Position numbers and translations under genes: made by a program. Below are positions 1 to 64,000 of a DNA stretch of 64,000 bases, in pieces; position 1 is the first letter of the stretch; every line of letters starts with the position of its first letter. The stretch is taken from contig NC_090336.1 in NCBI RefSeq assembly GCF_035084215.1, positions 56,482,001 through 56,546,000 on the forward strand, read 5' to 3'. The DNA comes from Heptranchias perlo (taxonomy: Eukaryota). The notes under the pieces were generated by a model. It was not told where the DNA came from, searched no databases, and was given only the letters and a program-made list of their open reading frames with translations.

Positions 1-183
1 CTCCGAGGATAAGCTGAGCTCTCCGAGGATAAGCTGAGCTCTCCGAGGATAAGCTGAGCTCTCCGAGGATAAGCTGAGCTCTCCGAGGATAAGCTGAGCT
101 CTCCGAGGATAAGCTGAGCTCTCCGAGGATAAGCTGAGCTCTCCGAGGATAAGCTGAGCTCTCCGAGGATAAGCTGAGCTCTC
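1..183. repeat. 20-bp tandem repeat (CTCCGAGGATAAGCTGAGCT)n, about 9 copies, truncated by window start
   Basis: Exact 20-bp period read directly. Confidence 0.97.
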
Positions 184-292
184 ATGAGAGTAGGAAGAGT
201 GCTGAGAACAAGATGGCCTCTGAGAATAAGGCAAGTGCTGAGTATAAGCTGAGCTCCCCGAGACAGGCACTGGGAGCACTGAGGGGGAAGAC

Positions 293-642
293 GGCCACTG
301 GGAGAAGTGGCGGGAGGCGGGCACTGGGAGAAGTGGCGGGAGGCGGGCACTGGGAGAAGTGGCGGGAGGCGGGCACTGGGAGAAGTGGCGGGAGGCGGGC
401 ACTGGGAGAAGTGGCGGGAGGCCGGCACTGGGAGAAGTGGCGGGAGGCGGGCACTGGGAGAAGTGGCGGGAGGCCGGCACTGGGAGAAGTGGCGGGAGGC
501 GGGCACTGGGAGAAGTGGCGGGAGGCGGGCACTGGGAGAAGTGGCGGGAGGCGGGCACTGGGAGAAGTGGCGGGAGGCGGGCACTGGGAGAAGTGGCGGG
601 AGGCCGGCACTGGGAGAAGTGGCGGGAGGCGGGCACTGGGAG
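293..642 (+). repeat. 26-bp G-rich minisatellite (GGCACTGGGAGAAGTGGCGGGAGGCG)n, about 13 copies
   Basis: Direct periodicity with G/C variant units; explains the repetitive ORFs at 182-925. Confidence 0.95.
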
Positions 643-984
643 CATGGGAGGGTGTGAGACGGGGGCACTGGGAGCGCGGGGGGTGGGGGGGTGGAGACAG
701 GCACTGGGAGCACTGAGGAGGAGATTGGGCTGGAACTATAGAGCGGGGAGAAGGGACTGCAAGTACTGAGGACAAAGATGAGGCCAGGGAAGGAGTGGGG
801 TGTGAGAAAGCAGTGCAAGAAACTGGAGTGGCCAGATCCAGGGATAGAGCGCAGATACTGGCCATAGCACAATAGACTGTGCTGACAGAGCATAGCACGG
901 TCAGCAGTACTATGGAGAAGGACAAGCGTCAAGCAGAAGGCAGAAAACATTGCACAGCTGTGAAGACATGTTTGCATGGACATA

Positions 985-1312
985 GGAACATAAGAAATAG
1001 GAGTAGGAGTAGGCCATTTGGCCCTTCGAGCCTGCTCCACCATTAAATGAGAGCATGGCTGATCTGATTCTGGCCTCAACTCCCCATATCCTTTGACTCC
1101 CTTACTGATCAAAAATTTGTCTAACTCAGCCTTCACTGCTCTTTGGGGCAAAGAATTCCAAAGGTTCACAACCCTCTGAGAGAAGAAATTCCTCCTCATC
1201 ATCTTAACTGGGCAACCCCTTATCCTGAGACTATGTCCCCTAATTCTAGATTCCCCTATGAGGGGAAACATCCTCTCAGCATTTACCCTGTCAAGCCCCA
1301 TCAGAATCTTAT
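985..1312 (-). mobile_element. CR1 LINE 3' fragment
   Basis: CR1-type tail (gaacataagaaatagga) and degenerate RT C-terminal sequence matching other CR1 copies in the window. Confidence 0.85.
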
Positions 1313-1942
1313 ATGTAGGGAATATATGTGGAGAATGGGTCAGAGGTACTGGAGTTAAAGGCAACAGCTTCAATGAAACTGCAAGCGCTGCATCTCTTGG
1401 GAGGGGCAAAAGCTTGAAGCCCTGGAGCAAGATATTTTGTTTGTGCCAATAGATCTTGGGCTGAGCAGGCAGACAAATGAGCAGGTTGGACAAGAAGCAC
1501 TTGAGGCACACGAACAGGTGAGCCAACGAGCATCTGAAGGGGAGGTGGAGCAAGCATGCCCAGAAGCACAAGGGCTGCTGGGCTTTGACTCACTGCATTC
1601 TACTGTACTTACCAACCATATTAGCAGTGGAATGTTCAGCAACACACAACCTAGCAATAGTGGTGGAGAGCAGTGGCAGGTGGGCAGGACCAACCTAGGT
1701 GGACGGTGAATGACTCTCGGCGGGGTAGAGCGGGCCAGGTCGGGCTAGAAAGGATCCTTGGAGGGCCATGTCGGGCTGCTGAAGGAAGCGCGGGGGGCTC
1801 CGGTCATCAGAACTTCCAATAGAGGCAGCAAAGCCAAACTAAAAGAGGGCTTGCTGTGATCGACATGCGCTGCAGCCAAATCAGGAGGAACTACGGCATC
1901 AGCAGAAACATATGGGCAACACAGCCCAACCTCATTATTCAA

Positions 1943-2152
1943 GAAATAAAAACAGAAAATGATGGAAAAGCTCAGCAAGTGAGGCAGCATCTGTGGAGAA
2001 AGAAACAGAGTTAACGTTTCAGGTCGAAGGCCTTTCGTCAGAACTGAAACGTTAACTCTATTTCTTTCTCCACAGCTGCTGCCTCACTTGCTAAGTATTT
2101 CCAGCATTTTCTGTTTTTATTTCAGATTTCCAGCATCTGCAGTATTTTGCTT
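1943..2152. mobile_element. Penelope-like element remnant (inverted terminal-repeat palindrome)
   Basis: Arms of about 75 bp in inverted orientation around gtcgaaggcctttcgtcagaa; same repeat family adjoins a PLE-like ORF start at 46.5-46.96 kb. Confidence 0.75.
2009..2045 (-). ncRNA. Minimal type I hammerhead-ribozyme-like motif
   Basis: Minus strand reads AGUU-CUGACGA-A-AGGCCUUCGACCU-GAAACGUU-AACU: stem I, CUGANGA core, stem II, GAAA, palindromic AACGUU stem III. Confidence 0.55.
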
Positions 2153-2714
2153 CTCGTTATTCAAACTTTAGTCAAGTACGCCAAGTATAGCCATCGGCTC
2201 CTGACACAAGAATAGGCAACGACACAAAACCCTTTTACAAGCTGGTACAGAAAACTCTTATGAGTAAGAATGAGCATTTTATTCTGAATGATTTCTTTTT
2301 TTGCATTGCTTTCTTATGCTATTAATGTTACTTACATGAATATATTTTCAGCCAGCTGAAAAATCAAGATGGCGACTCAAACTAAGTTCACAAATCTTTT
2401 GAACAACTTGATTGGTCAGCTTTCTGCTGCTTTTAATTTGTTTCTGTTTACTCAATCAAATATTTGATTTGTAACTTCACTTCACAGAGTCACAAAATCT
2501 TGCCCTACGTGACAGTTAACTGTTGAACCCATGCATCAGCTTGTCAGCGTTTTACAAGAAAGATCAATTTTTTTTCCCCACTGTAATTAGAAATTGTTCA
2601 CATCAACCAACTGATCAGATCATTCAGAAAGTGGAACCTGTCAGAGCCACATGGGTTAGAGGGCAGGACTGGAACCAGACGTTACTTTTTCCCATTGTTT
2701 GTTTCGCACAAACC

Positions 2715-3430
2715 TACAATCATACAGCACAGAAGGAGGCCATTCGGCCCATTGCATCTGTGCCGGCTCTTTGAAAGGGCTATCCAGTTAGTCCCACTCC
2801 CCTGCTCTTTCCCCACAGCCCTGCAAATTTTTCCCCTTCAAGTATTTATCCAGTTCCCTTTTGAAAGTTATTATTAAATCTGCTTCCACCACCCTTTCAG
2901 GCAGTACATTCCAGATCATAACAACTCGCTGCGTAAAAAAATTTCTCCTCATCTCGCCTCTGGTTCTTTTGCCAATTACCTTAAATCTGTGTCCTCTGTT
3001 TACTGACTGTTTTGCCACTGGAAACAGTTTCTCCTTATTTACTCTATCAAAGCCGTTCATGATTTTGAACACCTCTATCAAATCTCCCCTTAACCTTCTC
3101 TGCTCTAAGGAGAACAACCCCAGCTTCTCTTGCCTCTTCATGTAACTGAAGTCCCGCATCCCTGGTACCATTCTAGTAAATCTCCTCTGCACCCTCTCTA
3201 AGGCCTGGACATCCTTTCTAAAGTGTGGTGCCCAGAATTGGACACAATACTCCAGCTGGGGCCTAACCAGTGTTTTATAAAGGTTTAGCATAACTTCCTT
3301 GCTTTTGTACTCTAGGCCTTTGTTGATAAAACCAAGGATCCTATATGCTTTTTTAACAGCCTTCTCAACGTCCTACCACCACCTCCAAAGATTTGTGTAC
3401 CCTCTTTAAAATTGTACCATTTAGTTTATA
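2715..3430 (-). mobile_element. CR1 LINE 3' fragment (ORF2 C-terminus 3291-2788)
   Basis: LYKTLVRPQLEYCVQFW...RNFFTQRVV..WN motifs plus CR1 3' UTR. Confidence 0.92.
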
Positions 3431-5699
3431 CTTGTACAATCATTTGTATAATTTGTACATGAGGCAGAAAAATTTAAAATGAGCTGATGTTTTCTGCCAG
3501 TCCCAGTTATATGTGCATTTATTTGGTGCTTGTATAACAAGCTGCTAAAATACAGCTTCTAAAAGCTTTTTATTTTCCTCAAAAGGAACTTTCTGTGGTA
3601 TGCCTTTTGTCTTATGTGAAGGCTTATTTCCTTCAATACTGGCTGCAGCTTCTTTTTTGAGATGAGGTGGATGCTCCCTGGTGTGAATGCATTAACTGGG
3701 TTAATTTGGCAATTCCTGTTACTGTAATTGTGGGATTGCCAAGGTTTGGAACTAAAATAGGGACTGGGTTTGGAGAGAGGATGTGTTTTACTTCTTTGAA
3801 AAGTTAGGCTGAGAATCACACTCAGAATTACAGTAGGCTCCAGAGCACCAATAAATGTACCAAATCAGGTGTCAAAGGCCAAGATTCAGAGGAGGGCATG
3901 CTCCGCCCTCAACACTCACACCTCCCTTCAATTATTTCTAAGTCACCACTACTGCTAACTATGCTTTGGTTTGCTGCGATACCAGCGATGAAATGTTGGG
4001 TGTACAAGGAATTATGCAAAACCCATGTCCCACTGCACTTTCAGACTAACTCTTTGTCTTTTCGTGTCATAGGTCTATTTTCAGAGCTGTTTTTGAGCTG
4101 TCTGCTTTTTGGGGGCTGTGTCAGTATTTTTGACACTATTGGCTCGCTCTTGCTAGTTTTCTGAGTTGGCATGTATGTGTGTGACAGAGAGAGGTACACC
4201 ACGAGAGCTTTCTCTTCACCCTGCTTATATAAAGTTACAATATCCAGAGTGCGCTCGGACAATCAACGTCACCTGGCAACTATATTTTTAAAGAAAAGTA
4301 CCAGGTAATTCGAGGTCCTGTGGAGAAATTCTGGGCATGCAAGAGAGAGAATGAGACATGCATCATGCAAGCGGAAGCTTTCATTCTGCAACTCCAATAC
4401 CAGGGAGTATATTATGACCTAGGCAGGAAATTTGCAAATCAGTGCAGCAAGCAGTGGATTTTTAAAATTTTAAAATTATAATTTGAATAAAAAAATCTGG
4501 GCTAACGGTGTTGTTTGGGATGAAGTTTTTTTGTGTTGATGAAGGGGACTTAAGCTTACATCTTATATTCTTTTGTGCATATTATAGGAATCTGGGGCAT
4601 AATAATCCCATTTTCATGAATAGTCTAAGATTAAACAAGGGCACAAGGATGGAAAAACTACTGGCAGCAGCATGGCAGGTATATCCAAATCAGGATCACT
4701 TGGGATATGAGCTGATTATAATAGAGGCTTAAAAAGCACCAAAATGCCATGAGGAACGGTCTCTTACTAGAGACTCTGAAGTATAGCTGCAGAAACCTAG
4801 ATCCTGAAGAAAATGTATCCAACTTTTGGTCAAGGGCACCTATTCATTGAAACAAGTCCCCATGTTCATCAGCCTGGAGCGTCTCAAGACTCCATGCTCA
4901 GAAAAGCCACAGATGGAGCCACTGGAGCAGCTGTATAAAACAAACGGAAAAATAAACACCTGCCACGTTTCCAAATGACTCTCATGAGTGCATTATTGGG
5001 ACCAGTTAACATTTGCAAAAATAAATTATTAATGAATCCCGACGGGATAAAGAAATGTACTGATATAAGAGTCGTCAGTTATTGCCATGTGCAGGAAACA
5101 ATCATAGAATGATACAGCACAGAAGGAGGCCATTCGGCCCATCGTGCCTGTGCCGGCCCTTTGAAGAGCTATCCAATTAGTTCCACTCTCCTACTCTTTC
5201 CCCATAGCCCTGCAAATTTTTCATTTCCCCTAAAAAGAGGGGCCGCTGCGGATTATTTTTAGAGTAACTTTTAAACGCCATAGCCTAGATTTTCCGATTG
5301 GCATTATTTTAATACCATTGGGTATTAAAATAATGCTAATTAGAAAATCTCGGCTCCTGGACCCAATTCACAAATCCTTTCCTGATGTGCTTTAATTTCA
5401 GATTTTTAAATTTAATATATATATATAAATGAAAATTTTATTATATTTTTCTGGAAACAAAATCAACATTACATTATTGTATAAAACTGCACTTTAGCAA
5501 ATCATGACAGAATAAACAGAACAGCTGGCACACAACAGCAAATATCCCAGGGAGAAAAAAAGAGAACAATAAAACATCTTAAGCTCCAGGGAATTATGGT
5601 AAGTAATTAAATGCAATGAACATGTTTGCACAACACATGATCTATTTACTGATCCAAAATCTAACAACAGATCTGGTGCCGTAACCAATTAAAAGGATG

Positions 5700-6015
5700 T
5701 CTCCCAGCAACTCAACAAGGCTTCTTCATGAGCACCTCCCAAACCCGCGCCCTCCACCATCTGGAAGGACAAGGACAGCAGGTACGTGGGAACACCATCA
5801 CCTCCCAAGTTCCCCTCCAAGTCACACACCATCCCGACTTGGCCATTCCTTCATCGTCGCTGAGTCAAAATCCTAGAGCTCCCCACCTAACAGCACTGTG
5901 GGAGAACCTTCACCACACAGATTGCAGCGGTTCAAGATGCCCTTCTTGAGGGCAACTAGGGATGGGCAATAAAATCCAGCCCTGCCAGCGACGCCCATCT
6001 CCTGAGAATGACTCT
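5700..6015 (+). mobile_element. 3' end of a second, divergent CR1-group LINE family
   Basis: Homologous to 40430-41015 (cacctcccaaac...gggcaataaa...gacgcccat). Confidence 0.75.
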
Positions 6016-7205
6016 TTTTTTAATTAAAGAGTTGGTTGCCAGTCGCCATATTTTATCCCAGCTTGCTGCATGATATCTGAGATGGGACAGGCAATGAAAT
6101 CTTGTAAGCAAGTGGACCATTCCGCTGCAGGGTGGGAAGGGAGAAACAAGGAATGGACTGAGGTTTTTCAGCTCATTTTAGTTGAACACTTCCTCTGACA
6201 TCTTATATGAGCAACTGAATTGTTTTAATAAGAATTAAAACAGGTTTATGATACCTACATTCAGTGAAACTACTGCTGAATGAGCTTGACAACAACAGCC
6301 TCATCCATACCTGAAGCCATAGGATGTATATGGGAACCTGCAGCTTATTGATTGAAAGCCATGCATACCCCAATTACGTGCTGAGCAGAGTACAGCATGC
6401 CGCAAATCCCCAAGAGGACTGGATCGCAGAACATGCCACATTTAGTGCATAAAAAACATGCCTTCAGTTTACTGAAATCCCCTGTTTTTTTTCCCTCAGC
6501 GTTGATTACTTTCGTCCTGCTCACCTTGAAGTTGGCTAGTTGGTTCAAGCTTCCATCCTTGTCCTCAAACGACAAACTAATATGACCTTTGCAATTATTC
6601 CAAAACAGCCTCATCACTGAAAGTCAGTGGATATTGCTCCACTATTCACCGCAGCATCTCAACCATTGCAGATGTCAACCCTTACTGGTTTTCTTAAATA
6701 GGTGTATAAAGACTCTACCATGATGTAAATGAAAGACACAACAGGATCCGATGATATTAGAACTTTGGGCCTGATATTATAATGCACTTGCGATTTTGTT
6801 GCTTGTGTTGTTTGGTTGTGTCCACTTATTGTACAATTACTGTACCCAGCAGATTCTGTTGTGAATCCTCTATTAATGCGTATTAAGGAAAAATACAAAT
6901 AAACATTGCCTATTAATTAGTAGTTTAGTAAAACTAGTAAAGAAATCTCCAAAATTATACCAAGAAATTACTTTAAAGATCAAACCTACAATCATAACCT
7001 TTTTAAGAACATAGTGATCCAAACTACAGTCCATAAACCCAATGCGGCCTACGACCTTAGCCATACGGCCCTGGAAGGCCCAATCAGTAACTGTCCTACA
7101 GTCCACTCCTGAATTGGAGCAAGTTTGATCAGTAATGACTGTTTAGTTAAGTATTTAGTTCGGGGTAGGAAATATTTTTACATGCGTTTAATTACATAAA
7201 ATATC

Positions 7206-8383
7206 GGGCCAGAAATTACTCACCTGAGGACACCGCTCCATAATGGCGTCCTCTCCAACTGCCGGCGAATCCATCGTGCAAGTTCACAAATGCGCACATG
7301 TGCAGTAAAACCCTGAAATCGCAAACTTGCTCCCATTGGTTCGCCGGTGGTTTGACAATTACGAATTAAAGGGCCACCGATGCTACAATCCAGTAAAATC
7401 AGGAAACATTCATAAACTTACCCATCTGCCCAGCTAGAATGAAGATACTTGCACCACCAAAAGGTACGCTGGAAAATACCAGCCCTACACTACTTTTTAA
7501 AAGCGTGTTGACTGTTAATTACTGTGAAACAACAAAAAAATTAATTTTAAAAATGTAGAATGTTAAATTACTCTTATTTTAATAATTTTTGATAATTAAA
7601 AAAATTTTTTAAAGTTAATTTTTTTTTAAATGTCTAACTTTTAACTTCTGTAAGTTTCACCAAATTAAATCATTTGCTTGGCTTTTTATAGTAAGGAATG
7701 TTAAATTTTTATTCACACTAACAGAGAATTTCACTTGGAATGAATGAGTTTTATTTGCTGACTTGTGGGCGTGAATTCTCTTCTTGACCGAGTCTGCGGG
7801 CGGGGCTTCCATTCCCACCCAGTCTGTCGGGCGGGGCTTCCATTCCCACCCAGTCTGCGGGCGGGGCTTCCATTCCCACCCAGTCTGCGGGCGGGGCTTC
7901 CATTCCCACCCAGTCTGCGGGCGGGGCTTCCATTCCCACCCAGTCTGCGGGCGGGGCTTCCATTCCCACCCAGTCTGCGGGCGGGGCTTCCATTCCCACC
8001 CAGTCTGCGGGCGGGGCTTCCATTCCCACCCAGTCTGCGGGCGGGGCTTCCATTCTCACCCAGTCTGCCGGGCGGGGCTTCCATTCCCACCCAGTCTGCG
8101 GGCGGGGCTTCCATTCCCACCCAGTCTGCGGGCGGGGCTTCCATTCCCACCAAGTCTGTCGGTGCGGGGCTTCCATTCCCACCCAGTCTGCGGGCGGGGC
8201 TTCCATTCCCACCGAGTCTGTCGGTGCGCAGGAAGGTGCGTTTATAGCACAGCATTGAACTGAGAAAAAATTTTAAATGGAGCAACTGGACGTCGGAGAC
8301 CACGAGGTAGGTACTTTTAATGGTCTTTGTCCACAGGATGTGTGGACAGTCTTGCCACGCCGGTCGGAGCAAGTTCTGACCCC
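7206..8383. mobile_element. Non-autonomous TIR element (Harbinger-like MITE) carrying an internal minisatellite
   Basis: Termini GGGCCAGAAATTACT / AGCAAGTTCTGACCC are imperfect inverted repeats; internal blocks shared with 25023-25772 and 31109-31868. Confidence 0.65.
7787..8228. repeat. 30-bp minisatellite (GCGGGGCTTCCATTCCCACCCAGTCTGCGG)n, about 14 copies
   Basis: Direct periodicity; explains the four repetitive ORFs at 7731-8372. Confidence 0.95.
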
Positions 8384-8550
8384 TTACTTTTATTTCAAGT
8401 CTAATTTACCTGTTGGGGGGTGGGGGATGCAAAAAGTGCTTTCATATGTTTTCCTTGAATTTTATATTGGAATTCTTTCTATATGGCCCACAGGGTTTCA
8501 TGGTACGCAACTAAGTTTGGACTCCTCTGTGTTAGAGAGAGTCGCAATTA

Positions 8551-8715
8551 TAGTGAAACCTATACAAAGAGACGCCTCCAAAAAAAACACCCATTGACAG
8601 TCTCAAATAATTTACTGTACATACAATGACCATTTTGAAAATAGGGACACCTGCAAATAAAGGACACCTTATGCAAATTCTGTAACTAGGTGTCCCTAAT
8701 TCACAGGTTTCATTG
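8551..8715. mobile_element. Tc1/mariner-pogo (Tigger-like) MITE
   Basis: TA|TAGTGAAACCT ... AGGTTTCATTG|TA inverted termini with TA flanks; repeated internal GGACACC motifs. Confidence 0.65.
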
Positions 8716-8888
8716 TATATTCATATTTCACAACTATCTTTTCTGAGTGAATTCAGTGTTTCCTAACACCATTTTATGTTTACAGTTTTTGTTTTGGTAT
8801 TTGGAATTTATTGACTGCTGTTATTTCAGTCACGTAGCCCTTATTGGCAATATCTTATCAAAAAAGGATTCAAGGATGAGGTTCCTAC

Positions 8889-9092
8889 CGTTTGCTGCAA
8901 GTCAGGAATGACGATTCTGATGACCAGTGTATTGCTCTGTATGTCATCCATCTTGGCGATGGGCTTCTCTGTTGTTGCCCTGATGGTGTCATAGATTGTT
9001 TCTTCTTTGGAGCTGTCAGATTCAGATTCAACAGAATAATCAGAAATGCTCTGTGCCATCTCATCTTCACTTGATGTTGGACTTCGAGGCAT
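8889..9092 (-). CDS. SHANK2: SH3 and multiple ankyrin repeat domains protein 2 (long Shank2E-type N-terminus), first coding exon, 68 codons
   Basis: MPRSPTSSEDEMAQSISDYSVESESDSSKEETIYDTIRAT...NTLVIRIVIPDLQQT matches the vertebrate SHANK2 N-terminus as I recall it; phase-0 donor ACG|gtagga after 8889; acceptor ttttattcccttggtag puts the exon start at 9117. The next exon was not found in 1-8888. Confidence 0.93.
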
Positions 9093-9451
9093 GCTGTGCT
9101 TATCTTATATTGTAGAGCTACCAAGGGAATAAAATAGAATGAGCACAGATATAATCTTATAACAGAATATTACAGAGAAGATTCACGTGGCACAGGGGGA
9201 AAAAATGAAGATTACTAAAGGAGGGCAGGATTGTATCGATGTTTAAAAAAAAATTGGGGTGCGTTTAACATTGGCCAAAATAGTCACTGCTAGGGCGCAA
9301 AACGCTTCCTTATTTTTGGCACCTTATCAACATCAAGTACTCCCAAGTCAATAAAGAATGGGTTAGATATGGAGTAAAGCTCCCTTACTCCACCTTAATG
9401 ATGTGCCAGGAAAAGTATTTCCCATTTTTGTCTCCTACCTTTCAGGAGTAG

Positions 9452-9665
9452 GTGTCAGCCTTGGCTCAGTGGTAGCACTCATGCCTTGAATCAGAAGATC
9501 ATGGGTTCAATGCCCCTCCAGACATTTGAGCACATAATCCAGGTTGATGCTTCAATGCAGTACTGAGGGATTGCTGCATTGTCGGAGGTGCCATCTTTTG
9601 GCTGAGATGATAAACCGTGTCCACATCTGCGCTCTAAGAGGGATGGTAAAGATCCCATGGCACAA
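9452..9665 (+). mobile_element. Deu-domain tRNA-derived SINE (SacSINE1-like), 5' part
   Basis: A box tggctcagtgg, B box gggttcaatgccc, central aaagatcccatggcac motif. Confidence 0.8.
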
Positions 9666-10499
9666 CTCTACCATGCTCTCAATTATCGATTTTCATATTC
9701 AGTATAAATATTTTATTTAAACCTGGCTGGGAAATGTAGTAGAGAAGTATCTTCAACTGAAAGTTAATCATTTTAAAAGTTAAAAGTAAAAATAAAGTTG
9801 AGGTCTGTAACTATGCATTGAAAGGTACTGTTACGATTCTCTTTGTAGCATCTTGTGGATTAAAGGTATCCGATAAAGAAATATTTTTAACACTGATCAT
9901 AATGCCACTACAGAACAACGGATGCACCTTTCTGATTATCCAGCTGGGTTTTTGTGGGACAAACCTACGTGCGAGTCGTTTGCCTCATTGCACAACTCAC
10001 TAAATCCTATCCCCTCCAGTCTAATACAGGTCAACCTCACAGATCAAGGAGGGTTAAATTCAGTTTATGTTATTTGTGTTCTGCCTGCCTTCGTTCACAT
10101 GTCTAGTGTTTTACCGTACCAGACCAAAAGGTGGAGATTCTCAATTATCCACCAGTTTTCATTATTCACCAGAAGGGATCTGCTCGGTTGGAATGGATCA
10201 TGTGGTTTTCACACATTCTGATGACTTGGATATTGTACTTCAAAATTCCATTGAGGACAGTCAGATCCATCTGAAGTTGCCCTCACAAAATCCTCATTTT
10301 GCATTTAACAAGATATCCCGCATTCGCTCTTTCCAGGATGTCTCTCATGAAAGTGAACCGTTCTCTTCAACTAGACCTCAGCACACTACATGACACAGGC
10401 AGTGTCTTTTGAAAGCTTCTAAGTAGCAGAGGAAAATTACATAAGTTTCTATGATATGGACATTGTAAATGGTTCCCCTTCCTCAGGAACCATCCCTCC

Positions 10500-11345
10500 C
10501 ACTTTTAATATGCTTTAACACCATCCCCCCCCTTCAAAGAAACCCACTGTGACCCAACCGTCCTCCCCAACTGCAGCCCCGTCTTTAGCTCCCCTTTTTG
10601 CTTTAAAATTCCTGAATGGGTCAATGTCCCCCAGCTCAATGCCCATTGCTCTCAAAACTCCCTGTTTGAATCCCTCCAGTATGATTTCTGCCCTGTGCAC
10701 AGCTCCGAGACTGCCCTGGTCAAAGTCACGAGTGACATCCTCTGTGACTGTGACTGTGCTCCGTTGTACTTCCTTGCCCTCTCTGCAGCATTTGAAGCAT
10801 GTTATCCTCCTCCTCTGCCAGATGTCCAGCTTTGTGGGAGTGCACTAATGTGGTTCCACTCAATTTCCTAACTCACTATAAACTCCACTCCCCAGCTATT
10901 GATTTAATTCTCCTCTCCGGCCATTCACTCAGTCTGAACCCGACCACGCAAAATCCATCTTGATCCTCATCCGAGCTTGAAACGCTATGTTATATCCATC
11001 GTCAAGTTGAGCAAACGACCTCAGCCCCTCCACTGGTGAATCCCTCTCCATGCATTTGTCACCTCTGAAATCAATTATTCGAATACCACCCTTTCCGGCC
11101 TCCCGTTCCGCACCTTCCATCATCCATCCTCATTTTCAAATCCATCCATGGCCTTGCCCCACCCTATTGCAGCAACCTTTTCCAGCCTTATAGTCCTCTC
11201 TGCCACACCCTTCTACCTAACAGCTCCAGCCAAACGCTCGTTTCCCCCTCCCAGCCTTCAGCTACCTTGATCCCACTCTGTTTCCCTAAACCTCTTTGTT
11301 TCTCCATTATCTCTCTGCTCCTTGAAAAGCCTTTTAAAACTTGGT
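10500..11345 (+). mobile_element. Degenerate L2 LINE fragment
   Basis: ETALVKVT..ILCDCD-like RT remnant and L2-type pyrimidine-rich 3' region similar to 32.6, 54.3 and 63 kb copies. Confidence 0.65.
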
Positions 11346-11374
11346 TACAGTCACAATGTAGTGGCTTTGGTACT

Positions 11375-12037
11375 GGGAATTAGGAAAGCAAATAGCATGT
11401 TGGTCTTTGTTGCAAGGGGGTTAGATTACAAGAATAAGGAAGTCTTACTACCATTGTACATGGCTTTAGTGAGACATCACCTGGAGTACTGTGTACAGTT
11501 TTGGTCTCCTCATCTAAGGGAGGATATACTTGCCTTGGAGACGATGCAACGAAGGTTCACTCGATTAATTCCTGGGATGAGAGGGTTGTCCTATGAGGAG
11601 AGATTAAGTAGAATGGGCCTATACTCTCTGGAGTTCAGAAGAATGAGAGGTGATCTCATTGAAATATATAAGATTATGAGGGGGCTTGAAAGGGTAGATG
11701 CTGAGAAATTGTTTCCCCTGGCTAGAGAGTCTAGAACTAGGGAGCACAGTCGCAGGATAAGGGGGCGGCCATTCAAGACTGAGATGAGGAGGAATTTCTT
11801 CACTCAGAGGGTTGTGAATCTTTGGAATTCTCTACCCCAGAGGGCTGTGGATGCTGAGTCGTTGAATATATTCAAAGCTGAGATGGATAGATTTTTGGAC
11901 TCTAGGGGAACCAAGGGATATGGGGATTGGGTGGGAAAGTGGAGTTGAGGTCGAAAACCAGCCATGATCTTATTGAATGGCGAAGCAGGCTTGAGGGGCC
12001 ATATGGCCTACTCCTGATCCTATTTCTTATGTTCTTA
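11375..12037 (+). mobile_element. CR1 LINE 3' fragment
   Basis: ORF 11322-11948 with KANSML...LEYCVQFWSP...RRNFFTQRVVNLWNSLP; tail ttcttatgttcttatg. Confidence 0.92.
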
Positions 12038-14946
12038 TGGTTCAGCCCTGTCCTTCAGGGAAGGGAACCTGCCAACTCTACCTGGTCTGGCCTACATGTG
12101 ACTGTAGGTCCATATTACATGGTTGACTCTTAATGCTCTCTGAAGTGCCCTATCAATCCATTCAGTTGTTAGGGAAAACTACATTTAGGCAATATATGCC
12201 AGTATTGCCATTTGCCAAGAACATATTGTATAAAAAGAACATATTTTTGACCAGACTTTTGCTCATCTCTCCCCTCGTAGCTCCATGTTCGCTTCCCTGT
12301 CTATTTCCAATTCAAGAGTTGATATATAATACTGGGGTCCCAAGTTGGAGATTTCCTCCAAAAGTGTTCCAACAATCTGATTTCAGCAAGTAGTGATTAA
12401 CTCTGAACCTGGACCTCAGAAAACAAAGGGCAGAGTTCCAGGTGATGACAAGATTTAGAAAGGGACTTCATAAGCATAAGCAATGCATGAAGAAGCTTTG
12501 CAATTGGTATTCTGTGCTAACATTTTCAGCTGATACACAAGCCTAGAAATTACTGCTGGGAACATTGGTGGGAAAATGCTGAACGCATTACATTGAGTTA
12601 CATCAAAACTATTGCACAGAAACAGGCCATTCGGCCCAACTGGTCTATGCCGGCGTTGATGCTCCACACGAGCCTCCTCCCTCCCTACTTCATCTAACCC
12701 TATCAGTATAACCTTCTATTCCTTTCTCCCTCACGTACTTATCTAGCTTCCCCTTAAATGTATCTATGCTGGCCGCCTCAACTACTCCTTGTGATAGCGC
12801 GTTCCACATTCTTACCACTCTTCGAGTAAAGAAATTTCTCCTGAATTCCTTATTGGATTTATTAGCGACTATTTTATATTTCTGACCTCGAGTTTTGGAC
12901 TCCCCCACAAGCGGAAACATTTTCTCTACGTTTACCCTATCAAACCCCTTCATTATCTTAAAGACCTCTATCAGCTCACCCTCTGCCTTTTCTTTTCTAG
13001 CGAAGAGCCCAGATTGTTCAGCCTTGCCTGATAAGTATGTCCTCTCAGTTGTGGTATCATTTTTGTGAATCATTTTTGTACTCTCTCCAATGCATCAAAT
13101 CCTTTTTATAACATGGAGACCAGAACGGTGCACAGTTCTCCAAGTGTGGCCTAACCGAGGTTCTATACAAGTTTAACATAACTTCTCTGCTTTTCAATTC
13201 TATCCCTCTAGAAATGAACCCGAATGCTTGATTTGCCTTTTTTATGACCATAATAACCTGCATTGCTACTTTTAGTGGTTTGTGTATCTGTACCCCTAGA
13301 CCCCTCTGCTCCTCTATCCCATTTAGACTCTTATCCAAGCAGTATGTGGCCTCCTTATTCTTCCTACCAAAATGCACCACCTCACACTTATCTATATTGA
13401 AATTCATTTGCCAATTACACGCCCATTCTACAGGTTTATTAATGTCCTCTTGCATTTTGACGCATTCTTCCTTTGTATTAACTACACCCTCCAACTTGGC
13501 GTCATCTGCAAATTTTGAAATTGTACTTCCAATTCCCAAATTCAAATTGTCAATGTAAATTGTGAACAACATTAGTCCCAGCACCGATCCCTGTGGAACA
13601 CCACTTCCCACCTTTTGCCAGTCTGAGTGCATACCCTTAACCCTGACTCTCAGTTTTCTGTTTTGTAGCCAACTTGCTATCTATTCTGCTACGGGTCCCC
13701 TGACTCCACATACTCTGACCTTAGTCGTGAGTCTACAATGCAGCATCTTATCGAAGGCCTTTTGAAAACCCAATTATATTACATCTACAACATTACCCAT
13801 GTCTACTCTTTCTGTTACTTCTTCAAATAATTCAATAAGGTTGATCAAGCATGATTTTCCCTTCTGAAATCCATGCTGACTACTCTTTGTTATATTTTTG
13901 TTCTCTAGATATTTTTCTATTACACCTTTGAGTAAAGATTCCATTATCTTTCCTACTACCGACGTCAAGCTAACTGGTCTATAGTTCCCTGGACAAGTTC
14001 TATCTCCCTTTTTAAATATAGGAACAACATTAGCTGTCTGCCAGTCCTCTGGCACTATTACCGTTTCTAATGACTTTTTATATATATGTAATAGTGCCTC
14101 TGCTATCTCCTCCATAACTTCTTTTAATATTCACGGATGCAATCCATCTGGACCAGGACCTTTATCCTCTCAAAGTTTGATTAGTTTATCAATTATCTCC
14201 CCCCCCCCCACCCTTTCTAGCTTAAATGTTTTAATATCTTTTTTGATCTCTTCTTCTAATTTCCTGCCCATCTTGTTAGTCTCCCTGGTAAATATGGAGG
14301 AGAAGTAACTATTCAATATTTTTGCCGTTTCACTGCCATTACCTGTGAGTTTATCTTGTGCATCCCTGAGTGGCCCTGTCCCTATCCTGATTTTTCTTTT
14401 GTTATTTATGTGTCTGTAGAATACTTTACTATTTCTTTTTTATTCCATGAGAATTTAATCTCATAGTTCTTCTTTGCTTTCCTAATTTTTTTTTTACTTC
14501 TTTCCTCTCCTTTATTGCCTATGTACTTAGAGTATGCGTTTTTCTTTAGTTTCAATTTTACCCTTAACTCTTTATTCATCCATGGTGTTTCATTATTGGC
14601 TAGTTTGTTCTTGCTTTTTAGAGGAATACATTTCTCCTGAACTCTATTGATCTCTGTTTTGAATATTTCCCATTGCTATTTCTATCTCTTTGTCTGTCAA
14701 AATTTTTTTCCAATTTACTTTCCCAAGTTCCATTCTCATCCCCTCAAAATTAGCTTTATTCCAATCTATTACTTTGGTCTTTGAGTTACTTATGTCTTTC
14801 TCAATCATTATTTTAAATCTTATTATATTATGATCACTTTTGCCTTGATGTTTCCCTATGCTTACTTCTCTTATCTGCTCCGGTTCATTTCCCATTACTG
14901 GATCCTCTATTCTTGGGCTTCTCACAAACTGGGTAAGAAAGGAGTC

Positions 14947-17900
14947 ATAGAGTCATAGAGTCATACAGCACGGATAGAGGCCCTTCGGCCCATCGTGTCC
15001 GCGCCGGCCATCAGCCCTGTCTACTCTAATCCCATATTCCAGCATTTGGTCCGTAGCCTTGTATGCTATGGCATTTCAAGTGCTCATCCAAATGCTTCTT
15101 GAATGTTGTGAGGGTTCCTGCCTCCACAACCCTTTCAGGCAGTGAGTTCCAGACTCCAACCACCCTCTGGGTGAAAAAGTTCTTTCTCAAATCCCCTCTA
15201 AACCTCCCGCCTTTTACCTTGAATCTATGTCCCCTTGTTATAGAACCCTCAACGAAGGGAAAAAGCTCCTTAGTATCCATCCTATCTGTGCCCCTCATAA
15301 TTTTGTACACCTCAATCATGTCCCCCCTCAGCCTCCTCTGCTCCAAGGAAAACAAACCCAATCTTCCCAGTCTCTCTTCATAGCTGAAGCGCTCCAGCCC
15401 TGGTAACATCCTGGTGAATCTCCTCTGCACCCTCTCCAAAGCGATCACATCCTTCCTGTAGTGTGGCGACCAGAACTGCACACAGTACTCCAGCTGTGGC
15501 CTAACCAGTGTTTTATACAGCTCCATCATAACCTCCTTGCTCTTATATTCTATGCCTCGGCTAATAAAGGCAAGTATCCCATATGCCTTCTTTACCACCT
15601 TATCTACCTGTTCCGCCGCCTTCAGGGATCTGTGAACTTGCACACCAAGATCCCTCTGACCCTCTGTCTTGCCTAGGGTCCTCCCATTCATTGTGTATTC
15701 CCTTGCCTTGTTAGTCCCTCCAAAGTGCATCACCTCGCACTTTTCCGGGTTAAATTCCATTTGCCACTGTTCCGCCCATCTGACCAACCCATCTATATCA
15801 TCCTGCAGACTGAGGCTATCCTCCTCACTATTTACCACCCTACCAATCTTTGTATCATCAGCGAACTTACTGATCATACCTTTTACATTCATATCCAAGT
15901 CATTAATGTAGACCACAAACAGCAAGGGACCCAGCACCGATCCCTGTGGTACCCCACTGGCCACAGGCTTCCAGTCACAAAAACAACCTTCGACCATCAC
16001 CCTCTGCCTTCTGCCACTAAGCCAGTTTTGTATCCAAAATGCCAAGGCACCCTGGATTCCATGGGCTCGTACCTTCTTGACCAGTCTCCTGTGGGGGATT
16101 TTATCGAAGGCCTTACTGAAATCCATGTATACCACATCCACTGCGTTACCCTCATCCACACGCCTAGTCACCCCCTCAAAAAATTCAATCAAATTAGTCA
16201 GACATGATCTTCCCTTGACAAAGCCATGTTGACTATCCCTGATTAATCCTTGCTTCTCCAAGTGGAGACTAATTTTGTCCTTCAGAATTTTTTCCAATAA
16301 TTTTCCTACCACTGATGTTAGGCTCACTGGCCTGTAGTTCCCCGGTTTTTCCCTACTCCCCTTCTTGAATAATGGTATTACATTAGCGGTTCTCCAGTCC
16401 TCTGGCACATCCCCTGTGGCCAGAGAGGTTCTGAATATATGTGTCAGAGCCCCCGCAATCTCCTCCTTTGCCTCACACAGTAGCCTGGGATACATTTCGT
16501 CCGGGCCTGGGGATTTATCCATTTTTAGGCCTGCTAAAACCGCCAATACCTCCTCCCGCTCGATGTTAATATGTTCGAGTATATCACAGTCCCCCTGCCG
16601 TATTTCTATGTCTACATCGTCCTTCTCCATAGTGAAAACAGATGCAAAAAATTCATTTAGAACCCCTCCTACATCTGCCGGCTCCACACACAGATTGCCA
16701 TTTTTGTCCCTAATGGGCCCTATTTTTTCCCTAGTCATCCTCTTACCCTTAATATACTTATAAAACATCTTAGGATTTTCCTTTATTTTGCTCGCCAGTG
16801 TTATTTCATGGCCCCTCCTTGATCTCCTAATTTCTTTTTTAAGTATCCCCCTGCACTTTTTGTACTCCTCTAGGGCTTCCTCCGTCTTTAGCCTTTTGTA
16901 TCTGCCAAAAGCCCTCCTTTTTTTCCTAATCCATTCTCGTATATCCCCTGACATCCAAGGTTCCCTGGAGTTCTTGGAACCACCCTTGACCTTTACGGGA
17001 ACATGTTGCCATTGTATGGTCTCAATCTCCCTTCTGAAAGACTCCCATTGCTCCGATGCGGATTTTCCTACAAGCAGCTGATCCCAGTCCATTTTGGCCA
17101 GATCCTGCCTTATCCTATTAAAATCGGCCTTCCCCCAATTTAGAACCTTTATTTCCGGCCCCTCCCTGTCCTTTTCCATGACCACCTTAAATCTCACCGA
17201 ATTATGGTCACTGTCACCAAAGTGCTCACCTACTAGCACTTCTTCCACTTGGCCGGCCACATTCCCTAGAATTAGGTCCAGTACCGCCCCCTCTCTTGTA
17301 GGACTTTCTACATGCTGGCTCAAAAAGCTCTCCTGGATGCACGTTAAGAATTTTGTACCCTCTAAGCCTTTTACACTCTGAGTATCCCAGTTAATATTGG
17401 GGAAGTTGAAATCCCCCACGATTATTACCCTATTATTTGCACAATTTTCTGAGATTTGCCTACATATCTGTTCCTCGATCTCCCCCTGACTGTTTGGGGG
17501 CCTATAGTACACTCCCATCAAAGTGCTTGCCCCCTTTTTGTTTTTAAGCTCCACCCATATGGCCTCATTAGAGGAACCTGCTAATATATCATCCCTCCTT
17601 ATGGCAGTAATTGATTCTTTAATTAATATTGCGACCCCCCCTCCTCTTATACCTCCCCCTCTGTCTCGCCTGAAGATTCTGTACCCCGGAATATTGAGCT
17701 GCCAGTCTTGCCCCTCCCTCAACCATGTCTCTGTGACAGCAACAATATCATACTCCCATGTGTTTATCAACACCTTCAGTTCATCCACCTTATTCGCAAG
17801 ACTCCTTGCATTAAAATAGATGCCATCCAGCCTTGCCCTTACATATTTGCCCTGTCTTCCAAGCTGACTTGTTTTTTTCTCTATATTTGGCTGCACATCA

Positions 17901-18820
17901 CCCCCTATTGTAGCTCCACTCTGTATCCCATCCCCCTGCCAAGTTAGTTTAAACCCCCCCCCAACAGTGCTAGCAAACCTCCCCGCAAGGATATTTGTCC
18001 CGCTCTGGTTCAGGTGCAACCCGTCCGACTTGTACAAGTCCCACCTTCCCCAGAAGCAGGCCCAGTGATCCAGGAAACTGAAACCTTCCCTCCTGCACCA
18101 ACTCTTTAGCCACGCATTCATCTGTTCTATCCTCCTATTTCTATACTCACTAGCCCGTGGCACTGGGAGTACTCCAGAGATTACAACCTTTGAGGTCCTG
18201 CTCTTTAATCTGCTACCTAGCTCCCTAAATTCTTGATGCAGGACCTCATCTCCCTTCCTACCTATGTCGTTGGTCCCAATGTGGACCACGACCTCTGCCT
18301 GCTCACCCTCCCCCTTGAGAATGCCCTGAAGCCGCTCAGTGACATCCATGACCCTGGCACCAGGGAGGCAACAAACCATCCTGGAGTCACGTTTACGGCC
18401 ACAGAAACGCCTGTCTGTTCCCCTTACGATAGAATCCCCTACCACTATAGCTCTTCCACTCTTTTTCCTCCCAGCCTGTGCAGCAGAGCTACCCCTGGTG
18501 CCAGGAAGTTGGCTGCTGCTGCCTACCCCTGATAAGTCATCCCCCTCAACAATATCCAAAGCGGTATATTTGTTTGAGAGGGGGACGGCCACAGGGGACC
18601 CCTGCACTGCCTGCCTGCTCTTCTTACTCTGCCTGGTGGTCATCCAATTACTTCCTGCCTGTACAACCTTTACCTGCGGTGTGACCATTTCACTAAACGT
18701 GCTATCCACGACGTTCTCAGCATCGTGAATGCTCCATAATGAATCCATCCGCAGCTCCAGTGCCGCAATGCGGTTTGTCAGTCGCTGCAGCTGGATACAT
18801 TTCCCGCACACATGGTCGTC
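14947..18820 (-). mobile_element. Young 5'-truncated CR1 LINE
   Basis: (ATAGAGTC)n 8-bp tail at the left end, AGGAGTC duplicated at 14940-14946 and 18855-18861, uninterrupted ORF. Confidence 0.96.
15026..18811 (-). CDS. CR1 ORF1-ORF2 fused reading frame, 1261 aa: CxxC/coiled coil, SGNH esterase, APE endonuclease, reverse transcriptase
   Basis: GDSIVRG, HIGTND, DGLHL (SGNH); YFNARSL, ETWL, GDFN, SDH (APE); DFSKAFD, PQGSVLGP, KFADD (RT). The true start is lost to 5' truncation. Confidence 0.9.
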   Translation of the reverse strand: MCGKCIQLQRLTNRIAALELRMDSLWSIHDAENVVDSTFSEMVTPQVKVVQAGSNWMTTRQSKKSRQAVQGSPVAVPLSNKYTALDIVEGDDLSGVGSSSQLPGTRGSSAAQAGRKKSGRAIVVGDSIVRGTDRRFCGRKRDSRMVCCLPGARVMDVTERLQGILKGEGEQAEVVVHIGTNDIGRKGDEVLHQEFRELGSRLKSRTSKVVISGVLPVPRASEYRNRRIEQMNAWLKSWCRREGFSFLDHWACFWGRWDLYKSDGLHLNQSGTNILAGRFASTVGGGFKLTWQGDGIQSGATIGGDVQPNIEKKTSQLGRQGKYVRARLDGIYFNARSLANKVDELKVLINTWEYDIVAVTETWLREGQDWQLNIPGYRIFRRDRGGGIRGGGVAILIKESITAIRRDDILAGSSNEAIWVELKNKKGASTLMGVYYRPPNSQGEIEEQICRQISENCANNRVIIVGDFNFPNINWDTQSVKGLEGTKFLTCIQESFLSQHVESPTREGAVLDLILGNVAGQVEEVLVGEHFGDSDHNSVRFKVVMEKDREGPEIKVLNWGKADFNRIRQDLAKMDWDQLLVGKSASEQWESFRREIETIQWQHVPVKVKGGSKNSREPWMSGDIREWIRKKRRAFGRYKRLKTEEALEEYKKCRGILKKEIRRSRRGHEITLASKIKENPKMFYKYIKGKRMTREKIGPIRDKNGNLCVEPADVGGVLNEFFASVFTMEKDDVDIEIRQGDCDILEHINIEREEVLAVLAGLKMDKSPGPDEMYPRLLCEAKEEIAGALTHIFRTSLATGDVPEDWRTANVIPLFKKGSREKPGNYRPVSLTSVVGKLLEKILKDKISLHLEKQGLIRDSQHGFVKGRSCLTNLIEFFEGVTRRVDEGNAVDVVYMDFSKAFDKIPHRRLVKKVRAHGIQGALAFWIQNWLSGRRQRVMVEGCFCDWKPVASGVPQGSVLGPLLFVVYINDLDMNVKGMISKFADDTKIGRVVNSEEDSLSLQDDIDGLVRWAEQWQMEFNPEKCEVMHFGGTNKAREYTMNGRTLGKTEGQRDLGVQVHRSLKAAEQVDKVVKKAYGILAFISRGIEYKSKEVMMELYKTLVRPQLEYCVQFWSPHYRKDVIALERVQRRFTRMLPGLERFSYEERLGRLGLFSLEQRRLRGDMIEVYKIMRGTDRMDTKELFPFVEGSITRGHRFKVKGGRFRGDLRKNFFTQRVVGVWNSLPERVVEAGTLTTFKKHLDEHLKCHSIQGYGPNAGIWD

Positions 18821-18965
18821 ATGTGTTTTGGAATGGAGTTTTTACAGTGTGTACAGGAGTCCTGTACACACTGTAAAAACTCCATTCCCTTTCCCCACCT
18901 CTTCTTACCAGTTTACTTGGGGGTAGTTGAAATCGCCCATGATTATTATTCAATGCTTTTTACTC

Positions 18966-19033
18966 ATTTCATAGATTTGTCTACATAGATTTCATAGATT
19001 TGTCTACATAGATTTCATAGATTTGTCTACATA
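18966..19033. repeat. 23-bp tandem triplication (ATTTCATAGATTTGTCTACATAG) inside the old CR1
   Basis: Three direct copies. Confidence 0.9.
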
Positions 19034-19638
19034 TTTCATCCTCCACTTCCCTTCCACTATTAGCTGGTCTGTAGAATATACCTATTAACATGATCAATCC
19101 CTTCTTATCCTTTGTCTCAATCCATACGGATTCTGTTTCTATCTTAATGTTATTTATGTCCCTTTTTTCTATTGCCATTATGGTGTCTCTAATTAGTACA
19201 GCTACCCCACTCCCTTCTTCCTTCCCTATCCTTTCTAAATACATTATACCCTGCAACATTTAACTGCCAATCCTGTTCCTTATGTAGCCTTGTTTCAGTT
19301 ATCCCTACCGCATCTGGCTCCTCGTTATGAATTATTGCCTCCAGTTCCCCAGTTTTGTTTCAGATGCTGTGCAAATTGCTGTACAGGCAATTTAATTTGT
19401 TTTTGGTAATTGTTCCCCTCACTTTATTTTTAAAACATTTTGTACTAATGTTCTATAACTGTAATTGTTCCCTGACTGTTTATGTTACATTTATTCCTTA
19501 TCTTGGTCTGACCTTTGCTCTCATTTCCTATTTCTTTTATCTTCAAACTTATGTTATCGTCACCAGATCCCTCCCCCCATCTTACTAGTTGAAATTCCTA
19601 TTAACAGCCCTATTTATCCTTTCTGCGAGGACATTGGA

Positions 19639-19859
19639 TGTTAATTGTATCCATGTGATTTATATCAATTACTGTTAACTGTATTCAGGTGGCAGGTATC
19701 AATTGATATATTGTATATATATTGTATCCATATGTAAGAAAGCTTATCCAGGGTGTGGTGTGGGCATAATGTGAAGCTCTGTGAATAAAGGCTTGGAAGC
19801 AACTGAAGACCAGGCTCTGGTATTCTATCCTTCACCACCTGGCTATCCAATTTATAAGA
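19639..19859 (+). mobile_element. Probable solo LTR (about 220 bp)
   Basis: Interrupts CR1 ORF1; starts TGTTAA, ends TATAAGA (degenerate ...AACA), AATAAA at 19784-19789, imperfect 5-bp TSD TTGGA/CTGGT. Confidence 0.65.
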
Positions 19860-20284
19860 CTGGTCCCACTAAGGTTCAGGTCGAGCCTGTCGCAACGGTA
19901 CAGCTCCTTCCTGTCCCAGTATTGGTGCCAGTGTCCCATGAAATGGAACCCCTCCTTCCCACACCAGTCTTTTAGCCAATCATTCACCATCCTGATCTGC
20001 CTATCCCCATGCCAATTAGCACGTGGCTCGGGTAGTAATCCCAGGGTTACCACCCATGACGTCCTTTTCTTTTTAAATTTAGTTCCGAACTTCTGATATT
20101 CTCTCGGCAGGACCTCCTCCCTTTTCTTCCCTATGTCATTGGTCCCAACATGGACCACGACAACTGGATCCAGTCCCTCCCTTTCCAAGTTCCTCTCCAG
20201 TTGCTCCGAAATATCCTTTACCCTTGCACCAGGAAGGCAACACACCCTCCTGGACTCTCGGTCGCAACTGCAGAGGATCTCGTA

Positions 20285-21040
20285 TGCATGACCATAACAT
20301 TCCTTTGTTTCCTAGTTTAGGAATTAACCATTGAATTTTCCAATAAATAGTTGGCTAGTTTGTCTAATGTCTCCTTTCTTTCTATCTTAACTGTTGTAAT
20401 AGCCCTCTTGACCTCTTCTACTGTTGTCATTTCCTCTTTGTTAGCCTCTTCAGTGAAAACTGAGGCAGAGTATCTATTCAGTATCCCTGCCATTTCAGTA
20501 TCATCTCCCGTGCGTTTATCTTGCTCATCTCTTAGTCGACTTATCTCTATCTTAATTCTCCTTTTGTTACATATGTGCCAAAAGAATCACTATAGATTGC
20601 TCTTCAATCTTCTATACTCAAAGGAATACAAGCCAAGTTTATAACAACCTGTCTTCATAATTTAACCCTCTAAATCATTCTGGAGAATCTGGGCTGCACC
20701 CCCTCCAATCCCAATATATCCTTCCCGAGCTGCAGTGCCCAAAACTGAATGCAGTTATCCAGATAGGGTCTGACCAATGCTCCATACAATGGAAGCATAA
20801 TTTCCTCCCCTTTTTAATCCAGCCCCCTTGAGATAAAGTGCAACATTTCATTAGTCTTTTTGATTTCTTTTTGTACGTGTGCACGAGCTTTAAATGATTT
20901 GTCCACTTGGACCCCCAAATCTCTTTGCTCCTCTGCAGTTCCTAGTTTCTCACCATTTGGACAAATACTCCAATTTATCTTTTAGGTCCAAAGTGCATGA
21001 CCTCACACTTGCCCACATTAAACCTCATCTGCCATCATTA
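20285..21040 (-). mobile_element. Degenerate CR1 fragments
   Basis: RT-region remnants homologous to neighbouring CR1 copies. Confidence 0.75.
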
Positions 21041-21894
21041 GCATACACGTTCTTTCTGCATAACGCAGTGATAACTAAATGACTTGAGGTTTACACTGCA
21101 ACATTTCTATGAAGCAGTTTCACTTTGTATTGATGCTATAAAAGCCTAAATTCAGAATCTGGGCCCAACTTAACCATTAGCAAAGCGGACCCAGACTTCC
21201 CAGGTCAGGCCTTAACTCTGAATGTATGCTACAGAAGTTTAGTGCTAGTGTGAAGCTGAATCCACTTTGCACCGATACAAAATTAGTAGTGTAAATGTAA
21301 TATTTTAGGAATAGCGAGAGTCATCAGTTTTATTGTTATAGATATTTGTAATGGAAGAAAAATGTTGTGCAATGCATTATATTATTATGAAACTAACATA
21401 TTTTGGAATCAGACCTCGGTTGATTATTCTGTGAAAACTGTAAACGAGTGACTTTCTTAAATATGTGAATAAATTGATGAAATAACCATGTGATCTTTAT
21501 GAATTAAAAGCAGCTTTACTAAAGAAGGAATCAGGCAAAATTAATTGAACAGGGATACAGAACTTAGGAAATTTAAAAATGAATGAAATAGCTACAATTT
21601 ACAGATTAAAACTGGCTATGACAAATTTGGGGTCTGTACTAGATATGGTTTTGGGTTCAGTGTCATTGGTCATTCTCACCAGCAGACCTTATATTCCCTG
21701 CAACTTGGAGAGTACTTTTATCATCAAATATCTGGACAGACAGCAGCATGACCAGGGGCCATAACACAGATGCCTCAATGTGTATAATGGATACCGCCAT
21801 CTTGCTTTTGACCCCACATGCGTTTCTCCAATCTTTCAAAAGCAGACTGATAAGCACTCGTGAGACAAGAGCAATTGTAAATCAACAAACTAGT

Positions 21895-24515
21895 TTATAG
21901 AATCATAGAATCATAGAAGTTACAACATGGAAACAGGCCAATCGGCCCAACATGTCCATGTCGCCCAGTTTATACCACTAAGCTAGTCCCAATTGCCTGC
22001 ACTTGGCCCATATCCCTCTATACCCATCTTACCCATGTAACTGTCCAAATGCTTTTTCAAAGACAAAATTGTACCCGCCTCTACTACTGCCTCTGGCAGC
22101 TCGTTTCAGACACTCACCACCCTTTGAGTGAAAAAATTGCCCCTCTGGACCCTTTTGTATCTCTCCCCTCTCACCTTAAATCTATGCCCCCTCGTTATAG
22201 ACTCCCCTACCTTTGGGAAAAGATTTTGACTATCTACCTTATCTATGCCCCTCATTATTTTATAGACTTCTATAAGATCACCCCTTAACCTCCTACTCTC
22301 CAGGGAAAAAAGTCCCAGTCTGTCTAACCTCTCCCTATAAGTCAAACCATCAAGTCCCGGTAGCATCCTAGTAAATCTTTTTTGCACTCTATCTCATTCA
22401 ATAATATCCTTTCTATAATAGGGTGACCAGAACTGTACACAGTACTCCAAGTGTGGCCTCACCAATGCCCTGTACAACTTCAACAAGACATCCCAACTCC
22501 TGCATTCAATGTTCTGACCAATGAAACCAAGCATGCCGAATGCCTTCTTCACCACCCTATCCACCTGTGACTCCACTTTCAAGGAGCTATGAACCTGTAC
22601 TCCTAGATCTCTTTGTTCTATAACTCTCCCCAACGCCCTACCATTAACGGAGTAGGTCCTGGCCCGATTCGATCTACCAAAATGCATCACCTCACATTTA
22701 TCTAAATTAAACTCCATCTGCCATTCATCGGCCCACTGGCCCAATTTATCAAGATCCCGTTGCAATCCTCGATAACCTTCTTCACTCTCCACAATGCCAC
22801 CAATCTTGGTGTCATCTGCAAACTTACTAACCATGCCTCCTAAATTCTCATCCAAATCATTAATATAAATAACAAATAACAGCGGACCCAGCACCGATCC
22901 CTGAGGCACACCGCTGGACACAGGCATCCAGTTTGAAAAACAACCCTCTACAACCACCCTCTGTCTTCTGTCGTCAAGCCAATTTTGTATCCAATTGGCT
23001 ACCTCACCTTGGATCCCATGAGATTTAACCTTATGTAACAACCTACCATGCGGTACCTTGTCAAAGGCTTTGCTGAAGTCCATGTAGACCACGTCTACTG
23101 CACAGCCCTCATCTATCTTCTTGGTTACCCCTTCAAAAAACTCAATCAAATTCGTGAGACATGATTTTCCTCTCACAAAACCATGCTGACTGTTCCTAAT
23201 CAGTCCCTGCCTCTCCAAATGCCTGTAGATCCTGTCCCTCAGAATACCCTCTAACAACTTACCCACTACAGATGTCAGGCTCACCGGTCTGTAGTTCCCA
23301 GGCTTTTTCCTGCCTCCCTTCTTAAACAAAGGCACAACATTTGCTACCCTCCAGTCTTCAGGCACCTCACCTGTAGTGGTGGATGATTCAAATATCTCTG
23401 CTAGGGGACCCGCAATTTCCTCCCTAACCTCCCATAATGTCCTGGGATACATTTCATCAGGTCCCGGAGATTTATCTACCTTGATGCGCGTTAAGACTTC
23501 CAGCACCTCCCTCTCTGTAATATGTACACTCCTCAAGACATCACTATTTATTTCCCCAAGTTCCCTAACATCCATGCCTTTCTCAACCGTAAATACCGAT
23601 GTGAAATATTCATTCAGGATCTCACCCATCTCTTGTGGTTCCGCACATAGATGACCTTGTTGATCCTTAAGAGGCCCTACTCTCTCCCTAGTTACTCTTT
23701 TGCCCTTTATGTATTTGTAGAAGCTCTTTGGATTCTCCTTTGCCTTATCTGCCAAAGCAATCTCATGTCCACTTTTTGCACTCCTGATTTCTCTCCTAAC
23801 TCTACTCCGGCAATCTCTATACTCTTCAAGGGATCCACTTGATCCCAGCTGCCTATGCACGTCATATGCCTCCTTCTTCTTTTTGACTAGGGCCTCAATC
23901 TCCCGAGTCATCCAAGGTTCCCTACTTCTACCAGCCTTGCCCTTCACTTTATAAGGAATGTGCTTACCCTGAAGTCTAGTTAACACACTTTTGAAAGCCT
24001 CCCACTTAGCAGACGTCCCTTTGCCTGCCAACAGACTCTCCCAATCAACTTCTGAAAGTTCCTGTCTAATACCATCAAAATTGGCCTTTCCCCAATTTAG
24101 AATTTTAACTTTTGGGCCAGACCTATCATTCTCCATAGCTATCCTAAAACTAATGGAATTATGATCACTGGTCCCAAAGTGATCCCTCACTAACACTTCT
24201 GTCACCTGCCCTTCCTTATTTCCCAAGAGGAGGTCAAGTTTTGCCCCCTCTCTAGTCGGGCCATCCACATACTGAATGAGAAATTCCTCCTGAATACACT
24301 CAACAAATTTCTCCCCATCCAAGCCCCTAATGCTATGGCTGTCCCAGTCAATGTTGGGAAAGTTAAAGTCCCCTACTATTACCACCCTATTTTTCTTGCA
24401 GCTGTCTGTAATCTCCTTACATATTTGCTCCTCAATTTCCCGTTGACTATTTGGGGGTCTGTAGTACAATCCTATCAAAGTGATCTCTCCCTTCTTATTT
24501 TTCAGTTCTACCCCT
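21895..24515 (-). mobile_element. 5'-truncated CR1 LINE (ORF2 APE+RT; in-frame ORFs 24478-22394 and 22387-22106)
   Basis: YYRPPN, GDFN, SDH, DFSKAFD, KFADD motifs; (ATAGAATC)n tail; premature stops. Confidence 0.95.
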
Positions 24516-25022
24516 GTGTCATTTTATCTGACATAAAATACATGAATGAACAAATACCAATTTTTCAATGGGTTTTGCCTACTTTCTATCACTTCATATC
24601 ATCAAATTCAATAAATGAGACTAACTTTGCCCTTGGTGATGGCCCTAACTCACTTTACAGGACTGTAATGTGGCACTAACCTTTCTTATTGCTTTGCACA
24701 TGTTCACGCCTCAACCTAGAGTCTCTCGTGGACTTCCTCTGGCTGGAGCAAAAGACTCTTCTGCCTCCCTCACAGTTCCAAACTCCGCACATGGTCTTTT
24801 TTTCCACACTCACAGAGGGGATGCCAAAAACTTGACCTCTGACCCTAGGCTAGGTTAATATGAAAGTTTGCAAATAAAACATGTATCCCATGTACTAAAT
24901 TTAATATACAATAGATTTCTCTAGATTTTACGTATTTTGTATTTTTTTTAAGTAGCACCTCTATCTATAACTCTCAACGCCGCCTCTCTTTTATCACGTG
25001 TAAATATTTTTCAATAAGTACT

Positions 25023-25772
25023 GCGTCGGATTTTTCTCTGAAAGTAATAGCGAAGCTATCAGCGCTCACCGTTATTTCAGTGCATCTGGTACAGCAACTT
25101 CCCGCGACCGCACATGCGCAGTTAAACGCGGAAATCCGGAAGTTCCTCTACCAGATTCCCTGCTCCTCCGTAAGCTTCACGAGAACTGCATCTCGCCGGC
25201 TGACTCACCATTAAAATGAATACAACAGTGTGAAGTTCCTCTACTGCCCTGATGGAAACCAAGTAATCTCGCCAAAAAAGGTACGTCAAGTTTTTAAGTC
25301 AAAGCAAAATTTTAATTGCGTGGTAAGTCTTATTGACTGCCAAACAACCTCTCTGGCACGGAAAGATTACTTTTACAAATATGGAGTCTCATTACTTCAG
25401 ATTTTAATTGTTGTTGGACATTTAAAAAAAAATGTTAAATTTTATTTTTTTACTTTTTCTTTCTGTCTCTTTTATCTGTTTTTTATTTCAATATTTCTTA
25501 CTCTCTCTTTCTGTACCTGATTGGGTATTGAATTTACTATTCTAATTTACACTTCCTGGTTCTGACATGCTTCAATCTGGTTGGTTAAGGGGATAGGCAG
25601 TTGCTTGCCCCGTTCACACGAGTCCCAGATGCCCGGTAGAGGGCGCCGCACTAGATTGAGGGCCCCATGAGAGGAACTTGCCGTGCAAAAGCCCATGGAA
25701 AGTCTATGAGCAAGTCCAAGTCTAACAAAGTCCGGGCACCGTTCGTCCACTGCTCGGAGCAAAATCCAGCCC
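25023..25772. mobile_element. Non-autonomous TIR element (Harbinger-like MITE)
   Basis: GCGTCGGATTTTTCTC / GAGCAAAATCCAGCCC inverted ends; colinear homology to 31109-31868. Confidence 0.7.
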
Positions 25773-26370
25773 ATTACTGTGAAGAGAAATTTGATTTGTA
25801 ATATATAATGCAGTACTGTACAGGGGACTTGTATATCAAATATCTTAGCCCACCTCACTCACTATTGAAATTGCATGTAATTTTTACTGGCACAAGTCAA
25901 AAAATGACCTAAGAGAAAATAATAACAGTTGATATTTTTAATTAATCTGTAGTATAATTTGCCAGCAAAAACAGCTGTGAATCAGATGGACTTTAAATGA
26001 TTGTCTGTTTAAATCTAATTTAAAATCCAAAGTTAATACTGAAATTCCATATGCTATAATATCTGTTCAAACTAACATTTTGCAGTTAATATTTGCATCA
26101 TTGTTATCCATAATTTTGAAGTCTCTCATCACAGGAAGTCATTTAGCCATAAATCCATTCTTGTTAATGAAAGCTCTTCATTCCAATTTTTGCAGATTTT
26201 ATATCATACAAATAATCACCCATGGCATTGGCCCTGGAAAAAGATAGTTTCTCTTTGTTCCTGCAAAAGTATCTCTGCTAATCTTCCAGCTATCTATTTT
26301 TTTCTGTATTGCTCGTCAGATTTCTGTTTGTCTTCTCTCTCTCTATGCTTCTCGCACGCTTTCTCTCATT

Positions 26371-26900
26371 AAGAAAGAGCTTGCAATTATATAGCACCCT
26401 TCATGACCTCGGGATGTCTAAAGCAACTCACAGCGAAAGAAGTGCTTTTGAAGTGCAGTTACTGTTATAATGTAGATGGATTTAAGATACAGATTAGCCA
26501 TGATCTAACTGAATGGCAGAACAGGCTCAAGGGGCTGAATGGCCTACTCCTATTCCTATGTTCCTAAACACAGCAGCAAATTTGCAAACAACAATGTCCC
26601 ACAGACACCAATAAGATAAATAGCCAAATGATTTGTTTTGGGGGGTTGTTGGTTGGGGGATAAATGTTAGCCAGGACACCAAGAGAACTCCCAGGCACTG
26701 CTTTAAATAGTGCCATAGGATCTTCTACCTGAGGGCCTCAGTTTAAGGTCTCATCTTAATGACAGCACCTCCGGTAATGTAGCACTCCCTCAGTGCTGCA
26801 CTGACAGCCTAGATTATGTGCTCAGGTTTCTGGGGTGGGGCTTTAACCACAGCCTTCTGACTCAGAGGCGAGAGTGCTGCCACAGAGCCAACATCAACAC
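26371..26900 (-). mobile_element. Deu-domain tRNA SINE with a CR1 tail fragment inserted at about 26495-26565
   Basis: Reverse complement of the SINE sequence seen at 30373-30800. Confidence 0.8.
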
Positions 26901-26984
26901 TACTCCATCTCTATATCTCTGTGTTAGTCCAAGACTCTTTTTCCTCACTTTCTCTCACTTAACGTTCAGCCGCCTAGGCCCCTT

Positions 26985-27135
26985 GTCTGGTCATTATCAC
27001 ATTGCTGTTTGCGGGGCCTTGCTGAGCGCAAGTTGGCTGCCTGCTTCCGACATTACAACAGTGACTACACTTCAAAAGTACTTCATTGACCTGTAAAGGT
27101 CGTGAAAGGCACTGTATAAATGAAAGTCCTTCTTC
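26985..27135 (+). mobile_element. Deu-domain SINE 3' part
   Basis: ggtcattatcacattgctgtttg...gtgaaaggcactgtataaatg. Confidence 0.8.
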
Positions 27136-29329
27136 CTCAGAGGCAAAAGAGCTATCGGCTGAGTCAAGCTAACACAAGTCAATTTAAAAATGTAACCTTG
27201 CTTAAATAAACTAAATAGCTATTTATCACATAACATGATCAGAATTACAACTTTATTGCTATATTACATCGAGATACATCGAAATTACAACACAGAAACA
27301 GGCCATTCGGCCCAACTGGTCTGTGCCGGCGTTTGGTCACATGAGCCTCCTCCCTCCCTACTTCATCTAACCTATCAGGATATCCTTCTATTCATTTCTC
27401 CCTCGTGCTTATCGAGTTTCCCCTTAAATGCATAAATAATCATTTAATCTTTCAACTCACAGAACCTAAGACCAAGAAGTATACCAAGTAATACTCACGA
27501 ATACCCGTACTACAAAGGGTATACAATCAAAAGTCAAAAATTCACAGGCAGCATAACCGAGGTTATGTGCCCACCAAGCTACGATTTACCACCCATCTGG
27601 TGACAGCAGAAGCAGAGAAACCCGGCCAGTGACTGGTGCTGTAGCGTTTTAGTATAATTTAGAGAGAGGCTATTAATATAGTAAGAAAATGGTCATAATG
27701 TTTCTGAAAACATATGCAGTCTAAGGGTGATAATGTAAGCCTACATTTTAATGTACATTTCAAGTACTGAAAAAATGTAAACTGAAACACATGGATATAA
27801 GATTATACATGCACAATTAACAAGCAATACAAACAAATATTTAGTACTTGACAATTACTGCTCTTCAAATTGTTTGAAATAGATATCTGGAAGTAGCCAG
27901 GCTGAAGAACTTGCTTGTCTCCAAACAAACACACTATACTCGGCTGTTACAGATTTGATAGGACGGAATATAAATTGTTTAAGGTTGCTAAATAATTGAT
28001 ATAACGTTAAATATCTATCGACATGGAAATGGAAGAAATCGTTCCATGAAACTTTTACATTATAGAGATTGAAATTCTGCTTATGCTATTAAAAAAAATC
28101 CAGCAAAAAATAAATAAATATTTATCAAGGACGGAAAGAAGTCAGGAATCAGTGTCCTACCGAGACTGGTGTGCAAGAGCAACGGTATCCCTCTGGTCAT
28201 TGCCTTCATTCATGATAAACCACTGCCATATTTTAATGTACATCGGCGTGAATTTCATAAATGATTTAGGATTGGAGGAAAAGCCTATCAAATCCAGGTA
28301 GGCAGCACGAAGTTAACTCAACTCTGACCGAGCACTGTGCTCGCACAAAGCTTCACTGAAACTTAGCAGGGTCGGTATCATTGTGCTGTGCTCGCAACCA
28401 TTGTCCCTAGGAGGAGTTTATTTTAGAAAGACCGCTTTTTGTTCTAAAGCCAAGACAAGAAAAGGAACAATCAATGCTTATAATTATTCATTACCCTCAG
28501 AAGCTGTGATACCATTTTTGAAGAATACTATATTAAATGTTCTTGGCAAGATCCTCTTGTTTTAGCTGCTTTCGTTTTATTCACTGTACAATAACTCAAT
28601 ATTTCTCATCTAGACAACACATGGGGAAATTAAACAATAAACGTAATGTTTTTTCGACTTTTTTTTCAGAACAGCTTGTGGGATTTTTCTTCTCGCTTTC
28701 GTCTATTGATTTTCTGAGAGTTGCTTTTCCTTCTGAATTTACGAGGGATGGCTCTTCTGCTTTTGATTCAAACATAGTAAACCCAGAAAAAAACTCCAGA
28801 TTTCAATACGTTTTACATGTTTGAATGTACGAGCTTTATCGCGGTTGACTTGCTGGAATTCTTCACGTTCTTTGAATTTCTGGGATGTTCCTTTATGAAA
28901 TTTTCAATCGGCCCCATTATTTTTAGGCATTGATGATACAGCGGTTACTTAATTCCCCAGGGGAACTGAACTTCTCACATTATACTTCCCTCAGATATTT
29001 CTGTTTCCTTTAATTTTCAGGTTAAATTCAGTCTTCACTTTGATCGAATCAATGCCAGTGATGGAAGCTAGTTCAGGTTTCTTCAGAGAGCACTGTGTAT
29101 TGGTCAGTGTGCTTCTAAATTCGATAGATCAGAAAGTGCTGGGTTCAATTCCTGCTGTTGTGTGTTATTTGCTTGTTTCGGTCGTTAAAGGCAGATCAGT
29201 CGTTCGTGTAACTTGAATTTTCCTTTTCTGGAATTTTGTCCTTTTTGTCCCTTCAAATTTCCACCAAATCTTTCAGACTTATTCTCAGGATTAGTTCACT
29301 ATTTTCCTTAGATTCCTAAGATAATGTTC

Positions 29330-29558
29330 TTTGTGTCCTGGCAAACATGTATCTCTCAATCAACATCATTAAAACAGATTAACTGATCATTTATCTGGTC
29401 GCGATTTGTGGGATCTTCCCATGCAACAAATTGGCTCCCCTGCCATTCCCCACATTGCAACGGTGACGACATTTCAGAAGTACTTCATTGCCTGTGAAGC
29501 ACTTTGGGACATCCTGAGGTCAAGAAAGCTGCTGTATAAATGCAAATTCCTTCTTTTT
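29330..29558 (+). mobile_element. Deu-domain SINE 3' part
   Basis: gtgtcctggc...acagattaactg...tataaatgcaa. Confidence 0.75.
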
Positions 29559-29678
29559 GAATTTTCAATTTAGGAGGAATTAGCCTGCACTGACACGGCA
29601 ATTGTATGTTAATGCAGAGCAGCTTTGCGTCGCACCAGTGCTGCAGTTTTAGTGTTAATGAAGCCTGAACTCGGAACT

Positions 29679-30118
29679 TTTTTTTTCTTTTTTTTAGTCA
29701 AATAAGAATTTTAATTTTCCTGATCAACTTTTTTTTTAGGCCCCCCTTTTATAAGAAGGGGGAGTGTGGGGTGTGCTTAAATACTAAAAACCAAATAAAC
29801 CAAAACCAAGTGTTCAAATTAAAATTTTATTATCCTCGTCCAGGATGCACTCCAGCCCCTGCGGTGCCCACCGGCCGCGGAAAGCCTCGAGCGTACCGGC
29901 AGACACCGCGTGCTCCATCTCCAGGGCCACCCGGGCGCGGAGCATTCCGCGGAAGAGAGGCAGACAGGCCGAGCGACCGCCCCCACGGACCACGATCATC
30001 CTAGACCTGTGGATGGCCACCTTGGACAGGCCCAGGAGCAGGCCCACGAGAACGTCCACCGACCTGCCCGCCCCCCTCCTCACCGGGCGGCCAAAGATCA
30101 GGAGCGTGGGACTGAAGT
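29679..30118 (-). mobile_element. 5'-truncated Tx1-clade (L1-Tx1) LINE with poly(A) tail and TSD
   Basis: FSPTLLIFG...LLLGLSKVAIHRSR...LFRGMLRARVALEMEHAVSAGTLEAFRGRWAP resembles the Tx1 ORF2 C-terminus; T-run at 29678-29695; CTGAACTCGGAACT duplicated at 29665-29678 and 30119-30132. Confidence 0.85.
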
Positions 30119-30372
30119 CTGAACTCGGAACTAGGGCCCCACCGGACACTGGAGTGAAACAGAGCAACGCTCCTTGGAGCTTTACTTTGTTTCACTTCAG
30201 AGCCAGGCGGGGCTTAATACCTGATTTACACTAATTGCATCTTAGGACCCTAATTTAAATATATTAGGACCGCCTGTTTCTGGTAGAATCGCTGCCGCCT
30301 CATCGAAGCCTGCTGGAAAATCGCATCAGTCAAGCCTCGGGTGGCAAGTCAGTGGTGAGTTTCTTTCTTTAG

Positions 30373-30800
30373 TGTCAGTTGTGGCTCAGTTGGTAGTACT
30401 CTCGCCTCTGAGTCAGAAGGTTGTGGGTTCAAGTCCCACTCCAGAGACTTGAGCACAAAGTCTAGTGCTATGCTGAGGGACTACTGCACTGTCAGAGGTG
30501 CTATCCTTCAGGTGAGGTGTTAGACTGAGATTTCTGTCTGCCCTTGCAGGTGGAAATAAAAGATCCCATGGCACTACTCAAAGAAAAGCAGAGGTGGTAT
30601 CCCTCAACCAACATCACTACCAAGCAGATTATCTGACCATTATCATGTTGCTGTCTGTGGGAGCTTACTGTGTGCAAATTGGTTACCATATTTCCTACAT
30701 TACAAAAGTGACTACACTTCAAAAAAATCATACTTCATTGGTTGTGAAGTGCTTTGGGACATCCTGAAAGGTGCTATATAAATGTAAGTCTTTCTTTTCA
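30373..30800 (+). mobile_element. Near-full-length Deu-domain tRNA SINE
   Basis: A/B boxes (tggctcagttgg, gggttcaagtccc), central domain, tail gctatataaatgtaagtctttc. Confidence 0.88.
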
Positions 30801-31108
30801 ATTTTTATCTCACTACCACCCTGTAAAATGGGGCAGTAAGGAGATAAAAATCACCCCTAAGGTTACTGGTGGTGCTGAGCCAAAATCGCTCAGCGCCTGA
30901 TGCTAAACATGCACGCTTGGAATTTGTGTGGGGTGGTGGGGGGGGTTTGCAGCACGATATCCCCCCACCCCCAGCCCGGAAAAACAGCACAAATCTGTCC
31001 TCCTTGTCTACTGCACAAGTCGACCCAACATCAGGCCTGTACTAATCCATGCCCCCAAGCTTCCCTTTGCACCACTGTACCTCTGTGAAATAATGCAGAG
31101 AGTTTTAT

Positions 31109-31868
31109 TGGCCCAGAGCTTGCTCTAAAAATAACGCGATGCTAACAGGGCTCACCGTTATTTGCGGGCAAATGGAAAAGCAACTTCCGGTGAGCGCAGA
31201 TGCGTAGTCAAACATGGAAATCCAGAAATTACTCTACTAGATGCCCTGCTCCTCCATAAACTGCACGGGAAAGACAGCTCGCCGGTTGACTCACCATTGG
31301 AATGGGCCAGCACAAAATTGCTCTCCTGCCCAGCTGGAAACTATTTATTTTCGCCAGAAAAAAGTACGTCCAGTTTTTTTAGTCTAACCAAAATTTTAAC
31401 GGAGTGGTAAGCCTTAATTACTGTCAAACAACCTCTCTGGCACTGAAAATTTACTTTCACAGTGTGGAGTCTCATTCCTTCAGATTTTAATTGTTGTTGC
31501 ACATTTTTTTAAAAATAATTTTTATTTTTTTATTTTTGTCTCTTTTATCTCTGCCTTTTCATTCAATATTTCTTACTCTCGCTTTATTTCACTTTCTCGA
31601 ACTGATTTTACATTGAATTTACTGTTGTAGCTTGCACTTCCTGGTTCCGTGTCTGCGCAGCTTGGTAAGGATGCTTCAATCTGATTGGTTGAGGGGATAT
31701 ATGGCTCCTTTCCCCGCTCACACAGCTCACAGATGCCCGGGGGGAGACGCTGCACTTTTTTCAACTCCCCATTGCAGGAAGTTGGTACCCAAAAGCCCGT
31801 GGATAGTTTGTGGATAACTTTAAACCTGGCGAGCGCGTTTGTTCGCCACTCAGTGCAAATCCGGGCCA
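31109..31868. mobile_element. Non-autonomous TIR element (same family as 25023-25772)
   Basis: TGGCCCAGAGCTTG / CAAATCCGGGCCA ends; shared internal blocks. Confidence 0.7.
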
Positions 31869-32149
31869 GTATGTTTGAACTGTGCAACCACACAGCATGT
31901 GGTACCAAGCACAAATAATGGGGGTGGCAGTTCACAGAAGAACAAACCAACATGTCATTTCAGATTGGATAACGCTCATAGGACTCATAGGAAGATGCCA
32001 TTCAGTCACATATTTTCAACAAACCCCCGATTGTTTGGATTCTATTTCTCCTTCTTGCTCTCTTTAAATACTCCATTCACTTTTAATGTATCCTTTTATA
32101 TAATTCCAGGCTCCCTTTCCTTCATTAATACTACAGGAGAAATGATTGG

Positions 32150-33505
32150 CACATCACGAAGACACATGCCAGTCTTGGATGAACTGCAATTTTCTCCAGT
32201 CAAACATTGGGAAGACCAAACCCATTGTCTTCAACCAAAGACACAATTTGCGCCGATTCCAACTCCCTCTCTGGCTGGAGAATTAAACTGTTCAAAACTC
32301 ATGGGATATAATTTACATCCCACCAGTAAACTTGATAATGTGCAAACAACAAGATAAGTTATGGCTGAACCTAGAAGTGACGAAGGGGTGTTTCAGTGGC
32401 AGTGGGACCGAGGTAGGGGTGGAGGCAGGAGATGTTGAGGCAGACAAAGTAAGCGGGTGGCAAAATCAACAATTAAACACATCAGCAAAATTGGGTAGCA
32501 CAGTGGGACAGTACAGGGCTGTTCAAAATGGCCCCGAGTCTTGCAAACTGCCGCTCTATCTCCAACCTCCCTTTCCTCTCCACACTCCCTGGATGTTTTG
32601 TCGCCTACCTTTCCCACAACTCCCTATTTGAATTTCTCCAGTCATGTTTCCATCCCTACCACAGCACTGAAACAGCCCGAACCAAAGCTACAAATGATAT
32701 CTGATATGATTGTGACCATGGGGCATTATTCTTCTTCATCCTCTTCAACTTTCTGCAGCCTTAGGCATGGTCAACCACCAACTTTTCCTCCAGCACGTTT
32801 CCTCTGTTGTCCAACTTAGTGGGACTGCCCTCACTTGGTATTCTGACCTATCCAATTGTAGCCCATGCATCTCCAGCAACGGCTTCTCTTTCTGCCTCAG
32901 CACCATTACCTCAGGAATCCCCCACAGATTTATCTTTGACTTCTTACTCTTCCTCACCAATATGCTGGTCCCTTAGTGGCATCATCCACAAATATAGGGT
33001 CAGCTTCTACATGTACACTGATAACACCCATCTCTACCTCTCCATCCCCTCTCTCAACCCTTCCACTGCCTCTGTTGTCAGACTGCTTGTCCAACATCCA
33101 GTTTTGGATGAGCTGCAATTTTCTCCAGTTAAACATATCCCATTGTCTTCAACCAAAGACACAGACTTTCCGCCAATTCCAAATCCCTCTCCGGCCACTG
33201 TATCAAAAAGAACCAGACTGTTCACAATTTTTGTCCTGTTCGACCCGGGGATGAGCTTCCAACCCCATATCCTCTCCATTACAAAGATTGCCTACTTTCC
33301 CTACTTCTGGCTGCACCTCAGTCTATCTGCTGTTGGAACCCTCATCCATGCCTTTGTCACCTCCAGACTTAACTAGTCCAGTGCTCTCCTTGCCAGCCTC
33401 ACATCCTCCCCCTTCTGTAATCTTCAGCTCATCCAAAACTCTGCTGACTGTATCCAATCTGCAACAAGTTCCGTTCACCCAACACCACAGTCCTTGCTGA
33501 TCTAC
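32150..33505 (+). mobile_element. Degenerate L2 LINE RT fragments
   Basis: FYMYTDNTHLYLS (degenerate YADD), IHAFVTSRL, QFWMSCNFLQLN motifs. Confidence 0.8.
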
Positions 33506-36500
33506 ATAAGAACAGAAAAACACAAGAAATAGAAGCATCAGTAGGCCATATGGCCCCTCCAGCCTGCTCCGCCATCCAATCAGATCATGGCTGATCTTCA
33601 ACCTCAACTCCACTTTCCCGCCCGATCCCCAAATTCCTTGATTCCCCTAAAGTCCAAAAATCTATCTATCTCAACCTTGAATATATTCAATGACTCAGCA
33701 TCCACAGCCCTCTGGGGTAGAGAATTCCAAAGAATCACAACCCTCTGCATGAAGAAATTCCTCCTCATCTCAGTCTTATGGCCGACCCCATATCCTGCAA
33801 CTATGCGCCCTAGTTCTAGACTCTCTAGCCAGAGGAAACAACCTCTCAGCATCTATCTTGTCAAGCCCCCTCATAATCTTATATGTTTCAATGAGATCAC
33901 TTCTCATTCTTCTAAACACCAGAGAGTATAGGCCCAGTCTACTCAACCTCTCTTCATAGGACAACCGTCTCATCCCAGGAATTAATCTAGTGAAACTTTG
34001 TTGCACCCCCTCTAAGGCAAGTATATCCTTCCTTAATAAGGAGACCAAAACTGTATGCAGTACTCCAGGTAAGGTCTCCCAATGCCCTGTACAACTGTAG
34101 TAAGACTTCCTCACTCTTATACTCCAACCCCCTTGCAATAAAGGCCAACATGCCATGCCTTCCTAATTGCTTGCTGTACCTGCATACTAACTTTTTGTGT
34201 TTCTTGTATGAGGACACCCAAGTCTCTCTGAACACCAACATTTAATAGTTTCTCACCATTTAAAAAATATTCTATTTTTCTATTCTTCCTACCAAATTGA
34301 ATAACCTCATATTTCCCCACATTATACTCCATCTGCCACCTTCTTGCTCAATCACTTAACCTGTCAATATCTCTTTTCAGATTCTTTGTGTCCTCCTCAC
34401 AGCTTACTTTCCCACCTAGCTTTGTATCATCAGCAAACTTGGATACATTATACTCGGTCCCTTCACCTAAGTCATTAATAGAGATTGTAAAATGCTGAGG
34501 CCCAAGCACTGATCCTTGCAGCACCCCACTAGTTACAGCCTGCCAACCTAAAAATGACTTGTTTATCTCTACTCTCTGTTTTCTGTCCTTTAACCAATCC
34601 TCTATCCATGCGAACATGTTACCCCCAACCCCATGAGCCCTTACCTTGTGTAACAACCTTTGATGTGACACCTTATCGAATGGCCTTTTGTAAATCCAAA
34701 TATACTACATCCACTGGTTCTCCTTTTTCTACCCTGCTAGTTACATCCTCAAAAAACTCTAATAAATTTGTCAAACACGATTTCCCTTTCATAAAACCAT
34801 GTTGACTCTGCCTAATCATATTATGATTTTCTAAGTGCCCTGTTACCACTTCCTTAATAATGGATTCCAGCATTTTCCCGATGACCAATGTCAGGCTAAC
34901 AGATCTGTAGTTCCCTGTTTTCTCTCTCCCTTCTTTCTTGAATAGTGGGGTAACATTTGCTACCTTCCAATCCACTGAGATCATTCCAGAATCTGGAGAA
35001 TTTTGGAAGATCATAACCAATGCATCCACTATCTCTGCAGCCACCTCTTTTAGAACCCTAGGATGTAGGCCATCAGGTCCAGGGGATTTGTCGGCTTTTA
35101 GTCCCATTAGTTTGTCCAGTACTTTTTCTCTAGTGATATTAATTGTTTCAAGTTCCTCACTCTCATTTACCCCTTGGTTCCCCATTATTTTTGGCATGCT
35201 TTTTGTGTCTTTTACTGTGAAGACAGATACAAAATATTTGTTTAACGCATCTGCCATTTCCTGATTCCCCATTATAATTTTTCCTGTCTCAGCCTCTAAA
35301 GGACCAATGTTTACTTTTGCTACTCTCTTCCTTTTTACATACTTGTAGAAGCTCTTACAATTTGTTTTTGTATTTCTTGCTAGTTTACTTTCATATTCTA
35401 TTTTCTCCGTCTTTATCAATTTTTTGGTTGTCCTTTGTTGGTTTCTAAAACTCTCCCAATCCCGAGGCTAATTACTCCTCTTGGCAACATTATAGGCCTC
35501 CTCTTTCAATCTAATACTCTCCTTAACTTCTTTAGTTAGCCACGGGTGGATCACTCTTCCTGTGGAGTTTTTTATTTCTCAATGGAATGTATATTTGTTG
35601 AGAATATTGAAATATTTCTTTAAATGTTTACCATTGCTTTTCAACTGTTAAACCCTTCAATTTAATTTCCCAATCTACCTTTGACAACTCGCCCCTCATA
35701 CCCATGTAATTGGCTTTATTTAAGTTTAAGACTCTAGTTTCTGACTTAAGTACATTACTTTCAAACTCAATGTGAAAGTCTATCATATTATGATCACTCT
35801 TCCCCAGAGGTTCTTTTACTGTGCAATTACTAATTAACCCTATCTCATTACACAGTACAAGATCTAAAATAGCTTGTTCCCTGGTTGGTTCCATAATGTA
35901 TTGCTCTAGCAAACTGTCTCAAATACATTCCATGAACTCAACTTCCAAATTACCTTTGCCAATTTGATTTGCTCAGTCTATATGCAGATTGAAGTCCCCT
36001 ATGATCACTGCATTACCTTTGTTACAAGCTCCTATTATTCCATGATTAATACTCTGTCTAACGATATTGCTACTATTAGGGGCCTATAAACTACTCTCAC
36101 CAATGTTTTCTGCTCCTTGTTATTTCTAATTTCCACCCATACTGATTCTACTTCCTGATCTTCCGAGCCAAGATCCTTTCTCACTACTGTCCTTATGTCA
36201 TCCTTTATTATTAGGGTTACACCCCTCCTTTTCCATTCTGCCTGTCTTTTCTAAATATCATGTTCCCTGGAATATTTAGTTCCCAACCTTGGTCATTTTG
36301 CAACCATGTCTCTGTAATAGCCATTTGATGAAACCCATTTATCTCTTTTTGTGCAATTAATCTATCTTGTTACGAATGCTCTGTGCATTCAGATAATGAG
36401 CCTTTAATTTTGATTTTTTACCATTTTTTCCTGCTTTGACCTTACTTGTTGCACTATTATTGGTAAACTCTCTGTCCCTTCCTGCCACAATCTGCTTATC

Positions 36501-36600
36501 TTAACCCAAGTCACTACACTGTTCTATTGTCTTAACTTTCTAAATTTCCCCTCACCTGACCCCTCCTCCCCTTTTTAGTTTAAAGCCCTATCTACAGCCC
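33505..36600 (-). mobile_element. Degenerate CR1 LINE from the ORF1 end through ORF2 to the tail
   Basis: Fragmented ORFs 35628-35912, 34673-35419, 34348-34671 (SKFADD), 33604-33852; possible CTACAT TSD. Confidence 0.92.
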
Positions 36601-38161
36601 TACATTAGAGGACTGGGAGCCAATATATTAAATTTTAAATCCTCAATGTTATGCATGGCCAAAGAAACAAGACCTTGAACACATCTGAGTTAATGTATAT
36701 AATAAATAAAAAATATGCTGGAGAAACGTCACAAAAAGAGGAGTTTCGTGTAGAGCATAAATGCTGGACTCGACCAGTTGGGCTGAATGGCCAGTTTCTG
36801 TGCTGTAAATTCTGTGTAATTCTATGTAAAAATATACTGGCAATATGCTCCTTTACTCTCAACAAGAACTGATGACATCACTGTTCCTGCCTCAGATTTA
36901 TTTAAAGGTTCTGTTCAGCTAGACTTCCCCCAATGCCCCCCCCACCCCACCCCCCCAAAAAAATATCGAGAACAAAAGGACTTCAGAAGTCAAATTGTAC
37001 ATAATGAATAGAAACAGTTGCAATGAAGGAACTCTCACAGTCTCATTTCTGCAGACAAAATCCCCACGTTCTGCATAATGCGCCTAAGTGTTGACTGAAG
37101 GCGCGAAGAAAAAATTGACACAAGCAGCCAAATCTTCAGCTTGTGGATTTGCTGCCGGATAATGATTGTACAAACAGTGGCTCATAGATGTACAAAGTAT
37201 ACCCTGCTTGCAAAAAGGAATCATTTCAAATATTTAATTCAAGAGTTTGCTTCTTGCAAGTCAACAGCACAACGCTTAATGCAAATTGAGAAAAGCTTAC
37301 CCTGGTGTAAATATAATTGAAATAAGTGAATCATCTTCTTGCAGGTTTAATATTTTACTAATTTTCAGATTTTGTTTTTCTCCTTCATTGATATTATCTA
37401 ATTATAGCCCTCAAGGCTACCAAATGCATCATGATCACAATGTATAAGTCTAAAAAGAAATAACGAGGACGAGAAAAGACTTTTCAAGTTCCTTTATCTC
37501 TTCATTCTCTGGTGTAAAAACCTACCCATGTCCTTCAGGTAGTAAAAGCTAGAGTGCAAAGCACTGACAATGCTGAAGCAATGAAGTTAGCAGTTGTGAG
37601 GGTGAAATTCCTCCTATTGACACTAAACACACGGTACTCACACCCACATTTCCACTTAAAAATTATCCACAGATGGGATTTAAGCCCCACAGGGTAGATA
37701 TTTGTCTTAAGCCACCTGGATGGTAATCCAGAGGAACGGATTGCCCACACTTTATACAACCCACCCTACCTTCATTCCATTGATGGATTGATAATCGGGT
37801 GGGTTCTATAAAAGGTGGGCGATCCCTTCCACCAAATCCTCACCCAGGCGGTGAAGATGAAAATCACAGAATCTACCCCATGTCTCAAAAAATATTAAAA
37901 TATTCTGACAGAAGAGACAAAGGGCAGATTTTCTAGAGACTGATGTCACTGAAAATGCATTTGCAATTTCCATTTTTGACACAAATGTTATTTGTAATGT
38001 CAACATGCTTCTATTTTTTCAATGTGTGACATTTTCAATCGCTGTGATAAAAAAAAATTCTATTTACAAGTCTAATTTGCCATAAATGTGGCCTTACTCT
38101 AATTGATAAAATTGAGAAATCTTAGAAGTCACCACTTATTTATTTATTTTCCTCCTCCTAC

Positions 38162-38252
38162 CTTCTGTGTAATTTTTCAGTATCAGCAGCGTCTTTAGCC
38201 AGGAAGTGAGGCAGACAACCTGCTCCTAGGCCTCAGCTCCTGCTGCTTTATA
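38162..38252 (-). promoter_or_regulatory. Candidate TATA promoter plus short non-coding first exon (about 38221-38162)
   Basis: TATAAA at 38252-38247, CA about 30 nt downstream, donor AAG|gtagga after 38162, sequence not recognisably repetitive. Confidence 0.3.
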
Positions 38253-39469
38253 ACCAGCCAAAAGGAGGCGCACAAGAGCTGCTTGGGGTGACTCCTCACC
38301 GGCGCGAGAAGCTACTCTACCAACCCCAAGGTTATGACTTTGAAAGAACAGAGCATGGTAAAATTGTATGTTAGGAATTCAACTAGCTAACATCTGCCCT
38401 TTCCCAAATGCCACTTTTGCCATTGTCTAGGAAGGGATCAGTTCAATATATGTTTGAGACGAACTTTCCGCCAATTTGCAGGGAAAAAAAATGTCCCATC
38501 ATTCTCCATCATACTGTTCACCGTGACAACACTAACAAGTCTGCCAATGGGGTAACATCAGAACTCATCAATCATAATTTAATCACCTTAATTATTTGGT
38601 CTATACATATGCCACAACATTAAATGCATTGGTGCAAGACATCAGTGTATGAAGAACTGCATGAACACAATGTAAATTGATTAAACCTGATGAATACACA
38701 CAAATAAAATATCTATTTATCACAGAATTGGAATTGGTTCCACTTAGCAGAAGCTTAGTCCCAACAGGAATGTATCGACAAATGCTCCCCTTACAGAGAG
38801 TTAATAACTTTTCTGATTGTCTCTTCCCTTCTAAAGGAAACAATTATTATTTCATGAGGGAGTGGCCAACATCTTGTTCGGATAATAAAGTTCCTTTCTG
38901 TTTTCTGCCTACCTGGATTGGAAAGAGTTCATTGCTTTTGTGCAGCTGTCACTATGGAACGATTTTGTTTTTCTTTCAGCAGTCTGGAGCTGTCATGTAA
39001 AGAAGCAAAAGTAACCCAGAGAAACATCTGCTCCAAAATGATTGGGATCAGTTTGAAATGTCAAGATGAGCTTGCTGCTTTCAAAATGTCGATTCACAAA
39101 TATCAATTTATAGAAACCCACAGGAAGATCACAACTGTTAAATGTCAAATGATAAACTGAGAACTCTTCTTGTTGCTACACACACTAAAAGTGCTGCAAT
39201 GTTAGAAGCTATTCAGACACCAAAAGCTTAAATACTGAATAAGCTATGATTTTCTTGACAGTATATATTTATTTTAAAAACTCCTGGTTGAATGGATGGC
39301 ATCCCATCTTCTTGGGCTACCAATGTGAACAACTTCTTCACCTTTAACATATAGTTCTTCACCGTCTTCCACACTTTGATTGTTTTTAAAGTTGAAGGCG
39401 GGAGTTTCTAATTCTATGAGATCTAATTGTGTCTAGATATCAAAGGGTCAAAGCAAGGATGCACACCTC

Positions 39470-39705
39470 CCACCTCCTCCCACCTCTCTTCATTTAACTC
39501 TATCAGCATAACCTCCTATTCCTTTTTCCCTCATGTGTTTATCCAGCTTCCCCCTAAATGCATCTATGCTATTCGCCTCAACTACTCCTTGTGGTAGTGA
39601 GTTCCACATTCTTACCATTCTCTGGGTAAAGAATTTTTTCCTGAATTCCCTATTGGATTTATTAGTGACTATCTTATATGTATGGCTTCTAGTTTTGGTC
39701 TCCCA
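39470..39705 (-). mobile_element. CR1 3' fragment
   Basis: FFTQRMVRMWNSLPQG motif. Confidence 0.85.
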
Positions 39706-40429
39706 ATTCCAACTGTCCCACCCAATCAAACAGCCATTTCCCCCCCCCCCCCCATCTCCAATACGCTGACAACTAATAAACAAAAGTGTTTAAAGAAAAT
39801 GAAAATACACATTTTTTTTAATGCCCTCTGATTTTTCTCTCTGGCTGCTTGCAGCAGTGCCCAGGAGATTAAGCTTTAATTCCTGGAGCGTTGGCAACCC
39901 TAACTGCAGCAACTCACCAAAGTTACTTTGACAGCACCTCCTTCTCCGTGACCTCTATCATCAAGAAGGACAAGAGCAGTAATATCATGGAAATACAGTC
40001 ACCTCCAAGTCACACACCAGCCTGACGTGGGCAGATATCACCGTTCCTTTATCATTGTTGCATCAATTTCCAACACCACAAGGACTGCAGAAGCTCATGA
40101 AGAAGGCTCAATATAACCTTCTCAGGGCAACGAGGCATGGGCAGCCTTACCAGCGCCACCCACATCTTGAGAATAAGTAAAAAGAAAAAAACATGCCTAT
40201 ATAGTAAAGAACCCAACAAAATCTTCCTGACTTCTGTGATATTTTGGTCCATAAAACAACGCTCCTGCCGAACAGTGGCTCAGAGTCAGAGATGACTGCG
40301 CCTCCACAAGTGCATTACCACTATCCGCAATACATGTGCCCCTATACCCTGCCTAACGACTTTTTGAAACCATCTTCTTCCTCTTCTCTTCTACTCAAGC
40401 TCAATTTAACACAGGACAGAGGCTGGGTA

Positions 40430-41015
40430 TTCTGTGGCGAGTGACTCACCTCCTGACTCCCCAAAGTCTTTCCACCATCTACAAGGCACAAGTCAGGAGT
40501 GTGGTGGAATACTCTCCACCTGCCTGGATCAGTGCAGCTCCAACAACACTCAAGAAGCTCGACACCATCCAGGACAAAGCAGCCCGCTTAATTGGCACCC
40601 CATCCACCACCCTATACATTCACTCCCTTCAGCACCGGCGCACAGTGGCTGCAGTGTGTACCATCCACAGAATGCACTGCAGCAACTCGCCAAGGCTTCT
40701 TCGACAGCACCTCCCAAACCTGCAACCTCTACCACCTAGAAGGACAAGAGCAGCAGGTACATGGGAACAACGCCACCTGCATGTTCCCCTCCAAGTCACA
40801 CACCATCCTGACTTGGAAATATATCGCCGTTCCTTCATCGTCACTGGGTCAAAATCCTGAACTCCCTTCCTAACAGCACTGTGGGAGAACCGTCACCACA
40901 CGGACTGCAGCGGTTCAAGAAGGCGGCTCACCACCACCTTCTCAAGGGCAATTAGGGATGGGCAATAAATGCCGGCCTCGCCATCGACGCCCACATCCCA
41001 TAAACGAATTTTTAA
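40430..41015 (+). mobile_element. 3' end of divergent CR1-group LINE (older copy at about 39905-40180)
   Basis: IYKAQVRSVVEYS..W..A..T.LKKLDTIQDKAARLIG RT thumb/C-terminal motif; 3' UTR shared with 5700-6015. Confidence 0.82.
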
Positions 41016-43049
41016 AAATGCACTTATTTTCAGATGACCAAATAGTACTGTGGTTGTGATCTGTGCTCACTGTCTCTTCTTATTAACTGCGACCGACTTG
41101 CAGTGAATAGACATTGCTTCGTATTGCTCCTCAGAGTGAACTGTCAAATGTTGTTGGGTAGCACACTTTGATAAAATGGTTTCTGAACCAGAGAATAAAA
41201 TGTAGACTTTTGTGGGGGAGAAAAAGTGAGGTCCCTTACAACAAATAATCCAATGGTGGTGATAGTTGAATGGGGATTCTTTGACAGTTTCAGCCTTTAT
41301 TGACCTTGCAATGAGCATATGCAGAGACCTGGTTAACCAGCAAACATTAGGAAAACCCAATAGAGAAAAAAAAATCAGCATCCTAATGGAACATCCATCC
41401 AATGTATTAATATTACATAATACAATAATCAACTGGTAATTCATTAAAATACATAGTTCATTCACACCGAATGAAGTTCGCTTTCTCAATGTATTATGTA
41501 ACACAAAAAGCCCTATTTAAGTCAAATAATTTAGATTTTCTCTGAAGTATTTTGCTCTGCCCTCCAACTGATCTTGTATTTATTTGGGAAATATAATAAC
41601 TGAATGACAAAATTCAGTATCTACATTCCTGAAAGTAACTTTAGCACCAATAAATAGATGGTTTTAATTGATCATTCAGGTTGTATGAAACTGACCCAGT
41701 GTACACTGTTGAGGAGATATTAAATGCCAGAATCCATCAGTGTGACTGTTTGCAGCCAGTTCAGCTCTAAAATTGAAAGATATTAACTGACTGAGAGGCA
41801 AAAATACAATGGAAATCTGATGTTTCATGTTCTTTTTGAACAATTTAGATGCAGGAGCCAAGGGGTATGGATTGACTATGTGAAAAAAAAGCAATGGGTT
41901 AGGTTAGTAATGAACAATAACCTTACATATCCACAGGCATAAATACCAAGACGGCATGGATTAAACAGCATATATGACAGTCAACTGTTCATCCCATGTG
42001 TCAGCTTGACACCGCCTCAATCAGATCTGGAAGAAGGCAGGAGATTGTCAGGACCAATCAATCAGTTGGAGGGTAGAACTGAAGGCCATTGGAACCATTT
42101 TTTCTCTTGACTGTTTGTTAAGGAGAAACTTGATGCAATAAAGTTTTGAGGTGAGCTGATGGTTTCTGAGAGTCACAGTTACAGGTGCTTTCATTTAGTA
42201 TTTGTCCCCCCACAAAAAGTTGTAAATAACAACCTGCTAAAATACAGCTTTTAAAAACCTTCAATTTTCGCCAAAGATACTTTCTGGTGGGCTGAAATTT
42301 GCTGACTATGAACTATATTGCAAAAGCAACACCCTGGGAGCTGGATATATAGGACAATGGCCTCAATTTGTGGTAATCTATGTACAACACTACAAGTTCT
42401 TTTCTCTGTACAACAGATGATACTTTTTTTAAAACTTTAATAATTTTTAGTCCAATGAGCCAATATAATCACTTGAATTATAATGACAATAATTCCATAT
42501 AAAATTATAATTAAACTCTGCAAGGTGAAAGTGACTGAGTGCCTCATATAGAATCATTCTGAGGTAAATATTGAAATCAATGGAATGAGGATTGAGCAGT
42601 TTCTATAACAGACGGCTGATCCACTCTCTCAGATTACTGCCCATGTGATGAGTATCAATATTTACACCTCTGTCTTCTGTAATACTGCAAGATGGCAGAG
42701 TTGAGAAATGCACTGAACATGTCTAATTAAAAACCTTTCCCTTTAAGCAAATGCGTATTCCCCTAAACATGTTTTTAAACTTTTTTTTTTAAGCATGTAT
42801 GTTTCTGAACCTCTCAACCTAAGTATTTTGCAACTAGTTACCACGTTCCACAGAGCCCAACAAAATTGAGCTTCTACACTCTACTCCTCATGTTTCTTTT
42901 ATTACCACCAGCAGAAATGAAGTCCGACGTGTGAACAAATGTTAAGTCTTTCCTCGGCTGTTGTTAAGTGTTCATGATCCAATTCCTTTAACAGCGACAC
43001 ATATGATGATCTGGCCAAGATTCTTTAATATTATTTGGAATTTAATATT

Positions 43050-43445
43050 ACACAGAATTACATAAATTGTACAGCCCGACAGGTCCATGCCGGTGTTTAT
43101 GCTCCACACGCGCCTCCTCCCTCCCCTCTTCAGCTGACCCTATCAGCATAGCCTTCTATTCCTTTCTCCCTCATGTACTTATCTAGCTTCCCCTTAAATA
43201 CATCTATGCTTTTTGCCTCAACTACTCCATGTGGTAGTGAGTTCCACAGTCTAACCACTCTTTGGGTAAAGAAGTTTCTCCTGAATTCCCTATTAGTAAC
43301 AATCTTATATTTACGGCCCTTAGTTTTGGTCTCCCCCACAAGTGGAAACATCTCTACCCTGTCGAACCCTTTCATAATCTATAAGACATCTATCAAGTCA
43401 ACCTTCAGCCTTCCCAGCCTGTTCAATCTTTCCTGATAGGTTTAA
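43050..43445 (-). mobile_element. CR1 3' fragment
   Basis: RRNFFTQRVVRLWNSLP motif. Confidence 0.85.
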
Positions 43446-44544
43446 CCATGTAATCAAAGTACATGTTTATTTCTAATAACTAACAGCATCAGCAGCATTA
43501 TTACATTAGATCAGGAATACAATAAGGACAGATAAAATCTCCCTTTCTGGCAGCTAAGAACTAACACACTTTACTGGGTTACAATAATCCTTTATATATT
43601 GGAAAGTAATAAATAGAGTAATAAAAAAGGAACAATAAATCAAGATAAAACAATGTCGAAAACCAATTAATACAAACAAATTCTTTTAGCTCAGTCAGAA
43701 ATTATGTTGGGCAAATTTACACAACAAACAGATATAATCCTGTGAACGATAAATGTTTTTGAAGAAATTATTAAATGAAAATAGAGAATAGGGTTGAAAT
43801 ATTTAACTGACATAAAGACAAGAAAAAAGTGGTTGTCAGTTACTAATCCAGAAACATCAAACGTAAACAAAATAGGTTTTTAGTTTCAAATTCCACTGAC
43901 ACAGAACTGGAATTAACTGAAGACTTCACAGAAGTGACACTCAATACACCAGTACAATTAATCTATTTAAAGTGTACTTTTAGGATTTAAACTATATTGA
44001 ATAGGATAATATTACATGTTTGTGCGTAAAAAGGAAGACTTGTTTTACCACCTAACTACTGCACAATGTATTTTATTTAAATGCTCTCTCTGTTCCCCTT
44101 TGGCTTTGCTTACAGATTTGAGAACTGGGGCATGGTTGCAATGTTTAACTGCTAACCTGGCCTGTCCCTTTAAGATCAGTGCTCCCAGAGTCAGGTAATT
44201 GCAGCTGTTTGTGAACTGCTTGGGGTCAATCAGAGAGCAATTGTAACTACTTGTAAATTTCTGGCTCCAGATCAGAAGGTCCCATCACAACAAGACTGGC
44301 TTGCTTTCTCTTATTAAAAAAATAACTTTTGTATATGTAAAGAAAGAAGTTGCACTTATACAGGGTCTTTCACAACCTCAGGGCATCCCAAAGTGCTTTA
44401 CAGCCAATGAAGTACTTTTTTTTAAAAAGCGTATTAACTGTAGTAAAAAAGTGTAAAAGATTACAGTGTGACATTTGGAGTGCAATGGACATGTGCTAGG
44501 CTTTTAATATATGATGAGTAAATTGCCCGTCTCATTGGCCACAG

Positions 44545-44940
44545 TGAGTTACATCGAGTCTACTGCAAAAAACAGGCCATTCGGCCCAACAGATCTATGC
44601 CAGTATTTACGCTCTATCAACCTACCCTTCTATTCCTTTCTCCCCCATGTGCTTATCTATCTTCTCCTTTAATGCATCTATGCTATTCACCTCAACTACT
44701 CCTTGTGGTAGCGAGTTCCACATTCTTACCACTCCTTGGGTGAAGAAGTTTCTCCTGAATTCCCTATTGGATTTATTAGTGATTATTTTATATTGATGAG
44801 CTCTAATTTTGGACTCCCCGCAGTGGAAATATTTTCTCTACTTCTACCCTATCAAACCCTTTCATTATCTTAAAGACCTCTATCAGGTCACCCCTCCGCC
44901 TTCTCTTTTCTAGAGAAAAGAGCCCCAGCCTGTTTAGCCT
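44545..44940 (-). mobile_element. CR1 3' fragment
   Basis: Homologous to 12600-13020. Confidence 0.85.
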
Positions 44941-44987
44941 TGTTTAGTTGACGAATATAAGTTTTTACACAAAGGGGTGATGGATAT

Positions 44988-45012
44988 GAGAGAGAGAGAG
45001 AGAGAGAGAGAC
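44988..45012. repeat. (GA)n microsatellite
   Basis: Direct reading. Confidence 0.9.
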
Positions 45013-46014
45013 ACTTCAGAAATTCATTCCACAAACCCACTTAGTGGTCTGAACCCACAACTACGAATGGGAAATATCGACATCGCAATTTACAAAGGAT
45101 GATCTAAAATAACGAGTAACAACAGATAGTAAAATTTATGGACAGGAACTGCATTCCCTAGCTGGGACCTAAATTGAGCACATACAAGAAGTGTTGACTG
45201 GCCTCTTCCCATGTTAAAAATCTCTATATCTATGCCCCATACAGTTGAATAGTCTAGTAGAAGTGAATTAATTCCAGTATAATTAGCAGTGTAAATAAAT
45301 TATGCATTAGGTGATCCCAGAATCTGCTCATATAGTCAAAGTGGTCTATTTTTAAAAATCTCTTTCCATTACACAGCACAAAAAATAGCCAATAGATTAC
45401 TAAGTCTTCAAGCTCAAATTTGTCCTGGCTGCTTATACTAAAGAATTGTTTTCAAATCGTTAAAACTTATGCAGATCATGCAAAAAAAAGTTATTTGAGA
45501 TATACTGTAGATGACTTTCAGTTCTTAGCCTTCGGAAAGCACTTGCCTTAAAGATTAATTGGTGCAGTAAATATTTTCTTTCATGATTGAAGCCTTGATA
45601 ATTCATTACCAACACCTTGAGAATAAGTTAAACAATGCCATTAATTCAGTTTTGCCTCAAGTACTTTAGGAAAATGTTTAATCAATAATATAAAGGGAAT
45701 ATGTCAAACTGCTCCCAAGAACATATTAACTCAGCCATCACTCAAAAACAACACAGTCCTGCAAGAAACAGAGGGCTGCACTGTCTAAACACGCCTTATG
45801 ACTTGCTGGCGATAACAACGCAAAAAGATTATGGGAAATTCTGAGAACTCGCCATCTTTCATTTCAGCGAGACAGATTCTTTTTCCCCCACTTAACTCCT
45901 GAAGTTTCTTTGCACTGACTGCCCATTGTTATTTGTGCCTTGAATCAGAGACTAAGGAGAATCGCTGAACAGGTTTGCATGAGTGAGAAGTTTTGCCTTC
46001 GATTACATCATTAA

Positions 46015-46415
46015 AAAAAAGACTTGCATTTATATAGCGCCGTTCACGACCACGGGACATCCCAAAGCGCTTACAGCCAATGAAGTAGTTTTGAAGTGTA
46101 GTCACTGTTGTAATGTAGGAAACGCAGCAGCCAATTTGGTCCCACAAATAGCAATGTGATAATAACCAGATAATCTGTTTTAGTGATGTTGGTTGAGTGA
46201 TAAATATTGGCCAGGACACCAGGGAGAACTCCCCTGCTCTTCTTCGAAATAGTGCAAAGCAATCTTTTACATCCATCTGAGAGGGCAGATGGGGCTTCGG
46301 TTTAACACCTCATCCAAAAGACAGCACCTCTGCCAGTGCGGCACTGCCTTAGTATTGCATTGGAGTGTCAGCCTAGATTTTGTGCTCATGTCATTGCAGT
46401 GGGACTTGAACCCAC

Positions 46416-46455
<40 letters not shown>

Positions 46456-46466
46456 TCAGTTGACAC
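46015..46466 (-). mobile_element. Full-length Deu-domain tRNA SINE
   Basis: Complete head, central domain and tail in reverse orientation. Confidence 0.9.
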
Positions 46467-46526
46467 TATAAGTCCAGCTAAAGTCCTTCGACTTCAAATC
46501 ACCCCAGGATAAGATCCAGTTTGCAC

Positions 46527-46960
46527 ATTTTATTTCAGATTTCCAGCATCTGCAGTATTTTGCTTTTGCTTTAGTGTTTAATTCACTGCTGCTTCTCTTC
46601 CAGGAATGCCCCACCTTGAAGAAGTTCTTCTCTTCTCTCCGAGGGAATTTTCATTTGTCTCTTTTACCCTGGTCACCCTCATTAATTTCTGTTTCCCTTC
46701 TCGTGTTTGATCATGTGTGTCTGCTAAAACTCACTTCCACAGCCACATCTCTTTCCTCAGCATCTGTCTCGGGCTCCGACTTACTCCGTATGGATTCCAA
46801 CTTAAATTCCACCCTTCATATTGCGGATCCACCATTGATCGCAGATATTTCCATGGAGTTCTGATAAAAGATCATCGACCTGAAACGTTAACTCTCTGCC
46901 TCTTTCCACAGACGCTGCCTGACCTGCTGAGTGTTTTCCAGCATTTACTATTTTTATTCC
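46527..46960 (+). mobile_element. Penelope-like element fragment (repeat + ORF 5' end + repeat)
   Basis: THFHSHISFLSICLGLRLTPYGFQLKF resembles the PLE N-terminal HxxFLxxC...P.G motif; flanked by the same repeat as 1943-2152, with a degenerate hammerhead-like motif at 46856-46895. Confidence 0.7.
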
Positions 46961-47769
46961 AGTTTGCATGGCTAGTTTGCCACAGGATAAAGTAACAGAT
47001 GCAAACAGGTCCTGATTTGCATTCTACATTATTATCTCCTCCTCTTATCTCAGCAAAAATGAGGATCCCACCCATAATAGTGTGTTGCTATTTCGGAACG
47101 TGCTGACTTTCAGTTAGCTGTCGGTGGATTTTCTTTCCGATTGTACTTACTTTTACATTTAAAGGAGTACGTTTTCACGGAAAAAAATGTTATGACAATG
47201 TTTTTTTCCTTCAGGGTAAATTCTCCAAATGCATTCTTTGCAGGGCTACGGGGATAGGGCGGGGGAGTGGGACTAACTGGATTGCTCTTGCATAGAGCCG
47301 GCGGGAACTTGATGGGCCGAACGGCCTCCTTCCGTGCTGTAACCTTTCTATGATTCCATCAATAAATGCTGGCCTTTCCAGCAACACCCACATCCAGAGA
47401 CTGAAAAAAAATGAGGCTCCACACAGTTGAATAGCTTAAAATTACTGGAGTAGAGCTGGAACCTGTGGAACTATACCCCAGCCTGTGCTGACTGATCTGG
47501 TGATGCAGCATGTACTCACTCTCGAACACTTTCATGGATACGAAGACTCAGTTTCCAATCTAACCTTGCCTAACATTTGTGTCCAATTTAAAGATTATGT
47601 TAATGCATGTTCCAAAATGATCGGCCTAAAAACATGGATGTTTCTATGAATATCACCGTACTGTATAAAAGTCATCCTTGGCTGAAGTCACATTTCTGTA
47701 TGTTTCCAACATTACGTTAACCCCTCAATGAACTGAATATATCCAACATAATATATATTTGTTTTTTCC

Positions 47770-48330
47770 CTCCCTGTTTCCCTTGCCATCCAGTTCTGAA
47801 GGTGTGGACTCCTTGCTGAGGTCGGTTTTCACCGGCACCAGGTATCCTATTGTATCTCACTCAAGTGGCCATCACCGATTATCCCTTTTGGATGCCGCTC
47901 ATCTGTAATTTCTTCCACTTCTGACATAGGGTCTACACACCCGAAACCTTAAACTTACCAGCTCTCTCCACAGATACTGACTGACTTGCTGAATGTTTCC
48001 GGCATTTTCTGTTATTATGACCACTGTTCATAGGCGAGCCTCAGCAGTGAGTGTCTGCAGGCTGCTCGACCTCAGAGTCATTATGGCTCAGCCAATCCTG
48101 CCCTTGCCAGATGTTCACACGTGTCCACTTCTAGCTGGGTCACTGGATGGGAAGTTGGCCGATTTTTTTTTGAACCCTTCCTCACCTAGGGACGCTGGGC
48201 AGAATTATAGTACTCCGACTGTATCCCAACTGAGATCAGCTAACTCAGTACAGGCTGGGCATCGAAACTGGGACCGTAACTGTCTGTATGACTATGATAC
48301 CCACTAGATAAACCCACTGATCCATCTGTG
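47770..48330 (-). mobile_element. Second tRNA-derived SINE-like family, interrupted by a Penelope-type remnant (about 47915-48015)
   Basis: B-box-like head (reverse complement of catcgaaactgggacc) followed by ctgagttagctgatctcag; related segment at about 52980-53165. Confidence 0.45.
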
Positions 48331-48654
48331 GGGCTTACCAATGCAATAATGTTTCCCTAAGTCACATCTTTGACGGTTATATTACAGATATTTCTTTTTG
48401 CGCATTCACTCACAGAAATCTGAACATTGCAATTGTGAAAAGAATGATTATACTTTCAGAAGAGTTCACACCTTTGCAAAAGAAGCATATTTAAAACCAA
48501 GCATTAAAAACTAATAACTAACTAAAAAAAACTGAACGAGCAACAGAAACTAAAGGAAAAAAGCACAGCACATCAGGCAGCTTCTGAAACAGGAAGACAG
48601 GTTAACAGTTCAGATGGGTTCATGGTTCAGGTAGGATCCTTTAACAGCTAGAAA

Positions 48655-49100
48655 GGAGGATTTCATGACCTCGGGACATCCAAATGTGTTGCACAGCCAG
48701 CAAAGTACTTTCGAAGTGCAGTCACTGCTAGGGAAACGCAGCAGCCAATTTGCACATGGCAAGGTCCCACAAACAGCAATGACTTGAATAGCCAGATAAC
48801 CTGTTCTAATGATGTTGGTTGAGAGATGAATACTGGCCAGGACACCAGTGAGGACTCCCCTGCTCTTTTTCGAATAATACCATGGGATCTTTACACCCAC
48901 CTGAGAGGGCAAAAGGGGGCCCCAGTGTAAGGTTTCATCCAAAAGATGTCACCTCCGGCAGTGCAGCACTCCCTCAGTCCAGCGCTGAAGTGTCAGCCTG
49001 GGATTTTGTGCTCAAGTCTCTGGAGTGGGGCTTGAACCAATGACCTTCTGACTCAGAGATGAGCGTTACCAACGTGTTACCAACTGAGTCGAGGCTGACA
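48655..49100 (-). mobile_element. Deu-domain tRNA SINE
   Basis: Colinear with 46015-46466. Confidence 0.85.
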
Positions 49101-49483
49101 TTTTATCACTCAAAACATTAACCTTACTCTCGCAGATGTTAACCAACCTATTATGCACTTGTAGCAAGTTTTTTTTAAATTCTGATTTTCAGCATTCACA
49201 GCTTTCCATGTTTTCAATAAAAAGCACGATGTTCTACCTCAATTCCGCGTTTTCCTCGCATTATTCTACGGTCACATGCATTACAACGTGGAAAAATGTT
49301 GTGCTCAGAAGATCGATTCTATTTATATAAACAAACCGCAGCTTAATGTACAAGCTATCGCAGGTTGCATTAAATTAGAATCAACCAAACAGAAACGAGC
49401 TCATTGCATCTCCAAAACTGGAGCGTCACAATAAAGAAAAGCCAAACAATTCTCCTCAATGAGCATTATGGTGTCTCACTTAC

Positions 49484-49648
49484 CCGGAACTCAGAAAGCT
49501 CATTTTGGTTTTAATCAGGAAAAACAAATTTCTTCCCTTGGCGTGCTGACTGCTCCTTCTGTTTTGCAGAAATTCTTATAACAGTGCTTCACAAGTAAAT
49601 ACATGCCCACAATACCACTTAAGTAGGTAACGTCATGGGGATTTGCAT
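49484..49648 (-). promoter_or_regulatory. Candidate promoter plus short first exon (about 49551-49484)
   Basis: Octamer ATTTGCAT 49641-49648, CRE-like TGACGTTA 49635-49628, TATAAGA 49580-49574, strong donor CGG|gtaagtg after 49484. Confidence 0.33.
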
Positions 49649-50620
49649 CATTTAAAAAAAGATCTCATGCACATTGTGGCTTGGGGTGGAGTTTGTTGAT
49701 ATCGTTGCCAAAGAAACGGAACAAAAAAAAACTGCCCCTGACAAATATTGTACATTTGTCCCCTTGTTATAATAAAGGGGTTTGATCCCCAAATTTGATC
49801 CCGTAGCAACATCGCTGCTGAAAATCCTACCACAGAACAGCCTAAAAGCAAAAGTTGAATGGTGCTAACTCCAGCCATTTCATTTTATCCTGTCTTCACA
49901 CCGATCTTAACCCTGCAGCATTTGCAAAGTGAAAATTCCCTGCAAGAAACAGGTGGTGACTGATGAGATAGGAGCGGTTTGGAAACTGTGCCAAAGCAAA
50001 AGTCCAACTAACATGAGAAAAATAAACAGAGATACAGGAAGAACCGTATGAGGGTAGGTTTTTCTCTTTTCTTTGATTCTTACTTTGTTATTTTGTACAT
50101 TCCCCCTTCTTTCAGAAAATAACATATTGGGATAGTGTATATAAGTAATTCGAGACATGACATGTGGTAAGTGTAACATGCTTGGGAGGAACAGGTAACT
50201 TTGGACCTATGGTTCCCAAAGCTCTCCACCACTGGGGGTTTTCCTTGCCTCATGTCTGGACCTGTTGTCAACTAATTGATAGAGATTGATTGCTATGATT
50301 AGTCAACAATTCCATTATTGTTGTATCATGCGGTTATGAGGATGGTAGAAGGCAAACTAGGTGGATTTTTGTCTTTTCTCATCTAGCGATTCCTATGTTC
50401 CTCCTTTCAGTGTCATGCACCATTTGCCAAATGAGAGATTGGATGGTGACCTACTCCAGGAAGGTATGTCGCCATAGGATGAGGTGCAGAAAACATTTAA
50501 AGACTTAAGGAGCATCGGCAAGATAAAGTAACAGCAGTCAAACTGTAGAATGTGCAGAAACAAGCCACTCAGTCCATCAAGTCTGTCTTGATGTTCTTCT
50601 CAATAGATAAAGGATGTATA

Positions 50621-50892
50621 GAAAAAGAAAGACTTGCATTTATACAGCGTTATTTCATGACCTCAGGATGTCCCAAAGTGCTTCACAGCCAAATGAAATA
50701 CTACTGAAGTGTAGTTACTGTTGTAATGTAGGAAATGCAGCAGCCAATTTGCACACAGCAAGGTCCCACAAACAGCAATGTCCCACAAACAGCAATGTGA
50801 TAATGACCAGATAATCTGTTTTAGTGATGTTGGTTGAGGGATAAATATTGGGCAGGACACAGGGGAGAACTCTCCTGCAATTCTTCAAAATA
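50621..50892 (-). mobile_element. Deu-domain SINE 3' half
   Basis: Reverse-oriented tail and central domain; internal 17-bp duplication. Confidence 0.85.
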
Positions 50893-50897
50893 ATGAG

Positions 50898-51277
50898 AGG
50901 AAGGTTGTGGGTTCGAGTCCCACTCCAGAGACTTGAGCACAACATCTAGGCTGACACTCCAGTGCAGTACTGAGACGTTAAACCGAGGCCCTGTCTGCCA
51001 TCTCAGATAGATAGAAAAAGATCCCACGCCACTATTTCGAAGAAGGGCAGGGGCATTCTCCCCGGTGTCCTGGCCAATAATTATCCCTCAACTGATATCA
51101 CTAAAATAAACAGATTATCTGGTCATTATCTCATTGCTGTTTGTGAGACCTTGCTGTGTGCAAATTGGCTGCTGCGTTTCCTACATTACAATAGTGACTA
51201 TACTTCAAAAGTGCTTCACTGACTAAGTCCTGAGGTCATGAAAGGCACTATATAAATGCAAGTCTTTGTTTCTTTCT
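50898..51277 (+). mobile_element. Deu-domain SINE (5'-trimmed)
   Basis: B box gggttcgagtccc through tail tataaatgcaagtctttg. Confidence 0.87.
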
Positions 51278-51739
51278 ATGGCCTCGTTCAGTTTCTCCCT
51301 TAACAGTAAATCTGCTCGTAAGACATTTCTAGATTACTTAAACAAAACCATGTCAATACTAGAATAATAAGAGCAGTACAATGATTTTCCATATATGCAT
51401 ACAGCTGTCCCTCTATACAACATGTGCTTTTACAACATTATTTTGGATATGAGGCGATTTTACTTTGCTCCCAATATTAAAGAGTATTTCTTATTGTTTC
51501 GAAATTCATGCAGTTGAGCAGCAGTTCGTCCATAAAGCTAATTAATGTTCATTGATACACCACTGCACTGAACAGCAGACCCCACTCACTGCCATTAAAC
51601 CGCATCCCAACCATATTCAGCAATTTCAGAGAGATCTATTTGTTGTACTTCATGCTTCATTACAAGTTCAATGAACTTCCTTACAATCTCACAACATCCC
51701 AAAGATAGATTTGCATTAATGTACCATTTTATCATATCT

Positions 51740-52112
51740 CAGAAACATCTCAATGGATTACTCTCAAATACAGTCACCGTTATTATGTAGGCAAACGTGG
51801 CAGCATTTTGCAAACAGTAAGGTCGCACAAACAGCAATAAGATGAATGTCCATTTAATCTGTTTTGTTGATGTTGCTTGAGGAAAGAATATTGGCCAGGA
51901 CATTGGGAGGATGACCTGTGTCTTTGAATAGTGGCAAGGGATCTTCACCAATATTGGAACAGTTTAACATCTCTTCCAGAGAACAGCACCTCGACAATGC
52001 AGCATTCCCTCCGTACTGCTCTGAAGTGTGATCCTAGATTACATGCTCAAGGCCCGCAATAGCATTTGAACCCATAACCCTCTGACTCAGGTAAGAGCGC
52101 TACTGACTGAGT
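51740..52112 (-). mobile_element. Diverged Deu-domain SINE
   Basis: Recognisable central-domain and head blocks. Confidence 0.7.
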
Positions 52113-53167
52113 GGTTTTTAAACTGAGGAAGCATTCAGGTTATAAAAGAACAGAAGATTGTTCTAAAACTCCTCTCCCAAACTGTACTGAAACTTGCTGA
52201 CAGAGCAGAATTTAAATGGGAGTCAACTCAAGCAGTATGTTAAAATGGACTTTATCATCTTTTTAGTTGTCAGTTGCCATTGGCAGAAATAAGAACTCAT
52301 TTCATATCAGTACCACACACAGCACTTGCCTCAACACAAATCTATTTCCATTGGTTGCTGAGAACAGCATAGGGAGAACTTTCCCCCTTCTGTAAAACTC
52401 CTTGTGTGGCAAATATACATACCTCCCTTTTTTTTTTGAAAATGTAAACCACATCAGCAAATTCCTCAATAGTATTTTTTCAGATGCAATTTACACCATA
52501 TCAATTTCCAGTGAATATATCTTCAACCTTCAGTATAACTAGTTATTTTAATAACTCGGCCACCAACAGTGAAATACAAGTATAAAGTACGCAGCGCATA
52601 ATAAAATACCTGGCTATGCAACAGCAAGTCAAGCATCAGGACCAGAGCCAAGTAATAGTTCATCATCACTGTCCAACTTGAACAGCTCTATCCAGTCCTC
52701 TGGTGGCATATGTTATACAGATGTGTCCACTCAGTTCATTGCTCGTCATAAATTTAAAGAGCCCTGTTAGCTACTGGTGAAAGCTTAGAGCTTCATTTCC
52801 ATGACAAACTGTGTGGCTTGCAGTCAAGTCCTGACAGCGTTGACTGCTCTTCCCATCAGTATTTTCATCAGTGCACAATCCAGTCGCGCTTTTTATTTCT
52901 CTTTCTCTAATTCATCCCACGTGGCTTTTGAGCAAGATTATTTTTTTTTTTAAGTTTCTGCTAATTTTCTACACGAATTTGGTCCTCTCTTTCTCTCCTG
53001 AAAGTACCGACTGCTTTGCTGAGATACGGTGCTGCGGGCGTCATGCATCCTCCCCGCCTTATTCATACGTCAGCCTTCACCAGGATTGTCGACGTGCTAT
53101 TTAGCTTTGTTGGGCATCACAGCAGAGTCTAGTTCTGTCATCACTCAATGTCTGCACATGTGTACGA

Positions 53168-53347
53168 GCAGATTATCTGGTCATTTATCTCATTGCTGTT
53201 TGTGGGACCTTGCTGTGCACAAATTGGCTGCCGTGTTTCCTACATTACAACAGCGACTACACTTCAAAAGTGCTTAATTGGCTGCAAAGCACTTTGGGAT
53301 GTCCTGAGGTTGTGAAAGGCACTATATAAATGCAAGTCTTTCTTTCC
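53168..53347 (+). mobile_element. Deu-domain SINE 3' part
   Basis: cagattatctggtcatt...tataaatgcaagtctttc. Confidence 0.85.
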
Positions 53348-53989
53348 TTACCAATGGGATGTCCTGCAAAAATTACTAAATGGAACAACAGCTTGACAGA
53401 CATTGCAATGTGTACATATCTTTATTCTATAAATTGCAATGAATCATCTTTTCAACAGCAAGTTAGTGAATTCTGCAGCTGTTACGATAGTGGGTTCTTT
53501 CTTGCTCTGTATAATTACATCCTTGTGAGTCCTTGAAACCGTGAAGTACCATTGCCATTTTAAGGCGGAAAATTGATCAGCTCCCCAACACATTATTCCC
53601 TGCGTACTAAAGCTGAGATAAGCTGCATCAAATTACACTTTCTGCCGTGCAGCACTCAGAATTGTTAGTCAGTTGCATTATGCAAATTAAAGCTGTGCCA
53701 ACTAATTTTTGTAATTGATTATTCCATCCATATTAAAACAATTAAGTGTCTATACAGACACAGTGAAACATCACATAAATGGTACAGTCTCCTAATTAGC
53801 TGCAAATTTAGAATCATTATTAATTAATGTGTTGACAAACAGAGAGTAATCAGCTTAACTATTTAGTTTTGGTTCCATCTTAATTCAGCCATGACTATCG
53901 AACCCAAGTGTAGCCCAACTCAATAAAAGTGAAAGTAAAGGCTCCTCATGCTCCTACTGTTGCTCCTGCTCTTGCGTGCTCCTCACCTC

Positions 53990-55505
53990 CCTGTTCCTCA
54001 GACCAACTCCCTCATCTGCGCTGATTCCCTGAATTTACCTTTCACCATCCCCTGACTCCCTGGTCTTCACAGTTCTTGAACCTCGAGATTCACTTACACT
54101 GCTCCTCGCTCTCTGCTGGTGCACTGGATCCATTAGTGTGCACTACTAATACAGAGGCCTTTGCTCACCCCCTTAGATCTACCTCCGCTGGCTCACGGCC
54201 GACTCTCCACACCTCCTGGGCTCTCCACTGGATAACCTCTAGCAGTGCGCCCACTGATACTCTGCCCCTCAAACAGCCCCTGGATTCACTCATCTCCACA
54301 ATTGCCTCCAAAAAAACCCTCCTCAAGTCTTCTCTGTGACTGTGACCATGGAGCATTTTCCCTTCTCATCCTTCTCTATCTCTCTGCAGCCGTTGACATG
54401 ATCGATCACACCATCCTCTTCCAACACCTCTTCTCCAGTGTCCAGCTCAGTGAGACTGCCCTCACTTGGTTCTACTCTTATCTATCCAGTCGTAGCCAGA
54501 ACATCTCCAGCAATGGCTTCTCTTCCCACTCTTGCACCATTACCTCTGGAGTCCCACAACAATCTATCCTCGGCCCCCTCCTCTTTCTCACCGACATGTT
54601 GCCCTTTGCGACATCATCTGCAGACATAAGGGGTCAGCTTCCACATGTACACTAATGATGCCCAGTTCTAACCCTCTTGACCTCTCCACTGCCTTTGCGT
54701 TGTCAGACTGCAGTCCTGCAATTTCCTCCAGTTGAAGATTAGGAGGTCCTAAATATCATCTTCACCCCTGCACCACAAACTCTGTACCCTTGCCACCGAT
54801 TCCATTCCCCTGCCTGGCCATTGTCTGCAGGGTTTTCACAACTTATTGACTCCGTGCTGAGCTTCTGACCCCATATTCCCTTCGCCACAAAGAGGGTCTA
54901 TTTTCACCTCCATAAAATCAGCCACATCCGCCCCAGCCCCTGCCCATCTGCTGCTGAAACCCTCATCTATGCCTTTGTCGCCTACAGACTCGACTATTCC
55001 AATGCTCTCCCATCTGGCCTCCCCATCCTCCACCCTCCATACACTACAGCTCACCCGAACTTCTGCTGCCCGTACCCCAATCCGCACAGCCATCACCCCA
55101 TGACTTTGGTCCCCAGTCCACAAGGCCTCAAATTTGAAATTCTCATCCTCTTTAAATCCTTCCAAGATTTCACCCACCCCCTCCCCCCACCACATCTGTA
55201 TCCTCCTCCAGCCCTGTGTTTCACAGACTCTGGCCTCTCGTGTATCCCCCATTCCCTTCTCCTGATCATTGGCGGCCAGATCCAGCCTCCTAGATCCTAA
55301 GCTCTGGAATTGCCTCCTTAAACCTTTCCGCCTCTCCACCTGCCTCTCCTCCTTTAGGACCCTCCTTAAAATCCACCTCTTCGACTAAGTTTTTGATCAT
55401 CCCTTCTAATATCTCTTTCTTTCTCTTGGTGTCCATTTTAGTCTGGTTCCGCTTCTAGGGATATTTTTCTATGTTAAAGGAGCCATATAAACGCACGTTG
55501 CTGTT
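53990..55505 (+). mobile_element. Degenerate L2 LINE (RT to 3' end)
   Basis: LCDCDHG..SLLILLYLSAAVDMIDH, TSGVPQQSILGPLLF; L2 tail atgttaaagg..atataaa..ca.gttgctgttg. Confidence 0.82.
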
Positions 55506-56104
55506 GTATTTCATCCTTCAATAAACAGCAACGTTAAAAATCTAACTCAATATCAAATTACCTTCCTCAAGCATGTAACCGATGAAAAGTAGCCAAAACT
55601 AAGAAAACTTGATGTTCTAGTTAACTCAGTCACCTGACATTCAGGGTGAAAGAGCAGTTCAGACTTTTAATGCGTCACTTTACTTAACCTAACACTAAAA
55701 TCATCCTGAACAACATTCATTTTCTCTCAGTTAAGTTGCTTGTGCAGGATGTGATTCAACTTCAAATCTAGATAGACGCCAGAAATACGAGTCAGTACTG
55801 TCCTTCTATTCACCAAGACGGTTTTGTACACATACTTCATCAACGTCAAGCGTTGAAAATATTACATTAAATTCAGAAAGCTCAGACTACATTTAAATCT
55901 GTTGGATTTATAGTTATCCCATGCTTTAAAAAAATGGTATACATGCAGCAATTATACAGCATGAGACAGTGATTCATGCAGCTGTATTAAACAATTTAAC
56001 ATTTACCTCTCTGCATTCAGATATAAATGCGCATCTACCAGCAGATCTCCCATGGTATTGCTCATGGTGAATCAGAGAATATACTTGAGCGTGACATCTG
56101 AAGT

Positions 56105-56287
56105 GTGACCAGAGTTTTGATTTTAACCTAACCCCGCCCCGGGGGGTGGGGGGAGAAACTGGGCGAGTTCGGATCGGACGCCCATTTTACACCTAGCCCG
56201 ACTTCATGCTCCATTGAAGTTGGCTAGGGTGCTAAACGGGCGTGGTACCCTAACCCGTCCCCTTTCCCCCCAATAAAATCGGAGCTC
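56105..56287. mobile_element. Palindromic MITE-like element
   Basis: Internal inverted arms gacgcccattttacacctagccc / ggctagggtgctaaacgggcgt around ctccattgaagt. Confidence 0.5.
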
Positions 56288-56992
56288 ATCTACGTCTTGG
56301 GACCCAACAAGTATCTGCCACATTCCAGGCCTAGTGTAAAACAATCTTTGGCCCATAGTCTGAACTTTAGTGATCTCAAGGACTTACGAGAAGCTATATT
56401 TACCCAGATTCTCATAGACAGTACTTCGGCAGTGACCTGAAAGGAACGGGCAAGTTAGTAGCTAAACGTCACAACTATGTTGCACACCCCACACTGCTCA
56501 TGAGCAACACCGTGGGATATCCAGAGTCAGTGACAGGGAGAGGCAAAGACAGTCAGGGCACAGGTTCGGTCGCGGCTGGGGGAGATTTCGCTAAAGGGTA
56601 TTGCCAACTGTGCCCTGATGAAAGCTGTGTTACTTAAAATGGACACTGCTGGTTTCCCATGTCATGAGTAGGGAAAACCCCTTAAAGGAAATGTCCCAAA
56701 CCTTCCAACGCTCTTCTCTCCCTGCTGCAAATGGTTCCCCATTTCCTTTCTCAACCCCACGCCAAGACCACATCCTGAGGCAGCCTCTAGGCCCATCCTT
56801 TTGGAACTGTGCTCCCAATTAGGTTATGAGCTGAGGTTCCATTATATTCATATTGCTGCGTTTTTAATTTTAAACCAAGACATATTTCCCATGGTTACCA
56901 GCTGTCACCCAACAGGGCAATCAGTACCAAAGCAGCCCCAGGGTTGGTCATCAGGGCTCAGCTCTGATCGCGTGTGGCAGTGGGGATGGGAG

Positions 56993-57237
56993 TAGGGTTG
57001 CCAACCCTCCAGGATTGCCCTGGAGTCTCCAGGAATTGATGATTAATCTCCTAGATAATGCTGCGAGCAACACCAGGTAGAAAAATCACAGCGACCTGAA
57101 AAAAATTCATGAGTTTCTGTCATTTTCTTTGAATGCTTTCATTAATTAGTTCCAAAAATATTGGACGGGGCAGTTGGAGGAGGGCGGTCATGTGATGAAA
57201 CCTCCAGGGAAATGTTCAACCAGAGTTGGTAACCCGA
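56993..57237. mobile_element. hAT-type MITE (related right end at about 39890-39902)
   Basis: TIRs TAGGGTTGCCAAC / GTTGGTAACCCGA; 8-bp TSD GATGGGAG (56985-56992) / GATGTGAG (57238-57245). Confidence 0.85.
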
Positions 57238-57514
57238 GATGTGAGGGAAGATGTGGGCCTTGGGCCTCGAGGCTTGAAGTTGGGGTGGAGGGGATGGGGG
57301 GAATCGGAGGTCTAGCTGCTGACAAGTTGTGGTGGGGAGAGCCATAGCGGAAAAAGGGGGTGGAAATTACAGGCAGCAATGGGGTACAATCAAAGCAGAG
57401 GAGTAGAGGGGTGAATAACAGCTGCAAAAATCAGCAGCAGGGAAGAGGGGAGTCAGCTTCAGCCCATTAGCCAATTTTAGCTGCTCCAAGATAGGGAATT
57501 CAGGAGAAACGTTT

Positions 57515-57750
57515 ATACGTAGAGAGTGATTAGAATGCAGAACTCGCTACCACGGGGAGTAGTTGAGCCAAATAGCATAGATGCATTCAAGGGGAAGCTA
57601 GATAAACACTTGAGGGAGAAAGGAATAGAAGGATATGCTGATAGAGTGAGATGAAATAGGGAGGGAGGAGGCTCGTGTGGAGCATGAACACTGGCATAGA
57701 CCAGTTGGGCCAAATGGCCTGTTTCTCTGCTGTACATTCTACATAATTCT
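57515..57750 (+). mobile_element. CR1 3' fragment
   Basis: Same 3' UTR as 12600-12830, in the opposite orientation. Confidence 0.82.
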
Positions 57751-58304
57751 ATGTAAGATGGGCGTTGCTGCAATACCCCTAGCCCTGGAGACCAAGCTCA
57801 GGGGACTCGATCCGATGTAAGCAAAATGAACAAGTGAGTTTAACAGTGACAGGCAGGCATGAAAGAAACGCCATAATGGGAAGATGTTATAGGAAGTAAG
57901 TGTGACATTTACAGGAAATGCATGCATGCACAAAGCTTCATATATTTTATTTTAAATAATAGCCAACTCTTCTTAATTTAAAGTTGCTTAATAATTCAAA
58001 TGTCAGTTCCATTTTTTAGAACTAAATTTCCACTTTGCTGTGCTATTTATGTTGCTCAATTCAAATTAATGGATAATTTAGTTTTGTTTAGTCCAAAATT
58101 ATTGATAGACTGTATGTATTTTCAAAATGCATCAAATTTAATTTAATCTTATCATATCGTTGAGATAAGAATTTAATATTAGGCCGCAAAAAACTATGAG
58201 AGTAAACCCAAAGGAAAAGTAGCAGTTCAATCAATAATGGGATCAAACGGAAACTGGGTTCTCGACACCAACAGAAGTGCAATATCGCAAGTAAAACAAC
58301 TTAC

Positions 58305-58399
58305 CAATAGCTGATGTGAACTTTTAGGTTGCAGGTTGGGTTGGGTTGTGTTGTTAACCCAAGTATATTATTTCATTTCAGCAGACACAAGGTGACCTT
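58305..58399 (-). other. Probable non-coding 5' UTR exon of SHANK2 (95 nt)
   Basis: Strong acceptor tgttcttttttctctttgcag, donor TTG|gtaagt, same strand as SHANK2, stops in all three frames. Confidence 0.55.
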
Positions 58400-58464
58400 C
58401 TGCAAAGAGAAAAAAGAACATACTGTTACAGACATTAAATCAACAAAATTGGGTGATCAGATGA

Positions 58465-59130
58465 TAGTATCATAGTAGGTACAGCACAGGAGGAGGCCAT
58501 TCGGCCCATCATGTCTGCGCCGGCTCTCTGATAGAGCTATCCAATTAGTCCCATTCCTCTGCTCTAGCCCGGCAAATGTTTTCCCTTCAAGTATTTATCC
58601 AATTCCCTTTTGAAAGTTATTATTGAATCTGCTTCCACCCTTTCAAGCAGTGCATTCCAGATCATTACAACTCAGATCAAAACTTTTATTTTAACCCTTT
58701 ATTTACTCATGGGTCAGGCCACATTTGGAATACTTGTGTGCGACCTTGGGCATGCTATCTTCAAAAATGACATTAATACATCAGCAACTCGTCGGAGGGA
58801 AGTGTTCACGATGATCCCAGACTCAAACCACCCAGTTTGGAAAGAGAGACGCATTGCAGCAGCCCTTTTGAATGGGTCCAGGGTTCGGGCCAGGAATCGG
58901 GAGGTCTAGGAATTACTGGAACAGGGATTGGGGGCTTCCGGGGGTTGGGCCAGGAACATAAGAAATAGGTGTAGGAGTTGGCCATATGGCCCCTCGAGCC
59001 TGCTCTGCCATTCAATAAGATCATGGCTGATCTTCGACCTCAACTCCACTTTCCTGCCTGATCCCCATTCCCCTAGAGTCCAAAAATCTATCGATCTCAG
59101 TCTTGAATATACTCAACGACTGAGCATCCA
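58465..59130. mobile_element. Cluster of short CR1 fragments
   Basis: CR1 3' tails at 58465-58675 and 58950-59130 (minus) with a degenerate piece between. Confidence 0.75.
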
Positions 59131-60515
59131 AGGCCCACCACTACCATTCAACCCAATCCTCATACAATCTCATGGCTCTGTCTCATACTCACCGTCTCAT
59201 GCATCTCTTTCACAGTCAGCCTCACTCAACCTGCCACTACCTGTGCTCCAGCCACAGGGCATGCATCACATATGTGCAGTAGGAAGCGTAAGGCAAACGT
59301 GTGGTGAGCATGAAGGGGATGCGCAAGGGTGTTTGTGGGTTTGTCATGGTTTTTACTTATATTTGATTTCTGATCAACTCACATCACATATTATATTGTC
59401 ACCACTACTGCCACGTCTTTGAAATCTTGTCTGGTTTGTGCAATAATGTCCTTTCCTGAGGATCACTATGAAGACCCACACCTGATGCCACCCATTGTGT
59501 CACTGCAGAGTGGGTGTAGGTTTATTTGCAGGGCTCTTTTGTGCAGACAAGAGAGATGTTGGCGATGTCCCCGGTGGCACCCTGGAAGGATGCGGAGGAG
59601 AAGTTGTTGAGGACAGTGGTGACTTTGACAGTGACAGGTAAGAAGATGGTGCTCGGGCCAGCCGGGAGCAGCTTGGCATGAAGGAGGCTGCACATGTCCA
59701 CGACTACATGTCGAGTGACTCTGAGCCTCCGTGTGCACTGCTGCTCAGAGAGGTCCAGGAAGCTGAGCCTCAGTCTGTGGACCCTGTGGCGAGGGTAGTG
59801 CCCTCTGCGACGCATCTCTCTCTGCAGTTGCCCCCCCTCCTGCTGTGCAGGTGGATGTGTCACAGCACTGTGTTGTGGAGCTCCACATGTCAGAGGTGGC
59901 CGGCGTGGCCGGCGAGGCTGGTGAGGCTGTTCGCCCTCCGAGGAGGTCATGACTGCAGCTATGGCAGCCCCCATCCGGAAGATGTACGTTTGAGGGGGTC
60001 CGCAAGGTAGGTAAATGTGTCTGCACACCGGGGTTGAGGTTCCAAGTTTGTGAATTTTATTGTTAGGAGGAGGGTGGTGGAGGCCAAACTTTGTCCAAAG
60101 TGACAGAGTGACCTCCTGCAATGAGTGAGGGTCTCCCCCCCACACACACGTCAAATGGACCTTTGCAGCTGCCACAGGCTGGTGGCTGCAACACGTCCAT
60201 TTCAACTGGGAGTGTTTCCCCCAGTACGGGAAACATGCTCAATTTGAATGAAAATCCCACCCCTCCTAAAATATCCTACAAATCAGGTCTGCAAACAACC
60301 TGAACTATCCAATTAATTGGTTTAATGGGATCCTGCCAGCTTTAATTGCCGGCGGGAGTCCCGCATGCAGGTGCTGCACGCGAATCTAAGCACGTCATTG
60401 GGGAACCCGGAAGTAGGCGGGTTGGAGCCGGGCTCCGGACCCGCCCCGGGAATCCCCAATTATCGGAGCCCCCCCCGCCATGAACTCGTGTCTCAAACAT
60501 CCGAAAATCGAGCCC
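59131..60515 (-). mobile_element. PIF/Harbinger DNA transposon remnant with HARBI1-like transposase N-terminus (ATG at 59974, frame lost near 59545)
   Basis: FLDLSEQQCTRRLR...VKVTTVLNNFSSASFQGATGDIANIS resembles the Harbinger/HARBI1 LGFYTSGSFQ..GD..GIS segment; right terminus GGGCTCGATTTTC(GG) ending at 60515. Confidence 0.85.
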
Positions 60516-60674
60516 AGAATGTCAAAAACCTAAATCTGTATTAAAATATTTCCAGAGAGATCAGCCCCAACAAAATCAAGCCTTCCTTAAATGCAAAAAG
60601 AGTCCATTCCAGCCAGTATCTCCTCGCAACCCCTTCCAAGTCATGTCTCTTGCAATAAAGAAACAGTCCATAGG

Positions 60675-60905
60675 CTCACATAGAAATGCATAGAATGTAC
60701 AGCACAGAAACAGGCCGTTCGGCCCAACTGGTCTATGCCGGTGTTTATATTCCACACAAGCCTCCCACCACCCTCCTTCATTTAACCCCATCAGCATATC
60801 CTTCCATTCCTTTCTCCCTCATGTGTTTATCCAGCTTCCTCTTCAACGCATCTCTGCTAGTCACCTCAACTACTCCTTGCGAAAGCGAGTTCCACATTCT
60901 AACCA
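60675..60905 (-). mobile_element. CR1 3' fragment
   Basis: CR1 tail and UTR. Confidence 0.82.
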
Positions 60906-61879
60906 TCTGACCCTATCTTCCGAACTATTAGCTGTCCCGTTGTATCTGTGTCAGCTCCCAACCTTTTCCTTTGCACAGTCAGCACAAAAGGAAATAAACC
61001 TTTGCACAATAAATATGTTTGCAAGCAAGTTTATTACCAACATCACAAAATGAAACTGCTGAATAATAAAAGAAAAGTGACCCAGAAGCTGCAGTTGAGC
61101 AGGATAAATTATTGCTCCGATGCTATCCGTAGCACCTATCAGGTGTTGGTACTTGTTAGGGTGACTAATAGCAGTGCTGGAAGTATTCTCCACTTTCTAC
61201 TATCAAGTAGATAGTTTCGAGAATTGGCTTGTTTTTCTGCTATAGTGCCCCAAATACAATTGATGGCAGTTAAGTGGGACATGATTAATAGGAACAGTCA
61301 TTTAATAGGGGAACACTTTCCCCAAGCACCAATTGATTCCCAATGTACTTAAAATCAGTCCTGGTGGTTTTGCTTAATGGGGACAATTTGATAAATGAGG
61401 ATTTCGTTTCTGCTAGTGTATAAAAATTAATAAGCTTTAGCTGTTCATTTAGAGCTAGAATAATCCATTGAGCCTGACTCTTATCTGCTTTTTTTGGGTC
61501 GACACACACTTTGGTTTATATTTGCATCGTAACCTCATTGCAACAAGTCACTGCAGTCCCAAAGTATCCAATTCAAATTAAATCACATTAACTTGTTTCA
61601 TATATGACAACCTGCATTTACATAGCACCTCCACCATCGGGAAATGTCCCATGGTGTTTTGAAAGTCGGAAATTAGACATCAAATGGGAGTTGGGAGAAG
61701 AGGTAGGAGAGGTAACCAAAGCTACAGTTAAACAGCAATAAGGTGTTCCACATTTTTTACATAGAATTAAATAGAATGTCCAGCATGGAAACAGACCATC
61801 TGGCCCAACTGGTCTATGCTGGTGGTTATGCTCCACACAAGCCTCCTCCCACCCTTCTTCATTTGATCAGTGAGAGATG

Positions 61880-62628
61880 AATCAGAATATTTTCTGAATT
61901 GTCAGAGACTAAGAGCTGTGGAGGAGCAAAGGGATTTAGATGTCCATGTACACAAATCACTAAAAGCTGCTGCACAGGTACAAAAAGCAACCAAAAAGAC
62001 TAATGGAACGTTGGCCTTTAACTCAAGGACTGCAAAATTGAGGAAGTGATACTTCAGTTGTACAGAGCCTTGGTCAGACCCCATTTAGAATACTGCATTC
62101 AGTCCTGGACACCAACCCTCAGGAAGGATGTATTGGCCTCAAAGAGGATGCAGCGCAGATTCACCAGAATTATACCGGGGCTTAAAGGGTTAAATTTCGA
62201 GGCCAGTTGTATAAACTTTGTTTGTATTCCCATGAGTTTGTACGGTTGAGGGGTGATGTAATCAAGGCCTTTAAAATGATAAAGCAATTCAATAGGTTTG
62301 ATTCAGAGAAACGATTGCCTCTGGCAGGGGAATCCAGAACAAGAGGGCATAATCTTAAAATTAGAACTAAGGCATTCAGGGGTGAAACCAGGAAGTACCT
62401 TTTTCACCACAAACGGTAGTACAAATCCGGAACTCTCTGCCCCAAAGGGCTGTGGATGCTGAGTCAATTGAAATTTTCAAGACTGAGATTGATAGATTTT
62501 AATTAAGTAAGAGTTGCAAGGGTTTTGGAGCAACGGCAGGTAAATGGAGTTGAGGTACAGATCAGCCATGATCTAAAGAATGGTGGAACAGGATCGAGGG
62601 GCTGAATGGCCGACTCCTGTTCCCATGG
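61880..62628 (+). mobile_element. Degenerate CR1 3' fragment
   Basis: LQLYRALVRPHLEYCIQ motif and CR1 3' UTR. Confidence 0.87.
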
Positions 62629-62744
62629 TCAACTTCACAGAAAATACTAAACTGAGAGGTAAGAGACAGTCAAATGTCATGGGGCACTAAGACTTAAAAA
62701 ATGATAGATAAAATTTGTAAGTGGGGAAGGGGGAGGACTACTGA

Positions 62745-63150
62745 CAACAACAACAACTTGCATTTATATAGCGCCTTTAACATAGTAAAATATCCCAAGG
62801 CATTTCACAGGAGCAATTATCGAACAAAATTTGACACCGAACCACATAAGGAGATATTAGGATTGGTGACCAAAAGCTTGGTCAAAGAGGTAGGTTTTAA
62901 GGAGCATCTTAAAGGAAGGGAGAGAGGTAAAAAGGCAGAGAGGCTTAGGGAGGGAATTCCAGAGGTTAGGGCCTAGGCAGCTGAAGGCACGGCCGCCAAT
63001 GGTGGAGCGATTTAAAATCGAGAATGCGCAAGGAGCAAGAATTAGAGGAGTGCAGAGATCTCGGAGGGTTGTAGGGCTGGAGGAGGTTACAGAGATAGGG
63101 AGGGTCGAGGCCATGGAGGGATTTGGAAACAAGGATGAGAATTTCAAAAT
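62745..63150 (-). mobile_element. L2 LINE 3' end
   Basis: GGRAFSCLGPNLWNSLP...FKMLLKTYLF; tail gcgctatataaatgcaag(ttg)n. Confidence 0.88.
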
Positions 63151-63324
63151 CTAGACGTTCCCTATGTTTCTATCTTCCTATAAATAGCTAAGTTTTGAAG
63201 AGGCTTTTGAAGATGGGGAGAGATATAGTCACATGAAAGGGAAAGTCATTCCAGAGGGTAAAATGTGATGGCTGAAGGCTCGGCCATGTATGGTGCACTG
63301 GTGGGAGAGAAGGAGGAGAATTTA

Positions 63325-63520
63325 ATTTTTTAATATTTTCATCCTTGTTTTCAAATCCCTCCATGGCCTCGCCCCTCCCTATCTCTGTAACCTCCTCCAG
63401 CCCTACAACCCTCCTAGATCTCTGCGCTCCTCCAATTCTGGCCTCTTGCACATCCCCGATTTTCTTGGGATGTTTTACTATGTTAAAAGGTGCAATATAA
63501 ATGCAAGTTGTTGTTGTTGA
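63325..63520 (+). mobile_element. L2 LINE 3' end with internal deletion
   Basis: Reverse complement of about 63012-63145 plus (ttg)n tail. Confidence 0.85.
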
Positions 63521-63599
63521 ATAAAGCAGAAAAGCAGAGAGTGTGAGCTTGGGAATAAGACTGGAGAAGGTTGCAGAGGTAATGTGGGGAAATATTATG

Positions 63600-64000
63600 A
63601 AGGGGTTTTTAAACAAAGCCAAGGAGTTTTAAAATCCTGCGAGAGTTGGTGAGGACAAGGGTGATCGGTGAGTGGGACTTAATACAGGATACGACGCGGG
63701 CATTCTGGATAAGTTGGAATTTGTGTAGAATGGAGCTCGGGAGACAGATAAAGAGAATGTTGGAGAAGTCGAGCCTGGAGGTAACGAAGGAGCAGATGAA
63801 GGTAGTGATGGTATGGATAGAGATATACAATATTATAGAGATCAAAATGGTTACTTTTGATATTACTTTAATTATGAGCCATGAAAGGGCAGAAGAATGG
63901 ACGTGGACCCCAGAGAAAAGATGGTACAGGAGAATGTAATGGTCATCCGTATCGAAGGTCGCAGGGAGATCGAGGAGGACATAACAACAACAACTTGCAT
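63600..64000 (-). mobile_element. Older L2 fragment, plus another L2 tail at the window end
   Basis: FVTSRLDFSN...LPSSILHKFQLIQN motif; aacaacaacttgcat at the end. Confidence 0.7.

What the first reader, a model, noticed from the sequence alone, without database searches (positions are those of the whole stretch)
17900..17965. Coronavirus-type slippery heptamer U_UUA_AAC at the CR1 ORF1/ORF2 junction: candidate programmed -1 ribosomal frameshift in a LINE
Seen: on the minus strand the esterase (ORF1) region ends in GGGGGGGGG-TTTAAAC-TAA (heptamer 17953-17947), followed after a short spacer by a G-rich tract (GGCAGGGGGATGGG). Two other, clearly diverged CR1 copies show the same layout at the same position: GCT TTA AAC TAA..GGGGAGGAGGGG (36584-36575) and AAT TTC AAC TAG..GGGGGGAGGG (19594-19585, one substitution; its -1 frame stays open for about 45 codons toward the APE domain). 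There is no Met between the junction and the first APE motifs in the intact copy. Established: U_UUA_AAC is a canonical X_XXY_YYZ -1 slippery site, as in coronavirus ORF1a/1b, whereas mammalian L1 ORF2 uses termination/reinitiation. Inference: these CR1s make ORF2 as a Gag-Pol-like ORF1-ORF2 fusion, possibly stimulated by a G-rich structure. Overlapping ORFs have been described in some CR1s; I do not know whether frameshifting has been shown experimentally.
Basis: partly seen in the sequence, partly recalled or inferred. Interest (0 to 1): 0.85.

Follow-up and report, generated by a model that had tools for sequence, protein, structure and literature searches.

The report
Conserved frameshift site in CR1 LINEs
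An abundant vertebrate jumping gene (a CR1 LINE) ends its first gene with the same seven-letter slippery sequence and a stop in nearly all the distant lineages examined, and its second gene continues one base back without a shared start codon, so its copying enzyme is likely made by ribosomes slipping one base, as in retroviruses.

Summary
The slippery site is real and conserved, but the copy given cannot show it. An extra G just before TTTAAAC puts ORF1 and ORF2 of this copy in one 1271-codon frame. That variant occurs in 151 of 1328 family copies. It is not a clade, and a control G-run gains a base about as often (15 of 100). Most copies (76 of 100 listed) end ORF1 at GGT-TTA-AAC-TAA, with ORF2 in the -1 frame.

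Across 29 lineages (this genome plus metagenome contigs, some only about 45% alike), all three wobble bases of the heptamer are fixed. Agreement is 0.94, against at most 0.79 in 446 control triplets. The linker is open only in the -1 frame (26 stops against 134 and 177), and no ATG is shared. A GGGGG tract lies 10 nt downstream, with no conserved hairpin.

Best reading (about 0.75): programmed -1 frameshifting makes an ORF1-ORF2 fusion. Main rival: reinitiation (about 0.15). No translation was measured. I found no CR1 frameshift paper in 10 searches, but the original CR1 papers were not held. The scan noted the same signal before in other genomes.

The parts
17947..17953 (-). Slippery heptamer T_TTA_AAC (X_XXY_YYZ), the last three wobble/codon positions of ORF1
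   Evidence: conservation
17944..17946 (-). TAA, the ORF1 stop in G8 copies; out of ORF1's frame in this G9 copy
17954..17962 (-). G9 run; family majority is G8. The extra G fuses ORF1 and ORF2 in this copy
17927..17940 (-). Conserved G-rich tract (GG-CA-GGGGG-AT-GGG); GGGGG starts 11 nt after the heptamer; candidate stimulator
   Evidence: position profile; Gly codon bias; loose ends at 17926-17927
17963..18821 (-). 5'-truncated ORF1: part of the Cys-rich N-terminus and the SGNH/GDSL esterase (Pfam PF13472 at about 17999-18442)
17825..17943 (-). Linker, open in the ORF2 (-1) frame, no ATG
15026..17824 (-). ORF2 APE endonuclease and reverse transcriptase, no stops; first Met at 17518-17516, inside APE
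14941..15025 (-). 3' UTR ending in short tandem repeats (ACTCTATG type)
19585..19594 (-). Junction of an older CR1 that hosts the young copy: TTTCAAC plus TAG, -1 frame open 49 codons
36575..36584 (-). Junction of a third, decayed CR1: TTTAAAC plus TAA, then a G-tract

Best explanation
Esterase-type CR1 LINEs end ORF1 with U_UUA_AAC plus a stop and continue ORF2 one base back, and ORF2 is likely made by programmed -1 ribosomal frameshifting as an ORF1-ORF2 fusion. Shown: the layout, the fixed wobble bases, the open -1 linker, the lack of a shared ATG and the fixed position of the G-tract. Inferred: most ribosomes stop at UAA/UAG and release ORF1p. A minority, with Leu and Asn tRNAs on UUA-AAC, would slip to UUU-AAA, read CUA next (transframe x-L-N-L) and run through a 30-80 residue variable linker into APE and RT. 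The pause likely comes from the adjacent stop codon and from the GGGGG tract 10 nt downstream, acting as a sequence signal rather than a hairpin. The G9 form of this window's copy is a recurrent homopolymer slip, not part of the mechanism.
For: (1) Wobble bases, 29 lineages. The codon before Leu ends in T in 27 of 29 though it encodes A, G, T, C or S. Leu is TTA in 28 of 28 and Asn is AAC in 26 of 26. TTA is 754 of 3700 Leu codons and AAC 838 of 2399 Asn codons elsewhere in these elements. Junction triplet agreement is 0.94; the best of 446 background triplets is 0.79, median 0.53.
(2) Depth. The genome's lineages and the metagenome lineages share only about 45% of bases on mapped codons, yet 12 of 14 amniote-type loci keep TTTAAAC. 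L131 has G_TTA_AAC-TAG with APE in -1.
(3) Proteins. 55 of 97 ORF1 relatives from sharks, rays, frogs, a turtle and a lizard end in xLN; x takes 12 residues, 54 of 55 compatible with a T-ending codon.
(4) Stops between junction and APE: 26 in the -1 frame, 134 in 0 and 177 in +1, over 1626 codons in 30 copies.
(5) In 7 of 29 representative copies a -1-frame stop lies one codon (Gly or Asp) before the TTT, and no representative has an upstream ATG. ORF2 cannot start upstream there, so F-K-L coding cannot explain the fixed bases.
(6) The young family (98-99% identical copies) has no Met until about 100 codons into APE.
(7) U_UUA_AAC is among the most shift-prone heptamers on mammalian ribosomes (PMC5009743, passages).
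Against: No translation was measured. No conserved hairpin or pseudoknot follows the site: z-scores scatter around zero and only 1 of 28 folded copies reached -2. No conserved long-range partner was found. Efficiency could therefore be low. 6 of 14 amniote-type loci have ATG two bases after the stop, and 4 more have GTG or TTG, a layout that fits reinitiation. Many vertebrate CR1s have lost ORF1 (PMC13343379, passages), so ORF2p does not need an ORF1 part. Lineages share ancestry, and many clusters are single decayed copies, so 29 overstates independence (14 clusters at the looser cut). 37 of 121 anchored copies were out of register and dropped from the codon test. The protein-level test is weak because buried positions nearby also avoid K/Q/E/M/W.
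Confidence: 0.75

Rival explanations
1. Termination-reinitiation. Ribosomes stop at the ORF1 stop and restart a few bases on, at AUG or a non-AUG codon in the -1 frame, making a separate ORF2p as in SART1 and L1. The heptamer and G-tract would be a ribosome-retention signal.
For: This is the described route for SART1 and L1 (PMC2881922 and PMC3708506, passages). 10 of 14 amniote-type loci have ATG, GTG or TTG right after the stop. No frameshift-type RNA structure was found. AUG-independence of L1 ORF2 is recalled, not read.
Against: The same codon is TGG, AGA, AGG, GGT, TCG or TCC in other lineages. The young family has no Met before the middle of APE. Reinitiation does not predict an exact X_XXY_YYZ word in register with the stop, including the G_UUA_AAC variant in L131.
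Confidence: 0.15
2. ORF2 is made from RNAs that gained one base by polymerase slippage in the G-run or the T/A runs, giving in-frame fusion transcripts like this window's G9 copy; or G9 elements are the active form.
For: 151 of 1328 copies have a 9-nt spacer. Some have later substitutions inside it, so part of this class is real DNA. Two stingray gene models show the same in-frame join (P0027, P0098).
Against: A G7 run inside ORF2, where an extra base destroys the frame, shows +1 in 15 of 100 and +2 in 4 of 100 listed copies, against 15 and 2 of 100 at the junction. G9 sits on both alleles of two linked SNPs, as does G8, so it is not one clade. Many lineages have no G-run before the heptamer. 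Inference: with cis preference, slipped RNAs would dominate new copies, but G8 does. The G8 form appears in all 8 public runs laid.
Confidence: 0.04
3. No signal. xLN is needed for the esterase's last helix, the codons are kept by ancestry or bias, and ORF2 is made from a spliced or separately started RNA.
For: Within this genome alone several other wobble positions are also well kept. LN is conserved as amino acids.
Against: With distant lineages added, conserved Leu columns share a codon in only 0.29-0.85 of lineages and Asn columns in 0.62-0.86, against 1.0 at the junction. No joints were seen in the contigs laid, which is weak evidence because contigs show presence, not absence.
Confidence: 0.06

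Closest known systems
Canonical vertebrate CR1 LINE with esterase (type IV) ORF1
   Same: Cys-rich N-terminus plus SGNH esterase ORF1, APE-RT ORF2, short-repeat 3' tail (PMC4120745 and PMC13343379, passages)
   Different: The passages seen give no translation route for ORF2; the word frameshift does not occur in those two papers or in PMC3905857
Dictyostelium TRE5-A and TRE3-A (APE-type LINEs)
   Same: Said to require a -1 frameshift for ORF2 (PMC5911963, figure legend)
   Different: Other host and ORF1 type. Whether the shift was measured, and on which heptamer, I did not see
Coronavirus ORF1a/1b and retroviral gag-pol -1 frameshift sites
   Same: U_UUA_AAC heptamer (IBV site per PMC5009743); structural protein fused to the polymerase at low rate
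   Different: No conserved pseudoknot or hairpin found; the stop directly follows the heptamer; no protease domain was found to split the fusion
PRRSV nsp1beta/PCBP protein-stimulated frameshift
   Same: A short low-complexity motif 11 nt 3' of the shift site replaces RNA structure (PMC5009743); here GGGGG starts at +11
   Different: G-rich instead of C-rich; no binding protein is known or tested here
Penelope-like elements with ORF1 separated by a frameshift and pseudoknot
   Same: Non-LTR-type retroelement with a frameshift drawn after ORF1 (PMC8557442, figure legend)
   Different: Different RT class; pseudoknot present there, not found here
SART1 and L1 termination-reinitiation
   Same: Bicistronic LINE RNA in which ORF2 depends on ORF1 translation
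   Different: SART1 uses an overlapping UAAUG; no shared start codon exists here

Membership tests
CR1 LINE, esterase ORF1 | ORF2 with APE endonuclease and RT | tested here: met
   PF03372/PF14529 and PF00078
CR1 LINE, esterase ORF1 | SGNH esterase ORF1 with Cys-rich N-terminus | tested here: met
   PF13472; 316-aa ORF1 in three G8 siblings; vertebrate relatives
CR1 LINE, esterase ORF1 | 3' tail of short tandem repeats, no poly(A); frequent 5' truncation | tested here: met
   the feature list is partly recalled
CR1 LINE, esterase ORF1 | RT phylogeny places it in CR1 rather than L2 | not tested
   No tree with named references was built; the label rests on layout and on recalled CR1 features
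Programmed -1 ribosomal frameshift | X_XXY_YYZ heptamer in register with the upstream frame | tested here: met
   73 of 84 in-register copies TTTAAAC; not in register in this G9 copy
Programmed -1 ribosomal frameshift | Downstream ORF open in -1 from the heptamer, no own shared start | tested here: met
Programmed -1 ribosomal frameshift | Conservation at synonymous positions | tested here: met
Programmed -1 ribosomal frameshift | Stimulatory hairpin or pseudoknot 5-9 nt downstream | tested here: not met
   No conserved stable fold in 28 copies; no Rfam match in the window. Pseudoknots were not predicted directly, but the region is C-poor
Programmed -1 ribosomal frameshift | Some other 3' stimulator (protein-bound motif, G-quadruplex) | tested here: inconclusive
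   G-tract fixed in position; a G-quadruplex entered the best fold in 13 of 28 copies
Programmed -1 ribosomal frameshift | Measured frameshifting or a transframe product | not testable with these tools
   Needs reporters, ribosome profiling or mass spectrometry
Termination-reinitiation (SART1 type) | Conserved start codon overlapping or next to the ORF1 stop | tested here: not met
   ATG in 6 of 14 amniote-type loci, none in the young family

The most novel reading that the evidence does not exclude
Vertebrate CR1 LINEs share an ancient, structure-free -1 frameshift cassette: U_UUA_AAC, stop, 7 nt, GGGGG. The G-tract sits at the same +11 position as the protein-binding motif of PRRSV and is bound by a host G-tract-binding protein or by ORF1p itself. 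The ratio of ORF1p to ORF1-ORF2 fusion, and so the jumping rate, would then be regulated in trans, and ORF2p would be carried into the particle through its ORF1 part like Gag-Pol.
Probability: 0.25. Interest if true: 0.9.

Novelty: new variant of a known kind. Interest (0 to 1): 0.72.

Why it matters
CR1-group elements are the dominant retrotransposons in most vertebrate species (PMC13343379, abstract). How LINE ORF2 is translated is described as unclear outside SART1 and L1 (PMC3708506, passage). A conserved viral-type -1 site gives an exact, cheap test and predicts a Gag-Pol-like fusion in a LINE. It also means that CR1 ORF2 models starting at the first Met are truncated, and that single-ORF CR1 copies can be homopolymer slips. 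If the G-tract stimulates without structure, it would be a natural stimulator of a little-known type: the 2016 review knew no natural G-quadruplex case and described one protein-activated case in the passages seen.

Tried and rejected
G9 as an active fused sub-lineage: rejected. I first suspected it because one search listed almost only G9 copies of the young family. That is most likely an artefact of my pattern's last letter, which would exclude G8 copies of that family. One search's sample therefore over-represents indel copies in some families.

First clustering was spoiled by non-homologous flanks of truncated copies and was redone on tblastn-mapped codons. mis-registered two single copies whose own stop had mutated; one search corrects this.

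Local folding: no conserved structure. Long-range pairing of the G-tract: the best partners scatter, and recurring ones are the few C-rich spots or the pyrimidine arm of the 3' UTR; no support. Rfam: nothing.

Viral contigs: no relative. Prokaryote genomes: 3 distant hits, uninformative. Longer fused proteins: 2 gene models only, weak evidence either way. Sequencing runs: no RNA holder listed; only contigs could be laid, so expression and G8:G9 read ratios were not obtained.

Literature: 10 searches found no report of CR1 frameshifting. Kapitonov and Jurka 2003, Haas 2001, the turtle CR1 paper, the SART1 paper and the L1 ORF2 paper were not held, so an older suggestion in print cannot be excluded. 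No supplements were read.
Full report
What the window holds. The finding lies in a young CR1-type LINE on the minus strand, about 18821 to 14941. It is inserted into an older CR1 and is 5'-truncated; siblings are 98-99% identical. Pfam finds an SGNH esterase, an APE endonuclease and an RT. The closest ORF1 proteins are from cartilaginous fish.

Is the fused form the rule? No. A pattern with a free spacer found 1328 copies. Of the first 100 listed, 76 have 8 nt, 15 have 9, 4 have 7 and 5 have other lengths. Genome-wide, 151 of 1328 have 9. With 8 Gs, ORF1 ends GGT-TTA-AAC-TAA and ORF2 runs in the -1 frame. G9 is found on both alleles of two linked SNPs among 36 aligned copies, so it arose repeatedly. 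A G7 run inside ORF2, where a gain is destructive, gains one base in 15 of 100 and two in 4 of 100 listed copies. Contigs from 8 public runs all include the one-G-shorter form. G9 is therefore an ordinary homopolymer slip, in part real DNA and possibly in part assembly error.

Is the heptamer conserved beyond chance? I sampled the first 100 of 6593 genome matches to a degenerate esterase motif that does not include the junction. The pattern's last letter biased this sample against in-register copies of some families. 75 of 100 carry TTTAAAC 40-110 nt after the motif, 70 followed by TAA or TAG, against 14 of 1600 control windows. I added 11 G8 copies and 15 of the 50 metagenome loci, those that reach the junction. 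Of these 126 sequences, 124 mapped by tblastn, 121 could be anchored, 84 were in register and 37 were dropped. They form 29 clusters: 20 from this genome, 8 amniote-type (label recalled, from resemblance to bird CR1) and one unplaced (L131). Genome and metagenome groups are about 45% alike.

Is it conserved beyond protein need? Yes. The codon before Leu ends in T in 27 of 29 clusters while its amino acid varies. Leu is TTA in 28 of 28 and Asn is AAC in 26 of 26. Twelve other conserved Leu columns share a codon in 0.29-0.85 of clusters, and five Asn columns in 0.62-0.86. Mean third-base agreement over the three junction codons is 0.94 with nothing dropped; the best of 446 background triplets is 0.79. 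In one search no substitution at 5% or more was listed in the heptamer, the stop or the G-tract, while 25 rows were listed nearby. At protein level, 55 of 97 ORF1 relatives end in xLN, nearly all 26 residues after the D of the DGLHL motif. Clusters are related and many are single decayed copies, so the count of 29 is not 29 independent trials. The signal is weaker within this genome alone and rests on the distant lineages.

Could the overlap with ORF2 explain it? The fixed bases are first positions of F-K-L in the -1 frame. But in 7 of 29 representative copies a -1-frame stop lies one codon before the TTT, the overlap is 1-5 codons in most, and none has an ATG there. ORF2 cannot begin upstream in those lineages, so that constraint does not apply.

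Is the -1 frame translated from the junction on? Among 62 copies with a mapped APE start, 40 are -1, 13 are +1 and 9 are 0; the exceptions are decayed copies, often with indels in G-runs. Recurrent linker lengths of 98, 122, 161 and 194 nt are all -1; one noisy lineage has 195 twice in 8 copies. Counting the young family once, 30 copies have 26 stops in the -1 frame, 134 in frame 0 and 177 in +1. The young family has no Met until 148 codons after the junction. Against this reading, 6 of 14 amniote-type loci have ATG two bases after the stop, 3 GTG and 1 TTG; 4 have TGG, TCG or TCC.

The stimulator. G is 0.81-0.89 at +11 to +15 after the heptamer and 0.74-0.87 at +18 to +19 across 27 clusters. 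The Gly codon at +12 to +14 is GGG in 22 of 23 Gly cases, against 1528 of 3653 elsewhere; G-run expansions inflate this somewhat. Contigs of related lineages stop matching at 17926-17927, the end of the tract. No conserved hairpin was found, and a G-quadruplex entered the best fold in 13 of 28 copies. No long-range partner recurs convincingly. The +11 position equals that of the PRRSV protein-binding motif (PMC5009743). That is a resemblance, not a test.

Mechanism. Shown: layout, conservation, open frame, no shared start. Inferred: tandem -1 slippage at U_UUA_AAC at a low rate, helped by the adjacent stop and the G-tract, giving an ORF1-linker-APE-RT fusion. ORF1p of the related ZfL2-1 element dimerises through its N-terminal coiled coil (PMC3905857, passage), so the fusion could co-assemble with free ORF1p; this is speculation. 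ORF1-less CR1s exist, so the fusion is likely a ratio-setting device and not a need of ORF2p. I put frameshifting at 0.75, reinitiation at 0.15, no signal at 0.06 and transcriptional slippage at 0.04.

What is known. Papers were seen as search listings and keyword passages only: PMC2881922, PMC4255032, PMC5009743 (first 300,000 of 449,034 characters held; CR1 absent there), PMC5911963, PMC13343379, PMC3708506, PMC4120745, PMC3905857, PMC8557442, PMC5408684 and 10.1101/788562. A -1 frameshift is stated for Dictyostelium TRE5-A and TRE3-A and drawn for some Penelope-like elements. Ten searches found none for CR1, but five key older papers were not held and no supplements were read. Earlier AI notes of this scan describe the same signal in other genomes. 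They gave me the TRE5-A and Penelope leads and are not independent support.

Verdict. A real, deeply conserved recoding signal, best read as a programmed -1 frameshift: a new variant of a known kind, untested at the bench. The specific copy flagged is an in-frame G9 variant and should not be used as the test sequence.

Noticed in passing
window 18830-18888: A perfect 29-nt inverted repeat (1-nt loop) at the 5' junction of the young copy: the flanking DNA of the older host CR1 is duplicated in reverse just before the truncated element starts. It looks like a fold-back or template switch during insertion.
   Followed up: partly
window 12708-20275, minus strand: An older CR1 is split by the young copy at about APE residue 152, carries a roughly 230-nt foreign insert near the end of its ORF1, and has three 23-nt tandem copies at 18966-19034.
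   Followed up: partly
whole window: About a dozen further CR1 ORF2 fragments, including a 709-codon open piece at 22394-24523. No host gene was looked for.
   Followed up: no
G000, G-runs of the young family: G-runs gain bases more often than they lose them (control run: 19 gains, 0 losses in 100; junction run: 19 gains, 5 losses in 100). This could reflect the RT's slippage bias or assembly error.
   Followed up: partly
L131:606-830: A distant CR1-like element in a metagenome contig, host unknown, with G_TTA_AAC-TAG-TAG, a G-tract and APE in the -1 frame. Recalled: G_UUA_AAC is the equine arteritis virus site; one search shows only G_UU(A) for it.
   Followed up: partly
P0006, P0018, P0098, P0099: A CR1 ORF1 64% identical to this one is labelled Pseudomonas aeruginosa in the database, likely contamination. 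Several fish and frog gene models named after host genes contain CR1 ORF1.
   Followed up: no
junction stop codon, 29 clusters: The commonest ORF1 stop per cluster is TAA or TAG and never TGA, although TGA would also give Leu in the -1 frame.
   Followed up: no
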